Source: Candidatus Poribacteria bacterium (GTDB taxonomy: Bacteria > Poribacteria > WGA-4E > PCPOR2b). Taken from it: a DNA stretch of 64,000 nucleotides. The stretch covers positions 1,472,001 through 1,536,000 of the forward strand of contig OZ242351.1 of assembly GCA_965208675.1 (NCBI GenBank), in the 5' to 3' direction. Positions 1-64,000 of this stretch are shown here, piece after piece. The notes below the pieces were generated by a model, which saw only the letters and a program-made list of their open reading frames with translations, was not told where the DNA came from and searched no databases. Both the position numbers and the translations under genes were made by a program. Numbering within the stretch: the stretch's first letter is position 1; every line of letters begins with the position of its first letter.

Positions 1-3000
1 TGGCTAGCGACAATATCCAGACGCTGTTTGAATCACGGGACGGCGGATTTTGGGTGGGCACACGAGATAACGGTGTCAGTTTTGCTGATAGATTGTGGAG
101 ATCAATTACGACAAATGACGGATTGAGCGATAACCAAGTGATAACAATGTTGACGGATGGCGGCGGGACAACTTGGGTAGGCACTCGCAGCGGGTTGGTT
201 CGGTATACTGGTAGGACTATCGAATCGGTAGAAGAACTACTGGGGCGCGGCATACGCGCGCTCGCCGAAGATGCCGAGGGGCGGCTTTGGGTTGGAACAG
301 ATTCGGGAATTGTAGTATTTAGTCTATTATCGGATGAGCCTTCCATATGGCGCCGTTTTCGAAGAGAGGATGGGCTTAATCACGACAGCATTCAATCCTT
401 GGTCGTTGACGCAGCGGGTGATATTTGGGTGGGTTCAGGAATTTTGCTCCCCGATGAAACGGGCTTCCTCCCCGGTCTAGATCGATTTGACGGCGACCAA
501 TGGCGTGCTGAAGAAGACATTTTTCAGGAAATCGGCAAAATAGTCATCGTGATGTCTTCAGATTCACGAGAACGTCTATATTTTGGCACTGTTGGCAGCT
601 CCACTAACGGTAGCGAGTTGTGGGTTTACGATGGTGGAATTTTGAAAGAAATTAGTGCGAATTTTAACGGTTCCATCAATACTGTCATGGAATCCACTGA
701 CGGCAACCTTTGGATTGGGACAAGTGATGGCATCCTGATTTTAGATGGAGAGACGCTACAGCAGAAGAATCGACTGACGACTGATGATGGATTGGTAGAT
801 AACCGTGTACAAGCGTTTTACCGAGATGATCCCGATGGCATGTGGATTGGCACGGCCGATGGGGTCAGTTTATTTCAGAACAATTCATTTGCGCGCTCAC
901 TCACGGCTAGCGACGGTTTAAACAGCAATAACATCTCTGTCATCATCAAACCGGCTGATGGCGTGCTCTGGTTTGGGAGTAAGGATAACGGCGGCGTCAG
1001 CCATTTTAATCAGGAGATGATACCGCCAACCACTCGCATTATCGAAGGTCCCACAAACGGTGAAATTGTTGGAGAAACGAGCGTTATCTTCAAGTTTGAA
1101 GGGGGAGATCTTAGCACGCCAACCCCGGAACTTCGCTATCAATACAAACTTGATGACAACCTCCCAATGCCTACCGACGATGACGGTTTTTCAATTCGTG
1201 TTTCGCTGTCAGGCCTGACGGAAGGCGGCCATCGATTCATCGTTCAAGCGATGGATCGAGAGGGCAACCCGGATCTGCTTGGTGCGCAGGCTGAATTTGT
1301 TATCGATTCGAAACCGCCAACGGTTCTCATAACCAATCCGAAGCCCGGTGCGGTCATCAAGGGAGTTTATGGAATCGAGGGTAGCGCGACCGATACGGAT
1401 TTTCACGATTACGAGATTCAGATTTCGGGGCAGTCTGTGTTCACCTCAAACCAACCTGTGGACAGAAATACGCTCTATCGGTGGAATACGCAAACCGTAC
1501 CCGACGGCACATACAATATTCGGCTCACCGCGCGAGATACACCAAACGGCGACTATGACCGGCAACATCGCGCCGAGGAGATAATAACCGTCGAAGTAGA
1601 CAACACCTTGCCCGGTGCAAAAATTAAGCAACCGTTACCTGACGCTACAGTTTCGGGCGAAACCGATGTGGAAATCGAACTGACCGACCTTCATCTGATG
1701 AGCTATCGGTTAGAATTCACACGTACAGCATTGACAACGGACACGCCGGAAGTTTTTGCATCGGGTTCAATCTTCGACAGTCCATTATCTATTGTGAAAC
1801 AGGTACCGTGGAATTCATCAACCGTGTATGGCCATGTAATGCTTCGGGCAGCAGTTGCAGACGCAGCGGGAAACGAAGGGGTGTCAGAAGCTGTGCCCAT
1901 TTTCCTCGACAATGAAGGCGCTAAGCCAGTTGTTGAGATTCACCGACCGGATGGGATTAATCCGATTGCGAAGGAAACAGCCGTTACCGGAACAGTCGGC
2001 GTTGGCACAGCGCCCGACACCTTCATTGAAAACATCAATCTCGAATACCGACATGCAGAAAACCTCCAGGGTTGGAAGCCGCTGCGGAGCGGCCGTCTTA
2101 CTTTGAACAACGAAGAGATTACACGATGGGACACTACTCCGCTGCCTGACGGCGATTATCTGTTACGATTATCAGCAAAGGATAGCAACGGATACACGTC
2201 TAATTTCGAGCGCATGGTAATTTTGGATAATACACCGCCGACGGGCGTCATCAGATTGCCGCAGGATGGGGATGTTCGAAAAGCAGAGCGTATCGACGTA
2301 ATTGGTACGGCGACGGATGAAAATTTCGAAAACTTCGAGCTAGAATATTCTGAAGGTGGTGAAACATGGACACCGATTCCAGGATTGAGCACCTCTGTTG
2401 AATCAGGACGACTGGGAACCTGGAACGCGGAAGACCTACCCGGCGGCGCTTATCGGCTGCGTCTCACTGTCTCCGATAAAGCGGGTCTAGAAACGGTGAC
2501 AGAGATCGGCGTGGTGCTTGATGACTCGGATGTTGTTGCGTCAATTACCTCACCCAAGCAAGATGATTACGTCAGCGGTCAAGTAAGAATTATAGGCACA
2601 GCGAACGATCCAAATTTTAATCGATTTCAACTGGAATTCCGGCCTATGGGCCAAAACGGTGCATGGCGACCAATTCCGGATTTGTTCAGCCCCAATCAAC
2701 CCAAAGAAAACGAACCTCTCGCAGATTGGAATACCCCTCAAGTTGATGAGAGCTACGAAGTCCGATTGACGGCATTCGATGATTCGGGAAGAAGCGATAG
2801 GCGCACCGTTCCGGTGCACGTTGATAATCTTAAACCAAGCGCACAAATTTTCAAGGTTCAATCCCTGCGTGCGGAATCTCAAGATTCACAGCTACTGTCG
2901 GGCGAAGTCGAAATTATCGGTGAAGCTACCGATGTCCACTTCAAAGACTTTCGCTTAGATTATCGCCCTACCGACAACAGCGATAATTGGCAACCAATTC

Positions 3001-4493
3001 CAGTGCTGAATTCCACAAGGCCTCGACGGAACACGACGCTCGCTATTTGGAGGAATACGCCGCAAATTGATGGCGAGTACGAAATTCGCCTGGTAGTTGA
3101 GGATAAATCGGGTAAGTCAAATCCGGCTATCAAACGCGTCGAAATTGACAACCAATCTCCGGACGTTGAAATCTCTCAGCCTAGTAATCGTCAGTTGGTG
3201 TCCGGCACAATTGAAATTATCGGTACAGCGAGCGATAAATATCTTGAAGCATATCAACTAGATTTCAGAGCCGAGGGCACTAGCGACTGGCAGCAGATTA
3301 TTCGCGACAACCAGCCCAAGCAAGCGGCGGTCTTGGGAAAATGGGAACCGCCGAAGGTGGATGACGTGTATGAAATCCGCTTGCTAGCTTTTGATATTGA
3401 TGGGTCAAGACAACCAAGTGAGGCAATCGTGCAGGTCCTCGTTGATAGGCTGCCGCCGCAAGCGGAAATTCACTCTCCTACAGCAAATCAACAGCTACCC
3501 CGAAAGGTTGACATTCTGGGAACAGCGGATGATCGAAATTTCAATGGATACGTTATCGAATACAGCGGCGGGCAATCACCCGATATCTGGCGGCCGATTT
3601 CCAAAACGGGGTTTTTGAAACCCGTGTACGAAGGACTCCTAGCAGAATGGAGCGTCCCCGAATTTTCGTCCGGCGAGTATTCACTGCGGCTGCGTGTAAC
3701 GGATGACGCCGGCCATCAGAGCACCGCTCATGTCAAAGTGTTTTTCCGCGAGCGTGTGGAGCGCCAAGATAATAGTGCTGTGCAGAGTGAAGATGGAATC
3801 GCCAAAATTGTCTTTCCGCCAAACAGCTTGCCAGAATCGACTTACGTGACTATAAATCCAGTGCCATCGGCGAATGTTTCGTCCTCATCCTCCAGAGATG
3901 AGATGTTGAGGCCCGGTGGATCGCCAACTATCATTCCACGTTTCGATACCATCTACAATTTTGAACCGAAAAATTTGCAGCTTCACCGCCTCAAACCAGC
4001 AACAATGGAGTTTTCCGTGCACGGACTCACAGCGGCCACGCGAAATGAAGCATTAATAATTTCTCGCCGGGATGGCGAGCGGTGGAAACCCATCGGCGGC
4101 ACAATCAATACGCGGCTGGGCACGATTTCGACGGTTGTATCAGAGTTAGGGCAGTACGCCGTAACAACATTACCTCCCGTGGAAATAGACGGGGACGTAA
4201 TCATCTCCGACCTAACCTGCCAACCGCGCCTCTTTTCGCCAAACAATGACGAATCAACATCAATCTCGTTTCGATTAAATCAGCCAACTAATGTCACGGT
4301 GCGAATCTACAATGCGGCAGGACGGCTGCGGCGGAATCTAAGAGAATCAGAACCGCTTTCGACGGGGCGGCATGTCTTTTGGTGGGATGGGCGCGACGAC
4401 GATATGCGGCGGGTTGCCAGCAATTTTTACATTGTTACGGTTGAAGCTGAAGGAGCGTTAGAGCGAAAAACCGTTATCGTACAGAACAATTAA
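1..4493 (+). CDS. Large secreted protein, 5' partial: two-component-regulator-type beta-propeller repeats, Y_Y_Y-like domain, ~8 Ig-like (Big) repeats, C-terminal FlgD-Ig/T9SS-like sorting domain
   Basis: Frame is open upstream of the ORF-track start at 54 (ASDNIQTLFESRDGGFWVGT). Repeated DGLxxNxV...D..G.LWIGT motifs, ~100-aa repeats starting DNxxPxxxIxxP, and C-terminal PRLFSPN...IYNAAGRLRR...WDGRDD motif. Confidence 0.85.
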   Translation, partial: ASDNIQTLFESRDGGFWVGTRDNGVSFADRLWRSITTNDGLSDNQVITMLTDGGGTTWVGTRSGLVRYTGRTIESVEELLGRGIRALAEDAEGRLWVGTDSGIVVFSLLSDEPSIWRRFRREDGLNHDSIQSLVVDAAGDIWVGSGILLPDETGFLPGLDRFDGDQWRAEEDIFQEIGKIVIVMSSDSRERLYFGTVGSSTNGSELWVYDGGILKEISANFNGSINTVMESTDGNLWIGTSDGILILDGETLQQKNRLTTDDGLVDNRVQAFYRDDPDGMWIGTADGVSLFQNNSFARSLTASDGLNSNNISVIIKPADGVLWFGSKDNGGVSHFNQEMIPPTTRIIEGPTNGEIVGETSVIFKFEGGDLSTPTPELRYQYKLDDNLPMPTDDDGFSIRVSLSGLTEGGHRFIVQAMDREGNPDLLGAQAEFVIDSKPPTVLITNPKPGAVIKGVYGIEGSATDTDFHDYEIQISGQSVFTSNQPVDRNTLYRWNTQTVPDGTYNIRLTARDTPNGDYDRQHRAEEIITVEVDNTLPGAKIKQPLPDATVSGETDVEIELTDLHLMSYRLEFTRTALTTDTPEVFASGSIFDSPLSIVKQVPWNSSTVYGHVMLRAAVADAAGNEGVSEAVPIFLDNEGAKPVVEIHRPDGINPIAKETAVTGTVGVGTAPDTFIENINLEYRHAENLQGWKPLRSGRLTLNNEEITRWDTTPLPDGDYLLRLSAKDSNGYTSNFERMVILDNTPPTGVIRLPQDGDVRKAERIDVIGTATDENFENFELEYSEGGETWTPIPGLSTSVESGRLGTWNAEDLPGGAYRLRLTVSDKAGLETVTEIGVVLDDSDVVASITSPKQDDYVSGQVRIIGTANDPNFNRFQLEFRPMGQNGAWRPIPDLFSPNQPKENEPLADWNTPQVDESYEVRLTAFDDSGRSDRRTVPVHVDNLKPSAQIFKVQSLRAESQDSQLLSGEVEIIGEATDVHFKDFRLDYRPTDNSDNWQPIPVLNSTRPRRNTTLAIWRNTPQIDGEYEIRLVVEDKSGKSNPAIKRVEIDNQSPDVEISQPSNRQLVSGTIEIIGTASDKYLEAYQLDFRAEGTSDWQQIIRDNQPKQAAVLGKWEPPKVDDVYEIRLLAFDIDGSRQPSEAIVQVLVDRLPPQAEIHSPTANQQLPRKVDILGTADDRNFNGYVIEYSGGQSPDIWRPISKTGFLKPVYEGLLAEWSVPEFSSGEYSLRLRVTDDAGHQSTAHVKVFFRERVERQDNSAVQSEDGIAKIVFPPNSLPESTYVTINPVPSANVSSSSSRDEMLRPGGSPTIIPRFDTIYNFEPKNLQLHRLKPATMEFSVHGLTAATRNEALIISRRDGERWKPIGGTINTRLGTISTVVSELGQYAVTTLPPVEIDGDVIISDLTCQPRLFSPNNDESTSISFRLNQPTNVTVRIYNAAGRLRRNLRESEPLSTGRHVFWWDGRDDDMRRVASNFYIVTVEAEGALERKTVIVQNN

Positions 4494-4496
4494 CGA

Positions 4497-6653
4497 GTGA
4501 CATCCGTCTCGATGACATGGACATCCAAAACGGTCTTGACAAAACCGGGCACACTTCGCATAATATCCACGATGCGATGCTGTTTTTTTATAATTTTTAT
4601 GTTCGCGTCGGCGAGTGCAATTTACGCCCTCGAAGAAAGAGCGTCCACCGGCGTGCGTGCCATCGGCATGGGAGAAGCGTTTATCGGCGTCGCGGACGAT
4701 GAGAACAGTGTTCGCAGAAATCCCGCGGGGCTTGTCCGATTGGACAGATACGCCCTCGGATTTGAACAGACGCCATCGAAGTTGTTCGGTGTGTTGGAAA
4801 CCAACTGTCTCAGCGCAGTCTTGCCAGCGTCGGAAAAAACTGCGTTGGGTATTGATTGGACCCAAGTCGGGATCGTGGATGAGGAACTCGATTCAAGGCG
4901 CAACAGTTTCAACTTTTCTTACAGCTACTCTCCTCTGTCCCTGCTGTCGATTGGGGCAAACCTGAAATACCTGACATGGGGTATTACGCTCGACAAACAA
5001 TCTGAAGGCAACGCCACCGGATGGGGAACGGACATTGGCGTACTTCTTCAACCAAACCGTAGTTGGACATTTGGATTCTTGGTGCAGGATTTAATCGGTT
5101 TTGGCGCCGGACAAGGCTTTAGCCGCGACACGTGGATTCGACACGACACCGGGGTTAGCGAAAAGGTATTCCCGACAAGGTATAAGCTGGGAGCGGCTTA
5201 TCGCCCCATACCCAATTGGCTCATTGCCGCGGATGTTACGGACCGCTTGCATTTAGGTGCGGAGTTTCTGCCATACGGGGATTTTGCTATTCGCGCCGGA
5301 TTCCAAAAAGATTTGGCATCGCCTGAATCACCAAGTTATTCGTTGGGTGGACGGGTAACATATCGATGGTTGGATTTCAATGCCGCGTATCTCATTCCCC
5401 CAACCTTGCCGCCTACAGTTTATGTTGGTCTTTCGCTCAACATAGATTTTCGACGGTTGCCGGTGCGGATTGAGCAGGTTCGTATAAAAGACCTCTATCC
5501 GGTCCATTATAATTACTACGCTTCGACAAATAGGGATGTTGAAGCCGTTGTCTTGGATGAGCCCATCACGCCGCCTGTGTTTACCGATGCCGACCGGGAT
5601 CGGTACTATCCACTAATGCCGCGAGATTCGATCGGCAGGATTTGGCTAAAAAATGAGAGTAACGAACCGGTGACTGTCAGGATTGAATTGTTCATACCAC
5701 AGATTGTCGCCAATGACGGCACGGTAGTTGCATCTGATATTGAATTGGAACCCTTGCAGAGGGTTTCTGTGCCGATGCGCCAGCTGGTTTTATCACGCGA
5801 CGCCCTAGCGTTAACCCAAGCACGGCCTGTCGAAGCGAGGGTCAAAGTCATTGAGAGCGGTGGAAGTGCATACCGGACGGACACTGTCACTTTAAAGTTG
5901 CACGGCAACCATACAACACGGCTAGATGATGTCGCAAAACTCGGATCATTCATCTCCTCCGAGGACGCGGCAATCCAAGCCTTTATAAATTCCATTCGTA
6001 CGGTGTTTAACGCCAGGATTGAATCAAACACGGTGCCGCGCAACTTGTATACGGCTATGCTATTGTTTAACGCCTTGCATGGCGTGTCTTATGCGACCGA
6101 TCCAAATATACCGGGTGACAGCGGCACCATAGACGAGATCAAATACCCTTACGAGATGCTCGAACGCCTCAAAGGGCAATTCAGCGGAGATGGCGGAGTT
6201 CATGCTTTCGGAGATTGCGACGACAGCACGGCGCTATATTGTTCGCTGCTAGAATCGGCCGGGATACAGACAGCACTCATCCAGCTTCCTAACCATGTGA
6301 TGATGGCGTTCGATTTGGGGCAAGTTTCTCTCGATTGGGCGGAAACGGTGGATTTGCCTGATAGTTACTACCAGCCTATTAACGGGCAGGTTTGGATTCC
6401 CATCGAGACAACGCTTATCAAAGACGGATTCATCTCGGCATGGCAAACGGCAATTGAAGAAATTCGAGCAAAGGGGGTTATTGATTCATCTACGGTTGAA
6501 GACGCTTGGGCGAAATACGGAGCGAGTTCCTTGCGCGGAGCAGAAAGACATTTTTCTATTCCTGAAAGTCGAATTAGATCTCGGATAGACGGCGATTTAG
6601 CACATCCGTGGTTTCAGGGTTTTTTGGAATTTTTCTCTCAGGCGCCGCCATAG
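4497..6653 (+). CDS. PorV/FadL-like outer-membrane barrel fused to a C-terminal transglutaminase-like domain
   Basis: GVRAIGMGEAFIGVADD...NPAGL N-terminal PorV-type motif and alternating barrel strands. C-terminal GDCDD / NHVM / WIPIET Cys-His-acid triad. Likely true start is ATG 4572, followed by a signal peptide. Confidence 0.75.
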   Translation: MTSVSMTWTSKTVLTKPGTLRIISTMRCCFFIIFMFASASAIYALEERASTGVRAIGMGEAFIGVADDENSVRRNPAGLVRLDRYALGFEQTPSKLFGVLETNCLSAVLPASEKTALGIDWTQVGIVDEELDSRRNSFNFSYSYSPLSLLSIGANLKYLTWGITLDKQSEGNATGWGTDIGVLLQPNRSWTFGFLVQDLIGFGAGQGFSRDTWIRHDTGVSEKVFPTRYKLGAAYRPIPNWLIAADVTDRLHLGAEFLPYGDFAIRAGFQKDLASPESPSYSLGGRVTYRWLDFNAAYLIPPTLPPTVYVGLSLNIDFRRLPVRIEQVRIKDLYPVHYNYYASTNRDVEAVVLDEPITPPVFTDADRDRYYPLMPRDSIGRIWLKNESNEPVTVRIELFIPQIVANDGTVVASDIELEPLQRVSVPMRQLVLSRDALALTQARPVEARVKVIESGGSAYRTDTVTLKLHGNHTTRLDDVAKLGSFISSEDAAIQAFINSIRTVFNARIESNTVPRNLYTAMLLFNALHGVSYATDPNIPGDSGTIDEIKYPYEMLERLKGQFSGDGGVHAFGDCDDSTALYCSLLESAGIQTALIQLPNHVMMAFDLGQVSLDWAETVDLPDSYYQPINGQVWIPIETTLIKDGFISAWQTAIEEIRAKGVIDSSTVEDAWAKYGASSLRGAERHFSIPESRIRSRIDGDLAHPWFQGFLEFFSQAPP

Positions 6654-6877
6654 AACACAATCGGGCGCAATTGGTTTGTAGGTTGGTGTTAGCCAAGTTG
6701 ATGTGCGGCGCTCGGAACGGTTAACGCCGTACGAACAGTTTTGGAATTCCCCGCTCCACCCAACCAATAAAAACTGGCATAAATTGTCTATCCCCCAGTA
6801 GAACCGCGGGTGATTGTTGATTTCAATATGGCGTTACGTTAGTCACGCAATTTTTACACCAAAGGAGGACAACTACC

Positions 6878-7777
6878 ATGAAGCGAAAATACCCAATTCT
6901 TCTCATAATTTGCTGCTTGTTCGTGATTGCGGCTCATCCCGATTCGCAGGCGGAAGATACGGTAACCGCCACATTCACCTTTGGAAAGATTGAGGTGCTT
7001 AAATCCGGTGAACGGGAATGGGCTTTCTTGGAAAAAGGCGCGGTCTTGAACAACAGTGACCTCGTGCGTATGCCGCCGTACTCGTTAATTCGGCTAAAGG
7101 ATGCGGACGAGATGCTTTTGCCGACACTTCCGGGAGGGCGCGAACTGCCTATCAGCGGTTTAATCGAGGAGGGGCGCCAACGCAGGAATGAATCCAAAGG
7201 CAAGCGTGTCAGTGCGCCATTTGACAGCCGCCCTGCAATTGATGTGCTGCCACTTGGCAACATACCAAAAGGGGAAAACCGCTTAGAGGCGCCTGCCGCC
7301 ACTCAGCCAACGCCGCTGATGCGGGGTGAACTGGAAGCGCTTCGCCGCGAACTCGACTCACTTCCTGAAAAATTTGTGTCTTTCATCTCTCGAAGTCTCC
7401 TGCCGGATAATCATGCGAGGGAAGATGCGTATCCCAGTACAAATCTATCTCGGGCACTTAAACTCTATTACGGCACACTCAGAGAAATTGAGGCGAAAAC
7501 GGAAGCGGCTTCAAATCGTTCCCTCTTGTACGCCCAGCTGCTTCGCCGGATTGAGATTGACGCAGATCTTGTAGTGAACAGCAAGGGCGAACTTTTCGTT
7601 GTTTTTGATACCGGTGTTCCCGTCAATGGGAGTAAACGGATCACCGCCAATCATCAGCTCATTCACCAAAAATCGGGGGCAAATACCGTTTGGATTCCTC
7701 TTCAGATTGCGCCTCGTCGACAGAATTTCACAACCGCATGGTATACAGCCGGACGGAACCTGGAGGACGGACTATAG
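6878..7777 (+). CDS. Secreted protein with FecR-like N-terminus and degenerate transglutaminase-like C-terminus
   Basis: Signal peptide and RBS aaggagg. GKIEV...W..LEKGAVL...D.VR FecR-like segment. LLYAQLL...VFDTG...VWIPL...FTTAW parallels the C-terminus of the upstream protein. Confidence 0.6.
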   Translation: MKRKYPILLIICCLFVIAAHPDSQAEDTVTATFTFGKIEVLKSGEREWAFLEKGAVLNNSDLVRMPPYSLIRLKDADEMLLPTLPGGRELPISGLIEEGRQRRNESKGKRVSAPFDSRPAIDVLPLGNIPKGENRLEAPAATQPTPLMRGELEALRRELDSLPEKFVSFISRSLLPDNHAREDAYPSTNLSRALKLYYGTLREIEAKTEAASNRSLLYAQLLRRIEIDADLVVNSKGELFVVFDTGVPVNGSKRITANHQLIHQKSGANTVWIPLQIAPRRQNFTTAWYTAGRNLEDGL

Positions 7778-7849
7778 TAGTGCCACATTATCGGTTGATA
7801 TGGACATACTGGGAAAAATAGATACACTGGGTCTGTTTGGAGGTTCATT

Positions 7850-9850
7850 TTGTTCCGCGTTTTCCCCAATACGCATCATTTTATGTCCTTCAAATGGGTT
7901 CGTGCACAGAAAACATATCTGCTCATCGCGTCCGTGAGTCTCTTGCCGTTTATGGTAATGGGGTTGTTGCGCGAGTTTGAACTTTTTGAGTTTATAGAAC
8001 TACAAACGCTAGATGGACGGTTAGGCTTGCCGTCGAATCAACCACCGCAAATTTCTCGCCAAATTTCGCTCATTACGATTGATGCTGAAAGCGAAGAAAT
8101 TATTCAGCCGCTCCCGTGGCCGCCTCCCATTTATGCTTCGCTGCTAAATTACCTTCAAGAAGCGAATCCAAAGGCAATTGGTTTAATCGCTTGGTTCAAC
8201 CGCGAATGGCCGGGGGATCAACACCTTCCGCGTGAAAATTTGTTCGCCATCCGACCTTATACATCAGTAAGCAACGCCGGAAATCGACGTGCTTTTCCGG
8301 AGGTCACGAATTGGAACCAGTTGCCTCCCAGCCTGCAAAACGCGCAAGGCTCAAGTTTCAGCGAGTTTGCCTTGAACCGTTCCGATGGTATCTATCGTTC
8401 AGCCCAATTGGTTGTCAAACAGACCGCGGAAGAGGAATACCGCTACTCTCTCGAAATGTTAATTCTGTGTCAAATCCATGGCGTTCCAGCAACATCAATA
8501 AAGGTCAAAGAAGATTTTTGGAGCGGAAAATTTCTTCAATTGTCACTTCCATCCGGTGCACCGATTCGGATTCCTATTGATTTGCAAGGCAGGCTTTTCC
8601 TGAGATTTGCCGGAGACATTTCCGAATTCCAACCCACCTCCTTCATTCAGGCATTAACCCAGTCTGAGTCAGACATGCCAGGATTCCGGCGTAAATTTGA
8701 GGGGAAATCTGTGCTAATCGGCATTACAACGGCTAGCACCCCGCAGGCTTCGACGCCATTTGGAAAAATGTCTGCACTCGCACTCCGCGCTAATTTGCTT
8801 AACGCCTTGCTGAATCAAGATTTTATCTGGCGGTTGAGCGGCAAGGCAAACCTTCTCTATCTTGCATGTTTTGGTATCGCAGCCGCGATGGCTACAGTCC
8901 TTATCAGCAGAACCGGACTGAGCTACAGATTAATGTTACTCATCGCATGTGGATTGCTGCTCCTGCATCTCATTATTGCTTTTGCAATGATTGTGCTATA
9001 CAACATTTGGATTGAGTTAACTGCAACCAGCTTAGCCCTCATCCTGTGCGGTGTGGTGAGCAGCTTTTTCCTTGCGCATTTACGACTGCGTCAGCTTTTC
9101 TCGCAGTTACAGACGACGCGGGAAGAACTTGTCAGAGCCGAAAAAGAAGCGGTTTTTGGAGTGATGTCCGCGCGGGTACGGCACGAACTGCGAAACGCCC
9201 TAAACCTAGTTCGTGCACCTGCGGAAATGATTCGAAACAATTTCCAGAAACAAGATCCCTTGAAATTACGGGACCGCCCTGAGGAAATTATCGGCGAAAT
9301 GGACGGGATCATTGACCGAGTTACAAAACTGGATCAAATGATTGAAAATGAACTCAGTTTTTTTCAAAACACGCAGTTCAATTTTCAACAACAAGAACCG
9401 GAGCCGTTACTGAAATCTGCGTTGGAGATGGTGGAACCGTTGATTTCCGACAAACAGATTATTGTACAGTGGAATTATCCAAGTGACACGCCGAAACTCT
9501 CCGTGGACGCTGACAAAATGCGAATCGTCTTTGCGAACCTAATAAAAAACGCTTGCCAGGCTATGATGAAGGGCGGCGAATTACAAATCACCATTGAGAC
9601 TCCGTACGAATCATCCTCACAATTCGTAACTATCGTCCGAATCACGGATACCGGGGCTGGCATCCCCGCCGATGAATTAGAGCGAATTTTTGAGCCTTTT
9701 TACACGACAAAACCGCGTGGATTGGGGCTCGGATTGGTTAATGTTAAGAACATCGTCGAGGGACATGGCGGAGAGGTACGTGTGGAAAGCGTAGTGGGCA
9801 CCGGAACGACATTCTTTATCCAACTACCTGCAAATCAAGAAAAGGAGTAA
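7850..9850 (+). CDS. CHASE2-domain sensor histidine kinase
   Basis: ITID...PLPWP and KSVLIG CHASE2 motifs, three TM helices after the sensor domain, H-box HELRN, N-box NLIKNA, DTGAGI, FYTTK, GLGLGL. Confidence 0.92.
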   Translation: MFRVFPNTHHFMSFKWVRAQKTYLLIASVSLLPFMVMGLLREFELFEFIELQTLDGRLGLPSNQPPQISRQISLITIDAESEEIIQPLPWPPPIYASLLNYLQEANPKAIGLIAWFNREWPGDQHLPRENLFAIRPYTSVSNAGNRRAFPEVTNWNQLPPSLQNAQGSSFSEFALNRSDGIYRSAQLVVKQTAEEEYRYSLEMLILCQIHGVPATSIKVKEDFWSGKFLQLSLPSGAPIRIPIDLQGRLFLRFAGDISEFQPTSFIQALTQSESDMPGFRRKFEGKSVLIGITTASTPQASTPFGKMSALALRANLLNALLNQDFIWRLSGKANLLYLACFGIAAAMATVLISRTGLSYRLMLLIACGLLLLHLIIAFAMIVLYNIWIELTATSLALILCGVVSSFFLAHLRLRQLFSQLQTTREELVRAEKEAVFGVMSARVRHELRNALNLVRAPAEMIRNNFQKQDPLKLRDRPEEIIGEMDGIIDRVTKLDQMIENELSFFQNTQFNFQQQEPEPLLKSALEMVEPLISDKQIIVQWNYPSDTPKLSVDADKMRIVFANLIKNACQAMMKGGELQITIETPYESSSQFVTIVRITDTGAGIPADELERIFEPFYTTKPRGLGLGLVNVKNIVEGHGGEVRVESVVGTGTTFFIQLPANQEKE

Positions 9851-9945
9851 ACGTCAATAGTGACATGAGTGCATCAGTTCATAGCGCTCAAACTGTACCT
9901 TTTGAGCTATGGTTCCTTGAACTTGCGCTTCGCGTTTAAAGTTAC

Positions 9946-11391
9946 ATGAATCCATCACGCATTTTAATTGCAGACGACGAACACGCAACTTGCAGCTACA
10001 TCGACAAACAAATCAAAATGGAATCGTCGATTGATGCTACTGTGGACTTTGCCTACGACCGGGACGAGGCAATGGCGCTATTGACAGGCAATTCCCACTA
10101 TAATCTAATTATAGTCGATCTCTGGATGCCGGATTCAGAAGGCATTTTAGATAGAGAAGCGGGGTTGAAAATCCTTAAACACAGTAAAGCACGGAAGCCG
10201 GCACCGCAGGCAATTGTTATCACTGCGAACATCTCGTCGAAGACTGCGCTTGAAGCGAGCGGTTTAGGCATCTACGACTATATCAGCAAGCCAATTGACT
10301 ACACCCACCTAATTACCATCATCAAGGGCGCGTTAAATCAAAGCAACAGCGCTTCGCTCGATCAAGAACCTTCCGCTGCCACAGATGCAGAAGAGACTAA
10401 CGGCAACGAAATTGTCGGCCGCAGTAATGCGATGATTGAGGTGATGAAAAAGGTCGGCAAGGTTGCGCTTTCGGATGTTGATGTCTTAATCTATGGCGAG
10501 AGCGGCACCGGTAAGGAATCCGTTGCACATGCCATACATGCACACAGCCCCCGCGCTAAAGGGCCATTTATAGTTGTCAACTGCAGCGCTATTCCTGCGG
10601 AATTAATCGAAGCGGAGTTGTTCGGTATTGGGAAACGGGTGGCAACGGCAGTTGACCAACGACCGGGTAAGTTTCAACAAGCGGATGGCGGTACTATTTT
10701 CCTTGACGAGATTGGCGATTTGGACCTAGCGATGCAACCCAAGCTATTGCGCGTACTAGATTCGAAGGAACTTCAGGGAATCGGGATGGATGTTCACCGT
10801 GTCAATGTTCGGGTTATCGCTGCTACCAATCGAGATCTCGGCGCAGCCGTAGACGCGGGTAGGTTTCGGAGTGATCTCTATTATCGCTTGAAGTTCATGA
10901 TTACTTTGCCGCCGCTGCGTGAGCGGCTGAGCGACATTCGGTTGCTTGCATCGCATTTCCTCAGTAAGTACTTACGCTTATCGGAATCGGGGCAAATCCG
11001 CGGATTCGACGAGACGGTCCTGACAGCGTTTGAGCGGCATCAATGGCCGGGAAATGTTCGTGAACTAGAGAAAGCCGTTCAATACGCGGTTGTCACCTGT
11101 TCGGGAACTCGCATTACACAAGAAGATTTACCCCCCGAAATCTTTAGTGAGCACGGAGTAGGAACACTTCAATCGAGCGGAGCACTGGAAACTCCGCCAT
11201 TACACAGCTTACTCAACGTCCCGACGATTAAGGACGCTACGCAAGGCTTCGAGAAAATCTTCCTCGAACACAAACTCAAACAGAATAACTGGAACGTCCA
11301 GGCAACCGCCCTACAAATTGGAATCAAACGCCAGTCATTGCACCGCAAAATTAAGGAACTCGGCCTGCAGCGAAACGGGAATCAGACGTAA
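9946..11391 (+). CDS. Sigma54-dependent (NtrC-family) response regulator: REC, AAA+ and Fis-HTH
   Basis: ILIADD...DLWMP receiver, GESGTGKE Walker A, FLDEIG Walker B, FRSDLYYRL, WPGNVREL, C-terminal HTH. The GAFTGA loop is replaced by RVATAV. Confidence 0.93.
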   Translation: MNPSRILIADDEHATCSYIDKQIKMESSIDATVDFAYDRDEAMALLTGNSHYNLIIVDLWMPDSEGILDREAGLKILKHSKARKPAPQAIVITANISSKTALEASGLGIYDYISKPIDYTHLITIIKGALNQSNSASLDQEPSAATDAEETNGNEIVGRSNAMIEVMKKVGKVALSDVDVLIYGESGTGKESVAHAIHAHSPRAKGPFIVVNCSAIPAELIEAELFGIGKRVATAVDQRPGKFQQADGGTIFLDEIGDLDLAMQPKLLRVLDSKELQGIGMDVHRVNVRVIAATNRDLGAAVDAGRFRSDLYYRLKFMITLPPLRERLSDIRLLASHFLSKYLRLSESGQIRGFDETVLTAFERHQWPGNVRELEKAVQYAVVTCSGTRITQEDLPPEIFSEHGVGTLQSSGALETPPLHSLLNVPTIKDATQGFEKIFLEHKLKQNNWNVQATALQIGIKRQSLHRKIKELGLQRNGNQT

Positions 11392-11554
11392 ACCTTAGCG
11401 ATGCATGGTTACCCAACCTCTAGGTGCAACACACCGATACAGGAAAATTAAACTCGCTCAGAGTCCTAAACCGTGCAGGCTTGACAATTGCGCGTCCAAC
11501 ACAGACGCGGCGGTGTTAAAGGAATTCGTCTGCATGACGTCCTAATCCCGCCCT

Positions 11555-11595
11555 ACACTGTCGCCTCAGGGTGACAGTGTTGTATTTGAGTGACA
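11555..11595. promoter_or_regulatory. Tandem enhancer-binding-protein upstream activation sites
   Basis: Palindrome acactgtcgcctcagggtgacagtgt. Two TGT-N12-ACA sites (11559-11576 and 11578-11595) lie ~140-180 bp upstream of a -24/-12 element. Confidence 0.6.
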
Positions 11596-11735
11596 AAAAT
11601 GTGAAGTGAATTGCAATTGCGACGGTTTGTTGACGGGAGGTTGAAGTTCGTGTGCGATCCCAGTTTTGCGCCTAATGTAGAACATCCAACCTAATTTCGC
11701 TTTTTTTATTCATTTTCGGGGCCGCCGTCTATCGC

Positions 11736-11750
11736 TGGCACACATCTTGC
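11736..11750 (+). promoter_or_regulatory. Sigma54 -24/-12 promoter
   Basis: TGGCAC-ACATC-TTGC matches the TGGCAC-N5-TTGC consensus, ~80 bp upstream of the sigma factor ATG. Confidence 0.8.
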
Positions 11751-11828
11751 CTATGTAATTCAATGAAATGCTGCTCCTACCACAACCTATGACCGAAAAC
11801 CATCACCGAAACAAGAATGGCTGAATAG

Positions 11829-13037
11829 ATGAATCAATCATCTCAAATCTCCACTGAAACGTCCACTGAAAATTGGTCACCGCCGTTTGAATCTGTACCT
11901 GCAGATTTGGGAATGCAAACCGAATCATTAACACCGGCATCAGGTATCGGTCCGGCGCAGGACGCCTTTGCATTAGAGGATTCCGATGATACCATTAAAC
12001 CGCCCTTGGACTCTGACTGCGAGAAAGAAAGGCACGGCGGCGTTCTGCACACGTATCTTTCCCAGATGGGAGATTATGCACGTTTGACGCAAGACGAAGA
12101 ATTAAGCATCTTTTTAAAGATTGAGAAGTACCGCAAGCGCATCAATGAATGCTATGAAGAATTGATGACATTTCCGCTTGAGATAGATTCGGAAGATTTG
12201 CCAAGCCCGCATTCGTTGAAAAAATTGATTGCCGCTAAATCTTTCGTTCCGCCCACACAAGAGTTCCTTTTGGAACTGGTGGGACATATCCAATTTCTGC
12301 AAGCGGAAATCCACACCGCTAAAAACCGTGTTGTCGAGGCGAACTTGAGATTAGCCGTCTGTATTGCCAAGAAATACCAAGAGCGCGGACTCGATTTGCC
12401 TGATCTCATTCAGGAGGCAAACATCGGGTTGATTAACGCTGTCAATCACTTTGATTGGCGGCGCGGCGTGAAGTTTGGCGCGTGCGCTTCTTGGTGGATC
12501 CAGCAAGCCATCGGGCGCAGCATTGCAAATCATGGGCGGACGATTCGCATCCCGTCGCACCTACTCAGCGACATTAGTAAAGTGAATCGTGCGAAAGCAC
12601 GTTTTTTTCAAAACACCAACCGAGAACCCAATCCAAAAGAAATCTCTGAAGCAACCGGGCTTTCAGCCAAAAAGATAACGGAACTGAATCGGATTTCGGC
12701 GGATTCCATGTCGCTGGAAGACTGCATCAGTCCAGACACGGGTGGTGAAGTTGAAGCGCTAGTTCCATGCGAACAGGGATCGGATCCCCTAACAAGCGTG
12801 ATTACGAAAAGCCTAATTGAAGAGGTTAATCTGGCAATCGGCGCATTGCCGCCCCGTGAGAAACAGATTGTCTTTTTGAGATACGGTCTAGAAAACAGCG
12901 AAGAACACAGTTTACAGGAAATAGGGATGATACTGAACCTGTCACGGGAACGGGTTCGGCAATTGGAAGCCAGGGCGTTGAGTCGGCTGCGCCATCCCTC
13001 TCGGAGCGATAGACTGAACGATTTCCTCTTTTCGTAA
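11829..13037 (+). CDS. RpoD/SigA-family alternative sigma70 factor
   Basis: Region 1.2 TYLSQMG..RLTQDEE, region 2 EANLRL...DLIQEANIGL...WWIQQAI, region 4.2 SLQEIG...SRERVRQLE. Confidence 0.92.
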   Translation: MNQSSQISTETSTENWSPPFESVPADLGMQTESLTPASGIGPAQDAFALEDSDDTIKPPLDSDCEKERHGGVLHTYLSQMGDYARLTQDEELSIFLKIEKYRKRINECYEELMTFPLEIDSEDLPSPHSLKKLIAAKSFVPPTQEFLLELVGHIQFLQAEIHTAKNRVVEANLRLAVCIAKKYQERGLDLPDLIQEANIGLINAVNHFDWRRGVKFGACASWWIQQAIGRSIANHGRTIRIPSHLLSDISKVNRAKARFFQNTNREPNPKEISEATGLSAKKITELNRISADSMSLEDCISPDTGGEVEALVPCEQGSDPLTSVITKSLIEEVNLAIGALPPREKQIVFLRYGLENSEEHSLQEIGMILNLSRERVRQLEARALSRLRHPSRSDRLNDFLFS

Positions 13038-13545
13038 TGCGGTGACTTCGGCGGCCAATTGTGACTACGCGCGTTTGACAGCGCCGCTGCACAGCCGAAG
13101 TCGTGCCATCCGCACCCTCTTAAATCGGCTTTTGCCGCCTAGCGAAACTAACTTATACCAATCACTCTGCCTACCCCGGTTATGTTGCGGCATAAAGCCT
13201 TGCCCCGAAACCAATTTTATCTAAAACTAGTTCTTCCCGTTTACCCCTTCTCTCCTCACCGGCCTTCCGGGAATTCCGACGTTTCCACATGTTATTTTGC
13301 TGGGACAAACCGCTCAATATGACATGCGTATCAATCTGGTTTATTCTCTCACCGCGAAATTAACGGCCACCATCGGAAAAATAATCTATATCACTCCATT
13401 TTGTGATATGATTGAGGCTAGGTCTAGGCGAACATTAGAGCATGTTGACCAATCGGTTAGTTTACACGGATAGATTGGGCATCGCACAGTCAACTAACGC
13501 CATTCCTGTTTCGGGTTGAAGAACAAAAGACGAGGAGTGATTAAA

Positions 13546-14652
13546 ATGCGGACGCGAACTGCGGTTGTCTACGAACACAACAAACCGGTTATTGTCGACG
13601 ATTTAGAATTAGATGAACCGAAAGCGAACGAAGTGCTCATCCGTATGGTCGCGACTGGTGTATGCCATTCGGATTTGTCCATTGTGAACGGCACCATCTA
13701 TTACGATCCGCCGATCGCGATAGGGCATGAAGGGGCAGGGGTAATTGAGCAGGTCGGCGATGGAGTTAGCTACGTCAACCCCGGCGATCACGTTGTGCTC
13801 TCATTCGTCACCTTCTGCGGAGATTGCCGTATGTGCCAGAATAATCTCGTTAGGCTATGTGAGGGTTTCCGCGCACCGCGCGCCCATTTGCTGGACGGCA
13901 CTTGCCGATTACACAATAAATCTGGACAACCTATCCTTCAAATGGCGCGGATCGCTACCATGTCGGAGTATACCGTTGTTCCAGAGCAGAGCTTGGTCAA
14001 AATTGATGCACGTTATCCGCTCGAAAAGGCAGTCTTGGTCGGATGCGGCGTAACAACAGGCGTTGGCGCGGTGTTAAACACCGCAAAGGTCGAAGCGGGA
14101 AGTTCGGTTGCGGTAATCGGCACCGGCGGCGTCGGATTGAATGTGATTCAAGGGGCTGTGCTCGCATCTGCAGAACGAATAATCGCGATTGACCTTATTG
14201 AGAATAAACTCGACTTGGCAAAGAGCTTCGGCGCAACGGATTTAGTGGATGCGTCGACGTGCGATCCGGTCGAAGCGGTTCGCGAATTGACGGACGGTAA
14301 GCACGTTGATTACGCATTTGAAGTCATCGGTTACCCGAAGACGATTGAGCAGGCTTATGCGATGATTCGCCCCGGCGGAACGGCTGTCGTCATCGGCGCT
14401 TGCAATCAGGATGTACATATAAGCATACCGGCTCAGAGTATCGTTATGAAAGAAAAACGGCTAATTGGGTCGTTTTACGGTTCATCCAGCCCCCGCGCCG
14501 CTATGCCTAAACTGCTAAAACTTTACGAAAACGGCAAGCTCAAACTCGATGAATTGATTACGCAAACCTACCGCCTTGAACAGATTAACGACGCCTTCGC
14601 CGACATGGAATCTGGCAAGAATGCTAGGGGTGTCATTCTGTACGATAACTAA
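13546..14652 (+). CDS. Zn-dependent alcohol dehydrogenase (class III-like MDR)
   Basis: GVCHSD, GHEGAG, CGDCRMC structural Zn site, GCGVTTG, GTGGVG. RBS gaggag precedes ATG 13546. Confidence 0.93.
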   Translation: MRTRTAVVYEHNKPVIVDDLELDEPKANEVLIRMVATGVCHSDLSIVNGTIYYDPPIAIGHEGAGVIEQVGDGVSYVNPGDHVVLSFVTFCGDCRMCQNNLVRLCEGFRAPRAHLLDGTCRLHNKSGQPILQMARIATMSEYTVVPEQSLVKIDARYPLEKAVLVGCGVTTGVGAVLNTAKVEAGSSVAVIGTGGVGLNVIQGAVLASAERIIAIDLIENKLDLAKSFGATDLVDASTCDPVEAVRELTDGKHVDYAFEVIGYPKTIEQAYAMIRPGGTAVVIGACNQDVHISIPAQSIVMKEKRLIGSFYGSSSPRAAMPKLLKLYENGKLKLDELITQTYRLEQINDAFADMESGKNARGVILYDN

Positions 14653-14812
14653 CACGGCAAACACGTTAATTCTTACCCCAATTCCCGCGCTTCTGCAAAA
14701 AAATCGCCCTCCGATCTAATCATTTGCTCCGTTAGTGCATCATAATATAATAGAAGGCAATGACGTTGATGGCATTGCCGCCTTAAGCCGCACAACTTCG
14801 GGAGCGATGAAT

Positions 14813-17800
14813 ATGGCTAACAGCGATGCCGAACTCATCCAACGCACCTTGGATGGCGATGATACCGCGTTCGGGTTCCTGGTCGACAAATACAAAGGCG
14901 CGGTCCACGCGCTCGCCTATCGTAAAACCGGGAATTTCCACACCGCAGAAGACATTACGCAGGACACCTTTTTCAAAGCCTACGAAAAACTCCACACGCT
15001 CAAGGATTGGCGGCATTTCCCAGGCTGGCTCTACAGAATAGCGTCACGGCTCTGCTTGATGTGGCATCGCAATCGGCGGGTGGTACCGCAACCGCTCGAA
15101 ACGGTTAACAGCGGTCACATGGATGCCCTGGCGTGGGCAAAGCACACCGACCAGCAAACCCGACAATCGGTACGTGACGGGTTGGAAGCCCTGCCGGAAA
15201 GCCAACGCACGGTCTTGACACTGCACTATCTCGGTGGGATGACGTGCGAGGAGATTGCGCGGTTCATCGGCACGTCGCGCGGTGCGGTGCTTAACCGGCT
15301 TTATCATGCCCGACGTCAATTGAAAAAGGAGATGATGCCGATGATGGAGAAAACACTGGGCACATTTCAGTTGCCGCCGACCTTCACCCAACAGATGATG
15401 AATCGAATTCACCGAACACCCCCAACAACCACGCCCCAAGGCAAACCGATCTTGCCGTGGATTGCAGCGACAGCGTCGCTCGTGTTCGCGCTGATTATCG
15501 GACTGGGGCAACAGGCAATGACGTGGTTTCAGCAACCGTACAGTCTTGACGCAGTCGCACCGGCGAGTCGGATTGAACTCATTGACGCGCCTATGATTCC
15601 CATACCCGAGACAAAACCCGATCTAATCAATCGTCCGGGCCGATTGAACCCTCGAGACGACAAGAAAGGTATCGGACCGAACGGAACATATTTTTCGGCG
15701 GCGGCAAACGCCGACGTGGGTAGAGAACGCAACGACAGCAAATGGACGCAGACTAACGGGCCTTACGGTGGCAGAACTAACACACTATACCGGGCGTCAG
15801 ATGGATCGTTATATGCATTAACGGATATGCAAGTGTTCCGTTCTAGCAACCATGGCGATTCGTGGGTTCAAGTCTACAACAGCTTAACTGCCAATCCTGC
15901 CGATTCGTGGCTTTCCGGAACAATTACGGACGCGAACGGCGTACTGTACATTAATACAGCCGCGACCATTCTATATACAGACAACCGCGGCGAATCGTGG
16001 CAACAGATAAACTACCTTTACGGGGCAGATACAGCCATCAGGACGTTCAGCGTGATCGGATCGCGAATCTACATCAGCCGAGTTAAAGATGGCGTTGCTT
16101 ACTCTGATGATTACGGCGAATCGTGGAACGCCATTCGAGACGGTTTACCGGCTAAACCGCCCGACAAATTTGCGACAGTTGGAAAAACGCTATTCGCTAA
16201 GGTGGACAACGTCATTTTTCGGTTAAGAGAAGGCGAAACGTCGTGGACGAAAAACACAAACCTTCCCAATCTCCGATTTCTCATCGCCGAAAAGAAGGCG
16301 TTGATTATTGGAAGTCAGACCGATTTGCGACGTTCATTGGACGAAGGTGAATCTTGGACGTCGATGACAAATTCAACGACTGTGCAGGTTCATAACATGA
16401 TATCGGGGAAGAAAATTGTGAAGGAGCGGGACATTCGCTCTCTCATAACCGCAGGAAATGAAGCTTTACAGCTTACAAGCCCGTTGGAACCGACTCGTTT
16501 AACAGAAGAACTTGAGAATTGGGAACCTACGACACGAGGACTAAAGGATCAATCTTTAATCATTGAAAATGTTGCGGCGTTTGGCGATACAAGGTATGTC
16601 CTGCTCAATGACGGTACGTTGCTGCGCTCCACAGACATAGGTCTTTTAGGCACAACCGAAGCGTCCAGCTTGAGCAGATATTTCATATCAACAGACGGTT
16701 TGGCCGCGCCTTCAGAGCGTGAAATCTGTAAAATGGGAAACTACGTCATTTGGAATACAATGGTAGCAACCGGATTGGACACTCATTTCGTGTCAGTCGA
16801 TAGCATAGCGGCGGTATCGGAACATGTGGTTAGTATTTCCAACGCAGCCGGGATATTTCGGCTGACAGACGGCGCGGAATCCTAGAAACAAACCAATGAG
16901 GGGCTTGTCGGATCGATGGTGCAAAGTCTCGTATCTTTCAAGGACGCACTGTATGCCTCGACTCACAATCGCAACGGTGTTTTCAAGTCTGCAGACGGCG
17001 GCGACCGATGGACGCCGATTCATAGTGGTTTGCCAACGACGGATGTAGGAGCGCTCGCCATATCGGGGGAAGCGCTCTATCTTGGAGTAAATGAAGATTA
17101 CTTAACGGGCGTGGAAGACCGAACCTATACCGGCGGAATCTATCGTTTGGCAGATGATCGGAATTCATGGATTCCGGTGCAGACCGAAATGCGCACGGAT
17201 TACAGGCTCAAGGGTTATAACCAAATGTACAGCGTTGACGTGCTTGTAATTTCCGGAGAAACCTTCTACATCATTGCCCAAATGGGAAGCGGTTTCCGGC
17301 TTTATCGATGGCGGATCGGCGAGCGGTATTGGACGGATATCAGTCCTCATCCAGAAAATTGGATTTATGGAGGGAACGATGAGTTAACCGGCCTTTCTGT
17401 CGCAAACGAGACCATTTATATCGCTGCAGACATGGATCTCTATCGTTCGCGCAACAGCGGAGACACATGGTCGAAGATTGAGTTTCGCGTGTCTCCTTCT
17501 TCGCGCTACCTTCCCCAAATAACAGGAGCTGTGATTTTGGGAAAGGCCGTCTTCGTTTCGACTCGAGAATCGGGTGTGTTTCGGTCAAGCGACGGGGGCA
17601 AAAACTGGGAATCGGTCAACGGCGGGTTGCCGCAGGGGTATACTTTGGAACTTCACGTGATTGGGAATGCGCTTTATGCAACGGACAGTGCTCAAGGTAT
17701 CTATCGATTCAGGGATGGCGGGGGTACTTGGGAATTCGTTAAACCGTCGGTTTCAAATATGTTGTCGGGTGCACTGACAATCGTGGACGGGACGTTATAC

Positions 17801-17860
17801 GCCGGCATGGGAGAGAGCGGTGTGTATCGGATCGCGTTGGATAACGCCGACCGTGATTAG
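14813..17860 (+). pseudogene. ECF sigma factor fused through a TM helix to an extracellular BNR/Asp-box beta-propeller, interrupted by an in-frame TAG at 16883-16885
   Basis: AEDITQDTF...F.GWLYRIA and EEIA sigma motifs, TM helix, repeated SxDxGxSW boxes. ORFs 14735-16885 and 16916-17860 share one frame: TDGAES*KQTNEGL, with the stop at the Trp position of the box. Confidence 0.8.
17569..17841 (+). repeat. Left copy of ~270-bp direct repeat (3' end of the BNR propeller gene)
   Basis: Aligns with 30059-30340, e.g. shared ggcaaaaactgggaatcggtcaacggcgggttgcc and ctcaaggtatctatcgattca. Confidence 0.92.
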
Positions 17861-17931
17861 TTGGTGGAAATGTAAGTATTCTTCACCAAACCCACGAAAG
17901 CCGTAGGTGTTCAAAAGAGAGGTTTTCTTGC

Positions 17932-20900
17932 TCATGCCCAATTTTCACACAACGCCTCGGCTTGTTCTAGGACGGTCTCGGCAGCTTTGGCTTGTTTGTC
18001 GGGCGGGTAACCATAGCGCCGTAAGATTCGCTTCACCAATCGGCGCAGGTTGGCGCGGACGCTCTCCTTCATCGTCCAGTCGATGGTCACATTGTTGCGG
18101 ACGGTTTTTACGAGTTCCGTCGCTATTGTGCACAGGGTCTCATCTCCCAGCACCTGCACGGCACTATCGTTGGTTTCAAGCGCGTCGTAGAATGCCAATT
18201 CATCGCTCGTTAGCCCCAACTCCTCGCCGCGGTCACGCGCCTGACGCAACTCCTTCGCCGTTTGAATAAGTTGCTCGATTACCTGCGCGGCTTCTATCGT
18301 CCGGTTTTGATAGGCGCGAATCGAGCGTTCCAGCATTTCTGCGAACGACCGCGCTTGTACAACGTTTTGCCGCGAGTGGGTTTTGATTTCATCGTTTAGC
18401 AGCTTGTCCAGAAGTTCGACCGCGAGGTTTCTTTGTGGCAAATTGCGCACCTCTGCCAAGAATTCGTCGGAAAGAATTGAGATGTCCGGCTTCTCTAATC
18501 CCGCGGCGGCAAAGATGTCTACTACCCCTTCAGGAACGACCGCCTTGGATACCAACTGCTTGACGGCGAGTTCTGCCGCCTCGGACTGGGACTCCTCTCT
18601 AGCCGTCAGTTTTGCCAAGACACCTCGCACCGCTTGGAAAAACGCGACATCGTCCCGTATCTTGATTGCGCTTTCGTGCGGTACGACTAGCGAAAAGGCT
18701 TTGGCGAGCGCAGCAACCTCTTTCAGTAGACGGGTTTTGCCATCTTCCAAACCCAAGATGTGTTCTTGGGCGGCGGGGAGCAGTCTGAGACGTTCCTCGG
18801 CGTTTCCGTCAATCCACGACGACCAATCGAACGCATGAAACAACCCGGAGCAGATTTCGTACTTTTCCAGCATTATAGCAATCGCTTCAGCTTTATTGAG
18901 GGAGGGCTTGCCCTTTCCGCCGTTGTCCGTATAGTTAGTTAAAGCCTGCTTTAGATGGTAACCAATTCCGATGTAGTCTACAATTAGACCGCCGGGTTTT
19001 TCGCCGAATACGCGATTGACGCGCGCGATGGCTTGCATCAGGGCGTGACCTCGCATCGGCTTATCAACATACATAGTGTGAAGACTCGGCGCGTCAAAGC
19101 CGGTCAGCCACATGTCGCGGACGATTACAAATCTCAACGGGTCATCAGGGTTTTTAAATCGAACTGCCAGTTCTTCGCGCCGCGATTTGTTGCGGATATG
19201 CGGCTGCCACGACTCGTCCTCCGACGCCTCGCCCGTCATTACAACCTTTATGAATCCCTGCTTGTCATCTTCACCATGCCAATTCGGACGTTTTGCGACA
19301 ATGGCGTTGTAAAGATCAACACAGATTCGGCGGCTCATACAGACCACCATCGCCTTGCCGTCCATTGCATCCAATCGCTCTCCGAAATGCGTGATGATAT
19401 CATCGGCTACTAGACCCACACGCTTCTCCGTTCCGACCAGCGCTTCAAGCTGAGCCCATTTGGATTTGAGTCTCTCCTTATGCCTTTCCTCCTCTCCTTC
19501 GGTCACCTCCTCAAATTCTGGGTCAACATGAGGTTTCTCGTTCTCATCCAACTCAATTTTGGCGAGTCGGCTCTCGTAATAGATTGGGACGGTGGCGCCG
19601 TCTTCAACTGCTCGTTGTATATCGTAGATGCTGATGTAGTTTCCGAAGACGTTTCGGGTGTCACGGTCGGTCCCCTCAATGGGGGTGCCGGTGAAACCGA
19701 TAAATGATGCGTTCGGAAGTGCGTCGCGCATGTGACGGGCGAATCCATCTATAAAATCGTACTGGCTGCGATGGGCTTCGTCCGCTATGACAACGATGTT
19801 TCGCCGGTCAGAAAGTTTTGGGAATCGACGTTCTTCATCTTTAGGAAAAAACTTCTGTACTGTGGTAAAGACCACGCCGCCTGAAGCCACTTTCAGGAGT
19901 TCGCGCAGATGTCCTCTGTCCTTCGCTTGAACAGGTATTTGCCGCAAGAGCTGGTTACATCTAGCGAACGTGCCGAACAGTTGGTCGTCCAAGTCGTTGC
20001 GGTCGGTGATAACCACCAATGTCGGGTTTTGCATTTCCGGACGCAGGATAATGCTACCGGCATAAAATGCCATAGTCAAGCTCTTGCCCGACCCTTGTGT
20101 GTGCCAGATGACGCCGCAACGTCTGTCCCCGTCCGGACGCGACGCTTTCACGGTAGTGTCAACGGCGGCGCTAACAGCGTGGAATTGGTGATAACCGGCG
20201 ATTTTCTTGGCAATCGTATCGCCGCCCATTTCCTCAAAGACAATAAAGTGCTTGAGATAGTTCAGGAACCGCTTCTTGTCGAAGAGTCCCTTGATTGTCA
20301 CCTCCAGTTCCAGATCGGACGATGCGGCTTCGGTTTCTCCCTCAATTGTCCGCCACGGCATGAACCGTTCCTTATCTGCGGTCAAAGCGCCAACGCGGGC
20401 TTCCAGCCCGTCAGAGATGACCAGCGCCTCGTTGTACGTGAACAGCCGCGGAATTTCCTGCTTGTAGGTCTGAAGTTGGCGAAATGCTGACCAGACAGTG
20501 GCATTTTCGTCGGTCGGGCTTTTGAGTTCAATCACGCCTAGCGGAATACCATTGATAAACAGCACGATGTCCGGACGCCGTTCGGTTGCCCCCATCACAG
20601 TGAACTGATTAACCGCTAACCAGTCGTTGTTTTCGGGGTTCCCAAAATCCACCAATCGCACGCGGTCTCCACGAATAGTGCCATCTGAACCCCGATATTC
20701 GACCTCCACACTATCAACCAACATTAAGTGAAACGTCCGATTGTTTTGAACCGGTGAGGGAGAGTTCGGAGAAATCACTCGTTGAACGGCTTCTTCCTGA
20801 CATTCGGCGGGGATGTTCGGATTCAGGCGAGCAACCGCATCGCGCAGACGCTGTGTCAACACCACGTCATCGTAGCTTGAACGTTCGGCACTAGGCATCT

Positions 20901-21003
20901 CAGGAGCAATGTCAGGACCGTGTAGGACGGAATACTCCATACCCGCTAGCCAATCCATTGCCGTTTGTTCGACATCGGATTCGTAAATTGTAATGGGATT
21001 CAT
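17932..21003 (-). CDS. hsdR: Type I restriction endonuclease subunit R
   Basis: [18 protein letters not shown] nuclease motif, [34 protein letters not shown]. Confidence 0.97.
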
Positions 21004-21081
21004 GGTATTGCCTTAAAGCGAGGGCAGTCTGTTGGGACTTCTAAATCGCTTCCAAAATCTTATTGCAAACATTTTGAATCA

Positions 21082-22146
21082 TCATTGCTCCGTCGTTTGC
21101 TGTTGAGTGTAGCAAGCAACAAAATCGCTACTGTCAATATCCGGCTGTCCTTGGCGTGCATAATACGAAGAAAAGCGCGATACAATATCCTTTACGAAAG
21201 GAGGCGATATCTGAATTGAAGGTATTTCAAACTTATCGTCGAATTCATCTATTGCGAGCGAATGCAGTTTTCTGAAATTGAGAACTCCACCCTCAAAAAA
21301 AACAGTTGGCGGTAGCCAATGAAAATATTGGTGCTTGTTTTTCACAAGACTCTCGACACGGTCTTTTTTCCTACTTCCTTTAAGTGCATCGCTCATGCTT
21401 TCGATGTCAACCAAGAGAATTTGCTCTGTGTTAGATCTGCCGTTTTCACCTCTGACTACAAGGTCGCACGCTGGACTCAAAATCACAAACGGACGATCGG
21501 TTGTCTTATCTTTTACAATACTCCCGGTGGTGATATTGTCCGACATCGGTGGATGGAGGTAAACCTCCTCTGGAAAACACCGATCTTCACCTTCCTCAAG
21601 CAGTTCAAACAAGTGGTTTAGAGCGTATCGGAGGAGCGCCCTTTCAGTGCGCGCCGAATCTTCCTTACCATAAGAAACCCACGTTGCCAACTGTGGAAGA
21701 AGGTTCTTCAGAAAGACTTGGGTTAGGTGAATCTCAATTTCTCCTCGACCTCCCATTATTCGAGTGAGTCCTGTATCAAAGATCTTTTGAAACAAGAGCA
21801 AATCGGATTCATATGTAGATTCGTCACGCGTGCGTTTCTTAATCACCGAAGGATGATCGTCCACGGAATCAAGGAAAGCTGTGACAAAAATGACCGGTAT
21901 ACGGGTAAATGGGAGGCCTAGTTGGTGTAATAATTCATTCCCACCTTTTTTATCAAAACCCAACCACAAATCAATTATGGCACCATCAAAAGAACCATCA
22001 ATATTGTTCAAAGCCGCCGAAATGTCAGCAAAAATTTCGTACTCGACTTTTGAATTGTATTTTTCATTGAAAAACTCAACAGAATCTTCAAATAATCGTT
22101 GTTGATCTTCAGCATCCTCAACAAGCAGAATTTTCATCGTATTCAC
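21082..22146 (-). CDS. Response regulator receiver domain fused to an uncharacterised C-terminal domain
   Basis: KILLVED...AIIDL...IFVTA receiver. C-terminal TGSIV...ILSPACDL...FSSYYARQGQP domain, no HTH. Overlaps the upstream kinase stop. Confidence 0.8.
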   Translation of the reverse strand: MNTMKILLVEDAEDQQRLFEDSVEFFNEKYNSKVEYEIFADISAALNNIDGSFDGAIIDLWLGFDKKGGNELLHQLGLPFTRIPVIFVTAFLDSVDDHPSVIKKRTRDESTYESDLLLFQKIFDTGLTRIMGGRGEIEIHLTQVFLKNLLPQLATWVSYGKEDSARTERALLRYALNHLFELLEEGEDRCFPEEVYLHPPMSDNITTGSIVKDKTTDRPFVILSPACDLVVRGENGRSNTEQILLVDIESMSDALKGSRKKDRVESLVKNKHQYFHWLPPTVFFEGGVLNFRKLHSLAIDEFDDKFEIPSIQISPPFVKDIVSRFSSYYARQGQPDIDSSDFVACYTQQQTTEQ

Positions 22147-24302
22147 CCTTGTTTACCGTTTTTAGGTTGGAGTCTGAAATAAGCCCCATCATTTGACTCA
22201 AATGCTTTTAACTCAAGGCCATTTCTTTCTGCGGCTTCACCAGCTATGGTTAGTCCTAGACCGGTACCGTTAGGTTTGGTCGAAAATTGAGGTTCAAAGA
22301 TTATTTCACTCGCAATGTGGCTTGGTTCGATCCCAGGGCCAGTGTCACGATAGTCAATATGTACTAGCGAATCACGGTCAGTCAGAAGTGTAACGGTTAT
22401 GTTTCGTTTGGAGTTTTTTTTCTGGTTAATCCAATAGAGACTATTGTCGATGAGATTTGTAAATATTGCGTAGATATCTTGGGACCAAAAGGGGAACTTG
22501 AAATTGTCGGGTCCTATAATGTCAACAGATACCTTTTGCGTTTTCATTTCTCCTTCAAAGATGGACAAAGTGCCATTAATAGCTTTCTTCAAGTCCAAAT
22601 GTTTTTTTGCGCCTCGTTTTCCCGCGGCGAGCGGATCCAGCCGACGAAACAAGTGCACAAAGAACTCCATATTCTCCAATACGCCGGTAGCGATTTCCTC
22701 AAGTTTCACAATAGTATTGAAATCCCGGTTTTTTTGAAAGGAGTTTACCCAAGATTTTAGATGTGGTATTCGATTTTGAAAATAACTTAATGGCCGCCTG
22801 CCTTCATGGAGGATGACGTTCACGATTTTCCCAAGTGTGGCTTGACCCTGATATATGGCAACTGCTTGCCTAATTTCATCGGCACCTTTGTTTTTTTCTT
22901 CTTGTACTTGGATAACGATTTGATCGATCATTTCGGCCGTAGACTCATCAACGCCCCGACTTTTGAGTTGCCTTTGTATTTTTGACCTCATTGGATCGAA
23001 GGAAAAGAGGCGCCCTAACTTGTAGTCTACCTTTCGAGAAAATCTGCCTAGCCCTACTTTGTCCCTGTAATCGAAACGTAAAACTTCAAGCTCCATTATT
23101 ACCGCTGTGGTCACTTTACGTAGCAGATCGAACGCCTCATTTTCCCTCAATCCATCACGTGCGCTCTTTTCAATCAAACCAGAATCATTTTCGGATTCTA
23201 TTTGCACGTACCCTATTGCCTGATCGCTGCCGATGCACATGGACGGGTTTTGCACGCGTCTCGAATTGAGTTTTAACCAGTCATATTCGGCATCGCCCAG
23301 CGGACGAATTCGGAATCCACTTCGGTAAACACCGATACCGTTGTATTTGTTCAAAAGCTGTCTAGCTTCAAGTTTTCCGACTGAATTGCCCAAGTCGTTG
23401 GTGGAACTGCGCTGCACTAAGGCATCGATGGATTCTTTATCTCTATCATACACTCGAATATCAAAATCAAGATTACCACAACCTGTTGGTTTTTTGAAAT
23501 CAAACCGTAGCTCTTGTTTAACGGTGTTTCGAGCTTTCTGTGAAGAATATTCCAAGGTGCCTTTACCATCTATCCCGATATTACCTGCAATTTTATAGTC
23601 GTAGAGTTCAAAGAGTGGAAACGGTTCAACAATTTCCTCAAAATCCTGAACCCCAACAAAACCCCTAACCGTAAGATTAATTCGAAATTCGTCATTTGTA
23701 AAAATACTGCCTACTGGTGATTTCAGTTTCTTCAACTCAAATTGGAGCTTCTGAAAGCGGTCTTTGTTCCACTCCACAACACGCTTTGAATTTCCATGCA
23801 TAGTTAACCTAGTTCCAGATGGTCGAGTGGTTTTCTGTGTTTCAATGAGTATTTCTACATCATCAAGATATTCGGCTGTATGAAAGTCATTCCATTCAAG
23901 ACAGACGGTTGTTTTTTCACCGTCAGCGTTAACGGTCTCAAGAAGTAGATCGTCACCAAGGATGGACGAAGCATAGCGCCCTATACCTTTTCGGCCCTGC
24001 AATGTCCTACCGAGTGGACTCGTGCCCCTGTCACGTTTGTCCCGGGTTGAGGGCACCATCCATTTATGAATAACGTCGTTCCTAGACATGCCGTGACCAT
24101 TATCGTCAACCACGATTGCATACGTTTTCCCGTTGGAAGATGCTTTAAATTCAATATTTACATAAGTAGCATCAGCATCGTAGGCGTTTTTCACTAACTC
24201 GACTACTGCGGCATGATTGTCCTGAATTAGGTCTTCCCCTATCGTTAGAATGTGTCGTCCCGCCGGTCTAATTTTGTAGGTTGTGTGAGTGTTCACATCC
24301 AA
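22143..24302 (-). CDS. GHKL (MORC/HSP90-like) ATPase fused to a cytoplasmic histidine kinase
   Basis: N-terminal ELVKNAYDADA, DDNGHGM, GRKGIGR, followed by an S5-like region GVYRSGFRI. C-terminal LHEGRRPL H-box, NLIDNS, DTGPGI, FSTKPNGTGLGL. No TM helices. Confidence 0.88.
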   Translation of the reverse strand: MDVNTHTTYKIRPAGRHILTIGEDLIQDNHAAVVELVKNAYDADATYVNIEFKASSNGKTYAIVVDDNGHGMSRNDVIHKWMVPSTRDKRDRGTSPLGRTLQGRKGIGRYASSILGDDLLLETVNADGEKTTVCLEWNDFHTAEYLDDVEILIETQKTTRPSGTRLTMHGNSKRVVEWNKDRFQKLQFELKKLKSPVGSIFTNDEFRINLTVRGFVGVQDFEEIVEPFPLFELYDYKIAGNIGIDGKGTLEYSSQKARNTVKQELRFDFKKPTGCGNLDFDIRVYDRDKESIDALVQRSSTNDLGNSVGKLEARQLLNKYNGIGVYRSGFRIRPLGDAEYDWLKLNSRRVQNPSMCIGSDQAIGYVQIESENDSGLIEKSARDGLRENEAFDLLRKVTTAVIMELEVLRFDYRDKVGLGRFSRKVDYKLGRLFSFDPMRSKIQRQLKSRGVDESTAEMIDQIVIQVQEEKNKGADEIRQAVAIYQGQATLGKIVNVILHEGRRPLSYFQNRIPHLKSWVNSFQKNRDFNTIVKLEEIATGVLENMEFFVHLFRRLDPLAAGKRGAKKHLDLKKAINGTLSIFEGEMKTQKVSVDIIGPDNFKFPFWSQDIYAIFTNLIDNSLYWINQKKNSKRNITVTLLTDRDSLVHIDYRDTGPGIEPSHIASEIIFEPQFSTKPNGTGLGLTIAGEAAERNGLELKAFESNDGAYFRLQPKNGKQG

Positions 24303-25555
24303 TTCTCCCTTAACTTTTCGGCTATTTTCTGTGATAGAAGAACAGGCACCGCGTCGCCGATTTGGCGAAATACAGGAGTTCTTCTGGGTTTTCCGCCACG
24401 ACTTTCAAAGTAGTAGTCGTCTGGAAACGTCTGTAATCTAGCCGCTTCTCTAGGCGTGAGAGAACGATTCTGATTTATGTCAGGATGAATATAATAGTGG
24501 CCGTCGTTCGCTAAGTGTGCGACAATAGTATGGCAGAATGGTAGATTTTGAGCAACTACTTTAAATCGATCGACGAATGACTTACGCTGACGATGAGTTT
24601 TTAAGCGCTCTGGCAGATCATTGTAATTCAGTCGAGCCATTTTATCATTCCAGAGTTCTACGGCAATTCTGTAGATTTCAAGATCCTGTTGAGAGTTCGG
24701 CCGTGCTTGGTGCCATGTGACTGGGTAATTATCACAACGTATACCAACGTCGTACATCCACACCCCTTTGTAAGGTGCGACGCTACATGGTCCTGCGACG
24801 CCTTGCCCCGAATTAATCGCTGGGAGATCGGCTAGAATTTCTTCCACAAGAACTGTGGATACACATTTTTTCGGTTCTGGATAGAAACCTTCGGACTTTC
24901 CTCGTTTTCCAACAATTATCGTCCTTTTTCGATTCTGCGGGACGCCGTAATCTTTCGCGCACAGAGTCTGAACTTCCGTCGCATAGCCGCATTTACGGAA
25001 CTCCTGCCGCATAAGGTTCAAGTATGAGACTCCTCGCTCATTCTTCGCGGACAGAAGACCGGTTACGTTTTCGAACAAAAAATGAACCGGCCGGTATCTC
25101 TCTAAGAATCTAGCGTAAAACACATACAAATAATTCCGTTTATCATTTTTCATTCGGTCGCGTAAACGAGAGCGTCCTACTAGCGAATAAGCTTGACAGG
25201 GGGGACCGCCGATAATCAAGTCTAGTTTCTTACCGTTTAGCAAACTATCAAGCCGATCAAAGATACTTTGAAGGCTTACGTCAGAAATGTGTGAATTGAT
25301 AACAGAATCTAACGCCGTTCTCGGCACTTGTGAATATAAATCCGCTCGGCTAATGTGTCGGTTGAGATATTTGTAATATAACTCCCCATTCCCACATCCA
25401 TTTAGCCACCGAAATGCCATGCGTGTTCGCAGTGTGTAACATGCAGCTAAATCCATCTCAACATGGGCAATTGGATTAAATCCAGCGCGCATGAACCCCT
25501 CCGAGAGCCCGCCCGCACCTGCAAACAAATCGAGATAATTCAATGTCCTGCTCAT
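24293..25555 (-). CDS. DNA (cytosine-5)-methyltransferase
   Basis: DLFAGAGG (motif I), GGPPCQ (IV), ENV (VI), PQNRKR (VIII), REAARLQTFPD (IX), QIGDAV (X). Confidence 0.96.
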   Translation of the reverse strand: MSRTLNYLDLFAGAGGLSEGFMRAGFNPIAHVEMDLAACYTLRTRMAFRWLNGCGNGELYYKYLNRHISRADLYSQVPRTALDSVINSHISDVSLQSIFDRLDSLLNGKKLDLIIGGPPCQAYSLVGRSRLRDRMKNDKRNYLYVFYARFLERYRPVHFLFENVTGLLSAKNERGVSYLNLMRQEFRKCGYATEVQTLCAKDYGVPQNRKRTIIVGKRGKSEGFYPEPKKCVSTVLVEEILADLPAINSGQGVAGPCSVAPYKGVWMYDVGIRCDNYPVTWHQARPNSQQDLEIYRIAVELWNDKMARLNYNDLPERLKTHRQRKSFVDRFKVVAQNLPFCHTIVAHLANDGHYYIHPDINQNRSLTPREAARLQTFPDDYYFESRGGKPRRTPVFRQIGDAVPVLLSQKIAEKLRENWM

Positions 25556-25904
25556 TATAGTAACTCCAGCATTCGAGATTCAATTTGTAAAATGAAAATA
25601 TACATGAGAAAATTTATCAATCTAGGAAAAGTAACGTGCTGAACCTAAGACACAAAAAAAGATTCCTTCAACACAAGGAAGTCTCAGTAATACCCTTCCT
25701 GAGAGTGTTTACGCAAGATACTTTTGAATTGAGTAGAGCATTACCGCCGTGGCATGTCTAATGCCAATTTAGGGGCTCTCGTCACTCCCAATAAAATTAT
25801 GACATTAATTCTAAAACTATCACCTCGTTTCGCACGAATGAATTTCACAAATGAGTTCAATAGACAAATTTTGGCGTTAATACTCTCATGACATCTGGTG
25901 CGAC

Positions 25905-27584
25905 TCAACTACAATCATATAGTCCCTTCTCCGTTCGACGGTCACATGAATCCCCTGATAGCAGTTTTGGTAGTAGAGTGTCGCGCAACTGAGAAAGTGT
26001 GTGTGATTGGTTCTCATTTGCTTCAATCCTAGCAAAAAGCGGATTCACAATTGAATCAAAACGGTGAAGTATCGAATCCGGTGGTAACGCGAATCGATAA
26101 CTAGGAACACCATCTTTGCTCAAATGTAACACCGTTGTGCCCGTTGTATATCCATTAATGTGAGCCTGGAAGGCATGACTTCGAAACAAGCAATAAAGGA
26201 ACCAAACGGAAACCGTTGATTCTAAGGGGCGGATTATTCCCAAATCCAACGATGCAACAAGTGTTTTATATTCACTGCTGGCTTGAACAAGTGCTGGTTT
26301 GCCAATTACCTCCGCTTCTTGTGTCACATCAGTATAGGAAACAACAAGCTCACCCGGGGTGATAACTTGTTCCGGTTTGTATCGTCCAGTATAAGATTTC
26401 AAGCCATCGGGACGGTAGCCACCACCACGCAAAATTGATTTTAGTGTAACCAACGCAGTGTCCGATTCTGTTAATTCGCTACTCTTGTATGAACGCCCTT
26501 TGACTATCTCAACAAGATTACCAATTTGTTCTATCTTCCACCCTTCCGGCATCTTTCCCAACGACGAATCCTGAAATGTAGATGGGAACAGAGCCGCGGA
26601 TTCGGCATCCATGCCAACGGGTTCTCGTCCCTCCGTTTTTGCCTGCACGGGATCAAAGTCCACAAACCACGACTTGAAGATAGCTCGTGCCATCGCCTCC
26701 AGCGTCTCGTTCATCTGCCGGTTGAGTTCCATTTTGTCGTCGAGCGAGCCGAGGATGTGGGCAATGCGGCGTTGTTGCTCAATGGGCGGAAGCGAAAGTT
26801 CAAACAAACCTATCGAATCAGGCGCAACTCTTTGTCGTCCTGTAGTACCTTGCATGGAATGAACCGCAAATGCTCTGAGTCTTGGATCTCTTGCTAAATA
26901 GTAAATGAACAGATTATCTGTTTTACCTTCGATTCCGGAGAGCACGATAAATTCAGTCGATCCATGACCAACTTCATTAGCTTTTAAGCAATTTACATAC
27001 GCAGTTTTACCGTTTTCGAGACAAGGAGTGATGCGCGCCAAAAGCGTATCTTCATTCTGAAATCGTGTGGCAGATCCATTGAATTCCTTAAATGAGTGTG
27101 AAGCAATTTCCCGTCTGAATGCTTCAATATCTTTCATAGAAACATGAGGTGCGGTTTTTCCTCTATGAAGCGTCCGGCGTGGGTTGATACTAACAACGTT
27201 ACCCAGTCTCACGAGCTCCCAGCTGTTATTCTCTTGAGTCCAACTTTGACGACTGTACTTCGATTCAGCAGTTTTTTTGCCTAATTTCTGTTCTTGTATC
27301 ACTTCATATCCTACAACAATCACGTTCTTGAAACTATCTGAAATCGCGTGCCAATCCTGAAAATCAACCCGAATTGGAAGGTCGGATTCCTCGAATGCCT
27401 CTTGCAATTTGCGCATTCGTCTCCGACTTAGCCGTTCATTGCCCACAACCGCAAGATCGAGATCGGAGTAATCTTTTGCTGTCCATTTGACTCGCGACCC
27501 GTAGGCGCGGACTTCACAATCGGGAACATGCTCAGCTAGTATGTGTTGAATTGTTTCAAGATATTTGGGATTGAGGTCAATCAT
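25905..27584 (-). CDS. hsdS: Type I R-M specificity subunit with N-terminal minimal nucleotidyltransferase (MNT) domain
   Basis: The first ~100 aa carry YGSRVKWTAKDYSDLDL (GS-X10-DXD). Two TRDs follow, with PPIEQQRRIAHILGSLDDK and LSQLRDTLLPKLLSG conserved regions, all in one ORF. Confidence 0.9.
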   Translation of the reverse strand: MIDLNPKYLETIQHILAEHVPDCEVRAYGSRVKWTAKDYSDLDLAVVGNERLSRRRMRKLQEAFEESDLPIRVDFQDWHAISDSFKNVIVVGYEVIQEQKLGKKTAESKYSRQSWTQENNSWELVRLGNVVSINPRRTLHRGKTAPHVSMKDIEAFRREIASHSFKEFNGSATRFQNEDTLLARITPCLENGKTAYVNCLKANEVGHGSTEFIVLSGIEGKTDNLFIYYLARDPRLRAFAVHSMQGTTGRQRVAPDSIGLFELSLPPIEQQRRIAHILGSLDDKMELNRQMNETLEAMARAIFKSWFVDFDPVQAKTEGREPVGMDAESAALFPSTFQDSSLGKMPEGWKIEQIGNLVEIVKGRSYKSSELTESDTALVTLKSILRGGGYRPDGLKSYTGRYKPEQVITPGELVVSYTDVTQEAEVIGKPALVQASSEYKTLVASLDLGIIRPLESTVSVWFLYCLFRSHAFQAHINGYTTGTTVLHLSKDGVPSYRFALPPDSILHRFDSIVNPLFARIEANENQSHTLSQLRDTLLPKLLSGDSCDRRTEKGLYDCS

Positions 27585-27990
27585 TATGCGCCTCTAGCGT
27601 GATGAAAAGTTGTCTTGCGTCATGTGCAAACTTGGTCGCATCCTCAAATACACTTTGAGCAGTATCTTCATTGTAAACATGAGAGGTCTGGTTGCGTCCG
27701 AAGTGATAATCCATCCAAAGTTCTACATCGGTGATGAGGCGATTTTCTGCCGCTAGGCAATATAGTTTCCGACGCGTAACACCGTCAACGTAGGTGTTAC
27801 CGACATTCTCTTTAAGCCATCGCTGTATCATTTTCCAACAAAGTTCGTACACCACCTCAAAATTATGAATGACTCCGGCGCGCACCGTGTCCTGCAAATC
27901 TTCCTCCCAAGTCTCCATATTACTCGCTGTTCTGATAGAACGTTCCAAAGCGCCCATAGCTTGTGCCAAACTGTCCAATTGTAAACTCAT
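27577..27990 (-). CDS. HEPN-fold nucleotidyltransferase substrate-binding protein (HI0074 family), putative RNase toxin
   Basis: RAGVIHNFEVVYELCWK and RNQTSHVY (R-X4-H-X-Y) motifs. Overlaps the start of the MNT-HsdS gene. Confidence 0.88.
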   Translation of the reverse strand: MSLQLDSLAQAMGALERSIRTASNMETWEEDLQDTVRAGVIHNFEVVYELCWKMIQRWLKENVGNTYVDGVTRRKLYCLAAENRLITDVELWMDYHFGRNQTSHVYNEDTAQSVFEDATKFAHDARQLFITLEAHND

Positions 27991-28198
27991 TGTTTATCCC
28001 TATACTCTCCACCGTTTCCAAGTTCGCTCAATGGATTCTCCAAGGCCGGTTGAACAGAGTGAACCCTTCCGACTGACCTTCTAAATCTAGTCTTCTGACC
28101 GCTGGCAGCCAAATGCATCATTGTGATAGAAAACCATTCGGGTGTTCAATTGCCTTATCGCTACGGTAGTTGGCGTCTAAACTCCTCGTCACCGAAAC

Positions 28199-29809
28199 TC
28201 ATGAACTATCTTGAAATCCGACTATTTTTAAACTCTCGGCAATAGCCTCGTCCTGCCGTCTTGCCTCCGCCATCTGATCCGCCAGTCGATTCGTCAGTCG
28301 GGTTATTTTCTCCTCAAACGGCTCATCGTCATCCTCTTGAGCTTCGGCGCCGACGTAACGACCGGGGGTCAAGACACTCCCGTGTTCGTGTATCTCCTCT
28401 AAAGTCGCGCTTTTGCAGAAGCCCGGGATATCCGAATATTCGCCTGCTGCTTCAGCGCCACGCCAAGCGTGGTAGGTATCGGCGATGCGGGTTATGTCTG
28501 CTTCGCTCAGTTCGCGGTGTACACGGTCAATCATGGATCCGAGTTTCCGGGCGTCAATGAATAATGTTTCGTTTGCACGTTCCCGGAAGCGCGGGGCTTT
28601 TTTGTCTCGCGCCAGAAACCAGAGACACACGGGGATTTGCGTGGAATAAAACAGTTGACCCGGCATGGCGACCATGCAATCAACCAAGTCTGAATCAACG
28701 ATATTTTTGCGTATTTCGCCTTCAGTGGACGTGTTAGAACTCATTGAGCCGTTCGCCAATACGAATCCGGCGATGCCGTTGGGCGCGAGGTGATAGATGA
28801 AGTGCTGCACCCACGCAAAGTTGGCGTTGCCAACTGGCGGCGCCCCATACACCCAACGTTTATCATAACGCAATCGCTCACCGCCCCAGTCACTGCTATT
28901 AAACGGCGGATTAGCTAGAATGTAATCAACTTTCAGGTCGGGGTGAAGTTCTCGGTGGAAACTGTCTGCGTGCTCCTCTCCAAGATTGGCGTCAATGGCG
29001 CGGATGGCGAGATTCATCTTCGCCAACTGCCACGTGGTCGGGTTGGACTCTTGCCCGAAAATTGAGATGTCGTCGCGCCCTCCGCCGTGCGCTTCAACGA
29101 AGGCTTCGCTCTGGACGAACATGCCGCCCGAACCGCAACATGGATCGTACACCCGTCCCTTGTACGGCGCCAGCATCTCAACGAGCACCTGCACAACACA
29201 GCGGGGGGTGTAGAATTGACCGCCCCTTTTGCCTTCGGCACTAGCGAATTGTGAGAGGAAATATTCGTAGACTCGACCGAGTATATCTTTTGAGCGATTC
29301 TCCTCTTCTCCCAAACCGATTGTGCCGATTAGGTCAACTAATTCCCCGAGGCGGCGCTTGTCGAGCATCGGACGGGCGTAGTTTTTAGGAAGCACACCCT
29401 TGAGGCTCGGGTTTTCGCCTTCAATCGCAATCATGGCATTATCAATCAGGGTTCCAATTTCCGGATGCTTGGCGCTGCCTTGCAGATAAGACCAGCGGGC
29501 TTCCTTAGGGACGTAGAAGATGTTTTCTGCCAAAAATTCATCGCGGTCATCGGCAAACTGGACACGGGCAGTTTCGTCTTTGAGGTAGAGCTCACTCTCA
29601 GGATTCGCAGATTCTGAAAGCAGCAAATTGTACCTTTCCTCGAAGGTGTCTGAAATGTACTTGAGGAAGATTAACCCCAACACCACATGTTTGTATTCGG
29701 CGGCGTCAAGGTTATTGCGGAGTTTGTCCGCCGCTTGGTACAGGGTCGCTTCGAAGCCCAGCGCCGCGCCGTTATTCTTGGATTTTGTGTTTCGTTTCTT
29801 TTTCGCCAT
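28199..29809 (-). CDS. hsdM: Type I R-M methyltransferase subunit M
   Basis: [21 protein letters not shown]. Likely start is ATG 29809 (ORF open to 29875). Confidence 0.97.
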
Positions 29810-30058
29810 AGTCTGTTTTTTTATTTCCGCTTTCTCGCTTGGCATCTTCACTACATTGGAGACACACCGATTCAACTTTCATGATAACCCATCTCACGGA
29901 GATTTTCAAGTCGGATTAACCAAAAACAGGAAAGACACCGCCGAACACCTTCTGGGCATATTATGGTGTTTCCGACGGAGGAAAATAGACATCGGTTGAA
30001 GATTTTGATAAGAACCGCGTTCTATTTTTTGGGCTTTAGATTAGTATACAATTCATGG

Positions 30059-30347
30059 ATCGGGCGTGTTTCGGTCAAGGGACGGTGGCAAAAACTGGGA
30101 ATCGGTCAACGGCGGGTTGCCACAGGGGTATTCTTCGGAACTTCACGTGATTGGGAATACGCTCTATGCAACGGATAGCGCTCAAGGTATCTATCGATTC
30201 AAGGATCGCGGGGATACTTGGGAATTCGTTAAACCGTCATTTTCACAAATGTTATCCGGCATGTCGGGTGCACTAACGATCGTAGACGGGGTTTTATACG
30301 CTGGCATCGGCGAGGGCGGTGTGTATCGGATTGCATTGGAGGATTGA
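30059..30347 (+). pseudogene. Duplicated 3' fragment of the BNR propeller gene (right copy of the direct repeat)
   Basis: FRSRDGGKNWESVNGGLPQGY...GVYRIALED is nearly identical to the C-terminus of 16916-17860. No 5' part is present. Confidence 0.88.
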
Positions 30348-30365
30348 TTTGACATGCCCAGCCGT

Positions 30366-31829
30366 TTACTTTTCCGCAATCGCGAAAAGTACATTGCGGC
30401 TGGCAATGTATAATACGCTGTCCTTTGCGACTGGAGTGGTGTAGACCGCGCTGCCCATGTTGACCTCAAAAATCAGCTCCATCTTTTTGCCGGCTTTTAG
30501 GACGGCAACATCGCCGTCTTCATCGCCGATATAGACCTTCCCGTCGGCAACAAACGGCGACCCCCAAATCGCGGCATACGTGTCATACGTCCAGTAATGT
30601 TCACCGGTGTGGGCATTCAAGCAGTACACAAATCCGCTCAAATCCGCCGTATAGAGTAAATCGCCATCAATGGCTACCGTGGACATCGTCCGGTTATAAT
30701 CTTGATTCCCATAATGCCAGACAGCGTTGCTCTCGGTGACGTCGCCTTCGCCCGTGGCGTCAATTGCCCATAGATGTCCAACGCCCTCGCCGTGTTCCGG
30801 GTCTTGACCTACACCGACGTAAATGCGGTCCGCATAAATGACGGGGGTCGATATTATGCTGTTGCGTGTGCCTCTACCGCCGAGTTCCCAAACAGAATCC
30901 TTCGGGTTGCAGTCGAATTTCCAAATCAGTTCCCCTGTTTCAGGCTCAAGCGAGTAGATCCATCCGTCACCGCCCGGCATGATAACCTGCGGTTTTCCGG
31001 CGATTACCCCGTAGGCGGGATTGGACCATTGGCCGTGAAGAATGTCCTCTCCGGGCGATGCGTCTTCCCAGACAAGTTCGCCTGTTTTTTTGTTTAGGGC
31101 GATGAAGCTAGGTGCAAACGGCGAAGGGATATGGATGTGCCCTTCATCAACACCGTTGCTGGTAATCACAAAAAGCAGGTCTCCGGCGCCAACCGGGGAA
31201 CAGGTGGCGAGGTTGTGAGGGAACACGTCGAGTTCATCCATCATGTCGTATATCCAGATTATATCGCCGTCAATGCCGCTAGCATCGGTTTCTTCCACGT
31301 AAGGGCCATCATTTTCGGCATCCAAGAATCCTTCCGTGTCGATGCAGACTACCTCGCAGCGGTTTGAGACGTAGTACAGCTTATCTCCTTCAATGTAAGG
31401 CGCTGAGCAGACGCCCTGCTGCGGCCAGTCATTGACTCTACCCGACGGGAGTTTAGTATGTGTAGATTGCCAGAGAAACTCGCCGTCCGATTCTCGGAAC
31501 GCCATGATTACGCCGCGGTCGCCGGTGAGTTTTGGATTGCGCAATCCTTGGTTGTTCGTTCCGACGAACACCTTGCCACCGATGAGAATAGGTCCCGCAT
31601 AGGTTTGCGAGCCGAGAGACGCCCTCCACTTGATGTTTAACCCGGTCTCGGGATCCCACTTTTCCGGTATATTCCGCTCGTCCGATACCAGATTTCGAGA
31701 CGGCGTGAACCCCCACATACTTGTCTCTTCAGCGCGAGCATCAAATGTAGCAAAAAGGATTATTCCAATTATAATGCGGCAAATGCTGATGTCCATTGAT
31801 TTTAAAATTCTCCTGGTGTTCATATTCAT
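30366..31829 (-). CDS. PQQ-binding-like (BamB-type) beta-propeller protein, secreted
   Basis: Signal peptide and repeated TG.lvW / STP motifs. Confidence 0.85.
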   Translation of the reverse strand: MNMNTRRILKSMDISICRIIIGIILFATFDARAEETSMWGFTPSRNLVSDERNIPEKWDPETGLNIKWRASLGSQTYAGPILIGGKVFVGTNNQGLRNPKLTGDRGVIMAFRESDGEFLWQSTHTKLPSGRVNDWPQQGVCSAPYIEGDKLYYVSNRCEVVCIDTEGFLDAENDGPYVEETDASGIDGDIIWIYDMMDELDVFPHNLATCSPVGAGDLLFVITSNGVDEGHIHIPSPFAPSFIALNKKTGELVWEDASPGEDILHGQWSNPAYGVIAGKPQVIMPGGDGWIYSLEPETGELIWKFDCNPKDSVWELGGRGTRNSIISTPVIYADRIYVGVGQDPEHGEGVGHLWAIDATGEGDVTESNAVWHYGNQDYNRTMSTVAIDGDLLYTADLSGFVYCLNAHTGEHYWTYDTYAAIWGSPFVADGKVYIGDEDGDVAVLKAGKKMELIFEVNMGSAVYTTPVAKDSVLYIASRNVLFAIAEK

Positions 31830-31994
31830 ACAACTTCGCTCAGTTGAACCTTCAAAGGTTTGCAGCAGGACAATTTATTGCCGTTTCTACATAAACCAAA
31901 ATTTTAGGTCACGGAGGTGAACCACCCGCCGCACGCGCAACAAATTGCGTTACTAAAAACGCAACTGGCTAAGTCCTATATTTTAAAAGTCCTT

Positions 31995-34160
31995 TCAATC
32001 ACTCCAAACTTTAAGATTATCGTAATAAATTTCGGCTGGGGAATACCCGTAGATTCCCGGACTTCCTTCACGATTTGGCAGCGGATCTTCTACCGTAATC
32101 GTCCAAGATTCAGGTTCCAGTTCGCCGGTTCGCCATACCTTCCCTTTTACAAATGCTTTATTATCGACAATGTCCACTTTCAACTTCATAGTATACCAGA
32201 TGTACGGTTCCCATTTGTAATCGATATGCTTCGCCATTCTAAGGTCTGAAGCCCATGAGCGGATTTGCAACCGCTGGTGGTTGCCCATGAGATCAAGGGT
32301 GTACCGGTTGGCGATTAGCCCCATGTCCGGCAGGTTGCGTTTAGGCTTGGTTCCCATCGCGTCGATTTGAACGGTGTAGCCTGCCATGGTGGGAAGGCCA
32401 ATATAGACATTGGACCGGTTCAACCCGCGCTTGACAGGAGACTTTACTAGGACTTTGTTCCCATCTTTGGAGCGGACAACATATTTAGAGCCTGCCCCAA
32501 CCCAATGCGGCGGGTTTTTCCCATCCTTAATCGACTCAAAATTTTCCGCCCAGGGTAATTCGGGAACGACTCGGACACGTGCAGCATCTTGTAAATTTCC
32601 GACTCGCGCCGACACGGTTCCGGCCTGGCCGCCCCCGTTATCATTGAGGGTTAGGACACCGTTGGAACCAATTGTGCCTATCAATCCGTTGAGTGACCAT
32701 TCCGCCGCCTCTGCGGCATAATATTTTCCGCTATCGTCGAAGGCGCGAACCGTGAACTGAACTGTTTTTCCCGGTTGGCTCAATACGTCTGCAGGGACGA
32801 TTTTGATTGAATTGACCGCTTTCGCACCGAGACAGTAAAGCCCTTCCTCCGTTGTGAAATAGATGCGGCCGTTGGCAATCGCTGGCGATCCATAGATTTC
32901 TGCGTAATGCCCCGGCTCTCTTTCAATCTGCTTTGTGTCGAGGGATTGGCAGGCATCTCCGCTTGGACGCAGAATATGAAAGTGTCCGTTCACCTCGGTA
33001 ACATATATCTTCCCGTCCGCCCAAACGGGCGAACCTTTGCCAACGGTGCCAAGGCTGTGTTGCCAGTGTACGGCACCAGTTTCGGCGTCAAGGCTATGCA
33101 AATTCGCCGAATTGTCCACGACATAAAGCCTCCCATCGTGTATTGCCGGAGAGGTATAACCGACCTGACACTCGTCAAAACGCCAGATTTCATGCGTTGC
33201 TGTAACATCCCCGGTGCCAGTGGCGTCAATGCAAACGACGCGCCCCATTGCCGTGCTGTCGACATTCTCTTCGCCCTGACATGCGTAGACTTTTGTGCCG
33301 TCTACCACGACTGAACTCTGGATGCCGCGTCTGCTCAATTTAAAGCCCCACACAGTCTCGCCAGTGCGGACGTCCATTGCATAGACAGATCCATCCGCGT
33401 TGCCCGCTATCAAGTGGAGTTGTCCTTTAATCGCCGCAACAACAGGTGTGGAGTAGGTAGTATCCAGCGGCCGGCCGCCTGGCGCCACCGCCCACACAAC
33501 ATCGCCTGTGTTCTTGTCAAAAGCGAAATAGCGGTGTCTCGGCACAACATGACTGCCCCAGCTTGTGTTGAGGAAGCTGATGATAACGAGATTGCCGGTC
33601 ACAACCGGAGTATGAATACGCCCGCCATAACCGGAAATCCGTCCGAATTCTTCGGTCAATGAACGTGACCAGACAATCTCACCGTTTCCAGTAAAACAGA
33701 GGAATATACCACTTATGGTATGGGCATAAATATTACCGGTATTCGTGTCGCCAGCCAAACTCGCCCAACCGAGGCGGTTAAACGGGATAGTGCTGTGAAA
33801 AACGTTGATTCGATGTTCCCAAAGCAGTTTCCCGGTTTCGGCGTCAAAGCAGGCGACTTGCTCTTGTTCGGTGATGTCCTGTCCGACTCGCCCGATAACA
33901 TACACTCTACCATTGAGGACAATCGGTGTGGAACGACCGATAAAATCGGCTTTCCACATCAGGTTTTCTCCGTCCTGAGACCAATTTGAGATGAGTCCCG
34001 TTTCGTGAGACACACCGTTTTGGTTTGGGCCGCGCCAACCTGGCCAGTTCCATTCAGCAGCCCAGGCATCAGTAGGAAATTGAGCTAAAATGCCCCCATG
34101 CAAAATGAGCAGCAGATACAGAAGAAAATATACGGTTCTACGAATCATCTTATAACACAT
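31995..34160 (-). CDS. PQQ-binding-like beta-propeller protein with Ig-like and C-terminal lectin-like domains
   Basis: WPGWRGPNQNG N-terminus, D..TG..lW repeats, C-terminal beta-sandwich ending YYDNLKV. Confidence 0.85.
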   Translation of the reverse strand: MCYKMIRRTVYFLLYLLLILHGGILAQFPTDAWAAEWNWPGWRGPNQNGVSHETGLISNWSQDGENLMWKADFIGRSTPIVLNGRVYVIGRVGQDITEQEQVACFDAETGKLLWEHRINVFHSTIPFNRLGWASLAGDTNTGNIYAHTISGIFLCFTGNGEIVWSRSLTEEFGRISGYGGRIHTPVVTGNLVIISFLNTSWGSHVVPRHRYFAFDKNTGDVVWAVAPGGRPLDTTYSTPVVAAIKGQLHLIAGNADGSVYAMDVRTGETVWGFKLSRRGIQSSVVVDGTKVYACQGEENVDSTAMGRVVCIDATGTGDVTATHEIWRFDECQVGYTSPAIHDGRLYVVDNSANLHSLDAETGAVHWQHSLGTVGKGSPVWADGKIYVTEVNGHFHILRPSGDACQSLDTKQIEREPGHYAEIYGSPAIANGRIYFTTEEGLYCLGAKAVNSIKIVPADVLSQPGKTVQFTVRAFDDSGKYYAAEAAEWSLNGLIGTIGSNGVLTLNDNGGGQAGTVSARVGNLQDAARVRVVPELPWAENFESIKDGKNPPHWVGAGSKYVVRSKDGNKVLVKSPVKRGLNRSNVYIGLPTMAGYTVQIDAMGTKPKRNLPDMGLIANRYTLDLMGNHQRLQIRSWASDLRMAKHIDYKWEPYIWYTMKLKVDIVDNKAFVKGKVWRTGELEPESWTITVEDPLPNREGSPGIYGYSPAEIYYDNLKVWSD

Positions 34161-34171
34161 TTACAACCCCG

Positions 34172-35248
34172 TTACGGTTTATCAATCGTCACGATTTCTC
34201 CGGTCTTGATAGATTCTGTTTCTTTATGGCAGAGTAGGAGGGCGTCTCTAGCACTAACCCCTGAAAGAATTGCGGATTCACAGCCTTCGACGATTGCGTC
34301 AACTGCAGACTGTATCTCTTGGGTAAAAGCATCAACGGGATCTGTTTCGCCGAGATCGACGCTGTGAACGTTTCCATCGTCACTCAACAGGGTCAACGGC
34401 GTCGAGGTGACCGGCTCCCCGCCAAGCGTGGCAAACTCATACAGCAGCGTCGCATTTTCCAGATAAAGCTCAAAGCCGTGTGAGAAGGCACGCCCCTCCT
34501 GAGATACTGCGCCCGATGAGCAACTGATCGCAAGCGCTCTGTCGTCGTATATGTATTGGGTTGTGAGGTATTGGGCAAAGCCGCCCCCGGCAAGCGTGCC
34601 TTGTGAGAACACTGCGTCGGGCGTCCCGCAAAGCAGTTGAATATAATGGGTGTCGTGAATGTGAAGGTCTATACCGGGACCGCCGCTCTTTTCTAAATCT
34701 ACAAAATCATCAGACCAGTTCGGCTCGGAAATGACGCGTTTGAAATGTCCGCCAATCAGATTCCCGTGTTCGCCGCTTTCAACGATGTCTTTTGCGTATG
34801 CGAACTCCGCGAAGAATGGCAGGATATGCGCTACCATGAAGCACCGCCCACTGCGTTCTGCAATCTGAACCATTTCGTTAGCATCGTCAAGCCTAACGGA
34901 GATAGGTTTTTCGACAAGCACGTGCTTTCCGGCTTCCAACGCGGCGATACTTACGGCTTTATGCAGATGGGTTGGCAGGCAGACGTCAATTAAATCAACG
35001 TCCGGATCAGCCAAGAGATTGTCAATCGCATCATACTTGCGTATGGGCGAGAGGTCCTCAAAACCGCCGCGGGGTCCAAAGTTCCCCTGTATACCGGTCC
35101 AATCCCCTTCGCGTTTTTTCTGGTCTCGTGTGCAGATTGCGACGACTTCACCGCCCGAGACTTTTTTGGATGCGTAATAGTGAATGGATCCCATAAAGCC
35201 GATGCCAACAATCCCGATTTTTACCACTGCATTTCCCTCACGCTTCAA
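34172..35248 (-). CDS. Gfo/Idh/MocA-family oxidoreductase
   Basis: GIGFMG, HVLVEKP, DLHIHD. Confidence 0.93.
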   Translation of the reverse strand: MKREGNAVVKIGIVGIGFMGSIHYYASKKVSGGEVVAICTRDQKKREGDWTGIQGNFGPRGGFEDLSPIRKYDAIDNLLADPDVDLIDVCLPTHLHKAVSIAALEAGKHVLVEKPISVRLDDANEMVQIAERSGRCFMVAHILPFFAEFAYAKDIVESGEHGNLIGGHFKRVISEPNWSDDFVDLEKSGGPGIDLHIHDTHYIQLLCGTPDAVFSQGTLAGGGFAQYLTTQYIYDDRALAISCSSGAVSQEGRAFSHGFELYLENATLLYEFATLGGEPVTSTPLTLLSDDGNVHSVDLGETDPVDAFTQEIQSAVDAIVEGCESAILSGVSARDALLLCHKETESIKTGEIVTIDKP

Positions 35249-35267
35249 ATCATGCGGCTCGTTTATT

Positions 35268-36050
35268 TTACCGCAAAACCTTCACGCACTCCTCATGAAT
35301 TTTTCCATTTGTGGCAAGGAACGGCATTGGTTCGCCGCGATAGGCGGACGCATCGGGTGCCAATGGGAAACACAATTCACCGGATGGGTGCGTCATAACA
35401 CCGCCCGCCTCTTCCAAAATGACCGTTGGCGCTGCGATATCCCAGAGTTTGGTGTTGGTATCGAAACTGCCATCAAAGTCGCCTGCCGCAACGGCACAGA
35501 TATGAAGCGCCGCCGATCCAAGGCTTCTGCCCTTAAAGGGCTTTTGCACAAAGCCGTTAGGCGAAGCGATGACATCTGACGAATAACCAAACAGACCGAT
35601 CGCGTCTAATTTTTCGCGGTTATTGACATGAATTGGGACTCCATTCAGGGTTGCGCCGTTGTTTTTTGCCGCGCTATACATGCGATCCGCAGTCGGGTCA
35701 AATACAACACCAAGCATCGGAACCCCTTTCTGCAAGAGCGCAATAACGACCGCGAAGATTGGGAAACTTGCGGCGTAATTGGTGGTGCCGTCCAGCGGAT
35801 CTGTCACCCAACAGTTGTCGGATTTCGCCGACGACATGCCAAATTCCTCACCGTATACGGCGTGATTCGGGAATTCAGATTGGAGCCGTTCAGCAATCAA
35901 TATCTCCGATGCTTTATCGGCTTCGGTAACGATATCGCCGATGCCTTTGTAAGTAATCCGGCGAATCTTACCGAAGTATTCCATCAGGACGCTGCCCGCT
36001 TCACGGGCAATGTCTTCGACAGTTGGTAAAACCACCGCCGGCTCATTCAT
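35268..36050 (-). CDS. Inositol monophosphatase family protein
   Basis: VTEAD, GEE, DPLDGTTNY, WDIAA. Confidence 0.94.
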   Translation of the reverse strand: MNEPAVVLPTVEDIAREAGSVLMEYFGKIRRITYKGIGDIVTEADKASEILIAERLQSEFPNHAVYGEEFGMSSAKSDNCWVTDPLDGTTNYAASFPIFAVVIALLQKGVPMLGVVFDPTADRMYSAAKNNGATLNGVPIHVNNREKLDAIGLFGYSSDVIASPNGFVQKPFKGRSLGSAALHICAVAAGDFDGSFDTNTKLWDIAAPTVILEEAGGVMTHPSGELCFPLAPDASAYRGEPMPFLATNGKIHEECVKVLR

Positions 36051-36172
36051 TTCGTCTGTTGTTCCTTCCAGTTGCGGTTCGCAGTCTTCATTGCATCGCC
36101 CACCTCATCGCTACCCAAAGTGTAAAAAATTGCACTTCGGACGGTAGGATTTCAAATTTCTCAAGCAATTCA

Positions 36173-36233
36173 TAAAAAACGGGTTAAGGAGGAGATAGGC
36201 TAATCCCACCAACCATTCTGCTCCTCAACCCGT
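36173..36233 (-). terminator. Probable intrinsic terminator downstream of the TPR gene
   Basis: acgggttaaggag / ctcctcaacccgt inverted repeat followed by a T-run on the minus strand. The loop is long. Confidence 0.5.
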
Positions 36234-36283
36234 AACCATAAACTTTCGAAGTTAGTGAATGAGAACCGTGCCAAGTCAAAACC

Positions 36284-38233
36284 TCATTCCGACTTTTGAT
36301 TTGTGGTTTCTGTTTCATTAATCTTCATTTTCAATTCGTTCAGCCTGCGTCGGACTTCCTGATTGTACCGGTTGATTTCCAGAAACTCTTCCCATAGCGC
36401 AAGAGCCTCATCCGCATAACCTTGAGAGATGTAATACTCGCCTAAAGCAATATGGGCTACATCGGCATGGGGATCTTTTTCGATTGATTCCTTAAAAGCT
36501 GCCACTGCAGCGTCAGCCTCTCCTTCGAGCAGAGCAAGCTGCCCCCGCCCGTAGGCAATTAATGCGTGTTCGGGATATTCGGCTGCAAGTGTATCAATTG
36601 ATTCCTTAGCCCTATCAGCCATGCCATCCTTGTGAGCCGCCATTGCTGCATGAATTTTGGCATCAATTATTTGAACGTCAAGCTGGTGTAGTTCCGTATT
36701 ACTCTCTGTATTTTGCTTCTGCCGTGCGGCGATCCGCGCGGCGGCTTCGTATTTGGTTTTCGCCCGTGTGTAGTTTCCATATTTATAGCAGACATCTCCA
36801 AGCTCCTTCTCGCCGAGGTAAGTGTTGCCTTTTGCATCAACAAGATCCTGGAAAATTCCCGCCCGCTTACTCTGATTTAACTGATAGTAAAGCACCTCGG
36901 CAAGGCTCTGCAGTGCATCGGTGGAATCCGTTTTCGCTGCGACAGCGCGTTCAAAAGACTCCATGGCTTTATGAGGGTCGCCCATTTTTTTGAATGCGAG
37001 TCCCATCCTCCAGTAAATCTCTGAATCCCTGAACTGATTGAAGCCGACGACGGTTTGGTATGTCTCGATGGCTTTTTCGTATTCATCATTGGCATACTGA
37101 TTCTCACCGGTTTTTATTATGGCTTCAATAACTTCTCGATTGCTCCTTACCGCCTTGTTTAATACTTCTTGAGCGCGCTGATGCATTCCAAGTTTGCGGT
37201 AGCAGATTGATAAGCTGAGATAACTATATGGACTAATTTTCGCTTCGGCTGCATTTGCGAGTTGGATTGCACGGAAGTACAGTGCCCCGGCGTCCCGATA
37301 ACCTTCGTCCTGAAAAAGCATGTTGGCAACCATTAGCATTGCATCATAATAAGTACCTTGTCCGTCCATTGAAAATTGAAAACTTCTCATAATTTTTTCA
37401 CCGCTGACGCCAAATCCGGAGTTTGCCTCTGGTGCGGCGCCCATCGCCCGGCTGCGTTCAGCACCCGGCGGACGGTCGCGTTCCAGGCGTTTCTCCCGCC
37501 TAGCGAGACTCCGTCCGGCTTGCGATGCTAATGGATCTTCAGGTTTTGGGATAGTCGCACCCATCAATTTTAATTCTCGTTTGGCTTCGCTAATGGACGC
37601 ATCAGTGCCTTCGACCTTGCCATACTTTTTCACAAGGGATTGATATGTTCGTTTGGCTTCCGAGCTATCCTTGAGCTGGTCTTTCTGGATCTGACCTTTC
37701 CTCACGAGTGCTTGCGCCGCACGGTCACTCTTAGGGTATCGGTTGGCGAAGTTGCCATAGATTTCCGCGGCTTGCTCATAGTTTTTGGCTTCCTCATAAC
37801 TCTTTGCCAACAGCAGTTGAGCGTTACTACTCAACTCATGTTCCGAAAAATTGTTTATGATTGTGTCGAAGAATCCCCTCGCGGATTCATATTCCTTAGA
37901 TTTCAAATAGTGGACTCCAAGCCGATAGTTCGCTGACGCAGCCTCATCGCTGTCGGGCGCCGCAGCGATTATTGCCTGGTACGTTTCCACACCTCTCTCA
38001 GGCTGGTTCATCGTTTCAATATAAAGCTTGCCTACGGCCAATTGCGCCTGCCGAGCGATTGGCGTGCCCGGATTAGACGCGACCAGCGCTTCGGCTACTT
38101 CAATGGCGCCGTGATAATCTTTCTCATCAATCAGCTTCTCAACTTCCCCGGTGCCCTTGCCGGAAATACAGCTATATTGGGCAAGAACCATCACAGTTGC
38201 TAATACGAATGCGCAAAATCTGCTATATTTCAT
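36284..38233 (-). CDS. Tetratricopeptide-repeat (BamD/CpoB-like) putative lipoprotein
   Basis: Signal peptide with a Cys, multiple TPR motifs including YPKSDRAAQAL. Confidence 0.85.
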   Translation of the reverse strand: MKYSRFCAFVLATVMVLAQYSCISGKGTGEVEKLIDEKDYHGAIEVAEALVASNPGTPIARQAQLAVGKLYIETMNQPERGVETYQAIIAAAPDSDEAASANYRLGVHYLKSKEYESARGFFDTIINNFSEHELSSNAQLLLAKSYEEAKNYEQAAEIYGNFANRYPKSDRAAQALVRKGQIQKDQLKDSSEAKRTYQSLVKKYGKVEGTDASISEAKRELKLMGATIPKPEDPLASQAGRSLARREKRLERDRPPGAERSRAMGAAPEANSGFGVSGEKIMRSFQFSMDGQGTYYDAMLMVANMLFQDEGYRDAGALYFRAIQLANAAEAKISPYSYLSLSICYRKLGMHQRAQEVLNKAVRSNREVIEAIIKTGENQYANDEYEKAIETYQTVVGFNQFRDSEIYWRMGLAFKKMGDPHKAMESFERAVAAKTDSTDALQSLAEVLYYQLNQSKRAGIFQDLVDAKGNTYLGEKELGDVCYKYGNYTRAKTKYEAAARIAARQKQNTESNTELHQLDVQIIDAKIHAAMAAHKDGMADRAKESIDTLAAEYPEHALIAYGRGQLALLEGEADAAVAAFKESIEKDPHADVAHIALGEYYISQGYADEALALWEEFLEINRYNQEVRRRLNELKMKINETETTNQKSE

Positions 38234-38341
38234 TGTTCGTCCTCCTCATCTTGTAATCCTTCGATAAAGTTTTTGGGCAGACCTGTCGGTTTTCAGATTT
38301 TCAACTGAATAGCAGTTATGAATTCAATGGTGTCCATGTGT

Positions 38342-39475
38342 TTAATACATATTGCTTAGTGCGCTCGCTTCAATGAGGTCATGCAGAAATTTACGGCTGT
38401 AGCCTTCATTTTCAATCAGGGCATCGCAATCCACGGTATTCCATTCGTAGGGACCCATGCCTGTCTCCAGAATCGAATTGGTGAGCCAACTTGTGCGAAT
38501 CCCGTTAATACCCGAGGTGTAGTTTGTATCGTATTGACCTTTAGCCAAGCCAACAATCTGATCAACCTTGCAATGGGGATATCCCTCTGGACGCTGATAT
38601 GTTAGTGGCTGCGGCTCGCCGCCCTTTGGGATAAAGCGGATGCCGTCTTTAATCTCAAGAACTCCCTCGCTGCCTTCAAGGATTATCCATTCCTTGAAGC
38701 CAATTTGGGTATTGCCAACGATTGTAATTTTTCCGCTCGACCCATCCTCCATTGTGACGTCTGAGTATGAATTTACTTCGACAGCTTTCATTGAGACATT
38801 CCCATCTTTGTCTTCACTCTTTTTGTCCGTTGTACCGTGCACTTGCATTGGCAATAAGCCTGTCATCCAGAGGAAAATATCCTGCATATGGCTTCCGGAG
38901 TCATTCGGCTGCCCTCCGCCGGAGAAACGCGCATCCCCCCGCCATCCGCTGCCGGGCCAATGTTGCGCTAAGTAGACATCAAATTTTTCCAGTTTGCCGA
39001 TTATGCCGTCCGAACACGCCTTTCTGCCAGTCACATAGATATCTTCATAATGCCGTTGATATCCGACGACGAGATGCAAACCCCGCCCCATGGCAATCTT
39101 GGTCATTGTAATTGCATCTCCAACAATGTTCGCCATCGGTTTTTCCACGATTACGTGACACCCGGCGCGTAAAGCAAATTTGGAATGGATATCGTGCAAC
39201 GAGTGGGGCGAGAAAACGCCGACAATATCGAGATCCTCTTTGTCCAGCATCTCAATGAATTCATATTCGCCGACGTAACGTTTGAAACTATTTTCTTTGT
39301 AGTTTTCAACGTGTTCGCGGAGGGCATTTTCCAGAGTGTCAATACTTCGTTCACTGTTGTCAGCTACCGCGGCAATCTCAACATCCTCCCGCGCAGCAAA
39401 CGCTAACGTGTTTCCGCGCCCAGCTCCACCGGGACCTATCACACCGACTCTAACGATGCTGTTCTTACTCGCCAT
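38342..39475 (-). CDS. Gfo/Idh/MocA-family oxidoreductase
   Basis: GPGGAG, HVIVEKP, DSGSH. Confidence 0.9.
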   Translation of the reverse strand: MASKNSIVRVGVIGPGGAGRGNTLAFAAREDVEIAAVADNSERSIDTLENALREHVENYKENSFKRYVGEYEFIEMLDKEDLDIVGVFSPHSLHDIHSKFALRAGCHVIVEKPMANIVGDAITMTKIAMGRGLHLVVGYQRHYEDIYVTGRKACSDGIIGKLEKFDVYLAQHWPGSGWRGDARFSGGGQPNDSGSHMQDIFLWMTGLLPMQVHGTTDKKSEDKDGNVSMKAVEVNSYSDVTMEDGSSGKITIVGNTQIGFKEWIILEGSEGVLEIKDGIRFIPKGGEPQPLTYQRPEGYPHCKVDQIVGLAKGQYDTNYTSGINGIRTSWLTNSILETGMGPYEWNTVDCDALIENEGYSRKFLHDLIEASALSNMY

Positions 39476-39592
39476 AACAAGAATGGCTCCTATCCTTATG
39501 AAGAATGGTTAACTTAGACTTCGATATTCCCGCCGTGAATGCGGCAGCGTTGACGGTTTGGGATTCTATTGTTGCGAAAGGTTAGTTTTCGC

Positions 39593-40468
39593 TTAGACGC
39601 CTAATTGTCTGAGAACATCCTTCGTCGAAACCATATGTTTGGCGACCCCTAGTTCCTTTGGCGCCAAACCGAGCGCGAGGCCAATCATCTGCGGAAGGTG
39701 GAAAACTGGCACATCGAGCTTGCGTCCGACCACCTTGCTGACGGAAGGCTGTTGGAGGTCGAGATTCATGTGGCAGAGCGGACAAGGCGTCACCATGCAG
39801 TCGGCGCCTTTGTCCTTCGCCTCGCCAATGTGCTTTCCCGCCATTTTGAACGCGGCTTCCTCGTTCTCCAAGTTTATGGGGAACCCGCAGCATCGCGTTT
39901 TCCCGTAGTAATCCACAGGCGTTGCACCCACCGCTTCAATCACGCGTTCCAATGAGGTTGGATTGTCCGGGTTGTCAATTCCCATAACATCCGCAGGCCG
40001 AAGGATGTAACAGCCGTAGAACGGTGCGACGCGCAAACCTGTTAACGGCTGTTTAACCATGCTGCGTAAATTTTCTGTACCGACCTCCTTGATTAGGACG
40101 TACAGAAGGTGCGTTACATCCACACTCCCGTGATATTCGTGCCCACCATTTTTGAGAACTTCGTTGACTTCTGCACGATAGCCTTCATCCTCGGACAGCT
40201 TTTTATTGCTTTTGCGCAGACAGCCGATACATGTCGAACAGACCGTCATTAGCGGCAAGTCTAACTCCTCGGCGAGCGCAAGGGTCTTGGCATTGTACGT
40301 ATCGGCTAGCACCGGATTCTGTGCTTGCAGGACTCCCGCGCCACTGCAAGGCGCACCGGTAAGTTCAATCAACTCTATGCCAAGCAGAGGCGCAATCTTA
40401 TGGGTGGACTGGTTCAGTTCAGGACAGTTTCCCTTGGCAACACATCCGGGAAAGTAGGCAACTCTCAT
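39593..40468 (-). CDS. HdrB-like CCG-domain protein (SdhE-type membrane anchor of non-classical succinate dehydrogenase)
   Basis: YFPGC, CSTC, FYGC, RCCG, CPLC motifs, located in the sdh cluster. Confidence 0.88.
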   Translation of the reverse strand: MRVAYFPGCVAKGNCPELNQSTHKIAPLLGIELIELTGAPCSGAGVLQAQNPVLADTYNAKTLALAEELDLPLMTVCSTCIGCLRKSNKKLSEDEGYRAEVNEVLKNGGHEYHGSVDVTHLLYVLIKEVGTENLRSMVKQPLTGLRVAPFYGCYILRPADVMGIDNPDNPTSLERVIEAVGATPVDYYGKTRCCGFPINLENEEAAFKMAGKHIGEAKDKGADCMVTPCPLCHMNLDLQQPSVSKVVGRKLDVPVFHLPQMIGLALGLAPKELGVAKHMVSTKDVLRQLGV

Positions 40469-40597
40469 TCACTCCTCCTGTATCAATTCTGAAGGGTCAT
40501 AATTTGGTGCATGTTCCATTCTCGCTAGCAGACAAGCGTTTAATCTCGGCGCCGCACCGGCATTTATTGGCTGCGTACGTTTAAATTGGTTGAAACA

Positions 40598-41347
40598 TTA
40601 ACTGACTATGGCTTTGAGGTATTCCCGCCTCATCGCGGCAATGTTTGAGATTGAAATCTCTTTAGGGCAGACGGCTTCGCATTCCGCATGGTTGGAACAA
40701 TCTCCGAATCCTTCATTGTCCATCTGTTCAACCATATTGAGCGCGCGCCGTTTTCTCTCCGGTTTTCCCTGCGATAACAGCGCGAATTGTGTAATTCTCG
40801 CCCCTACAAACAGCGACGCAGATGCGTTCGGACACGCTGCGACGCACGCCCCGCAACCGATACACACAGCGGCGTCCATTGCTTGGTCCGCATCATCTTT
40901 AGGTATCGGCAATGCATTTGCATCGGGCGCCTCACCGACGTTTACGGAGATATACCCCCCGGCACCCATGATTCTATCGAAAGCGCTGCGATCCACAACC
41001 AAATCTTTAATGACTGGAAACGCCGTCGCACGCCAAGGTTCGATGGTAATGGTATCGCCGTCGCTGTATTCACGCATGTGAACTTGGCAGGCGGCGGTTG
41101 CACGCCTCGGCCCGTGAGCCACGCCATTTATCACAAACCCGCACATACCGCAGATACCTTCGCGGCAGTCGTTGTCAAATTCAATCGCCTCTTCGCCTTT
41201 TTTGATGAGATCTTCATTCAGCAAATCAAGCATTTCAAGAAACGACATATCGGGGGAGGCATTACTGATAGTGTAAGGTACCATCTTACCCGCATTGCCA
41301 GCGTCTTTTTGCCGCCAAATGAGCAAATTTAACGTCATGTTTCTCAT
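40598..41347 (-). CDS. sdhB: Succinate dehydrogenase/fumarate reductase Fe-S subunit (Bacteroidetes-like type)
   Basis: [36 protein letters not shown]. Confidence 0.92.
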
Positions 41348-41401
41348 TATAGTTATAATAGTTATATTTGATTATTCAGAAATTGGCGTTCACGCCATCA
41401 C

Positions 41402-42118
41402 TCAAGACGCAACGCCCCTAAAGTAAATTATTATCGGGAGCAATAAAAACCCAACCGCCATGGCGGCGGCAAAGACAATACCCACTGCGTAGATAAAAGG
41501 TGCATAGCGCGGGTAACCGATGCCGATAGATTGAAAAGCGCTCCAGAAACCGTGTCTAAGGTGCAAGCCAAGCAGCAGCATTACCGCAACGTATCCGATG
41601 ACAGTCCAAATGTTACTAAACTCCTCTTCCACTAATCTGTATATATCCCTAACCTCTTCGCCATGAATTTCTGTGAGGTGTGCGTCAACGTATTCTGCTT
41701 CGACGCCCGGACCGAACTTGAACATTTTGAGATGGATGATTACAAAGGCTAACAAAACTATCCCTGTAACGAGCATACTCACAGAACTCAAAGATTTTCG
41801 GCTCGGATGCCCTGCCCCGGCGGTTTTGAAATACCGCATGGCACGCGGGCGTGCCTCCGTTTTGCGTACTGCAACCGATATTCCCATGATGATATGGACC
41901 GCGAACACAGCGACGAGTCCAAGCTCAATAACGATGAGGACTTCACCGAGGCTGTGTAACCAATGCGCATATTGATTAAAAGGTCCGGCATTTTTGTGGA
42001 GAAGTAGGAGGTTGCCCGACAAGTGTTCAAGAATGAATACACATAATACTAAACCTGTAATACCTGTTAAGAACTTTTTGCCGACCGAAGACCAGACAAT
42101 TGAAGAAAATCGAGACAT
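41402..42118 (-). CDS. sdhC: Succinate dehydrogenase cytochrome b subunit (b558 family, 5 TM)
   Basis: SSVGKK..GITG, HLSGNL, LHLRHGFWSAFQSIG. Confidence 0.9.
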   Translation of the reverse strand: MSRFSSIVWSSVGKKFLTGITGLVLCVFILEHLSGNLLLLHKNAGPFNQYAHWLHSLGEVLIVIELGLVAVFAVHIIMGISVAVRKTEARPRAMRYFKTAGAGHPSRKSLSSVSMLVTGIVLLAFVIIHLKMFKFGPGVEAEYVDAHLTEIHGEEVRDIYRLVEEEFSNIWTVIGYVAVMLLLGLHLRHGFWSAFQSIGIGYPRYAPFIYAVGIVFAAAMAVGFLLLPIIIYFRGVAS

Positions 42119-42250
42119 AACTTTAAATCAATTCACAGTTCGAAATCGAAATTGTTTCATCATCTCGCACGTTGGGCTAATGCCGGGCGAAGTTCTGCAG
42201 TTATGGCGACACCGCTCTTCTCCCGAATAGGCTGATGCTCTGTGGTATCC

Positions 42251-43216
42251 CTACTCTGTCCCCTTCTTTTCTTCCAACTCTTCATGGATGCGCCGGACAT
42301 CTTGGACGTCCGTCACCGATGGGTGGGTGCCGGGTAAAAGGGGTTTGATTTTCCCTTTCAGGGTGGCTTTAATCGCGATGCCTGCGTTCCGAAAAGCCCA
42401 ACCGATACCCGCCGCTTTTATGGGCAGGGTGCGTTCATCAAGCACGCCGGTGTGCGCTACACTTTCGGTAAAGTGCAGGACGTGTTTCGCGCCGACGTTG
42501 TCCGTCAAGCCGGCGTCAATCGCCAATTCACGAAGCTTAATAATCTGATCCATCGGTGCAACACTCTTCGGGCAGACCTGCACACACTCCACACACCGCG
42601 TACAATCCCAGATACCGCCTTCCTCGCTCAATTCGGTTAGCCACTCATGGGATTTTGCGTGGCGGGGATCGCCAACGACACGGTACGCCTTAGCTAATGC
42701 CGCGGGCGCCAAGAATTTTGAGGTTTCCTCCAGCACGGTACAATCGCTCACACATGCACCGCACATAACACAGTTCATCGGTTGCTGCAGTTCGACCATC
42801 TTGCTGTGCGGCACCTGATACTCACGTTCGGGCGGTTCGCCCTCCGTCTCGATCCACGGCTTGACCTGCCGTATCTTGTCCCAAAACATCTCCATATCGG
42901 TTACAAGATCTTTGACCACCTTCATGTTACCCATCGGCTCCACACAGACCTCTTCACCGTTGGGAGCAAGCTTCGAGAGGGCAGTTTTGCAACCCAACTT
43001 TGCGTGTCCGTTCACCCTAAAGGCACACGAACCGCAGACTGCGCTGCGGCACGAACATCGCATCGTCAGTGTGCCATCAATATCTTCCCGCACCTTGATG
43101 AGTGCGTCTAATACGGTCGAGAAGTCTGGTAAACCGTCCACTTGATACGTGTCATAGTGCGGTTCTTGGTCTTTTTGCGGATCGTATCGGTACACTTTTA
43201 AGTTGGCTTGTATCAT
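42251..43216 (-). CDS. sdhB: Succinate dehydrogenase Fe-S subunit with C-terminal extension (type E-like)
   Basis: CRSAVCGSC, CVMCGACVSDC, CTRCVECVQVCPK (extra Cys) and an extended C-terminus. Confidence 0.92.
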   Translation of the reverse strand: MIQANLKVYRYDPQKDQEPHYDTYQVDGLPDFSTVLDALIKVREDIDGTLTMRCSCRSAVCGSCAFRVNGHAKLGCKTALSKLAPNGEEVCVEPMGNMKVVKDLVTDMEMFWDKIRQVKPWIETEGEPPEREYQVPHSKMVELQQPMNCVMCGACVSDCTVLEETSKFLAPAALAKAYRVVGDPRHAKSHEWLTELSEEGGIWDCTRCVECVQVCPKSVAPMDQIIKLRELAIDAGLTDNVGAKHVLHFTESVAHTGVLDERTLPIKAAGIGWAFRNAGIAIKATLKGKIKPLLPGTHPSVTDVQDVRRIHEELEEKKGTE

Positions 43217-43321
43217 TCATTAGTCTCCTTAGGGACTCCAGCGGTTAGCGGCGTGCAGCTCGATAAAACAAACGAATTTAACTATTCAAATACCGCTCAG
43301 CGCTGTCGTCGTGCATCAGTG

Positions 43322-45025
43322 CTAATATTTCCGTGCCTCAGGCTGCCATTGGGTAATCGTCACCGGCAAATAATCAATTGCAGGACCGTCGGGTGTTTGG
43401 TAGACAACCACATGTTTAATCCAGTTTTCATCGTCGCGTTCAGGGTAATCGGTCCGTGTATGCGCCCCCCGGCTCTCCTTCCGTGCGAGCGCACTTACGA
43501 TTATCGTTTCCGCGCAGTCTAGCATGTAATCTAACTCTAAGACAGCTAATAAATCAGTATTGAACACACGCCCTTTATCGTGAACGGAGATTTCGTTATA
43601 ACGATTACGAACTTCACTGATTTGGCGTTGGGCTTTGAGCAAACCCGCTTCGTCTCGAAATACACCGGTGTATTGATGCATAATCTCGCCCATTTCAAGC
43701 CTTAAGGCTGGTGCGCGCAGGTCGGTTGAGCGCGCAAAGATGTCGATTATTTTCTGCTCTTCTATCTCCACAGCTTGATCCGAGACGTTCGCAGACTTAA
43801 TACTCTTGGCGTACTCCGCGGCATGCGCTCCGGCTCGCCGACCGAACGCGACGCAGTCGAGCAGGCTGTTTCCGCCCAAACGGTTTGCGCCGTGCGCCGA
43901 AACACACGCTACCTCACCGGCAGCATACAAACCGGGGAGCGCCTCTACACCATCACCGTTTTGCCGGTAACACCGCCCATCCACGTCGGTCTTGATTCCA
44001 CCCATAATATAGTGCATTCCCGGTCGAATTGGCAGCGGTTCCTGCGTGATGTCTACGTTAGCGTAATCCTGTGCGAGTTCGTATATCTGGTGGAACGCTT
44101 CCAAGATACGGTCTTTGATATGCCGGCAATCCAGCAGCACACACCCGTCCACGCCCCGTCCTTCTTGGATTTCAATGGTTTCGGCACGCGACACAACATC
44201 GCGTGAAGCTTTCTCCAGCAGTGTCGTGGCGCCGTAGCGCTCATTCTGCATAAAACGATCGCCGTCGGCGTTCAGTAAATAGGCGCCCTCGCCGCGCGCG
44301 CCTTCGGTGATGAGGAAGCCGTTGGCAGGCAGGGTTGTCGGGTGGTATTGAACCATCTCCATGTCCATGATTAGCGCGCCGACCCGATAGGCTAATGCTA
44401 ACCCGTCGCCCGTCACGATTAACCCGTTGGTACTCGGTTCATAAACACGGCCGCAGCCGCCCGTACACAAGATGACCGATTTTGCCTTAAAGACCTCTAG
44501 TTTGCCGCTCACGATTTCCATCGCCACTGCACCGCAGCAGACGCCATCGTCCATCAACAGTGTTGTCACGAACCACTCGTCATAGGATTTGACATCCATC
44601 CGGAGCAGTTGTTCATACATGACGTGAAGAATTGTTTGCCCGGTCATGTCCCCTACGTGGCAAGTGCGGCTCTTGTCCGTGCCGCCGAAACCGCGCATGT
44701 GGATACGCCCTTCATCGTCGCGATCGAAGATAACACCGTGATGTTCAAGTGTGAATATATCCTGTATACCTTCGCTGCACAGAATCTCAATGGCGTCCTG
44801 ATCGCCTAAGAAGTCGCTGCCCTTGACGGTTTCGTAAGCGTGAACCTCCCAGGAGTCGGCAATACCGAGTGCCGCGTTGATGCCGCCCTGCGCCGCAGCC
44901 GAGTGCGAGCGTGTCGGGTATACTTTCGACATCATGGCTACGTCCGCGCCTGCCTGCCTCGCATGCAACGCAGCGCTCATTCCCGCCAAACCACCGCCAA
45001 TAACGAGCACGTCGTGTTCAATCAT
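43322..45025 (-). CDS. sdhA: Succinate dehydrogenase flavoprotein subunit
   Basis: GGGLAG, RSHSAAAQGG, QYHPT, EGARGEG, HYIMGG, HGANRLGGNSL. Confidence 0.97.
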   Translation of the reverse strand: MIEHDVLVIGGGLAGMSAALHARQAGADVAMMSKVYPTRSHSAAAQGGINAALGIADSWEVHAYETVKGSDFLGDQDAIEILCSEGIQDIFTLEHHGVIFDRDDEGRIHMRGFGGTDKSRTCHVGDMTGQTILHVMYEQLLRMDVKSYDEWFVTTLLMDDGVCCGAVAMEIVSGKLEVFKAKSVILCTGGCGRVYEPSTNGLIVTGDGLALAYRVGALIMDMEMVQYHPTTLPANGFLITEGARGEGAYLLNADGDRFMQNERYGATTLLEKASRDVVSRAETIEIQEGRGVDGCVLLDCRHIKDRILEAFHQIYELAQDYANVDITQEPLPIRPGMHYIMGGIKTDVDGRCYRQNGDGVEALPGLYAAGEVACVSAHGANRLGGNSLLDCVAFGRRAGAHAAEYAKSIKSANVSDQAVEIEEQKIIDIFARSTDLRAPALRLEMGEIMHQYTGVFRDEAGLLKAQRQISEVRNRYNEISVHDKGRVFNTDLLAVLELDYMLDCAETIIVSALARKESRGAHTRTDYPERDDENWIKHVVVYQTPDGPAIDYLPVTITQWQPEARKY

Positions 45026-45319
45026 AAAACTCCCTCTGCATTCTTCCTAATGCTATCGCAAATGATCCTAATCTTACCAAGATTCGCATGATGTTGTCAA
45101 TGAAATTATTTCCGCCGGTTGGCTGATCCCAACTTTTAAACATAACACATTCATCAACGTAAATGCAAGCGCTATATCGCGAGCCGTACGCTTCCCGAAA
45201 CATATGAACTGGAATCAACTCAACGTGCTTGATTTTTCAGTAAATTCGTGCTAGAATGGGGAGCATTCATGGGGAGAGGTGCGCCATAGCCAAGTTAGAA
45301 TTGAGGAGATATTGAAATT

Positions 45320-47326
45320 ATGAAAAAAACGTTTGCCCATTTGATTATTGCTTGCATGTATTACATATATGGAACTGGGCTGGCATTTGGGGTTAGTTTT
45401 CTAAAATTTGAGCGCGAGTTCAGCGGAAAAGGCAGCACGAACGGAGCATTCAGCAAAAACGTCCGCGTTGCATTCGACGCTGAAGGAAACATTTATGTGA
45501 GCGATGCTGATAACAGGCTGCTGCAGAAACTGTCGTCGACAGGCGAATTCTTGATGCAAACCCCTATGGATCCTAAATCGACGGAAAATATTCTGAAAAA
45601 GCCGGGCGACATCGCGGTAGATGGGGAGGGCAACATATACGTAGCTGATAACACCGTGCACCACATCAAAGAAACGGCAAATCCGAAAATCTACATGTTT
45701 GCACCGTGTGTCTACAAGCTCAATCCTAGCGGTGAGTTGATGCACACCTATTTCGTTGACCCCGTTGATGTACGCCCAAAGCAGGTATTGCCCGCGCACC
45801 TGATGATTGACGAAGACGGCAAATCCGCCTTTGGGATTCAGCCGAAACTGCATGACCGTAAATTGCTAGTCGATGTCAACCGCCAAAACCAGCTCTACGT
45901 ACTTGACAAGAAAAAGTCCACAGTCAGCATGTTTGGCGAGGATGGTAAAAAATTAACGGAGTTTGGACGGTACGGCGCAGGTAACGGAGAGTTTGACAGT
46001 GATGCCTCCGACATTGAAATTGACAGCTCGGGGAATGTGCTAATCGCGGACACCGGGAATCACCGCGTGGTCAAGTTTAATCCGGAGGGGCAATTCGTGC
46101 TGAGTTTTGGCGTTAAAGGACGCGGCAGCGGCGAATTCACCAAACCGCTGGCAATCGCCGCGCTGGCGACCGGCGAGATTCTTGTCAAGGACGCCAGCCA
46201 ATTCAAGCGTCATCTGGGCGGATTGCCAGCCGGTGGCTTGATGACGTTAATCTCGCCGTCCGGCGTCGGGATTGCCGATACCGTTACGTCGAACGCGCGG
46301 AATAGAAATACGATACTTGGCCAAAACGTTCCGGGACAAACCGATTTGGACGTATTGCAGCGGCGGATTCGACTTCTGGAGGAGGCAGAATACAGGCGGT
46401 ATTTCAGCGAATATTTCGATGAAGAGGACGATAAAGACAAAAATAAGAAAGAGGAAGACGAAGATCTGAAAGCAGCGGCAGTCCGAGCGACTATCTACCA
46501 CAATGTCATCGCTAGAGTTCAGAAATTTGACAGCAACGGAAGATACAAAAACCGCGTGATTTATGAGGTCGATAAACAGAGCGATACAGACCGCGACATC
46601 GCATTTCTGGCGTTGGATTCCTTGGGCCGCATCTACCTGCGTGACGCGAGCGATTTGACTATCCACCAATATTCAATCGCCGGGTTCACGATAAAGCCGT
46701 CGCACATGAACGCGCTCTACAACTCCCGAGCAAGCAATGTTGACACCGAGTTCCTTGAAGACTACGAGGATATTGACGCGCACGCGGACGTGGTGGATCA
46801 GTTCAATCAGTTGCGTATGGATAACACCTTTTTCTGGACCTATGCGCTCTCGGAACGGTGGAATCTGATGTTGGTCGACACCCTCAGCTACGGCGAAATT
46901 GATGAACGCTACACCACGCCTCCCAAACGCGAGGACAGCTACGACCTAGATACGAATGCGCTAACGAACACTTTCGCTGCAAACCTAAAATTCATCACAA
47001 ATCCAAATCCTTACCAGTATCAGGAACTGAATTTATATGCTGAACGGGTTGACGGCAGGACGGAACTTGGCAGAAACGCAATCTACCAAGACCTGAATCG
47101 ACAGCGCCAGGAAGATGAAGGCGATGCCGAATCATTAGCTGTCGGACTGAATTGGGATATCTTATCAAAGATGAATCTGTGGCTTGAATACTCTGATCTT
47201 AATCCCGCCGATACAAGCCGCAATTATACCCGCCGCTATTTCGATGTCTCAGGCGATCTCTACGAAGTTTTCGCTATCCGGAATCAGAGAAAACAGTTTT
47301 TGGGTGAATTGTCGATAAAATTTTAA
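45320..47326 (+). CDS. Secreted NHL-repeat beta-propeller protein with putative C-terminal outer-membrane barrel
   Basis: D.EGNIYVAD and IADTGNHRVVKF NHL repeats, amphipathic C-terminal strands ending ELSIKF. Confidence 0.75.
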   Translation: MKKTFAHLIIACMYYIYGTGLAFGVSFLKFEREFSGKGSTNGAFSKNVRVAFDAEGNIYVSDADNRLLQKLSSTGEFLMQTPMDPKSTENILKKPGDIAVDGEGNIYVADNTVHHIKETANPKIYMFAPCVYKLNPSGELMHTYFVDPVDVRPKQVLPAHLMIDEDGKSAFGIQPKLHDRKLLVDVNRQNQLYVLDKKKSTVSMFGEDGKKLTEFGRYGAGNGEFDSDASDIEIDSSGNVLIADTGNHRVVKFNPEGQFVLSFGVKGRGSGEFTKPLAIAALATGEILVKDASQFKRHLGGLPAGGLMTLISPSGVGIADTVTSNARNRNTILGQNVPGQTDLDVLQRRIRLLEEAEYRRYFSEYFDEEDDKDKNKKEEDEDLKAAAVRATIYHNVIARVQKFDSNGRYKNRVIYEVDKQSDTDRDIAFLALDSLGRIYLRDASDLTIHQYSIAGFTIKPSHMNALYNSRASNVDTEFLEDYEDIDAHADVVDQFNQLRMDNTFFWTYALSERWNLMLVDTLSYGEIDERYTTPPKREDSYDLDTNALTNTFAANLKFITNPNPYQYQELNLYAERVDGRTELGRNAIYQDLNRQRQEDEGDAESLAVGLNWDILSKMNLWLEYSDLNPADTSRNYTRRYFDVSGDLYEVFAIRNQRKQFLGELSIKF

Positions 47327-47423
47327 ACATGAGAATATCGACACGACATTCTATATCCAAAATATTTCACGACTTGCTGGGCATTCAAAAACCGTCAGGA
47401 GCGTCAGCTTCCCGTGATTATGA

Positions 47424-48266
47424 ATGCAAGTATTAGTAGGATGTCAGAAAGGAACCTATTTCATTGTGAGACATTTGAAGGATACCGATGTCATTGATGA
47501 GTTCGTAGCGTATCTAGAGAAGAATGGTCACCCAGGATTAAAGGTCGAGCGACGCCCGGAAGTCGAGAATCGAGAATCTGCCGACATTGATGCAATTGCT
47601 GGTCCATTTGCTATTGAGCACACAAGTATTGACACTCTCCCGAATCAACGTGGCAATAATGCTCGGTTCATGAAAGTCCTCGGCGATCTTGAACAAGAAC
47701 TGAACCCGCTTCCGTTTAAGTTTAACTTGTTCATCTCTATTGAGTATGATGCCATCACCAAAGGACAGGACTGGTCAGCAATAAAGAAAGCGCTGAAAGG
47801 GTGGATAACCCAAGATGCTCCTCGCATTAAAGACGGTTTCCATTTTATTGACAGCATTCCTGGAATTCCCTTCAAACTAAATGTCTACAAGGAACCGTGT
47901 TCTCCGGGTCGGCTTTACTCGAAGCGAAATATACCGGGCGATTGCACACTTCCCTCTCGTATCAAGGAACTGTTTGAAAAAAAAGCGGAGAAACTCTCAT
48001 ATTATCAAGGTTGTGGAAAGACGACTATACTTCTCATTGAGAGTTACGATGCGGCCCTTATGAACGAACCAAAAATGGTCACAGCGATTCGTGATGCCTA
48101 TCCAAATGGGCTTCCCTCTGGGGCAGATAAATTCTGGTACGCCCCAAATACATCCATTGATGCGCCTATTAGATTCAAAGATATCACCGCCGATCTATTG
48201 GCAGAGGACTATCCTGCGAAAAATAGCTTGTGGGAGGAGATTGAGGACGAATTCACAATGAAATAA
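47424..48266 (+). CDS. Hypothetical protein, possible PD-(D/E)xK-like fold
   Basis: 280-aa ORF (start may be GTG 47466) with a DIDAIAGPFAIEHT motif. Confidence 0.55.
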   Translation: MQVLVGCQKGTYFIVRHLKDTDVIDEFVAYLEKNGHPGLKVERRPEVENRESADIDAIAGPFAIEHTSIDTLPNQRGNNARFMKVLGDLEQELNPLPFKFNLFISIEYDAITKGQDWSAIKKALKGWITQDAPRIKDGFHFIDSIPGIPFKLNVYKEPCSPGRLYSKRNIPGDCTLPSRIKELFEKKAEKLSYYQGCGKTTILLIESYDAALMNEPKMVTAIRDAYPNGLPSGADKFWYAPNTSIDAPIRFKDITADLLAEDYPAKNSLWEEIEDEFTMK

Positions 48267-48426
48267 CCCGAACTACATTTACTATCTAAATGGGTTTGGT
48301 AACGCAATGCGTTTAGGAACAATTATACAAGGGCGTTGCCAAGATAAAGCGCTTGGAAGGCCAGCTTAACCTTTGCTACCTGACTAGCGGACTCAAGGTC
48401 CATTTATTCACTTTGAAACGGATTCG

Positions 48427-49053
48427 ATGGTTCCCGAAACTCACTTTTGGGGAGGCGCCACAATTAAAGGTTTAAAAATAGGGTTTAGAGTTTTACTCAA
48501 AATAGCGGTCAGCACAACGGGCGGGGTGGCACTTGTGGTACTCTTTATTGCATTGTATGACCCCGAAATCAATCAAGACGTTGCGGACGTTGCCTTTGTA
48601 TGTGGGTCAATATTTGGGGCTTATGTCGGCATCCTTTGGAGTGTTGGGAACTGGGTAGTAAGACATTGGCTAATATGGGCACCATTGGTAGGCTTTGCGG
48701 CGGGGGTGTTTTACGGTAGCATGAGGCACCCTAGGACAGACAATTACGCGTTGCCCAATTCCCAACAGCCACTGAAACTGATAGATACTCTAACTGAAGT
48801 GGAGAAACAGAAGTTAAATGAGTTTTGGGACATGGGTGCATTAAATAACGAGAACATTGACAAATTTGCGGAAGTGTTAGCTCGTCACGATCCTAACGAC
48901 CCGGAAAGAATTCAGAAAACGCTGAAAACATTGGGGGGCGCTCGTCGCGAAGCAATCATTAGCATGGGGGTAGTCCTAGGGCTAATTGGTCTGTTCGTCG
49001 GCGTGGTCGGTGCATTGAATACCGTCGGCGCATTTGGCAGGAAAGGGAGGTAA
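48427..49053 (+). CDS. Hypothetical membrane protein (~4 TM)
   Basis: Hydrophobic segments flank a short soluble helical region. Confidence 0.6.
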   Translation: MVPETHFWGGATIKGLKIGFRVLLKIAVSTTGGVALVVLFIALYDPEINQDVADVAFVCGSIFGAYVGILWSVGNWVVRHWLIWAPLVGFAAGVFYGSMRHPRTDNYALPNSQQPLKLIDTLTEVEKQKLNEFWDMGALNNENIDKFAEVLARHDPNDPERIQKTLKTLGGARREAIISMGVVLGLIGLFVGVVGALNTVGAFGRKGR

Positions 49054-49134
49054 TATCAGTTTTAATCGTCATGGGCGTATAGACTGGCGTCTTGTGCGCG
49101 ATTTTTCCAAACCCAAAACTTAGCCCTCGTTCCT

Positions 49135-51333
49135 TCACTCCGCTACCCCCACGACCCACCCGACTGTTTTGGCGGGTTTGTATTCTCCGTCGCGCAGGTA
49201 TTTAGATGTGTGCCACAAACACAACCGCTCTCCGTCGGGCAACCATGTCACTTTCACCAAGTCAATTGTTGTGCGTGCGATCGGCAATGCGCGGTTCGTT
49301 TCCATATCCAGCACCCACACCTTCCACATTATCCCCATACAATCCTCACGTTCCAAATAAGCGAGCCGAACGCCTTGGGGCGACCATGCCGGCGATGTGT
49401 GTTTGAAAACTCTTGACGCATTTGGCAAATCCGTAGAAACAACGTGGAGTTGCTTATTTAGCAGCGCACCCGACACCGCATCTCCGGAAAGCACGTAAGC
49501 AAGGTTAGTTCCGTCAGCCGACCAATTTACCTGTTTAACCCGTTGGGAAGACGTTTTGATCTCTTTCAGTTTTGTGCCGTTAGTATCCTGGATGCGAATC
49601 CTGGCGTGTCCGGAGGCGTAGTGTTGGTAATCCAACCCAATTGCAACTCGATTTCCATCTGGAGACCACGACGGCGGGTCTAGGTAACTGAAGGCGCCAA
49701 TCCGCCCTTTGATTGGTATCCGCGCCATCTGGGCAAGCTGGGATTTATCGCTATTGATTCGATAAAGGTTATGAACTCCATCTTCCCAACGCCGGAACGC
49801 AATCTGATTGGCGGTAGGCGACCATGCCGGCGCATCCCCGGCAACCAGCTTGATTATGTGGGGATTATGCCGATTAATTATAAATACATAGCTGTCCCTT
49901 CCCTCATATCCTTCAAACGCAATAAGATTGCTGTCAAGCGACCATGACAGATGCGGATTATAGAAATTTCCTCCGCACAGCCTTTTGAACCGCCTCGCAT
50001 GACTATCCGTAAGCCAGAGTTCGCTCGCTTTCCAGTATTGCCCGGAGAGGTTGGTTCGCTTCAAAAACGCAATCACCTTACCGTTGGGCGACCAGTGAGG
50101 CGATTCTCCGCCTTCAATCAGTTCCAATGTCCGAACGTTTGAACAGACGGCTTTATTGAACTGAACCCTTTCAACTTCTTCAAACTCGCCGATTCCAAAC
50201 CCGTCCATCCAACCGTTTTCCCCGTTTGGAAGCTCAACCTGATACCAATTCTCCGACGCATCAACGATTGGCAGTTCGACGCCATCGTTAAGCGGCAATA
50301 GCACTTCTGAGGATTTTTCAGCACTCCGCTCCCCAGTAATTCCGCTGTCTCTGTTGGCATAAACCGGTGCTTCATCGTGAACGACGATTCCGATTGGACG
50401 TTTATCCGGTTCATCTTGCGGCGCATCGGCGTCCTGATTCTCAAAGGCATACACATATCCGTCGTGCGAGGTGATGTAAAGCATTCCGTCAGCGATTGCC
50501 GGCGCCGCGTCAATGTAGCCTTTTGCTTCGTACGACCAAATCTCCGCTTGTGATTCAGCGTCAAAAGCGTGAACCTTTTTATCGCGCCCGCCGATGTAAA
50601 CGACCTCATTCGCGGTGACCGGATAGCTACTCGTACCGGGCGCGAGACCGCGCCATAAATCTGCACGATGACGCGGCATCGTTGGCCGCAACTTTCCGCG
50701 GGTGCAAACAAATTCGTTGCCGCTAATCCTGACTCGGCTCCTGACTTGGTTCAGTAATGCACCGGTAGCCGCATCCATGATAAGAATCTTGTTCGGAAAT
50801 ACGCCAACGTAAATGTTTCCGCCTGAAGCAATCGGCGGGGAATCCATCCAGTTCTCGGCTTGGTACTGCCAAATCTTTACGCCCGAATCCGATTCAAGCG
50901 CATACACCCGGTTGTCTCGCGCACTGACGTAGACGCGGTTGTTCCAAACTGTCGGTGCGTACCGAATGGCGCCGCTAGTTTGAAATGTCCACCGTACTCC
51001 CCAATTTTTTGCGTCAAGCGCGTACAACTTTTGGTCCTCTGAACCAACGTATACGGTTCCGTAAGCCACGGCAACGCTACCGATTATGGGTCCTCCGGTC
51101 TTGAATTTCCAGCGCAACTTGAGCGGCGGCTTAAGGTGCTGATCGGAACATTTACCGGAGAAATTCAGGTCGTGCATGAACATCGGCCAATCTTGGGGCC
51201 GAGTCGGCGATACAGCCTCAGCCCGTTGACTCACCCCGTCGGGTTTTGCGGAAGGAGTCGCATCTTGCGTGTCCTGAGATTGACACGACCATATGGCAAA
51301 AACAAGTAAAACCGAAAAAATGATTCGCCTCAT
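49135..51333 (-). CDS. Lipoprotein with PQQ-like propeller, SH3b-like domain and TolB/PD40 propeller
   Basis: Lipobox IWSC, WKFKTGG...YVGSEDQKLYALDA repeats, WYQVELPNGENGW (SH3b), PxWSPDG repeats. Confidence 0.82.
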   Translation of the reverse strand: MRRIIFSVLLVFAIWSCQSQDTQDATPSAKPDGVSQRAEAVSPTRPQDWPMFMHDLNFSGKCSDQHLKPPLKLRWKFKTGGPIIGSVAVAYGTVYVGSEDQKLYALDAKNWGVRWTFQTSGAIRYAPTVWNNRVYVSARDNRVYALESDSGVKIWQYQAENWMDSPPIASGGNIYVGVFPNKILIMDAATGALLNQVRSRVRISGNEFVCTRGKLRPTMPRHRADLWRGLAPGTSSYPVTANEVVYIGGRDKKVHAFDAESQAEIWSYEAKGYIDAAPAIADGMLYITSHDGYVYAFENQDADAPQDEPDKRPIGIVVHDEAPVYANRDSGITGERSAEKSSEVLLPLNDGVELPIVDASENWYQVELPNGENGWMDGFGIGEFEEVERVQFNKAVCSNVRTLELIEGGESPHWSPNGKVIAFLKRTNLSGQYWKASELWLTDSHARRFKRLCGGNFYNPHLSWSLDSNLIAFEGYEGRDSYVFIINRHNPHIIKLVAGDAPAWSPTANQIAFRRWEDGVHNLYRINSDKSQLAQMARIPIKGRIGAFSYLDPPSWSPDGNRVAIGLDYQHYASGHARIRIQDTNGTKLKEIKTSSQRVKQVNWSADGTNLAYVLSGDAVSGALLNKQLHVVSTDLPNASRVFKHTSPAWSPQGVRLAYLEREDCMGIMWKVWVLDMETNRALPIARTTIDLVKVTWLPDGERLCLWHTSKYLRDGEYKPAKTVGWVVGVAE

Positions 51334-51354
51334 TGTCGTCCTTTTCAGCGAGAT

Positions 51355-51807
51355 TCACTCCTCTGAGCCAGTTTTATCTACTAGCGCCCTCAACCTCTGG
51401 TAAAACACCGGGTTGTCCTTTCCCGCCTCCATTAACAAATCGGTTAGTTCCGATTTAGATAGGCGCTCCAGCTCTTGGCGAATTTGCGACTGGACGACGC
51501 CTTCATCAACCCGCTCGTAAACCCATTCAAATAGGACCGCGGCAACATGCTGACAGACATCAAACCCTTGCGAATATGGACAGGTGCAGATTCCGTCAAT
51601 TCCATCATCATCGTACCAGACTTTGACAGTGTAATTTGGGGATGATCTGCCGGCCATTTCGGCATCAATAGCAGTTTCGCTAACCCTCAGATTCTTCACC
51701 AATCCCGATTCGTAATCGTCGTATCCACGCCCCGCCAAGGTATGGCCGACCAGAGTGTAGATGTCATCCTCAGTAACGTCCTTTAGCTTCATTCGCAACA
51801 CCCGCAA
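51355..51807 (-). CDS. SWIM zinc-finger protein
   Basis: CTCPY...CQH motif. Confidence 0.85.
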   Translation of the reverse strand: MRVLRMKLKDVTEDDIYTLVGHTLAGRGYDDYESGLVKNLRVSETAIDAEMAGRSSPNYTVKVWYDDDGIDGICTCPYSQGFDVCQHVAAVLFEWVYERVDEGVVQSQIRQELERLSKSELTDLLMEAGKDNPVFYQRLRALVDKTGSEE

Positions 51808-52005
51808 CTTGTTTTAACGTGCACATCAAAATCCGCCATCTTTCAAGGTAAATTATAGGCGATTATTCGTGCTTCGTCAACGCGCAATTGTGCTGCCCGT
51901 CACGCATGTGGGGGATTTATTCTATTGACACTAACCGTTTGTTCAGTTACACTTTCGTCACAGATGAATCTGTAGGTATTGACTCCACCGCTGAAAGGAG
52001 AGTTT

Positions 52006-53334
52006 ATGTCCGATACTCATCACCTGACGATACCCTCACCCCAACGCGTTGTCCTCGTTGGAGTAAAATTTAAAACGCAACTGAATAGTGATGTAGAGGA
52101 TTCGCTAGAGGAGTTGGGACAACTCGCGGAGACCGCCGGTTTTGAGGTGCTTCACAAAATTGTTCAGCCCAGAGATACACCGGATCCCGCTCATTTTATC
52201 GGGGCGGGGAAGCTAAAGGAATTGGGCGCATTGATGAGCGAAACGGGTGCGGATGCGGTCGTTTTCGATAATGAACTCACACCCGCGCAAACACGCAATA
52301 TTGAAAAGGCTTTGGACACAGTTGCCATCGACCGGACGAGCCTAATTCTGGATATCTTTGCGCAACGGGCACAGACGAAGGAAGCAAAACTACAAGTGGA
52401 GTTAGCCCAGTTACAATATGCCTTGCCGCGTCTGACTCGGATGTGGACCCATCTGTCCCGCTTGGCGACGGGCGGCGGCGGAAGTACGGCTGTCGGTGCA
52501 GGGCGTACCGGCGGCGCCGTCCGCGGTCCGGGCGAAACGCAGCTACAAATTGACCGAAACTTGATTCGTGCGCAGATACTACGCCTCCAGAAATCCTTGA
52601 AGGCGGTTGAAAAACAGCGCCGCGTTCAGCGAAGCAGCCGAAGCGAGATGATTAAAGTGTCGCTCGTAGGTTACACAAATGCCGGCAAGTCAACGCTCTT
52701 CAACGCGCTGACCGGTGAAAATCGGCTTGCTGAAAATCGGTTGTTCGCGACCCTCGATCCAACCACACGCGTCGTTGACTTACCCGACAATCGGCAAATC
52801 TTGTTGACAGATACTGTAGGATTCATCAAAAAACTTCCGCATCATCTTGTCGCTGCATTCAAAGCCACATTAGAGGAGGTTGCTGAAGCGGATTTGCTTC
52901 TTCACGTGGTTGATGGAATCCACCCCCAGGCGGAAGCTCAAGTCGCATCCGTGAACGACGTGCTCAAATCGTTGAACGCTAACGACATCCCCACAATTAT
53001 CCTACTGAATAAAAGCGACCTATCCGAAAATGAGGAACAACCGCAACTTCTCCGTTTCAAATATCCCGATAGCCTCCAAATTTCTGCACAGACAGGGGCT
53101 GGGCTTGAAAAACTGAAGACCGAGCTTGCCGACCGTTTCGCTTCCACGGACATTGACATGTCACTTCACCTCTCTTATCGTGACGGCAAGGCGCTAGACT
53201 ACTTGTATAAACACGGCGAGGTTTTTGAGGCGGATTATGGCGGCAACGCCATCCGAGTCCAGGCAAGGCTTCCGCACCGCTATCTGAAGGCGTTGAATCA
53301 GCTCGCGGCGCATTCAACGTTTGAGCTGCGATAA
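52006..53334 (+). CDS. hflX: Ribosome-splitting GTPase HflX
   Basis: RGPGETQL, GYTNAGKST, FATLDPT, DTVGF, NKSD. RBS aaggag precedes ATG 52006. Confidence 0.96.
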   Translation: MSDTHHLTIPSPQRVVLVGVKFKTQLNSDVEDSLEELGQLAETAGFEVLHKIVQPRDTPDPAHFIGAGKLKELGALMSETGADAVVFDNELTPAQTRNIEKALDTVAIDRTSLILDIFAQRAQTKEAKLQVELAQLQYALPRLTRMWTHLSRLATGGGGSTAVGAGRTGGAVRGPGETQLQIDRNLIRAQILRLQKSLKAVEKQRRVQRSSRSEMIKVSLVGYTNAGKSTLFNALTGENRLAENRLFATLDPTTRVVDLPDNRQILLTDTVGFIKKLPHHLVAAFKATLEEVAEADLLLHVVDGIHPQAEAQVASVNDVLKSLNANDIPTIILLNKSDLSENEEQPQLLRFKYPDSLQISAQTGAGLEKLKTELADRFASTDIDMSLHLSYRDGKALDYLYKHGEVFEADYGGNAIRVQARLPHRYLKALNQLAAHSTFELR

Positions 53335-53352
53335 ACAAAACAGGGACTTGAA

Positions 53353-55164
53353 TTGAATGGTGAAGTATTACTCAAATGGAATCCTTCCGCCAAAGGAAGG
53401 GACAATAACGCCCATCGGAAAGCGTTTAAACGATTGCTTCACGAAGGGAAACGCACATGGATTTTGTTCGATGCGCTGGCGAACCGGACTCGTTTCCACG
53501 TTAACTTTGTCGATCATACCTTTTCTCAAGCGGACGGTTCTGAGGCTATCCAGGCTTTACTCCGGCAGCTTCTCAGCGCTTCTCAAGGCTTTAACCGAAC
53601 CTACCTGCTCGCACAGGGCGGTGCCGAAGTTCCGTGCTACGATATAACGGAACATATCGGCAGTTGCCTGGCCGGCGATCTCACAGTCGCCGATAGGCTG
53701 AGAGGCCGCACCATTTTCCTCCTCCGTCAAACCGAAGTGCAGACGGAGGATCTTCTGTCCGTAGACGGCGTTTGCGCGCACGCGCACCGGATATTGCAGC
53801 CGTTCGTCCGCGAATTCGCCGAATACTTGGACAGAGCCGTTATCGGTTTTTGCTGTAACCTTCCGACCTTTCTGTCCCCGTTCCGAAGCGAACCGCAATC
53901 AATTCCTTGGAGCGTGGAACTTGTCAACCAACTCGAGACCGATGCCTCGGTAGAATTCCTCCGATTACTTCCGTTGATATTCCATGAAACGTACGACTCA
54001 GCGGCAATTCGTTGCCGTTATTGGGAGCATTTGACCCGACAGTTCGCAGAGGTTTGTATCGGCGGACTGAAAAAGTATTGCCGCGAGTTGAATCTACAAT
54101 TCGCAATAAATATTCCTGCGTCGGCGCGAGCGTTGGAAGCGGATGTTGGGGAATTACTCAACCACGCCGATCGCCCCATTTTCAGCCCTAAAAAGACGGA
54201 TCAGCCGTACCGATTCTTAATCTCCAAGTGGGCCGCCAGCGTGCCGAATATTGAACGCTCTGGGCAAATCAGCATCTGCGCACCGGACACAACCTCAAGT
54301 TTCGGTTCGGACCGACTCTCCTATGGCAGCGCGTTGGGATTCAATTCATGGATTTTGCCGGAAAACTCTTCAACCGCGCCAGAAGACACGTTAGTAAATC
54401 TGAACCGTTTCCTGTCAGTTGGTGTTCCGACAAGACCGATGCTCATGATTTCGCCGATTCACAGCCTCTGGACAAAACCCGATGGAAAAGTCTGGGATTG
54501 GATAAAAAAAGAGTGGAGTTGGCTGTGTCAAACCGTTTGGACTCTCGGATATGACTTCGATGTAGTCTCGGAAACGGAATTGACCGCGGCGGCGGTGCGT
54601 AAAGGTGCAATCCATTTTGATAAAACCGCTTACCCGCTCATCTTGCTCCCAACTTGCCTGTCGCTCCAGGAACGCACGGTGAATCTGTTGACGCAATTTG
54701 AAAATGCGCGCGGCAAGCTGATTGCCCTGCCTCCAGTGCCGTATTTGCTCAACGGCAGAATCGGCGTCGACCCCTATCCGCTCGAACGTTTGCTTTATCG
54801 GTGGCGCACATCCATTGTAACCGGTGAAACGACGAACGAAAAAACGGAAAGTCTCAAACGGCTGCTGCGAAAGTGGGTCAATCCGGCGATACAGGTTTAC
54901 CGGCGGCCCGATAATAATCCGACTAACTGCCTAGCGATTCATCACCGCCATTCGGACGATGTTGAACTGTTCTATCTTTACAACCGAGAAGAAATGCCGG
55001 TTGAGGTCCTCGTCGAGATTAATTGGGAGGCAGCTTCACTGGAAGAATGGAACGCTGCGACGGGTGAGCAGCATCATTTAGACTGTTGGCACGCCGACGC
55101 AAAAACGTACGCGACCCTATCCTTTGCACCCCAACGGGGTAGGCTTATTGCGACCGAAGTGTAA
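53353..55164 (+). CDS. Glycoside hydrolase-like protein (GH106/GH42-like C-terminal architecture), divergent
   Basis: IPWS...LPLIF...IRCRYW and GYDFDVVSE...YPLILLP class-I-GAT-like domain, ELFYLYN, EEWNAATGE. Confidence 0.5.
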   Translation: MNGEVLLKWNPSAKGRDNNAHRKAFKRLLHEGKRTWILFDALANRTRFHVNFVDHTFSQADGSEAIQALLRQLLSASQGFNRTYLLAQGGAEVPCYDITEHIGSCLAGDLTVADRLRGRTIFLLRQTEVQTEDLLSVDGVCAHAHRILQPFVREFAEYLDRAVIGFCCNLPTFLSPFRSEPQSIPWSVELVNQLETDASVEFLRLLPLIFHETYDSAAIRCRYWEHLTRQFAEVCIGGLKKYCRELNLQFAINIPASARALEADVGELLNHADRPIFSPKKTDQPYRFLISKWAASVPNIERSGQISICAPDTTSSFGSDRLSYGSALGFNSWILPENSSTAPEDTLVNLNRFLSVGVPTRPMLMISPIHSLWTKPDGKVWDWIKKEWSWLCQTVWTLGYDFDVVSETELTAAAVRKGAIHFDKTAYPLILLPTCLSLQERTVNLLTQFENARGKLIALPPVPYLLNGRIGVDPYPLERLLYRWRTSIVTGETTNEKTESLKRLLRKWVNPAIQVYRRPDNNPTNCLAIHHRHSDDVELFYLYNREEMPVEVLVEINWEAASLEEWNAATGEQHHLDCWHADAKTYATLSFAPQRGRLIATEV

Positions 55165-55245
55165 TGCGTGAAGCGTGATGCAGGATATTGTGACATAATC
55201 TACTGTCAATGTGGATACCGTTGATTTTAAGGATATATCGCACAA

Positions 55246-55998
55246 ATGCTCAAAGAACTGAAAAAAAGCGAATGGCTTTCGCTGTTAAACATCCCTGAAG
55301 ACAGGATACCGACGGTTTTAGTGCTGCGCGGCACCCGGAACCTGAGACGCAATTATTACAAGCATCGTGCTTATTTTACGGATTGCTTTGAGATTGGCTC
55401 ACCAAACGGAATTTTCGAGGACGTGCTGATTGGTAAATATCAGGATACCGATGTCGGTTATGCATCTGTATACGGGGATTCAATGGCATCCGAAATCACG
55501 CATCTGTTCGGGGTGTTGGGGACGTCGGTCGTCATCCAGACCGGTTGTTGCGGCGCGCTGGTGGATTGGATTCAGCCTGGTGATATCGTCTGTGCAACAT
55601 CAGCGCATTGCGGAGAGGGGGCGGCACAATATTATTTTCCCCGTACACAAGAGATTGATGCATCACCCAACCTCGTTGACTTGCTTAAGACCGTATGGTT
55701 TGAGCCTGTTGCTTTACACAAAGGTACAATTTAGACGACATCCGCGCTGCTAGGAGAGGGAACACAGGAAGTTCAGAAATGGTCTCGCCAGGGCTATATC
55801 GCGGTGGACATGGAAACTGCGAGCACTTTCGCAGTTGCGGAATATTTTCAGATGGGTCATCAGTCGCTGCTGTTCGTTTTTGATAATCCCTGCCAAGGTG
55901 AGCACATTCTCTTGAACGATGTTGAAAAACAGGAGCGGAGAGCAATTGGGGAGCAGGTCATGATTGATGCAGCCTTAGGCATTATAGAAAGCTGCTAA
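55246..55998 (+). pseudogene. Nucleoside phosphorylase (PNP/UDP family) with in-frame TAG at 55732-55734
   Basis: IQTGCCGAL...PGD...GEG, then HKGTI*TTSALL...AVDMETAS continues in the same frame. Confidence 0.82.
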
Positions 55999-56036
55999 TT
56001 TTAACTGTAAGATTTTTTCAAAGCACGGAGGGTTGA

Positions 56037-57254
56037 ATGGAAAGCCACACAGACACGATAATTGAAAAAACGGAATCGCATTTCTTTCCGGTGTTTAACA
56101 GAAGCCCCTTGGTCGTTGATAGAGCAAGCGGCTGTCTGGTTTGGGATGTTAACGGGAAGGAATATATTGACCTGACTTCGGGCTGGGGTGTGACGACGCT
56201 TGGGCACAGTTACCCGGCTTTGATTCAGGCGATATCAGAGCAGTTAGGAATGTGCATGCAAGCTCCAAACTGTAATCTGTCTTACACGATTCCTCAAGCT
56301 GAAGCCTCGGAACTGCTTTGTGAGATTTCACCACCTGAGCTCACAAGGGTCTTCTTTACGAACTGCGGCTCTGAAGCCGTCGAGGGTGCAATCAAGCTTG
56401 CCCGCCGTGCCAAAAAGAAGCCGGGATTCGTCGCATGCCGGAACGGCTTTCACGGCAGAACGCTGGGCGCCTCATCAGTCACAGGCCAGGAACGGTACAG
56501 AGCGCCGTTTGAGCCGTTATTGTCCGGGATGAAGTTCGTTAAATTCGGGAGTTGCGCGGCTATGGAAGCTGCCATTGATGAGGAAACAGCCGCAATTGTC
56601 GTAGAGCCGATACAGGGAGAAGGCGGTGTAAATGTACCGCCAGCCGGTTATCTGAAAGGTTTAAGGGAAATAGCTGATAGGCATGATATCCTGCTCATCT
56701 TCGACGAAATTCAGACCGGAATCGGCCGGACGGGAAAGATGTTCGGCGCCAACCACGAAGGCGTGACACCGGATATTCTCCTTTTGGGCAAATGCTTGGG
56801 CGGCGGATTTCCAGTCGGCGCTGTTGTTATCACTGAGGATGTCGCCGCAACAATCGAAAAGGGCGATCATGGGGGCACCTTTGCGGGCAATCCAATCGCG
56901 TGTGCTGCGGTTGTTTCCGTCATCCGAGAGTTGCTCGCGCATCGAATCCTTGAACATTGCCAAAAGGCGGGAGACATTGTAATAAACTCCCTGAGAGAGA
57001 TTCAACACACTACTTCGGACCGGATTGTGGACATTCGCGGCTGCGGACTCCTGATAGGGTGCGAGTTGTCGTCTGATGGACTGGCATCAGCCATTTCCAA
57101 GCGGTGTCTGGAGCAAGGGGTCATCGTCAACGTTGTGCACGGCAAAGTCCTTCGAATATTTCCCGCGTTGAATGTAGATTTTTCACTCTTGGAAAAAGGG
57201 ATGCAGACGATTGCAAATATTATGGGGTCTTCAGGGTTTAACGGGGAAATGTAA
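56037..57254 (+). CDS. argD: Acetylornithine aminotransferase (class III PLP enzyme)
   Basis: GSEAVEGA, FHGRT, EPIQGEGG, DEIQTG.GRTG, GKCLGGG, HGGTFAGNP. Confidence 0.85.
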   Translation: MESHTDTIIEKTESHFFPVFNRSPLVVDRASGCLVWDVNGKEYIDLTSGWGVTTLGHSYPALIQAISEQLGMCMQAPNCNLSYTIPQAEASELLCEISPPELTRVFFTNCGSEAVEGAIKLARRAKKKPGFVACRNGFHGRTLGASSVTGQERYRAPFEPLLSGMKFVKFGSCAAMEAAIDEETAAIVVEPIQGEGGVNVPPAGYLKGLREIADRHDILLIFDEIQTGIGRTGKMFGANHEGVTPDILLLGKCLGGGFPVGAVVITEDVAATIEKGDHGGTFAGNPIACAAVVSVIRELLAHRILEHCQKAGDIVINSLREIQHTTSDRIVDIRGCGLLIGCELSSDGLASAISKRCLEQGVIVNVVHGKVLRIFPALNVDFSLLEKGMQTIANIMGSSGFNGEM

Positions 57255-57295
57255 AATGCCGCATGACATAAAGGTCACCGCACAATCCTTCGTAT

Positions 57296-57521
57296 TACCC
57301 ACACGTAACATACCGCTCCACCGGAGCGGAAGAGGGTTGTGAAAGCTGTTTCTATAGATATGCCGCTCCGCTGGAGCGAAACCCTTCTAACCGCATTAAT
57401 CCCACATTAGCGAAGACTATCGCACTCACTATTCGTTCGCTTGATCACTCCAGAGGAGTGCAATGTCTATAGCTAAGATGTGTCCGCCTCGCACCCGCTC
57501 CAGCGGAGCGGTATGTGGGTA
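57296..57521. repeat. REP/BIME-like element with four palindromes in inverted arrangement
   Basis: ccgctccaccggagcgg, cgctccgctggagcg, cactccagaggagtg and ccgctccagcggagcgg. The ends tacccac...ataccgctcc and ggagcggtatgtgggta are complementary. Confidence 0.8.
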
Positions 57522-57682
57522 TTTGCGATAAATTGCTGTTTCTAGATATGCATGATACGCCCTCATTGAGATGTGGGTAATAGTAAGTCCACATTTTCGC
57601 ATGAGTTACGTGAGGAATTGCCTCTAACTCCGACTGGAAAGAACTGAAATGCCGATAACGGTACTTTTGAGCCTGGTGAACC

Positions 57683-58093
57683 GTGAAAGCCTATATCTCC
57701 ATTAAATTCCGTGAAGACAACAGCAACAAAGATTGTATTCAAAAAATCTCGTCTGCGCTTGAGCGAAACGGTTTTGAAACAGTATGTGTCGCCCGTGACA
57801 TTGAGAATTGGGGAGAAGCCGAATTTAGTCCCGCAGATTTGATGCAAAGGTCATTTGCTGCAATCGAGTCGAGTGACGTATTCGTGGTCGACTTGTCAGA
57901 AAAAGGGGTAGGATTGGGCATCGAAGCGGGTTACGCATACGCGGTGAAAATCCCGATTGTAGTCATTGCTAAAGCGGGTTCAGACATTTCAACGACGCTA
58001 AAGGGTATTTCCCAGAAACAGTTTTTGTACGAGACTTTCGATGATCTTGTTCAATTTTTTGAAGAATTGGAGATTCCCCATGTTCAGCAATGA
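57683..58093 (+). CDS. Nucleoside 2-deoxyribosyltransferase / DNPH1-like protein
   Basis: KAYIS...IESSDVFVVD...GVGLGIEAGYAYA.KIP. Confidence 0.85.
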   Translation: MKAYISIKFREDNSNKDCIQKISSALERNGFETVCVARDIENWGEAEFSPADLMQRSFAAIESSDVFVVDLSEKGVGLGIEAGYAYAVKIPIVVIAKAGSDISTTLKGISQKQFLYETFDDLVQFFEELEIPHVQQ

Positions 58094-58167
58094 GTTCAGA
58101 CTAGGTTTAGCTGGGTGGCCACGCCTGTATCAAAACCGTCTCGTTGTCGATAAGGAGAACTTTGTTT

Positions 58168-60008
58168 ATGCCGCGACCAATTGCAGTTGATGAAGTTGTA
58201 TCATTTCCGTATGCGGGAATTGAGATTCGTGCTCTCTCGCCCGACTGCGATCTCTCAGCGGATGGCTTACGAGTTGCGTACACGCATCGGAATCAGATTC
58301 ATATCACCGATCTGCAAACATCAAAGACGTACGAACCATTCAAAGGAAGATTCCCAAAATGGTCACCCGTCCAACCCAACATGCTTGCATTCCTAAAGCC
58401 AGAGAATCCAGGCGCGTGGCTTAGATACCCCGATGGTACCGAGGGGCAGTTGGCAGGGAACGCGCAGGAAGTCAGTTTCTTGCAATGGTCATTTGACGGT
58501 AAGTTTATCGCCCTCATTGCGAATCGGGATCTAGAAATACAAAATGAAGACTCCGATGACGATATTGTTATCGTGCTTCCACCGCCGCTCACCGCTGTGA
58601 GTTCAATCGTAATTCTTCATGTAGAGACGGACGAAACCACCCTTCTTGTGGAATCAAGTCCGGGAGAATCCTACGAAGCGGTAACTTGGCATCCTGATGG
58701 CAATTGGCTGACTGTTCACTCAATAATAGAAAGACGAAACCAAGACGATTGGGATGAACGCCTTTTTGATATCGATCGAAGAACTGGAAATAGGTATGAC
58801 CGCATTGGCCCCGGCAAGAATGAGATAATTTCACCCTCATGGTCTCCGTGCGGAAAGTATTTGGCAATGGGCTACTCCCCATATAGCTATATTCATCCTG
58901 TACGTAATATGTGTGCCATTATGGAGAGAGATTCAAAGGAGGTTCGGATATTGGACGATGAATACTTCGTTAATTTCGTCTGCTGGGGACATGACAGCCG
59001 AAAAATATACTGTAGCGGCTTAAAAGGAATCAACCGCCATGTCTTCTCTGTCGATATACATACCGGAAGAAAAGAGGTGATAGTAGATCGAACCGGATGG
59101 ACTAACCTTGCGGGGATAAGCCGGGACGGGCGGAAGCTCTTGTCGGTATTTCATGGGCTATTAACGCTTCCGGACGCTTACCTCATCTCCCTTGATACTG
59201 GAGAGGAAAGGGCTGTCACTCAATTTAGCTGCCAACTCGCCGATTACGAGCTAGCCGATGCTTCCGTTGTCGAATGGGCGTCGTACGACGGTTTGGTTAT
59301 TCAAGGCTGCGTTGTTCCGCCGTTAGGCAAGCCGATGAGTCCAGAGAATCCTACCATCGTCGATTTGCATGGCGGACCGACTGAAGGCGGCGCGGCAATC
59401 TTCCACTACCATGAGTGGCATTGGTTGGCAGCGAATGGGTTTCAGTATTCGCGCCCGACTTTCGCGGGAGTCAACAGTATCGGTGGTGCGACCCGCCAAC
59501 TGAAGAGATGGACTATAGAGATGCCATGTGCGGCATCAACTGGTTGGCGTCTCAACAGATGTGCGACAAGGCGAGAATGGGAGTGCACGGCTATAGCTAT
59601 GGTGCTATACTTGGGGCTTACGCCATCGGGAAGTCAACGCTTTTTCGCGCCGCTGTCCTGTTAAATGGACTCTACGACTACCGTCTTTCTTGTGGGCTTG
59701 GCGGCCAAACACGGTGGGGATCAACTTGCGCTAAAGAGTTGGGAGGAGCGCCATGGGAGGTTCCAGATGTATACCAAGAACAATCTCCCATCAGCTACGT
59801 TGGCAACGTCGAAACTCCGGTTCTAATCCTTGTCGGGGAGAATGACGCCCGGCACGAAGCTGAACTGTATACTGCATACTTAAGAGCGCAAGGTAAAGAG
59901 GTTACCTGCGTGCTTTACAAAGGCGCGGGACATAGTCTCGGCAAAAAACACCGGAAGGATTATTACGAACGGACGTTACAGTGGTTCCGCAAGTATCTCG
60001 ACCCATGA
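58168..60008 (+). pseudogene. S9 peptidase with TolB-like propeller, frameshifted copy
   Basis: Paralogue of 61877-63718 with one G missing at ~59445 (ttcagtattc versus ttcaggtattc). The GYSYG nucleophile motif lies in the shifted frame. Confidence 0.88.
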
Positions 60009-60250
60009 ATCCAGCCAATCCGAAGTCGGCATTCCCCAATCACACCGTTACCAAATACCCCTAATCCACCGCTTCACTTGTCAAATTTCTACCATGTGAC
60101 GGAGATACGCCTTCGGTGTTTTTCGCCAAATAAGGATTGGGTTTTGATTTGGACGCCCGCATCTACATAAGAACAATGCGCCATACGTAAAATAGAGTAA
60201 CGCATGACACATAACGTCCAATTCCGAGGTTTTTCTTACGCATTGCGAAC

Positions 60251-61717
60251 GTTTCAATGCTTGCCCCGATGAAAAGGGGACTGAAAAATCTTCGCGGTTG
60301 AACAATGAGCGAAGATAGTTTTTCCTCATTCGATGTTGTGCCGCAACGGGACTTGCAAGTAGGGATAGTCAGCTATCAGGTGTTTTCAACCATTGCTCCG
60401 AACAAAAGGGCACTGAAGGTCGAAAATGTTAGAGGGCCCTCGGTGGCGATCATTTACTGGGTAAACCGCCATCAACCCGGAGAGTAGACTTTGAATTTTT
60501 GGGAAAACCAAAGGAGGTCTCCAACATTGGATGTTAGGACGTCTCATTTACAGACCCGATCAATCGTGAGCGGGGGTCCGTTAACACGGATGCGCGTGGT
60601 GATGATTTCGTCCCTGGTGAGGTTTGGTGTTCTGTTGTCCCTGCCGACACTGTTGGCTGGCGGAGCTCGATGGTGGTGGCCGCTGGAGCTCATGACGCAT
60701 TTTCGAGTCCACTACGCCTTGACGTTGGCGCCGCTGACCATCGCACTCGTAGTTGGCAAACGCTACTTGATGTCGATTCTGACAAGCGGTTGTCTGCTCT
60801 GGAATCTCTGGCTGATCGCGCCAGCCTATATTGAACTGCCTATCAGTTACAGCGAACCGGTCGTTTTGCGTCTCATGTCGGCCAACGTCCACACGGGTAA
60901 CCGGAACTACGAGCGGTTTCTGCGAGCGGTCCGGTCGGCGGCCCCGGACGTGTTGCTGGTGATGGAAATCGACCATCGCTGGAATCAAGCGATCGAGGCG
61001 TTGGAAGCTGACTACCCTCATCATCACCGCCACCCGCGGAGGGACAACTTTGGCATCGGCCTGTTCGCTAAGCTGCCGGTCCAATCACTGGATGTGCAAT
61101 TCGTAGGCACTGCCGACGTGCCGTCGATTCATGCACGCGTCGAAGTGGGCGATCAGACGGTGACTATTTTCGGTACCCATCCCCTACCGCCCACAAGTTG
61201 GCAGAATTCGGCGCTGCGCAACGAACAACTTCAGGCGATCGCGGATCTGGCAACGGCGACAGATGGCCTGCTGATTGTGATGGGCGACTTGAATGTCACC
61301 CCCTGGTCCCCCTACTTTCGCGACCTGCTAAGCCGTTCCACGCTCCGCGACTCGCGCCGTGGCTTTGGCATCCAACCCACCTGGCCAAGCCGGTACGGAC
61401 CTGGCGGCATACCGATTGATCATGTATTGGTGTCGAAGGAACTCTCGGTCATCAACAGGTGGGTCGGACCGCACATGGGCTCCGATCACCGAGCTGTGAT
61501 TGTGGATATAGGCGTCGCCCGTGGCGCCCCGTCCGGGGCGAATGACCCGCCGCAGACGGGGCAAGTGGCAAGTGTCGAGAGGAGTGATCGTTGAACTCAA
61601 AACGTTGTCCGCCTGTTTCAACCACTACCCCGATGAAAAGGGGCCTGAAAGGATTCTCGCGCCTAGAACCTAAATTCTCAGTTTCAACTCTTGCCCCGAT
61701 GAAAGGGAGTCTGAAAG
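60251..61717 (+). CRISPR. Orphan degenerate CRISPR-like array: four 37-nt repeats (60251-60287, 60383-60419, 61615-61651, 61681-61717) with intervening segments of 95, 1195 and 29 nt
   Basis: gtttcaatgcttgccccgatgaaaaggggactgaaaa, ttttcaaccattgctccgaacaaaagggcactgaagg, gtttcaaccactaccccgatgaaaaggggcctgaaag and gtttcaactcttgccccgatgaaagggagtctgaaag align without gaps. CCCC/GGGG hairpin and CTGAAAG 3' end are typical of class 1 repeats. Confidence 0.72.
60590..61594 (+). CDS. Membrane-anchored endonuclease/exonuclease/phosphatase (EEP, YafD-like) protein
   Basis: N-terminal TM helices, SANV, PDVLLVME, H-P, MGDLNVTPWS, TWP, IDHV, GSDH. ORF open from 60491. Confidence 0.92.
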   Translation: MRVVMISSLVRFGVLLSLPTLLAGGARWWWPLELMTHFRVHYALTLAPLTIALVVGKRYLMSILTSGCLLWNLWLIAPAYIELPISYSEPVVLRLMSANVHTGNRNYERFLRAVRSAAPDVLLVMEIDHRWNQAIEALEADYPHHHRHPRRDNFGIGLFAKLPVQSLDVQFVGTADVPSIHARVEVGDQTVTIFGTHPLPPTSWQNSALRNEQLQAIADLATATDGLLIVMGDLNVTPWSPYFRDLLSRSTLRDSRRGFGIQPTWPSRYGPGGIPIDHVLVSKELSVINRWVGPHMGSDHRAVIVDIGVARGAPSGANDPPQTGQVASVERSDR

Positions 61718-61876
61718 TTGGTAAAGCAGTTCGGATCTACGAGTCATTTTAGCCTCGTTTGATTTGCTATCACGCTCTGGCTACCGCCTCATAGCTGATA
61801 TTGAAAACGGTGTGTAGTAAGCGAACTCATACCAGTGTTGGATTTTTTCTTTCACGGTTAGATAAGGAGTTTGTTT

Positions 61877-63718
61877 ATGCCACGACCGATTACAGTTGAT
61901 GAAGTTGCATCATTTCCGTATGCGGGAATTGAGATTCCTGCACTCTCGCCCGACTGCGATCTCTCTGCGGATGGCTTACGAGTTGCGTACACGCATCGGA
62001 ATCGTATTCAAATCAACGATTTGGAAACATCAAAAACGTACGAACCATTCAAAGGAAGATTCCCAAAATGGTCGCCCGTCCAACCCAACATGCTTGCATT
62101 CCTGAAGCCAGAGAGTCCAGGCGTGTGGCTCAGATACCCCGACGGTACCGAGGGGCAGTTGGCAGGGAACGCGCAGGAAGTCAGTTTCTTGCAATGGTCA
62201 TTTGACGGTAAGTTTATCGCCCTCATTGCGAATCGAGATTTAGAAATACAAGATGAAGACACCGATGACGATATTGTTATCGTCCTGCCACCCCCGCTCG
62301 CCGCTGTGAGTTCAATTGTAATACTTCATTTAGAGACGGGCGAAGCCACCCTTCTTGTGGATTCAAGTCCGGGAGAATCCTACGAAGCGGTAGCTTGGCA
62401 TCCTGATGGCAATTGGGTAACTGTTCACTCAATGATAGAAAGTCGAAACCGATGCGATTCCGACTATTGCCTTTTTGATATAGATCGAAGAACTGGCAAT
62501 AGAAATGACCGTATTGGTCCCGGCAAGAATGAGATGATTTCACCCTCATGGTCTCCGTGCGGAAATTATTTGGCATTAGGCTACTCCCCATATAGCTACA
62601 TTCATCCTGTACGTAATATGTGCGCCATTATGGAGAGAGATTCAAAGCAGGTGCGAATATTGGACGATGAATACTTCGTAAATTTCGTCTGCTGGGGACA
62701 TGACAGTCGGAAAATATACTGCAGCGGATTAAAGGGAATCAGCCGACATGTCTTCTCTGTTGATATACAAACTGGACGAAAAGAGGTTATCGTAGATCAA
62801 ACCGGATGGACCTATCTTGCAGGGATAAGCCGCGACGGGCGGAAACTCTTGACAGTTTTATGGGGATTATTGACGCTTCCGGATGCTCACCTCATCTCAC
62901 TTGATACTGGAGAGGAAAGGGCTGTCACACAATTCAGCGACCAACTCACCGATTACGAGCTGGCTGACGCTTCCGTTGTCGAGTGGGAATCCTACGACGG
63001 TTTGGTTATTCAAGGCTGCGTTGTTCCGCCGGTGGGCAAGTCGATGAGCCCTGAGAATCCTACCATCGTCGATTTGCACGGCGGACCGACTGGGGACGGC
63101 ACGGCAGTCTTCTACCGTTATTGGCATTGGTTGGCAGCCAATGGGTTTCAGGTATTCGCACCCGACTTTCGCGGGAGTCAACAGTATCAGTGGTGCGAAC
63201 CGCCAACCGATGAAATGGACTATAGAGATGCCATGTGCGGCATCAACTGGTTGGCGTCCCAACAGATGTGCGACAAGGCGCGAATGGGAGTGCACGGTTT
63301 TAGTTATGGCGCGGATCTTGGGGCTTACGCCATTGGGAAATCGACGCTCTTTCGGGCTGCTGTGCTGCATGGCGGGTGTTGCGACTACCGTCTCGCTTGC
63401 GGATTGGGTCTCCAAACACGGTGGGGCTCAATTTGTGCGGAAGAAATGGGGGGTGCACCGTGGGAGGTTCCACACGTCTACCAGGAACTATCTCCCATCA
63501 GTTACGTTGCGGATGTGGAAACACCCGTTCTAATTCTTCACGGAGAGAATGATACCCCGCACCAAGCCGAACCGTATACGGCATACCTAAGGGCGCTCGG
63601 AAAGGAGGTTTCCTATGTGCTGTACAAGGGTGAAGGGCACGGTCTCAACAAAGCATCGAATAAAAAAGATTGTTGGGAGCGGTCATTGCGGTGGTTCCGC
63701 AAGTATCTCAACCCCTGA
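61877..63718 (+). CDS. S9 (prolyl oligopeptidase / acylaminoacyl peptidase family) serine peptidase
   Basis: PxWSP propeller repeats, HGGP, GFSYG, HGEND, EGHG triad. RBS aaggag. Confidence 0.93.
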   Translation: MPRPITVDEVASFPYAGIEIPALSPDCDLSADGLRVAYTHRNRIQINDLETSKTYEPFKGRFPKWSPVQPNMLAFLKPESPGVWLRYPDGTEGQLAGNAQEVSFLQWSFDGKFIALIANRDLEIQDEDTDDDIVIVLPPPLAAVSSIVILHLETGEATLLVDSSPGESYEAVAWHPDGNWVTVHSMIESRNRCDSDYCLFDIDRRTGNRNDRIGPGKNEMISPSWSPCGNYLALGYSPYSYIHPVRNMCAIMERDSKQVRILDDEYFVNFVCWGHDSRKIYCSGLKGISRHVFSVDIQTGRKEVIVDQTGWTYLAGISRDGRKLLTVLWGLLTLPDAHLISLDTGEERAVTQFSDQLTDYELADASVVEWESYDGLVIQGCVVPPVGKSMSPENPTIVDLHGGPTGDGTAVFYRYWHWLAANGFQVFAPDFRGSQQYQWCEPPTDEMDYRDAMCGINWLASQQMCDKARMGVHGFSYGADLGAYAIGKSTLFRAAVLHGGCCDYRLACGLGLQTRWGSICAEEMGGAPWEVPHVYQELSPISYVADVETPVLILHGENDTPHQAEPYTAYLRALGKEVSYVLYKGEGHGLNKASNKKDCWERSLRWFRKYLNP

Positions 63719-63936
63719 ATCCAGCCAATCCGAAGTCGGTATTCCCCAATCCCCTATTCTCCAACGCTCGCTAATCCACGTTGGTATTTGGATTAAAGAG
63801 CGGGCTGAACTTACCTTCTACGGCAGGGAGGACGCTGACTTCCCTCGTGGCTGTTATTCAAGCATCAGCCAGAATTTTTCGGATAAGCTGATGGTGGTCG
63901 GCTCCGCTCTTAGTCAGGGTGGCGGGGCGCGTTATT

Positions 63937-64000
63937 TCACTCCTGTTTACGCCGAACATCCTCGACAATTTGCTGAATCGCCTCAATTACGGCTTCAGGC
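63937..64000 (-). CDS. 3' end of a gene entering from the right edge, possibly an alpha/beta hydrolase
   Basis: Minus-strand frame reads PEAVIEAIQQIVEDVRRKQE*. Confidence 0.4.
   Translation of the reverse strand, partial: PEAVIEAIQQIVEDVRRKQE

Follow-up and report, generated by a model that had tools for sequence, protein, structure and literature searches.

The window analysed here is a stretch of 64,000 nucleotides from a Candidatus Poribacteria bacterium (contig OZ242351.1), and the closest genomes among the best 80 of 587 GTDB relatives also belong to Candidatus Poribacteria. The minus strand carries, in this order, hsdM, a HEPN gene, an MNT domain joined to HsdS, dcm, a GHKL-histidine kinase gene, a receiver gene, and hsdR (Table 1); the order hsdM, HEPN, MNT::HsdS read in the initial annotation agrees with these ORFs. 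All parts of a type I restriction-modification (R-M) system are present in the window, namely hsdM, an hsdS with two TRDs, and hsdR with the expected domains. The HEPN stop and the MNT start overlap by 8 bp (27577-27584), while hsdM and HEPN lie 208 bp apart, so the overlapping stop/start described earlier holds for HEPN/MNT and does not extend to hsdM. The start of hsdM is uncertain, with the probable ATG at 29809. The 61 nt of the scar in the hsdM-HEPN gap correspond to the end of hsdM and the start of the Schlafen gene in a related locus (L004), and 13 related loci have a member of this Schlafen family (PF04326+PF13749) between their hsdM and MNT genes. A passenger cassette within the operon (21082..25555) parts hsdS from hsdR, and its GHKL and receiver genes occur likewise in L003 and L005. 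The last ~13 residues of the window HsdS are unlike the family ending LLSG-EIR, found in 81 of 119 relatives, probably reflecting a small frameshift past the conserved part. A scan for promoters and terminators gave numbers near chance (9 vs 6.3 and 7 vs 5.4).

Table 1. Features of the type I R-M operon in the window
Feature	Position	Strand	Evidence
hsdM (N6-adenine methyltransferase subunit, type I)	28199..29875	-	PF02384 1e-107, PF12161; NPPF in translation
Intergenic gap with scar of deleted Schlafen/AlbA_2-RecG_C gene	27991..28202	-	61 nt, 93% identity to L004
HEPN RNase toxin (predicted), HI0074/PF08780, class I HepT, 137 aa	27577..27990	-	PF08780, TIGR01987
MNT::HsdS whole ORF, 559 aa, no internal stop	25905..27584	-	PF18765/PF01909 at aa 10-96 + PF01420
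MNT antitoxin domain (predicted), HI0073 family, aa 1-98 of fusion	27291..27584	-	PF18765; 1no5 E 1.7e-22
Flexible linker MNT-TRD1, without in-frame ATG	27228..27290	-	pLDDT <50 at aa 104-119
HsdS (TRD1-CR1-TRD2-CR2), in frame with MNT	25905..27227	-	PF01420; PADLOC Specificity_I 1.6e-102; model matches 7vs4, 1yf2
C5 DNA methyltransferase (dcm), passenger cassette	24293..25555	-	profile matches
GHKL ATPase-histidine kinase, passenger cassette	22143..24302	-	profile matches
Receiver-domain protein, passenger cassette	21082..22146	-	profile matches
hsdR, HindI-like type I restriction subunit	17932..21003	-	TIGR00348 above cut-off, PF11867, PF04313

The HEPN protein matches PF08780 (1e-31) and TIGR01987 (HI0074, above its cut-off) and contains the motif R99-X4-H104-X-Y106 (RNQTSHVY, 27673-27696). 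The MNT domain contains G29 S30-X10-D41-X-D43 together with D74, the GS-X10-DXD motif being encoded at 27456-27500. The in-frame fusion with both motifs intact, as first noted, is confirmed by an ORF free of internal stops. The nearest solved structures are HI0073 for MNT (1no5, E 1.7e-22) and HI0074 for HEPN (1jog, 1.8e-12), followed by the Legionella pair, whose HEPN is 8xdj. Alignment with the latter placed His42 of the window HEPN at the metal ligand Q44, a substitution shared with six of 52 relatives, and Glu45 (Legionella E47) is intact. The score against the NCBIfam MntA equivalog was 28.2 (cut-off 60), and that model represents another MNT subfamily. The AlphaFold2 model of the 559-aa fusion (mean pLDDT 92.6, pTM 0.75) predicts an MNT domain similar to HI0073 (rmsd 0.9 Å and TM 0.96 on target, against 1no5), ending without α4 as reported for Legionella MNT (PMC11586414), a disordered linker (aa 104-119, pLDDT <50), and a canonical two-TRD HsdS. 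Structure prediction for a complex of MNT::HsdS and two HEPN chains scored 0.01 and was counted neither for nor against an interaction. By families, motifs, and neighbouring genes, the pair is classed as a predicted type VII class I HepT/MntA system.

The MNT part, used as a query, retrieved 749 proteins of 307-979 aa, and 120 of 120 among the matches listed carry PF01420. The 150 best 50%-identity representatives of any length comprised 84 HsdS fusions, 29 short proteins, and 37 longer proteins with no HsdS match, many of which are apparently truncated fusions. A GTDB scan with the window's MNT confirmed 587 relatives. The loci analysed are the best 80 of these 587, and the sample is biased because these are the loci most similar to the window. 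They consist of 56 fused loci, 5 unfused loci in hsd context, and 19 stand-alone pairs. The fused loci in this best 80 of 587 span eight named phyla, with 22 in Poribacteria, 22 in Chloroflexota, 3 in Pseudomonadota, 2 each in Planctomycetota and Latescibacterota, and one each in Bipolaricaulota, Verrucomicrobiota, and Actinomycetota; 3 are unclassified. HEPN lies directly upstream in 52 of the 56, with R-X4-H-X-Y in 51, and MNT-HsdS fusions with an adjacent HEPN gene are thus recurrent. Within the flanking DNA taken, hsdM is present in 53/56 and hsdR in 47/56, and most misses fall at contig or flank ends. Some diversity was observed: a second HEPN subfamily pairs with the same MNT type in seven of the best 80 of 587 loci, DUF86 HepT occurs in one (L057), and tandem MNT-MNT-HsdS proteins occur (P0004/L037, P0184, and P0192). 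Searches of phage genomes returned no MNT match, and those of E. coli genomes returned no DNA match of HEPN plus MNT.

The fusion is also present on the annotated plasmid pZMOB01 of a cultured organism, Zymomonas mobilis ATCC 10988, in the order hsdM, HEPN, MNT::hsdS, hsdR (WP_014466389). Its MNT, used as a query, retrieved 145 proteins; PF01420 was found in 118 of 120 among the matches listed, and the hosts named in these 120 of 145 include Xanthomonas, Pseudomonas, Ferrovum, Nitrosomonas, Methylobacillus, Azoarcus, and others. An assembly error or a one-off loss of a stop codon might have been suspected from the other small lesions in the window, the altered HsdS C-terminus and the Schlafen scar. 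The same fusion in 56 of the best 80 (of 587) loci and on the Zymomonas plasmid, among hundreds of independent fusions, makes that reading exceedingly improbable, and it was discarded.

Gene context was taken from the 80 GTDB loci and seven plasmid records (one fused Zymomonas, five Acetobacter, and one stand-alone Zymomonas), all of which contain an MNT. In four of the five Acetobacter plasmid loci the order is hsdM, HEPN, mnt, hsdS, hsdR; there mnt and hsdS are distinct genes that abut and are translationally coupled. In the fifth, hsdS is shortened beside insertion sequences and the HEPN/MNT pair is kept. Comparison of the Acetobacter and fused Zymomonas loci revealed identities of 92-95% for HsdM and 90-94% for HsdR, against 63-65% for HEPN and 44-46% for MNT, and the Acetobacter HEPN is closer (80-81%) to the HEPN of the stand-alone Zymomonas pair. 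The junction has therefore been taken repeatedly by the HEPN/MNT family, the cassette is exchangeable, and fusion is optional. With R-M subunits 90-95% identical, fused pZMOB01 and the unfused Acetobacter plasmids make up a natural control that is directly testable.

The GS-X10-DXD motif is preserved in 294 of the 295 full-length fusions with a single MNT, and G, S, and the three Asp residues of MNT are invariant in all 56 fused loci (best 80 of 587). Across 99 shared pairs (dS 0.15-1.2), the median dN/dS was 0.16 for HEPN, 0.16 for MNT, and 0.12 for HsdM, which shows purifying selection on both HEPN and MNT; this selection lends indirect support to the predicted toxicity, RNase activity, and neutralisation by Tyr AMPylation. 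Of the same 56 fused loci (best 80 of 587), 13 have no toxin or a defective one, the toxin being absent in 4, truncated or frameshifted in 4, and changed from Glu to Lys at the Legionella E47 site in 5, and the antitoxin is damaged in none of the 56. The losses are one-sided, with the toxin as the labile part, an asymmetry that is partly built in because the loci were found through their MNT. Enrichment of the E45K change in fused loci was not significant (5/50 vs 0/18, p 0.31). HsdS is truncated past an intact MNT in 4 of 56 fused loci (best 80 of 587). The initial annotation had also suggested that the fusion could keep hsdS from being swapped. In 179 pairs of loci whose MNTs share at least 75% identity, identity falls below 35% for TRD1 in 132 pairs, for TRD2 in 154, and for both TRDs in 119, which contradicts that suggestion; this ongoing TRD exchange provides indirect support for predicted methylation and restriction with MNT attached.

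In single-MNT fusions the linker is 4-34 aa long and variable, besides being disordered in the window's model. Of 58 linkers, 5 contain an ATG and 6 contain any start codon accompanied by an SD-like motif. Because most linkers have no restart codon, HsdS and the antitoxin form one polypeptide in most systems, and the antitoxin supply is therefore tied to the presence of HsdS. To that extent, the earlier claim that the fusion ties neutralisation to the R-M complex is retained, as coupling to the presence of HsdS. Covariation analysis of conserved columns in 295 fusions found no inter-domain MNT-HsdS pair in the top 100, a weak test at Neff ~141.

These data lead us to favour, with a probability of roughly 0.45, a type VII pair of HEPN and MNT in which production of HsdS fixes the supply of antitoxin and which serves as a second-line defence. 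The class I pair (HI0074/HI0073) occupies the hsdM-hsdS junction in a type I R-M operon of the HindI-like kind, and across a wide lineage the antitoxin has turned into a lasting N-terminal extension of HsdS. In characterised relatives, MNT puts several AMPs on the Tyr of R-X4-H-X-Y and the RNase is blocked, as reported (PMC7641770). By analogy, the fused MNT, supplied with ATP/Mg, would oligo-AMPylate Tyr106 in the HEPN dimer and thereby hold the RNase inactive. The antitoxin would be made 1:1 with HsdS and carried on the methyltransferase by a flexible tether. If HsdS synthesis, HsdS stability, or ATP supply failed, the toxin could escape and cause growth arrest behind restriction, and the start of hsdS would be indispensable as long as the toxin is active. 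The coupling would be one of supply and location rather than allosteric sensing of the R-M complex. The flexible and variable linker, the lack of MNT-HsdS covariation, and the unfused but coupled Acetobacter versions fit such supply coupling. Against it, fused loci do not retain the toxin better than stand-alone pairs do (inactive toxin in 13/56 vs 6/19, Fisher p 0.55, best 80 of 587), HEPN is missing beside the three MNTs closest to the window's (L003-L005), and a near-invariant Trp in the MNT G-loop is left unexplained by supply coupling alone. Covalent AMPylation would also be awkward for post-segregational killing unless modification is incomplete; incomplete modification by the Legionella MNT, which lacks α4, has been reported, as has a toxin that stays unmodified at low ATP (PMC11586414).

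To our knowledge, few guards of type I R-M systems are known. A possible but doubtful alternative is that the fusion forms one, in which the G-loop Trp anchors MNT to the R-M complex, and an anti-restriction protein (Ocr, ArdA, or Stp-like) or disassembly of the complex stops AMPylation or frees HEPN, leading to abortive infection. The Trp in question, Trp34 (codon 27483-27485), is present in 292 of 295 full-length fusions vs 7 of 37 free MNTs, and in a broad tree in 51/53 fused vs 4/34 unfused MNTs. The residue is Gly in HI0073, in most free MNTs, and in the unfused Acetobacter MNTs, and Trp in the fused Zymomonas protein on a near-identical backbone. The equivalent position is located in the solvent-exposed G-loop described for Legionella MNT (PMC11586414), making Trp34 the best hint of an MNT contact with the R-M complex. 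In addition, MNT identity tracks HsdM and HsdR identity over 946 pairs (Spearman 0.78/0.79), and PrrC and Ronin are precedents for a toxin linked to an Hsd complex. However, the link between Trp34 and fusion could not be separated from ancestry. Independent pairs numbered one at first and four on supported branches of the broad tree (sign test p 0.5). Fused and free MNTs interleave in the MNT trees (100 columns), with at least four changes forced by supported branches and stand-alone pairs interspersed, but an AU test did not reject a single fused clade (p 0.059), and shared ancestry could explain the link between fusion and Trp34. The appearance that MNT follows HsdM better than its own toxin disappeared (0.76 vs 0.73) once the second HEPN subfamily and Zymomonas were left out, and within Poribacteria it is reversed (0.48 vs 0.67). 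The disordered linker of variable length, the covariation result, weak as that test is, the dispensable toxin in 13 of 56 fused loci (best 80 of 587), and the unfused versions on 92-95% identical HsdM in Acetobacter likewise argue against a guard. In its most far-reaching form, an undescribed and widespread guard, the methyltransferase would itself contain the antitoxin enzyme, docked via Trp34, and HEPN would stay AMPylated just as long as the complex was whole and free of inhibitors. Anti-restriction proteins or the ATP drain of restriction would then switch the operon from cutting DNA to abortive infection by RNA destruction. This form is rather unlikely.

The pair may instead be an ordinary toxin-antitoxin system with no link to R-M, a mobile HEPN-MNT cassette in an hsdM-hsdS hotspot where a stop codon was lost once and HsdS tolerates the tag. 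The exchangeability of the cassette between Zymomonas and Acetobacter and the stand-alone pairs interspersed in the MNT tree agree with passive carriage. Of the 120 HsdS nearest by conserved region, 65 have no MNT, which shows that the HsdS family can do without it; ~12 of these 65 start within a linker of the fusion type and are likely to be fusions that were split. Because hsd operons carry many other, unrelated passengers (Schlafen, TIR, AAA_21+DUF4276, DarTG, PIN, MazF, HicAB, Fic, and Mrr), a position inside the operon is weak evidence of function. Nevertheless, the fusion persists over eight named phyla (best 80 of 587) with MNTs down to ~45% identity, a single junction is taken by varied HI0074/HI0073 cassettes, fused or not, while other passengers are patchy, and Trp34 is almost invariant in fusions at a site that varies in free MNTs, so that simple hitchhiking is distinctly unlikely. 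It is also conceivable, though very improbable, that the fused MNT is a domesticated enzyme that regulates R-M by acting on another target as well (R-M subunit, phage protein, or nucleic acid), with HEPN optional. The three MNTs nearest to the window's (L003, L004, and L005) have no HEPN; together with L063 they make up the four HEPN-less loci of the 56 (best 80 of 587), and the catalytic residues are intact in all four. The tandem MNT proteins and the proximity of the G-loop change to the active site point in the same direction, but HEPN is kept in 52 of 56 fusions and the acceptor Tyr in 51 (best 80 of 587), and the HEPN-less loci may be recent losses.

Comparison with known systems revealed shared features and clear differences. 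The described type VII class I pairs, H. influenzae HI0074/HI0073, Legionella HEPN-MNT, and Shewanella SO_3166/SO_3165, share PF08780/PF01909, both motifs, and adjacent coupled genes with the present pair (PMC7641770, PMC11586414). Unlike them, the MNT here is part of an HsdS protein encoded in a type I R-M operon, Trp replaces Gly in its G-loop, and His42 of the window HEPN stands where the Legionella HEPN has Q44. PrrC of EcoprrI is also a HEPN RNase encoded in a type I hsd operon; as reported, this ABC-ATPase-HEPN protein is held latent by the Hsd complex and activated upon inhibition by Stp (PMC12707154, PMC3506569). The HEPN here is a small stand-alone 137-aa PF08780 protein with no ABC-ATPase and no PADLOC match, and a separate, predicted enzymatic antitoxin lies within HsdS, which excludes membership in that family. 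In Ronin, HsdMS suppresses a toxin of the same locus, as is predicted here, and the reported toxin is a 61-aa membrane protein, usually without hsdR and with no nucleotidyltransferase (bioRxiv 10.1101/2023.04.06.535777). The present system does not belong to Ronin either, since its toxin is a HEPN protein rather than a small membrane toxin and hsdR is present, as in 47/56 fused loci (flanking DNA taken, best 80 of 587). DarTG2 in a type I R-M island (PMC12255303) and the RM-embedded candidates (bioRxiv 10.1101/2024.01.29.577857) are likewise toxin-antitoxin modules in an hsd hotspot, but are described as separate genes between hsdS and hsdR, unlike the fusion here, and MNT or nucleotidyl terms are absent from the main texts of both. 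In FhepTA, MNT reportedly remains active as a C-terminal fusion partner and gains stability from being fused (PMC13000451); there it is joined to its own toxin, whereas here MNT is joined to a subunit of the R-M system and the toxin is a separate protein. The Zymomonas ZM4 HsdSp (PMC8432527) is reported from a different locus.

HEPN-T has been reported to cluster with R-M operons, and HEPN-M to be fused at times to methylase domains (PMC3710099), type I R-M loci in general are said to carry HEPN toxins (PMC3506569), and HEPN-MNT is described as the most abundant predicted toxin-antitoxin family (PMC7641770). A full-text literature search found no description of an MNT-HsdS fusion in titles, abstract starts, and term-matched passages, although the candidate lists of bioRxiv 10.1101/2024.01.29.577857 could contain the pair. 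The fusion is not named in the matching passages of PMC4621449, PMC3632139, PMC2701414, PMC12914056, PMC12839542, PMC3710099, and PMC3506569, and term searches of the supplements of PMC3710099 and PMC7641770 returned nothing relevant. The fusion is real, widespread, and apparently undescribed, and joins two known kinds of system. Its recurrent covalent link offers a concrete trigger hypothesis for HEPN-MNT pairs. With the antidote in the DNA-recognition subunit, cell survival may be tied to the restriction enzyme, as a backup defence. The fusions are annotated just as 'restriction endonuclease subunit S', and deletion of hsdS to improve transformation could therefore remove the antitoxin, being lethal or selecting for toxin loss. 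The PADLOC profile PDLC03138 is labelled as a specificity subunit alone, yet its first 100 positions correspond to MNT.

Comparison of the HEPN genes among the related loci revealed an identical Glu-to-Lys change at the site equivalent to the catalytic-set residue Glu47 of the Legionella HEPN toxin in L010, L015, L018, L044, and L079, spread over several lineages, which possibly represents recurrent attenuation of the toxin. In L052, L062, L077, and L082, the HEPN gene is reduced by deletion to a few terminal codons immediately upstream of a stand-alone mnt gene, indicating that toxin loss is not confined to R-M operons. A Schlafen/AlbA_2-RecG_C gene, of which the window retains a remnant in the hsdM-HEPN gap, is present in 13 related loci, complete or partial, where it separates hsdM from the MNT gene.

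The window HsdS ends in LLSG-DSC (about 25905-25950), while the family form LLSG-EIR is found in 81 of the 119 relatives; the altered ending, downstream of a conserved helix, is probably a small frameshift or sequencing error. MNT-MNT-HsdS tandem fusions were observed in the proteins P0004 (locus L037, 7983-9884), P0184, P0192, and P0194, with both MNTs of a single protein placed in separate tree regions.

The window passenger cassette, with a lower GC content (0.41-0.46), consists of a C5 methyltransferase (best PADLOC match, DrmMII), a GHKL ATPase-histidine kinase fusion, and a receiver-domain (REC) protein. The GHKL and REC genes recur in two close relatives, L003 (10834-14195) and L005 (11406-15287), with no dcm match found beside them. 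In Poribacteria hsd operons (L004-L023, L028, L061), TIR/SEFIR proteins are also recurrent between hsdS and hsdR, as is a (TIR-)AAA_21 ATPase with DUF4276 downstream of it, which may form an additional defence module.

Coordinates of additional features in the window
Feature	Position	Strand	Location
Three-gene cassette	21082-25555	-	between hsdS and hsdR
Remnant of deleted Schlafen/AlbA_2-RecG_C gene	27991-28202		hsdM-HEPN gap
Flagged interval	17569-17841	+	
Flagged interval	30059-30340	+

What the first reader, a model, noticed from the sequence alone, without database searches (positions are those of the whole stretch)
60251..61717. A whole gene sits in the 'spacer' position of an orphan CRISPR-like mini-array
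Seen: four ungapped 37-nt repeats (consensus about GTTTCAACCATTGCCCCGATGAAAAGGGGACTGAAAG) separated by 95, 1195 and 29 nt. The 1195-nt segment carries an intact EEP nuclease/phosphatase gene that stops 20 nt before repeat 3. No cas, integrase or transposase gene was recognised in the window. Established: the hairpin and ...GAAAG end resemble Cas6-processed class 1 (type III/I-D-like) repeats. Inference, three options: (a) gene-sized DNA captured as a spacer, so repeats act as a cassette-capture platform; (b) repeats reused as Cas6 processing sites that cut out and regulate the EEP mRNA; (c) a crRNA-like regulatory unit as in CreTA; a decayed array with a later insertion is the mundane alternative.
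Basis: partly seen in the sequence, partly recalled or inferred. Interest (0 to 1): 0.8.

Follow-up and report, generated by a model that had tools for sequence, protein, structure and literature searches.

The report
Foreign gene lodged in decaying CRISPR remnant
Four worn copies of a genuine CRISPR repeat sit in a sponge-symbiont genome with a horizontally acquired phosphatase/nuclease-family gene exactly where the middle spacer should be; it looks like a relic of a collapsed CRISPR system rather than a new machine, though sister species show similar kilobase-sized inserts.

Summary
Four 37-nt repeats lie at 60251, 60383, 61615 and 61681, with gaps of 95, 1195 and 29 nt. An intact EEP gene ends 20 nt before repeat 3. 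The repeat is not REP-like. In 22 of 29 genomes of the same bacterial family it matches, often as long regular arrays. In a sister species (G005) the array lies beside a type I-B-like cas operon.

In this genome that system has collapsed. What remains is a truncated cas1 with three broken repeats, scattered solitary repeats, and a solo cas6 under purifying selection.

The mini-array has no leader. It lies in a 5.2-kb insertion absent from three sister species. The EEP gene is foreign: 59% GC against 45-46% in the flanks, no homologue in 28 related genomes, and its nearest relatives are mostly in Planctomycetota and allied phyla. Contigs from three other studies carry the same architecture at about 97% identity, so it is not a misassembly. 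One strain has lost a further base in repeat 2.

Best reading (about 0.55): a decaying orphan array with foreign DNA recombined into its middle spacer. Cas6 processing of the mRNA and capture as a spacer are not excluded. A sister species (G006) holds 0.63-kb and 1.54-kb fragments of foreign-looking DNA exactly in spacer position.

The parts
60192..60250 (+). About 60 nt of flank just upstream of repeat 1. It is not a CRISPR leader. It is shared only with a solitary degenerate repeat in G003, a different genus.
   Evidence: G003:3615545-3615642 matches window 60192-60286 at 75%; the flank motif occurs in 2 of 29 family genomes (G000 and G003); the true array leaders (G003, G005, G000 at 3.47 Mb) differ from it and carry a TTGACA...CATGATA promoter-like stretch.
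60251..60287 (+). Repeat 1. Hairpin CCCC/GGGG intact; last base A instead of G.
   Evidence: Blastn pieces overlapping repeat 1 (query 234-284) are 91-95% identical to array repeats of G018. Weak Rfam CRISPR-DR32 match, 28.6 bits against a gathering score of 48.
60288..60382 (+). 'Spacer' 1, 95 nt against 33-38 nt in real arrays of this family. It contains a predicted stem-loop followed by a T-run.
   Evidence: fold z-score -2.2. No significant match elsewhere in the genome.
60383..60419 (+). Repeat 2, the most degenerate copy (26-28 of 37 identical to the other three). The canonical hairpin is broken.
   Evidence: One strain (run X6) has a further 1-nt deletion at 60408.
60420..61614 (+). The 1195-nt segment in the middle spacer position: upstream untranslated DNA, the complete EEP gene, and 20 nt of tail.
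   Evidence: No terminal inverted repeats or target-site duplication at its ends.
60491..61594 (+). YafD-like endonuclease/exonuclease/phosphatase (EEP) gene with a hydrophobic N-terminus. The longest ORF starts at TTG 60491. The likely true start is ATG 60590 (334 aa) or TTG 60527 (preceded by AAGGAGG).
   Evidence: Pfam PF03372, E 2.5e-32. Homologues are 304-368 aa and cover about 80-90% of the query. Another strain carries two 1-nt deletions at 60543 and 60588, which argues that this stretch is non-coding. GC 59%, GC3 68%.
61615..61651 (+). Repeat 3. Hairpin intact; ends in ...CTGAAAG.
   Evidence: The C-terminus of protein P0001 (94% identical EEP from another assembly) reads through this repeat and spacer 3 with the same 20 residues as the G000 alternative frame.
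61652..61680 (+). 'Spacer' 3, 29 nt.
   Evidence: No significant match elsewhere in the genome.
61681..61717 (+). Repeat 4. The 3' arm of the hairpin is mutated. It lies 153 nt upstream of the start of S9 peptidase copy 2.
58144..60008 (+). Context: S9 peptidase copy 1, frameshifted into two ORFs (58144-59664 and 59415-60008).
61871..63718 (+). Context: S9 peptidase copy 2, intact (615 aa). It is 86.8% identical in DNA to copy 1, as far from it as either copy is from the G006 and G007 orthologues.

Best explanation
This is a relic. It is a leaderless orphan fragment, four repeats and three spacer positions, of a genuine CRISPR array family that in sister species is linked to a type I-B-like cas operon. 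It lies inside a lineage-specific 5.2-kb insertion: the mini-array with the EEP gene, a divergent second S9 peptidase allele, and an alpha/beta hydrolase gene. A horizontally acquired, complete YafD-like EEP gene occupies the middle spacer position. It most likely arrived by recombination, either into the spacer or through the repeats. No transposon or integrase signature is present. The repeats are now decaying and probably perform no CRISPR function here, because the cognate effector and adaptation genes have been lost from this genome. Shown: the repeat family and its cas linkage, the collapse of that system in this genome, the foreign origin of the gene, the absence of the block in sister species, and the reality and strain-level conservation of the junctions. 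Inferred: the order of events, the recombination mechanism, and the lack of a present function.
For: (1) Genuine CRISPR family. The pattern matches in 22 of 29 family genomes, with 20-124 matches in 12 of them. The places listed for G002, G003 and G005 are spaced 72-79 nt apart. In G005 a 42-repeat array lies beside cas6-cas8b1-cas7-cas5-cas3-cas1-cas4. (2) Collapse in G000. At the syntenic site only the leader, three broken repeats and a 295-aa cas1 remain, against 366 aa in G005 at 94% identity. The I-B cas7 of this family matches in G000 only at 36-54% identity, inside its other I-B locus at about 96 kb. Further debris lies at 0.846, 3.03-3.04, 3.47 and 3.76 Mb. (3) No leader. The flank of repeat 1 is unlike the true leaders. 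Spacing is irregular. The hairpins of repeats 2 and 4 are damaged. One strain has lost another base in repeat 2. (4) Lineage-specific block. G006 and G007 have one peptidase gene followed about 115 nt later by the next gene; G005 has no peptidase gene. The G000-only segments are 60015-61856 (mini-array with EEP) and 63725-65209 (hydrolase), with a second peptidase copy at 61857-63724 between them. The two peptidase copies are 86.8% identical, so this is not a recent tandem duplication. (5) Foreign gene. 0 of 28 other family genomes hold a homologue at E<=1e-10. GC is 59% against 45-46% in the flanks. The best named relatives are mostly from Planctomycetota and allied phyla, at 56-60% identity in the protein collection and up to 46% in species genomes. 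(6) The repeat-gene association is specific to this lineage. 0 of 80 metagenome loci and 0 of 80 genome loci that encode EEP relatives carry the repeat. (7) No transposon signature at the ends of the insert. (8) The arrangement is real. A 2475-nt contig of X1 spans 59522-61996 with 0 differences; X1 is probably the source sample. From other studies, an 1818-nt contig of X6 spans 60070-61887 (55 differences, 3 gaps), a contig of X5 spans 60505-62003, and contigs of X8 span 60012-60572 and 60593-61937. (9) Literature. Long 'spacers' and split arrays are known, mostly from IS elements, MITEs or transposons (passages of PMC4524480 and PMC4852346). Repeat-mediated recombination of mobile elements into arrays has been proposed (passage of PMC8616872).
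Against: The gene is neatly whole and co-oriented with the repeats, with only 107-170 nt upstream and 20 nt downstream. A random insertion need not look so tidy. The architecture persists at about 97% identity in strains from three other studies, and in the 94%-identical P0001 lineage repeat 3 and spacer 3 are unchanged at the protein-reading level. An intact solo cas6 is kept under purifying selection (dN/dS 0.08-0.10) at a syntenic locus in all four species of the genus, so the repeats could still be cut if transcribed. No empty-site allele and no donor were found, so neither the order of events nor the mechanism is shown. The repeats are the CCCC/GGGG variant typical of other genera, not this genus's own CCGC/GCGG variant. 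This suggests that the repeats were imported rather than left behind in place.
Confidence: 0.55

Rival explanations
1. The repeats are reused as Cas6 processing sites. The conserved solo Cas6 cuts a transcript that runs through repeats 1-2, the EEP gene, repeats 3-4 and peptidase copy 2. This would release defined mRNAs with an 8-nt 5' tag and a 3' hairpin, and would set their stability or translation.
For: The solo cas6 (G000:805661-806614, 318 aa) is intact and is 70% identical to the operon Cas6 of G005. Orthologues without a neighbouring cas8b sit at a syntenic locus in all 4 genomes of the genus. Pairwise dN/dS is 0.08-0.10. Repeats 1 and 3 keep the hairpin and the ...CUGAAAG end. All four repeats are co-oriented with the EEP gene and peptidase copy 2, and copy 2 has lost its native upstream region. 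Other solitary repeats in G000 lie just upstream of ribosome-binding sites and start codons and are co-oriented with the gene (3033563, 3036858, 3042431). Remote Cas6 enzymes process orphan arrays in Anabaena 7120 (abstract and passages of 10.1101/2020.04.14.041012).
Against: There are no RNA data. The hairpins of repeats 2 and 4 are damaged, and repeat 2 loses another base in one strain. An orthologous orphan array at 0.846 Mb decays differently in G000 (2 copies) and G005 (4 degenerate copies), as expected of neutral debris. Selection on cas6 can be explained by the real arrays in G005, G006 and G007. The G000 branch cannot be separated in pairwise dN/dS. The three co-oriented solitary repeats share one island and one strand, so they are not independent. 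No promoter-like site was found on the + strand (a consensus scan only).
Confidence: 0.15
2. The gene-sized DNA was captured in the way a spacer is. Either Cas1-Cas2(-Cas4) integrated an untrimmed kilobase prespacer, or a double crossover through two spacers or repeats matching a foreign element replaced what lay between them. On this reading the arrays of this lineage act as occasional capture sites for foreign DNA.
For: In G006 the array next to cas1 ends with inter-repeat segments of 631 and 1538 nt between intact repeats. The 1538-nt segment is a 5'-truncated piece of a methylase-like gene. Its homology to G007 protein P0122 starts at about residue 135 ('PDRVIMNPPF'), 4 nt after the repeat. 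By my reading, the 631-nt segment holds the 3' end of one ORF, a whole 74-aa ORF and the 5' start of a third. G007 has variant repeats about 0.7-1.1 kb apart with small ORFs between them. The window insert has no transposon ends. Recombination between spacers and their phage targets is documented (cited in a passage of PMC8616872).
Against: Kilobase prespacer integration was not described in the listed results of my four searches (I judged from listings and selected passages only). The window array has no leader and no adjacent cas1, so any capture must predate its arrival here. No donor, protospacer or PAM could be examined. A complete gene with its ribosome-binding site is not what random fragment capture predicts, unless selection kept it. 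In G006, integration of a mobile element followed by deletions remains possible.
Confidence: 0.12
3. The repeat pairs are solitary-repeat or mini-array units of mobile-element origin (Racr or crRNA-like decoys or regulators). They were brought in with the island, and the EEP gene is cargo.
For: The repeats are the variant used by other genera of the family, not by this genus's own arrays. The flank plus repeat 1 is shared only with a solitary repeat in G003, a different genus. Repeat 1 is followed by a predicted stem-loop and a T-run. Repeats 3 and 4 are 29 nt apart, within the 15-60 bp used to define mini-arrays (passage of 10.1101/2023.03.03.530964). Solitary repeat units on viruses act as RNA anti-CRISPRs (abstract of PMC10651486 in the listing).
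Against: No phage, plasmid, integrase or transposase gene lies in the 5.2-kb block. No tRNA gene lies nearby. No promoter-like site was found. The spacers have no significant target in the genome. The locus is far from any cas locus, whereas regulatory mini-arrays are defined within or next to one.
Confidence: 0.08
4. The arrangement is a misassembly collapsed on the repeats.
For: None was found. The repeats are short and the locus holds two copies of the peptidase gene.
Against: Short-read contigs bridge all the junctions: X1 covers 59522-61996 with 0 differences, and X6, from another study, covers 60070-61887. Protein P0001 from another assembly reads from the EEP gene into repeat 3 and spacer 3.
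Confidence: 0.01

Closest known systems
Orphan or fragmented CRISPR arrays served by remote Cas6 enzymes (Anabaena sp. PCC 7120; Reimann et al., bioRxiv 10.1101/2020.04.14.041012; abstract and passages seen)
   Same: Repeat-spacer fragments without cas genes are scattered around the chromosome, and a Cas6 gene is encoded elsewhere. The repeat is a hairpin-forming class 1 type that ends in ...GAAAG or ...GAAAC.
   Different: Here the fragment has only four degenerate repeats, no leader and irregular spacing. The effector genes of this repeat family are absent from the genome. A 1.2-kb foreign gene replaces the middle spacer. No processing data exist.
CRISPR arrays split by IS elements, MITEs or transposons, and 'long spacers' (PMC4852346 and PMC4524480; Tn7-like elements that target arrays, PMC11837452; passages seen)
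   Same: Kilobase-sized DNA lies between two repeats of an otherwise recognisable array. Some elements insert at a fixed position within spacers.
   Different: There is no transposase, no terminal inverted repeats and no target duplication. The content is a single ordinary cargo-type gene of foreign composition.
Regulatory mini-arrays and crRNA-like RNAs (CreTA, CreR; Shmakov et al., bioRxiv 10.1101/2023.03.03.530964; abstract and passages seen)
   Same: Two repeat-like sequences a short distance apart (repeats 3 and 4 are 29 nt apart), with a degenerate distal repeat.
   Different: The locus is not in or next to a cas locus. No spacer complementarity to a promoter or toxin gene was detectable. 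Repeats 1 and 2 are 95 nt apart.
Solitary repeat units and RNA anti-CRISPRs on mobile elements, and the proposed recombination between such units and host arrays (PMC10651486, listing and start of abstract only; Faure et al. 2019 as cited in a passage of the review PMC8616872)
   Same: Isolated copies of a host-type CRISPR repeat lie outside arrays. Recombination through repeats is a plausible route for foreign DNA into or out of arrays.
   Different: No viral or plasmid context could be shown for the window block.
Integron gene cassettes (recalled; no call)
   Same: A promoterless gene is bracketed by short structured repeats.
   Different: There is no integrase and no attC-type imperfect palindromes. 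The repeats are direct CRISPR repeats.

Membership tests
Canonical CRISPR array | Three or more near-identical direct repeats of 23-50 nt | tested here: met
   There are four 37-nt copies, but they share only 26-31 of 37 positions with each other.
Canonical CRISPR array | Regular spacing, with unique spacers of similar length | tested here: not met
   The gaps are 95, 1195 and 29 nt. Arrays of this family in relatives have start-to-start spacings of 72-79 nt (listed places for G002, G003, G005, G006, G007).
Canonical CRISPR array | The repeat belongs to a cas-linked family | tested here: met
   22 of 29 family genomes match. In G005 the array is adjacent to a type I-B-like operon. cas1 lies beside the arrays in G006 and G007.
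Canonical CRISPR array | A leader with a promoter upstream of the first repeat | tested here: not met
   The upstream flank is unlike the conserved leaders of G003, G005 and G000 at 3.47 Mb. No promoter-like site was found on the + strand.
Canonical CRISPR array | Cognate cas genes in the genome | tested here: inconclusive
   A solo cas6 is intact. The cas1 is truncated. No cas7 or effector of this family was found, only those of the other I-B plus III-A locus.
Regulatory mini-array (CreTA, CreR, crRNA-like) | Two repeat-like sequences 15-60 bp apart | tested here: met
   Repeats 3 and 4 are 29 nt apart. Repeats 1 and 2 (95 nt) do not qualify (definition).
Regulatory mini-array (CreTA, CreR, crRNA-like) | Located within or next to a cas locus | tested here: not met
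   The nearest cas gene is hundreds of kilobases away.
Regulatory mini-array (CreTA, CreR, crRNA-like) | Spacer partly complementary to the promoter of a cas, cargo or toxin gene | tested here: inconclusive
   blastn-short of both spacers against the genome gave only 12-17-nt matches at E>=0.3. Short seed matches cannot be told from chance.
Solitary repeat unit / RNA anti-CRISPR | Encoded on a virus, plasmid or other mobile element | tested here: not met
   No mobile-element genes in the block and no tRNA gene nearby.
Transposon or IS insertion in an array | A transposase gene, or terminal inverted repeats with a target duplication | tested here: not met
   The only ORF with a Pfam match is the EEP gene, and no terminal repeats were found.
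REP/BIME-type dispersed repeat | A short palindromic unit in many intergenic copies, not linked to cas genes | tested here: not met
   A profile search finds 11 copies at E<0.01 in G000 (plus weaker partial hits), and the family forms cas-linked arrays in relatives. A true REP-like cluster does exist nearby at 57264-57598, but it is a different sequence.
Endonuclease/exonuclease/phosphatase superfamily (Pfam PF03372), for the gene | A full-length match over the curated cut-off | tested here: met
   112.8 bits against a cut-off of 24.5, over profile positions 1-225 of 225. 451 homologues at E<=0.001; where the sources name them, they are named as EEP-family proteins, many of them YafD. Catalytic residues and substrate were not tested.

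The most novel reading that the evidence does not exclude
In this genus of sponge symbionts, CRISPR arrays of one type I-B-linked repeat family repeatedly take up kilobase-sized foreign DNA exactly in spacer position. There are three cases: a complete EEP gene here, 0.63-kb and 1.54-kb fragments of foreign-looking DNA between intact repeats next to cas1 in G006, and small ORFs between variant repeats in G007. The route would be either integration of untrimmed prespacers or recombination guided by spacers or repeats. A solo Cas6, kept under purifying selection in all four species, could then cut the resulting transcripts. Repeats would in that case serve both as capture sites and as mRNA processing signals.
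Probability: 0.12. Interest if true: 0.8.

Novelty: new variant of a known kind. Interest (0 to 1): 0.45.

Why it matters
Orphan and fragmented arrays, and arrays split by transposons, are already known, so the core of the finding is ordinary CRISPR decay. The uncommon part is a complete foreign gene of no transposon kind lying exactly in a spacer position, together with parallel kilobase-sized inserts in sister species. One of those inserts is a truncated gene fragment that starts 4 nt after an intact repeat. If such inserts arise through the adaptation machinery or through recombination guided by repeats or spacers, arrays would be a route of gene gain as well as of immunity. The solo cas6, conserved after its effector genes were lost, also gives a concrete test of whether Cas6 and leftover repeats are reused for processing host mRNA.

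Tried and rejected
Misassembly is rejected: contigs bridge every junction.

A REP-type family is rejected.

A transposon is rejected: no terminal repeats or target duplication, and no transposase.

A recent tandem duplication of the peptidase gene as the source of the block is rejected: the two copies are 86.8% identical.

Self-targets of the spacers: nothing beyond chance.

Promoter and terminator scan: one terminator-like site after peptidase copy 1 and no promoter-like site on the + strand. This is a consensus scan only, and the organism's promoters may differ.

Rfam: only weak CRISPR-DR32 and CRISPR-DR10 matches to repeats 1 and 3, below the gathering scores.

A repeat-flanked EEP gene elsewhere: 0 of 80 metagenome loci and 0 of 80 genome loci.

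An EEP homologue in relatives: 0 of 28.

Mobile-element context of the G007 variant repeats: 10 neighbouring ORFs scanned with Pfam, and none was of a mobile-element type.

Synteny of the G000 island at 3.03-3.04 Mb: the region is a mosaic with no colinear counterpart, so conservation of its solitary repeats at orthologous sites could not be tested.

Expression: no RNA holder was listed, and I draw no conclusion from that.

An empty-site allele: none was identified. The skip joints between positions 60286 and 61615 carry 33-38 other letters and are ordinary repeat-spacer-repeat units of other arrays in the samples. The joint 58102->61870 in X5 has only 31 nt on its shorter side.

The organism's name was not obtained. 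Runs that hold the stretch are labelled sponge metagenome.

Supplementary files of papers were not opened. Supplementary tables of PMC4524480 and PMC4852346 list the long spacers and may hold non-transposon cases that I could not see.

Literature on kilobase-sized non-transposon spacers: I ran four searches and judged them from listings and selected passages only.
Full report
OBSERVATION. The window lies at 1472001-1536000 of a single 4.89-Mb contig with 49% GC. The four 37-nt repeats are at 60251-60287, 60383-60419, 61615-61651 and 61681-61717 on the + strand. The gaps between them are 95, 1195 and 29 nt. The copies share 26-31 of 37 positions with each other. The ORF 60491-61594 matches Pfam Exo_endo_phos at E 2.5e-32 over the whole profile, and it stops 20 nt before repeat 3. 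Repeats 1 and 3 fold into a 4-bp G:C hairpin with an 8-nt loop. In repeats 2 and 4 this hairpin is damaged.

WHAT THE REPEAT IS. It is a genuine CRISPR repeat. A pattern for its 3' two-thirds matches in 22 of 29 genomes of the same bacterial family, with 0 hits for the reversed control. Twelve of these genomes hold 20-124 matches, and the listed places are spaced 72-79 nt apart. In sister species G005, a 42-repeat array lies downstream of genes that NCBIfam assigns to Cas6 (weak match), Cas8b1, Cas7 (Cst2/DevR), Cas5b, Cas3, Cas1 and Cas4. This type I-B-like operon sits between glmS and rsmE-rimP-nusA. Two variants of the repeat exist. Their stems differ by a compensatory change: CCCC/GGGG in other genera and in the window, and CCGC/GCGG in this genus's own arrays. 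Rfam gives only sub-threshold CRISPR-DR32 matches.

STATE OF CRISPR-CAS IN THIS GENOME. One healthy locus lies at 86-106 kb. It combines type III-A and I-B genes with a 47-repeat array of an unrelated 30-nt repeat. The second system, the one the window repeats belong to, has collapsed. At the site syntenic with the G005 operon, only the leader, three broken or split repeats and a 295-aa cas1 remain. The G005 cas1 is 366 aa and 94% identical. A profile search finds further copies or half-copies at 845.6-845.7 kb, 3033.6, 3036.9, 3042.4, 3469.7 and 3760.0 kb. An intact cas6 (318 aa, PF10040) stands alone at 805.7 kb among non-cas genes.

This solo cas6 has orthologues without an adjacent cas8b in all four genomes of the genus, and at least one flank is conserved in each. 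Its pairwise dN/dS is 0.08-0.10. G005 carries in addition the operon cas6, which is 70% identical to the solo copy. With G005's cas7 as the query, the I-B cas7 of this family was found only in G005. G000 matched only at its other I-B locus, at 36-54% identity. G006 and G007 keep cas1 beside their arrays.

THE LOCUS. Comparison with the three sister genomes gives the following. G006 and G007 have the order aminotransferase, a small nucleoside-deoxyribosyltransferase-like gene, one S9 peptidase gene, about 115 nt, then a large downstream gene. G005 lacks the peptidase gene. Only G000 has these features:
- a REP-like cluster at 57264-57598;
- a frameshifted peptidase copy at 58144-60008;
- the block 60015-61856, which holds the mini-array and the EEP gene;
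- a second, intact peptidase copy at 61857-63724;
- the stretch 63725-65209, which holds a 306-aa ORF on the minus strand that I read as an alpha/beta hydrolase (no family search was run on it).

The two peptidase copies are 86.8% identical. That is as far apart as either is from the G006 and G007 orthologues (86-88%). The second copy is therefore an old paralogue or an imported allele, not a fresh duplicate.

The sequence upstream of repeat 1 is not a CRISPR leader. The leaders of G003, G005 and the G000 remnant resemble one another, with a TTGACA...CATGATA promoter-like stretch, and they do not resemble the window flank. About 60 nt of that flank, together with repeat 1, instead recur at 75% identity beside a solitary degenerate repeat in G003, which belongs to another genus. 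The flank is found in no other genome of the 29. Outside the repeats, the block has no DNA match in the 28 other family genomes.

THE GENE. The EEP ORF has 59% GC (GC3 68%). Its flanks have 45-46% and the peptidase genes have 50%. No homologue at E<=1e-10 exists in the 28 other family genomes. The best hit is P0001, 94% identical, from a 1780-bp contig of another assembly. After that come proteins at 56-60% identity, and those that carry an organism name are mostly planctomycetes. Among species genomes the best hits reach 46% identity and come mostly from Planctomycetota, Verrucomicrobiota and Lentisphaerota.

Homologues are 304-368 aa long. Another strain has two separate 1-nt deletions at 60543 and 60588. 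Both facts argue that the true start is ATG 60590 (334 aa). One strongly hydrophobic segment lies at residues 36-56.

None of the 80 metagenome loci or 80 genome loci that encode relatives carries the repeat. The ends of the insert have no inverted repeats or target duplication. The gene is thus a horizontally acquired, apparently complete cargo gene, and its association with the repeats is private to this lineage.

IS THE ARRANGEMENT REAL AND STABLE? Yes. Runs that hold the stretch are labelled sponge metagenomes. A 2475-nt short-read contig of X1, probably the source sample and so not independent, covers 59522-61996 without a difference. From other studies:
- X6: an 1818-nt contig covers 60070-61887 (55 differences, 3 gaps);
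- X5: a contig covers 60505-62003 (39 differences);
- X8: contigs cover 60012-60572 and 60593-61937.

P0001 ends with ...ACFNHYPDEKGPERILAPRT. This is the translation of repeat 3 plus spacer 3 in the G000 alternative frame, reached through a frameshift near the 3' end. The architecture therefore exists in several strains that differ by 3-6%. One sign of continuing decay is that the X6 strain has lost one more base at 60408, within the G-run that forms the 3' arm of repeat 2. The same samples also hold ordinary arrays of this repeat with 33-38-nt spacers (table 5c).

MOST LIKELY EXPLANATION. The simplest account is a four-repeat, three-spacer orphan fragment with foreign DNA in its middle spacer position. 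The fragment was carried on, or trapped in, a variable island, and it is now decaying because its cognate system is gone. The evidence for this account is:
- the missing leader and the irregular spacing;
- the damaged hairpins and the further decay of repeat 2 in one strain;
- the loss of the cognate system from this genome;
- the foreign composition and phylogeny of the gene;
- the absence of the block from sister species.

The literature knows long 'spacers' and split arrays. Most are transposons, IS elements or MITEs (passages of PMC4524480 and PMC4852346). Others are Tn7-like elements that insert at a fixed position within spacers (PMC11837452). Prophages that integrate into CRISPR loci are also reported (10.1101/2020.10.09.333658; listing and start of abstract only). 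Recombination through repeats, or between spacers and their targets, has been proposed or shown as a way for DNA to move in and out of arrays (passages of PMC8616872 and PMC4524480). The step I cannot show is how the EEP gene got in.

WHAT KEEPS THE MORE INTERESTING READINGS ALIVE. Three things do.

First, the solo cas6 is clearly functional at the sequence level. All four repeats are co-oriented with the EEP gene and with the downstream peptidase gene, which has lost its native upstream region. Solitary repeats elsewhere in G000 also lie directly before ribosome-binding sites. At 3033563 the repeat end ...ACTGAAAG is followed at once by GAGGTGA, 7 nt and then ATG. These facts fit repeats acting as Cas6 sites in mRNAs, but there are no RNA data. 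The three clearest cases also share one island and one strand. The orthologous orphan array at 0.846 Mb decays differently in G000 and G005.

Second, gene-sized inserts between repeats recur in the genus. In G006 the array next to cas1 ends with two intact repeats that enclose 631 nt, and then two that enclose 1538 nt. The larger segment is an open frame that starts within the methyltransferase motif 'PDRVVMNPPF', 4 nt after the repeat. This corresponds to about residue 135 of its 55%-identical homologue in G007, so it is a 5'-truncated gene fragment in spacer position. By my reading, the smaller segment holds the tail of one ORF, a whole 74-aa ORF and the head of a third. In G007, variant repeats lie about 0.7-1.1 kb apart with small ORFs of no known family between them. 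Ten neighbouring ORFs there showed no mobile-element family.

Third, these inserts lack transposon hallmarks, as far as I looked. They could reflect capture of untrimmed prespacers, double crossovers through spacers or repeats, or integration of a mobile element followed by deletion.

COMPARISON WITH KNOWN SYSTEMS. The locus works most like an orphan or fragmented array, as in Anabaena 7120, where remote Cas6 enzymes process such arrays. It fails the array tests for regular spacing and a leader. It is not a member of the regulatory mini-array class, because it is not near a cas locus and no spacer target was detectable. It is not a transposon insertion, not an integron, and not a REP family. 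A mobile-element origin of the repeat units (the solitary-repeat or Racr type; listing) is suggested by the foreign repeat variant and by the flank shared with G003, but no mobile-element genes are present.

VERDICT. The finding is real and well described. The mundane reading is the best supported, at about 0.55. Novelty: a new variant of a known kind, namely an orphan CRISPR remnant with a complete non-transposon foreign gene in spacer position. Interest is moderate (0.45). It is raised by the recurrent kilobase-sized inserts in sister species and by the conserved solo cas6. It is lowered by the signs of decay and by the lack of any functional evidence.

Noticed in passing
L157 (G006:C1:3995500-4002500), local 2281-2911 and 2949-4486: At the distal end of the G006 array next to cas1, intact repeats enclose 631 nt and then 1538 nt. 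The larger piece is a 5'-truncated methylase-like gene fragment that starts 4 nt after the repeat ('PDRVVMNPPF'). By my reading, the smaller piece holds parts of three tightly packed small ORFs. Both look like 'giant spacers' of foreign-looking DNA.
   Followed up: partly
L157 local 1596-1807 and 1996-2207; G000 genome 3471272-3471301 and 3469747-3469774: Several copies of this CRISPR repeat are split after position 28 (...GATGAAAAGCG|) by an insert of about 160 nt. The same break point recurs in two species, which suggests a small element that inserts into this repeat.
   Followed up: no
G000 genome 805661-806614 (-); loci L052-L055: A solo cas6 with no neighbouring cas genes is conserved at a syntenic locus in all four species of the genus. 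Pairwise dN/dS is 0.08-0.10. With the queries used, the I-B effector genes of this repeat family were found only in G005.
   Followed up: partly
G000 genome 3033563-3033595, 3036858-3036877, 3042431-3042467 (all -): Three solitary or half repeats lie within 9 kb of a mosaic island. Each is intergenic and co-oriented with the next gene, and one abuts the ribosome-binding site directly. The motif ATCGGACATTTT recurs downstream of two of them.
   Followed up: partly
G000 genome 3759962-3759993 (+); G005:C1:3617683-3617705: A 32-nt repeat-like stretch (its 3' 27 nt share 25 positions with the genus repeat) forms the last codons of an ORF that I read as nuoA-like, 12 nt before the next start codon. 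The 23-nt core is identical in G005.
   Followed up: no
G005:C1:3321527-3321549 (-), locus L049 about 11627-11646: A repeat-like sequence lies directly upstream of cas6, the first gene of the I-B-like operon. This recalls the cas-regulating crRNA-like elements described by Shmakov et al.
   Followed up: no
window 57264-57598: A cluster of REP-like palindromes (CCGCTCC..GGAGCGG units) is inserted between the aminotransferase gene and the next gene. It is absent at this site in G005, G006 and G007, and pieces of it occur at many places in all four genomes. A REP-associated tyrosine transposase gene lies in the G005 cas locus.
   Followed up: partly
window 58144-60008: The first S9 peptidase copy is broken by a frameshift into two overlapping ORFs (58144-59664 and 59415-60008). 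The second copy (61871-63718) is intact.
   Followed up: partly
L156 (G007:C1:3673500-3680000), local 2298-4208: Variant repeats (loop ...GATTACAAGC...) lie about 0.7-1.1 kb apart, some as repeat-36 nt-repeat pairs. ORFs of 128, 101 and 109 aa with no Pfam family lie between them.
   Followed up: partly
L158 (G007:C1:984500-988000), local 1705-1801 (-): A two-repeat unit of the CCCC/GGGG variant, the same variant as in the window, sits between a 475-aa ORF and an M28 peptidase gene and is co-oriented with both.
   Followed up: no
window 57683-58093 (+): A 136-aa protein matches Nuc_deoxyrib_tr just over the cut-off (29.2 bits against 28.8) and TIR_2 weakly. It lies directly upstream of the peptidase gene in all species that have that gene.
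   Followed up: no
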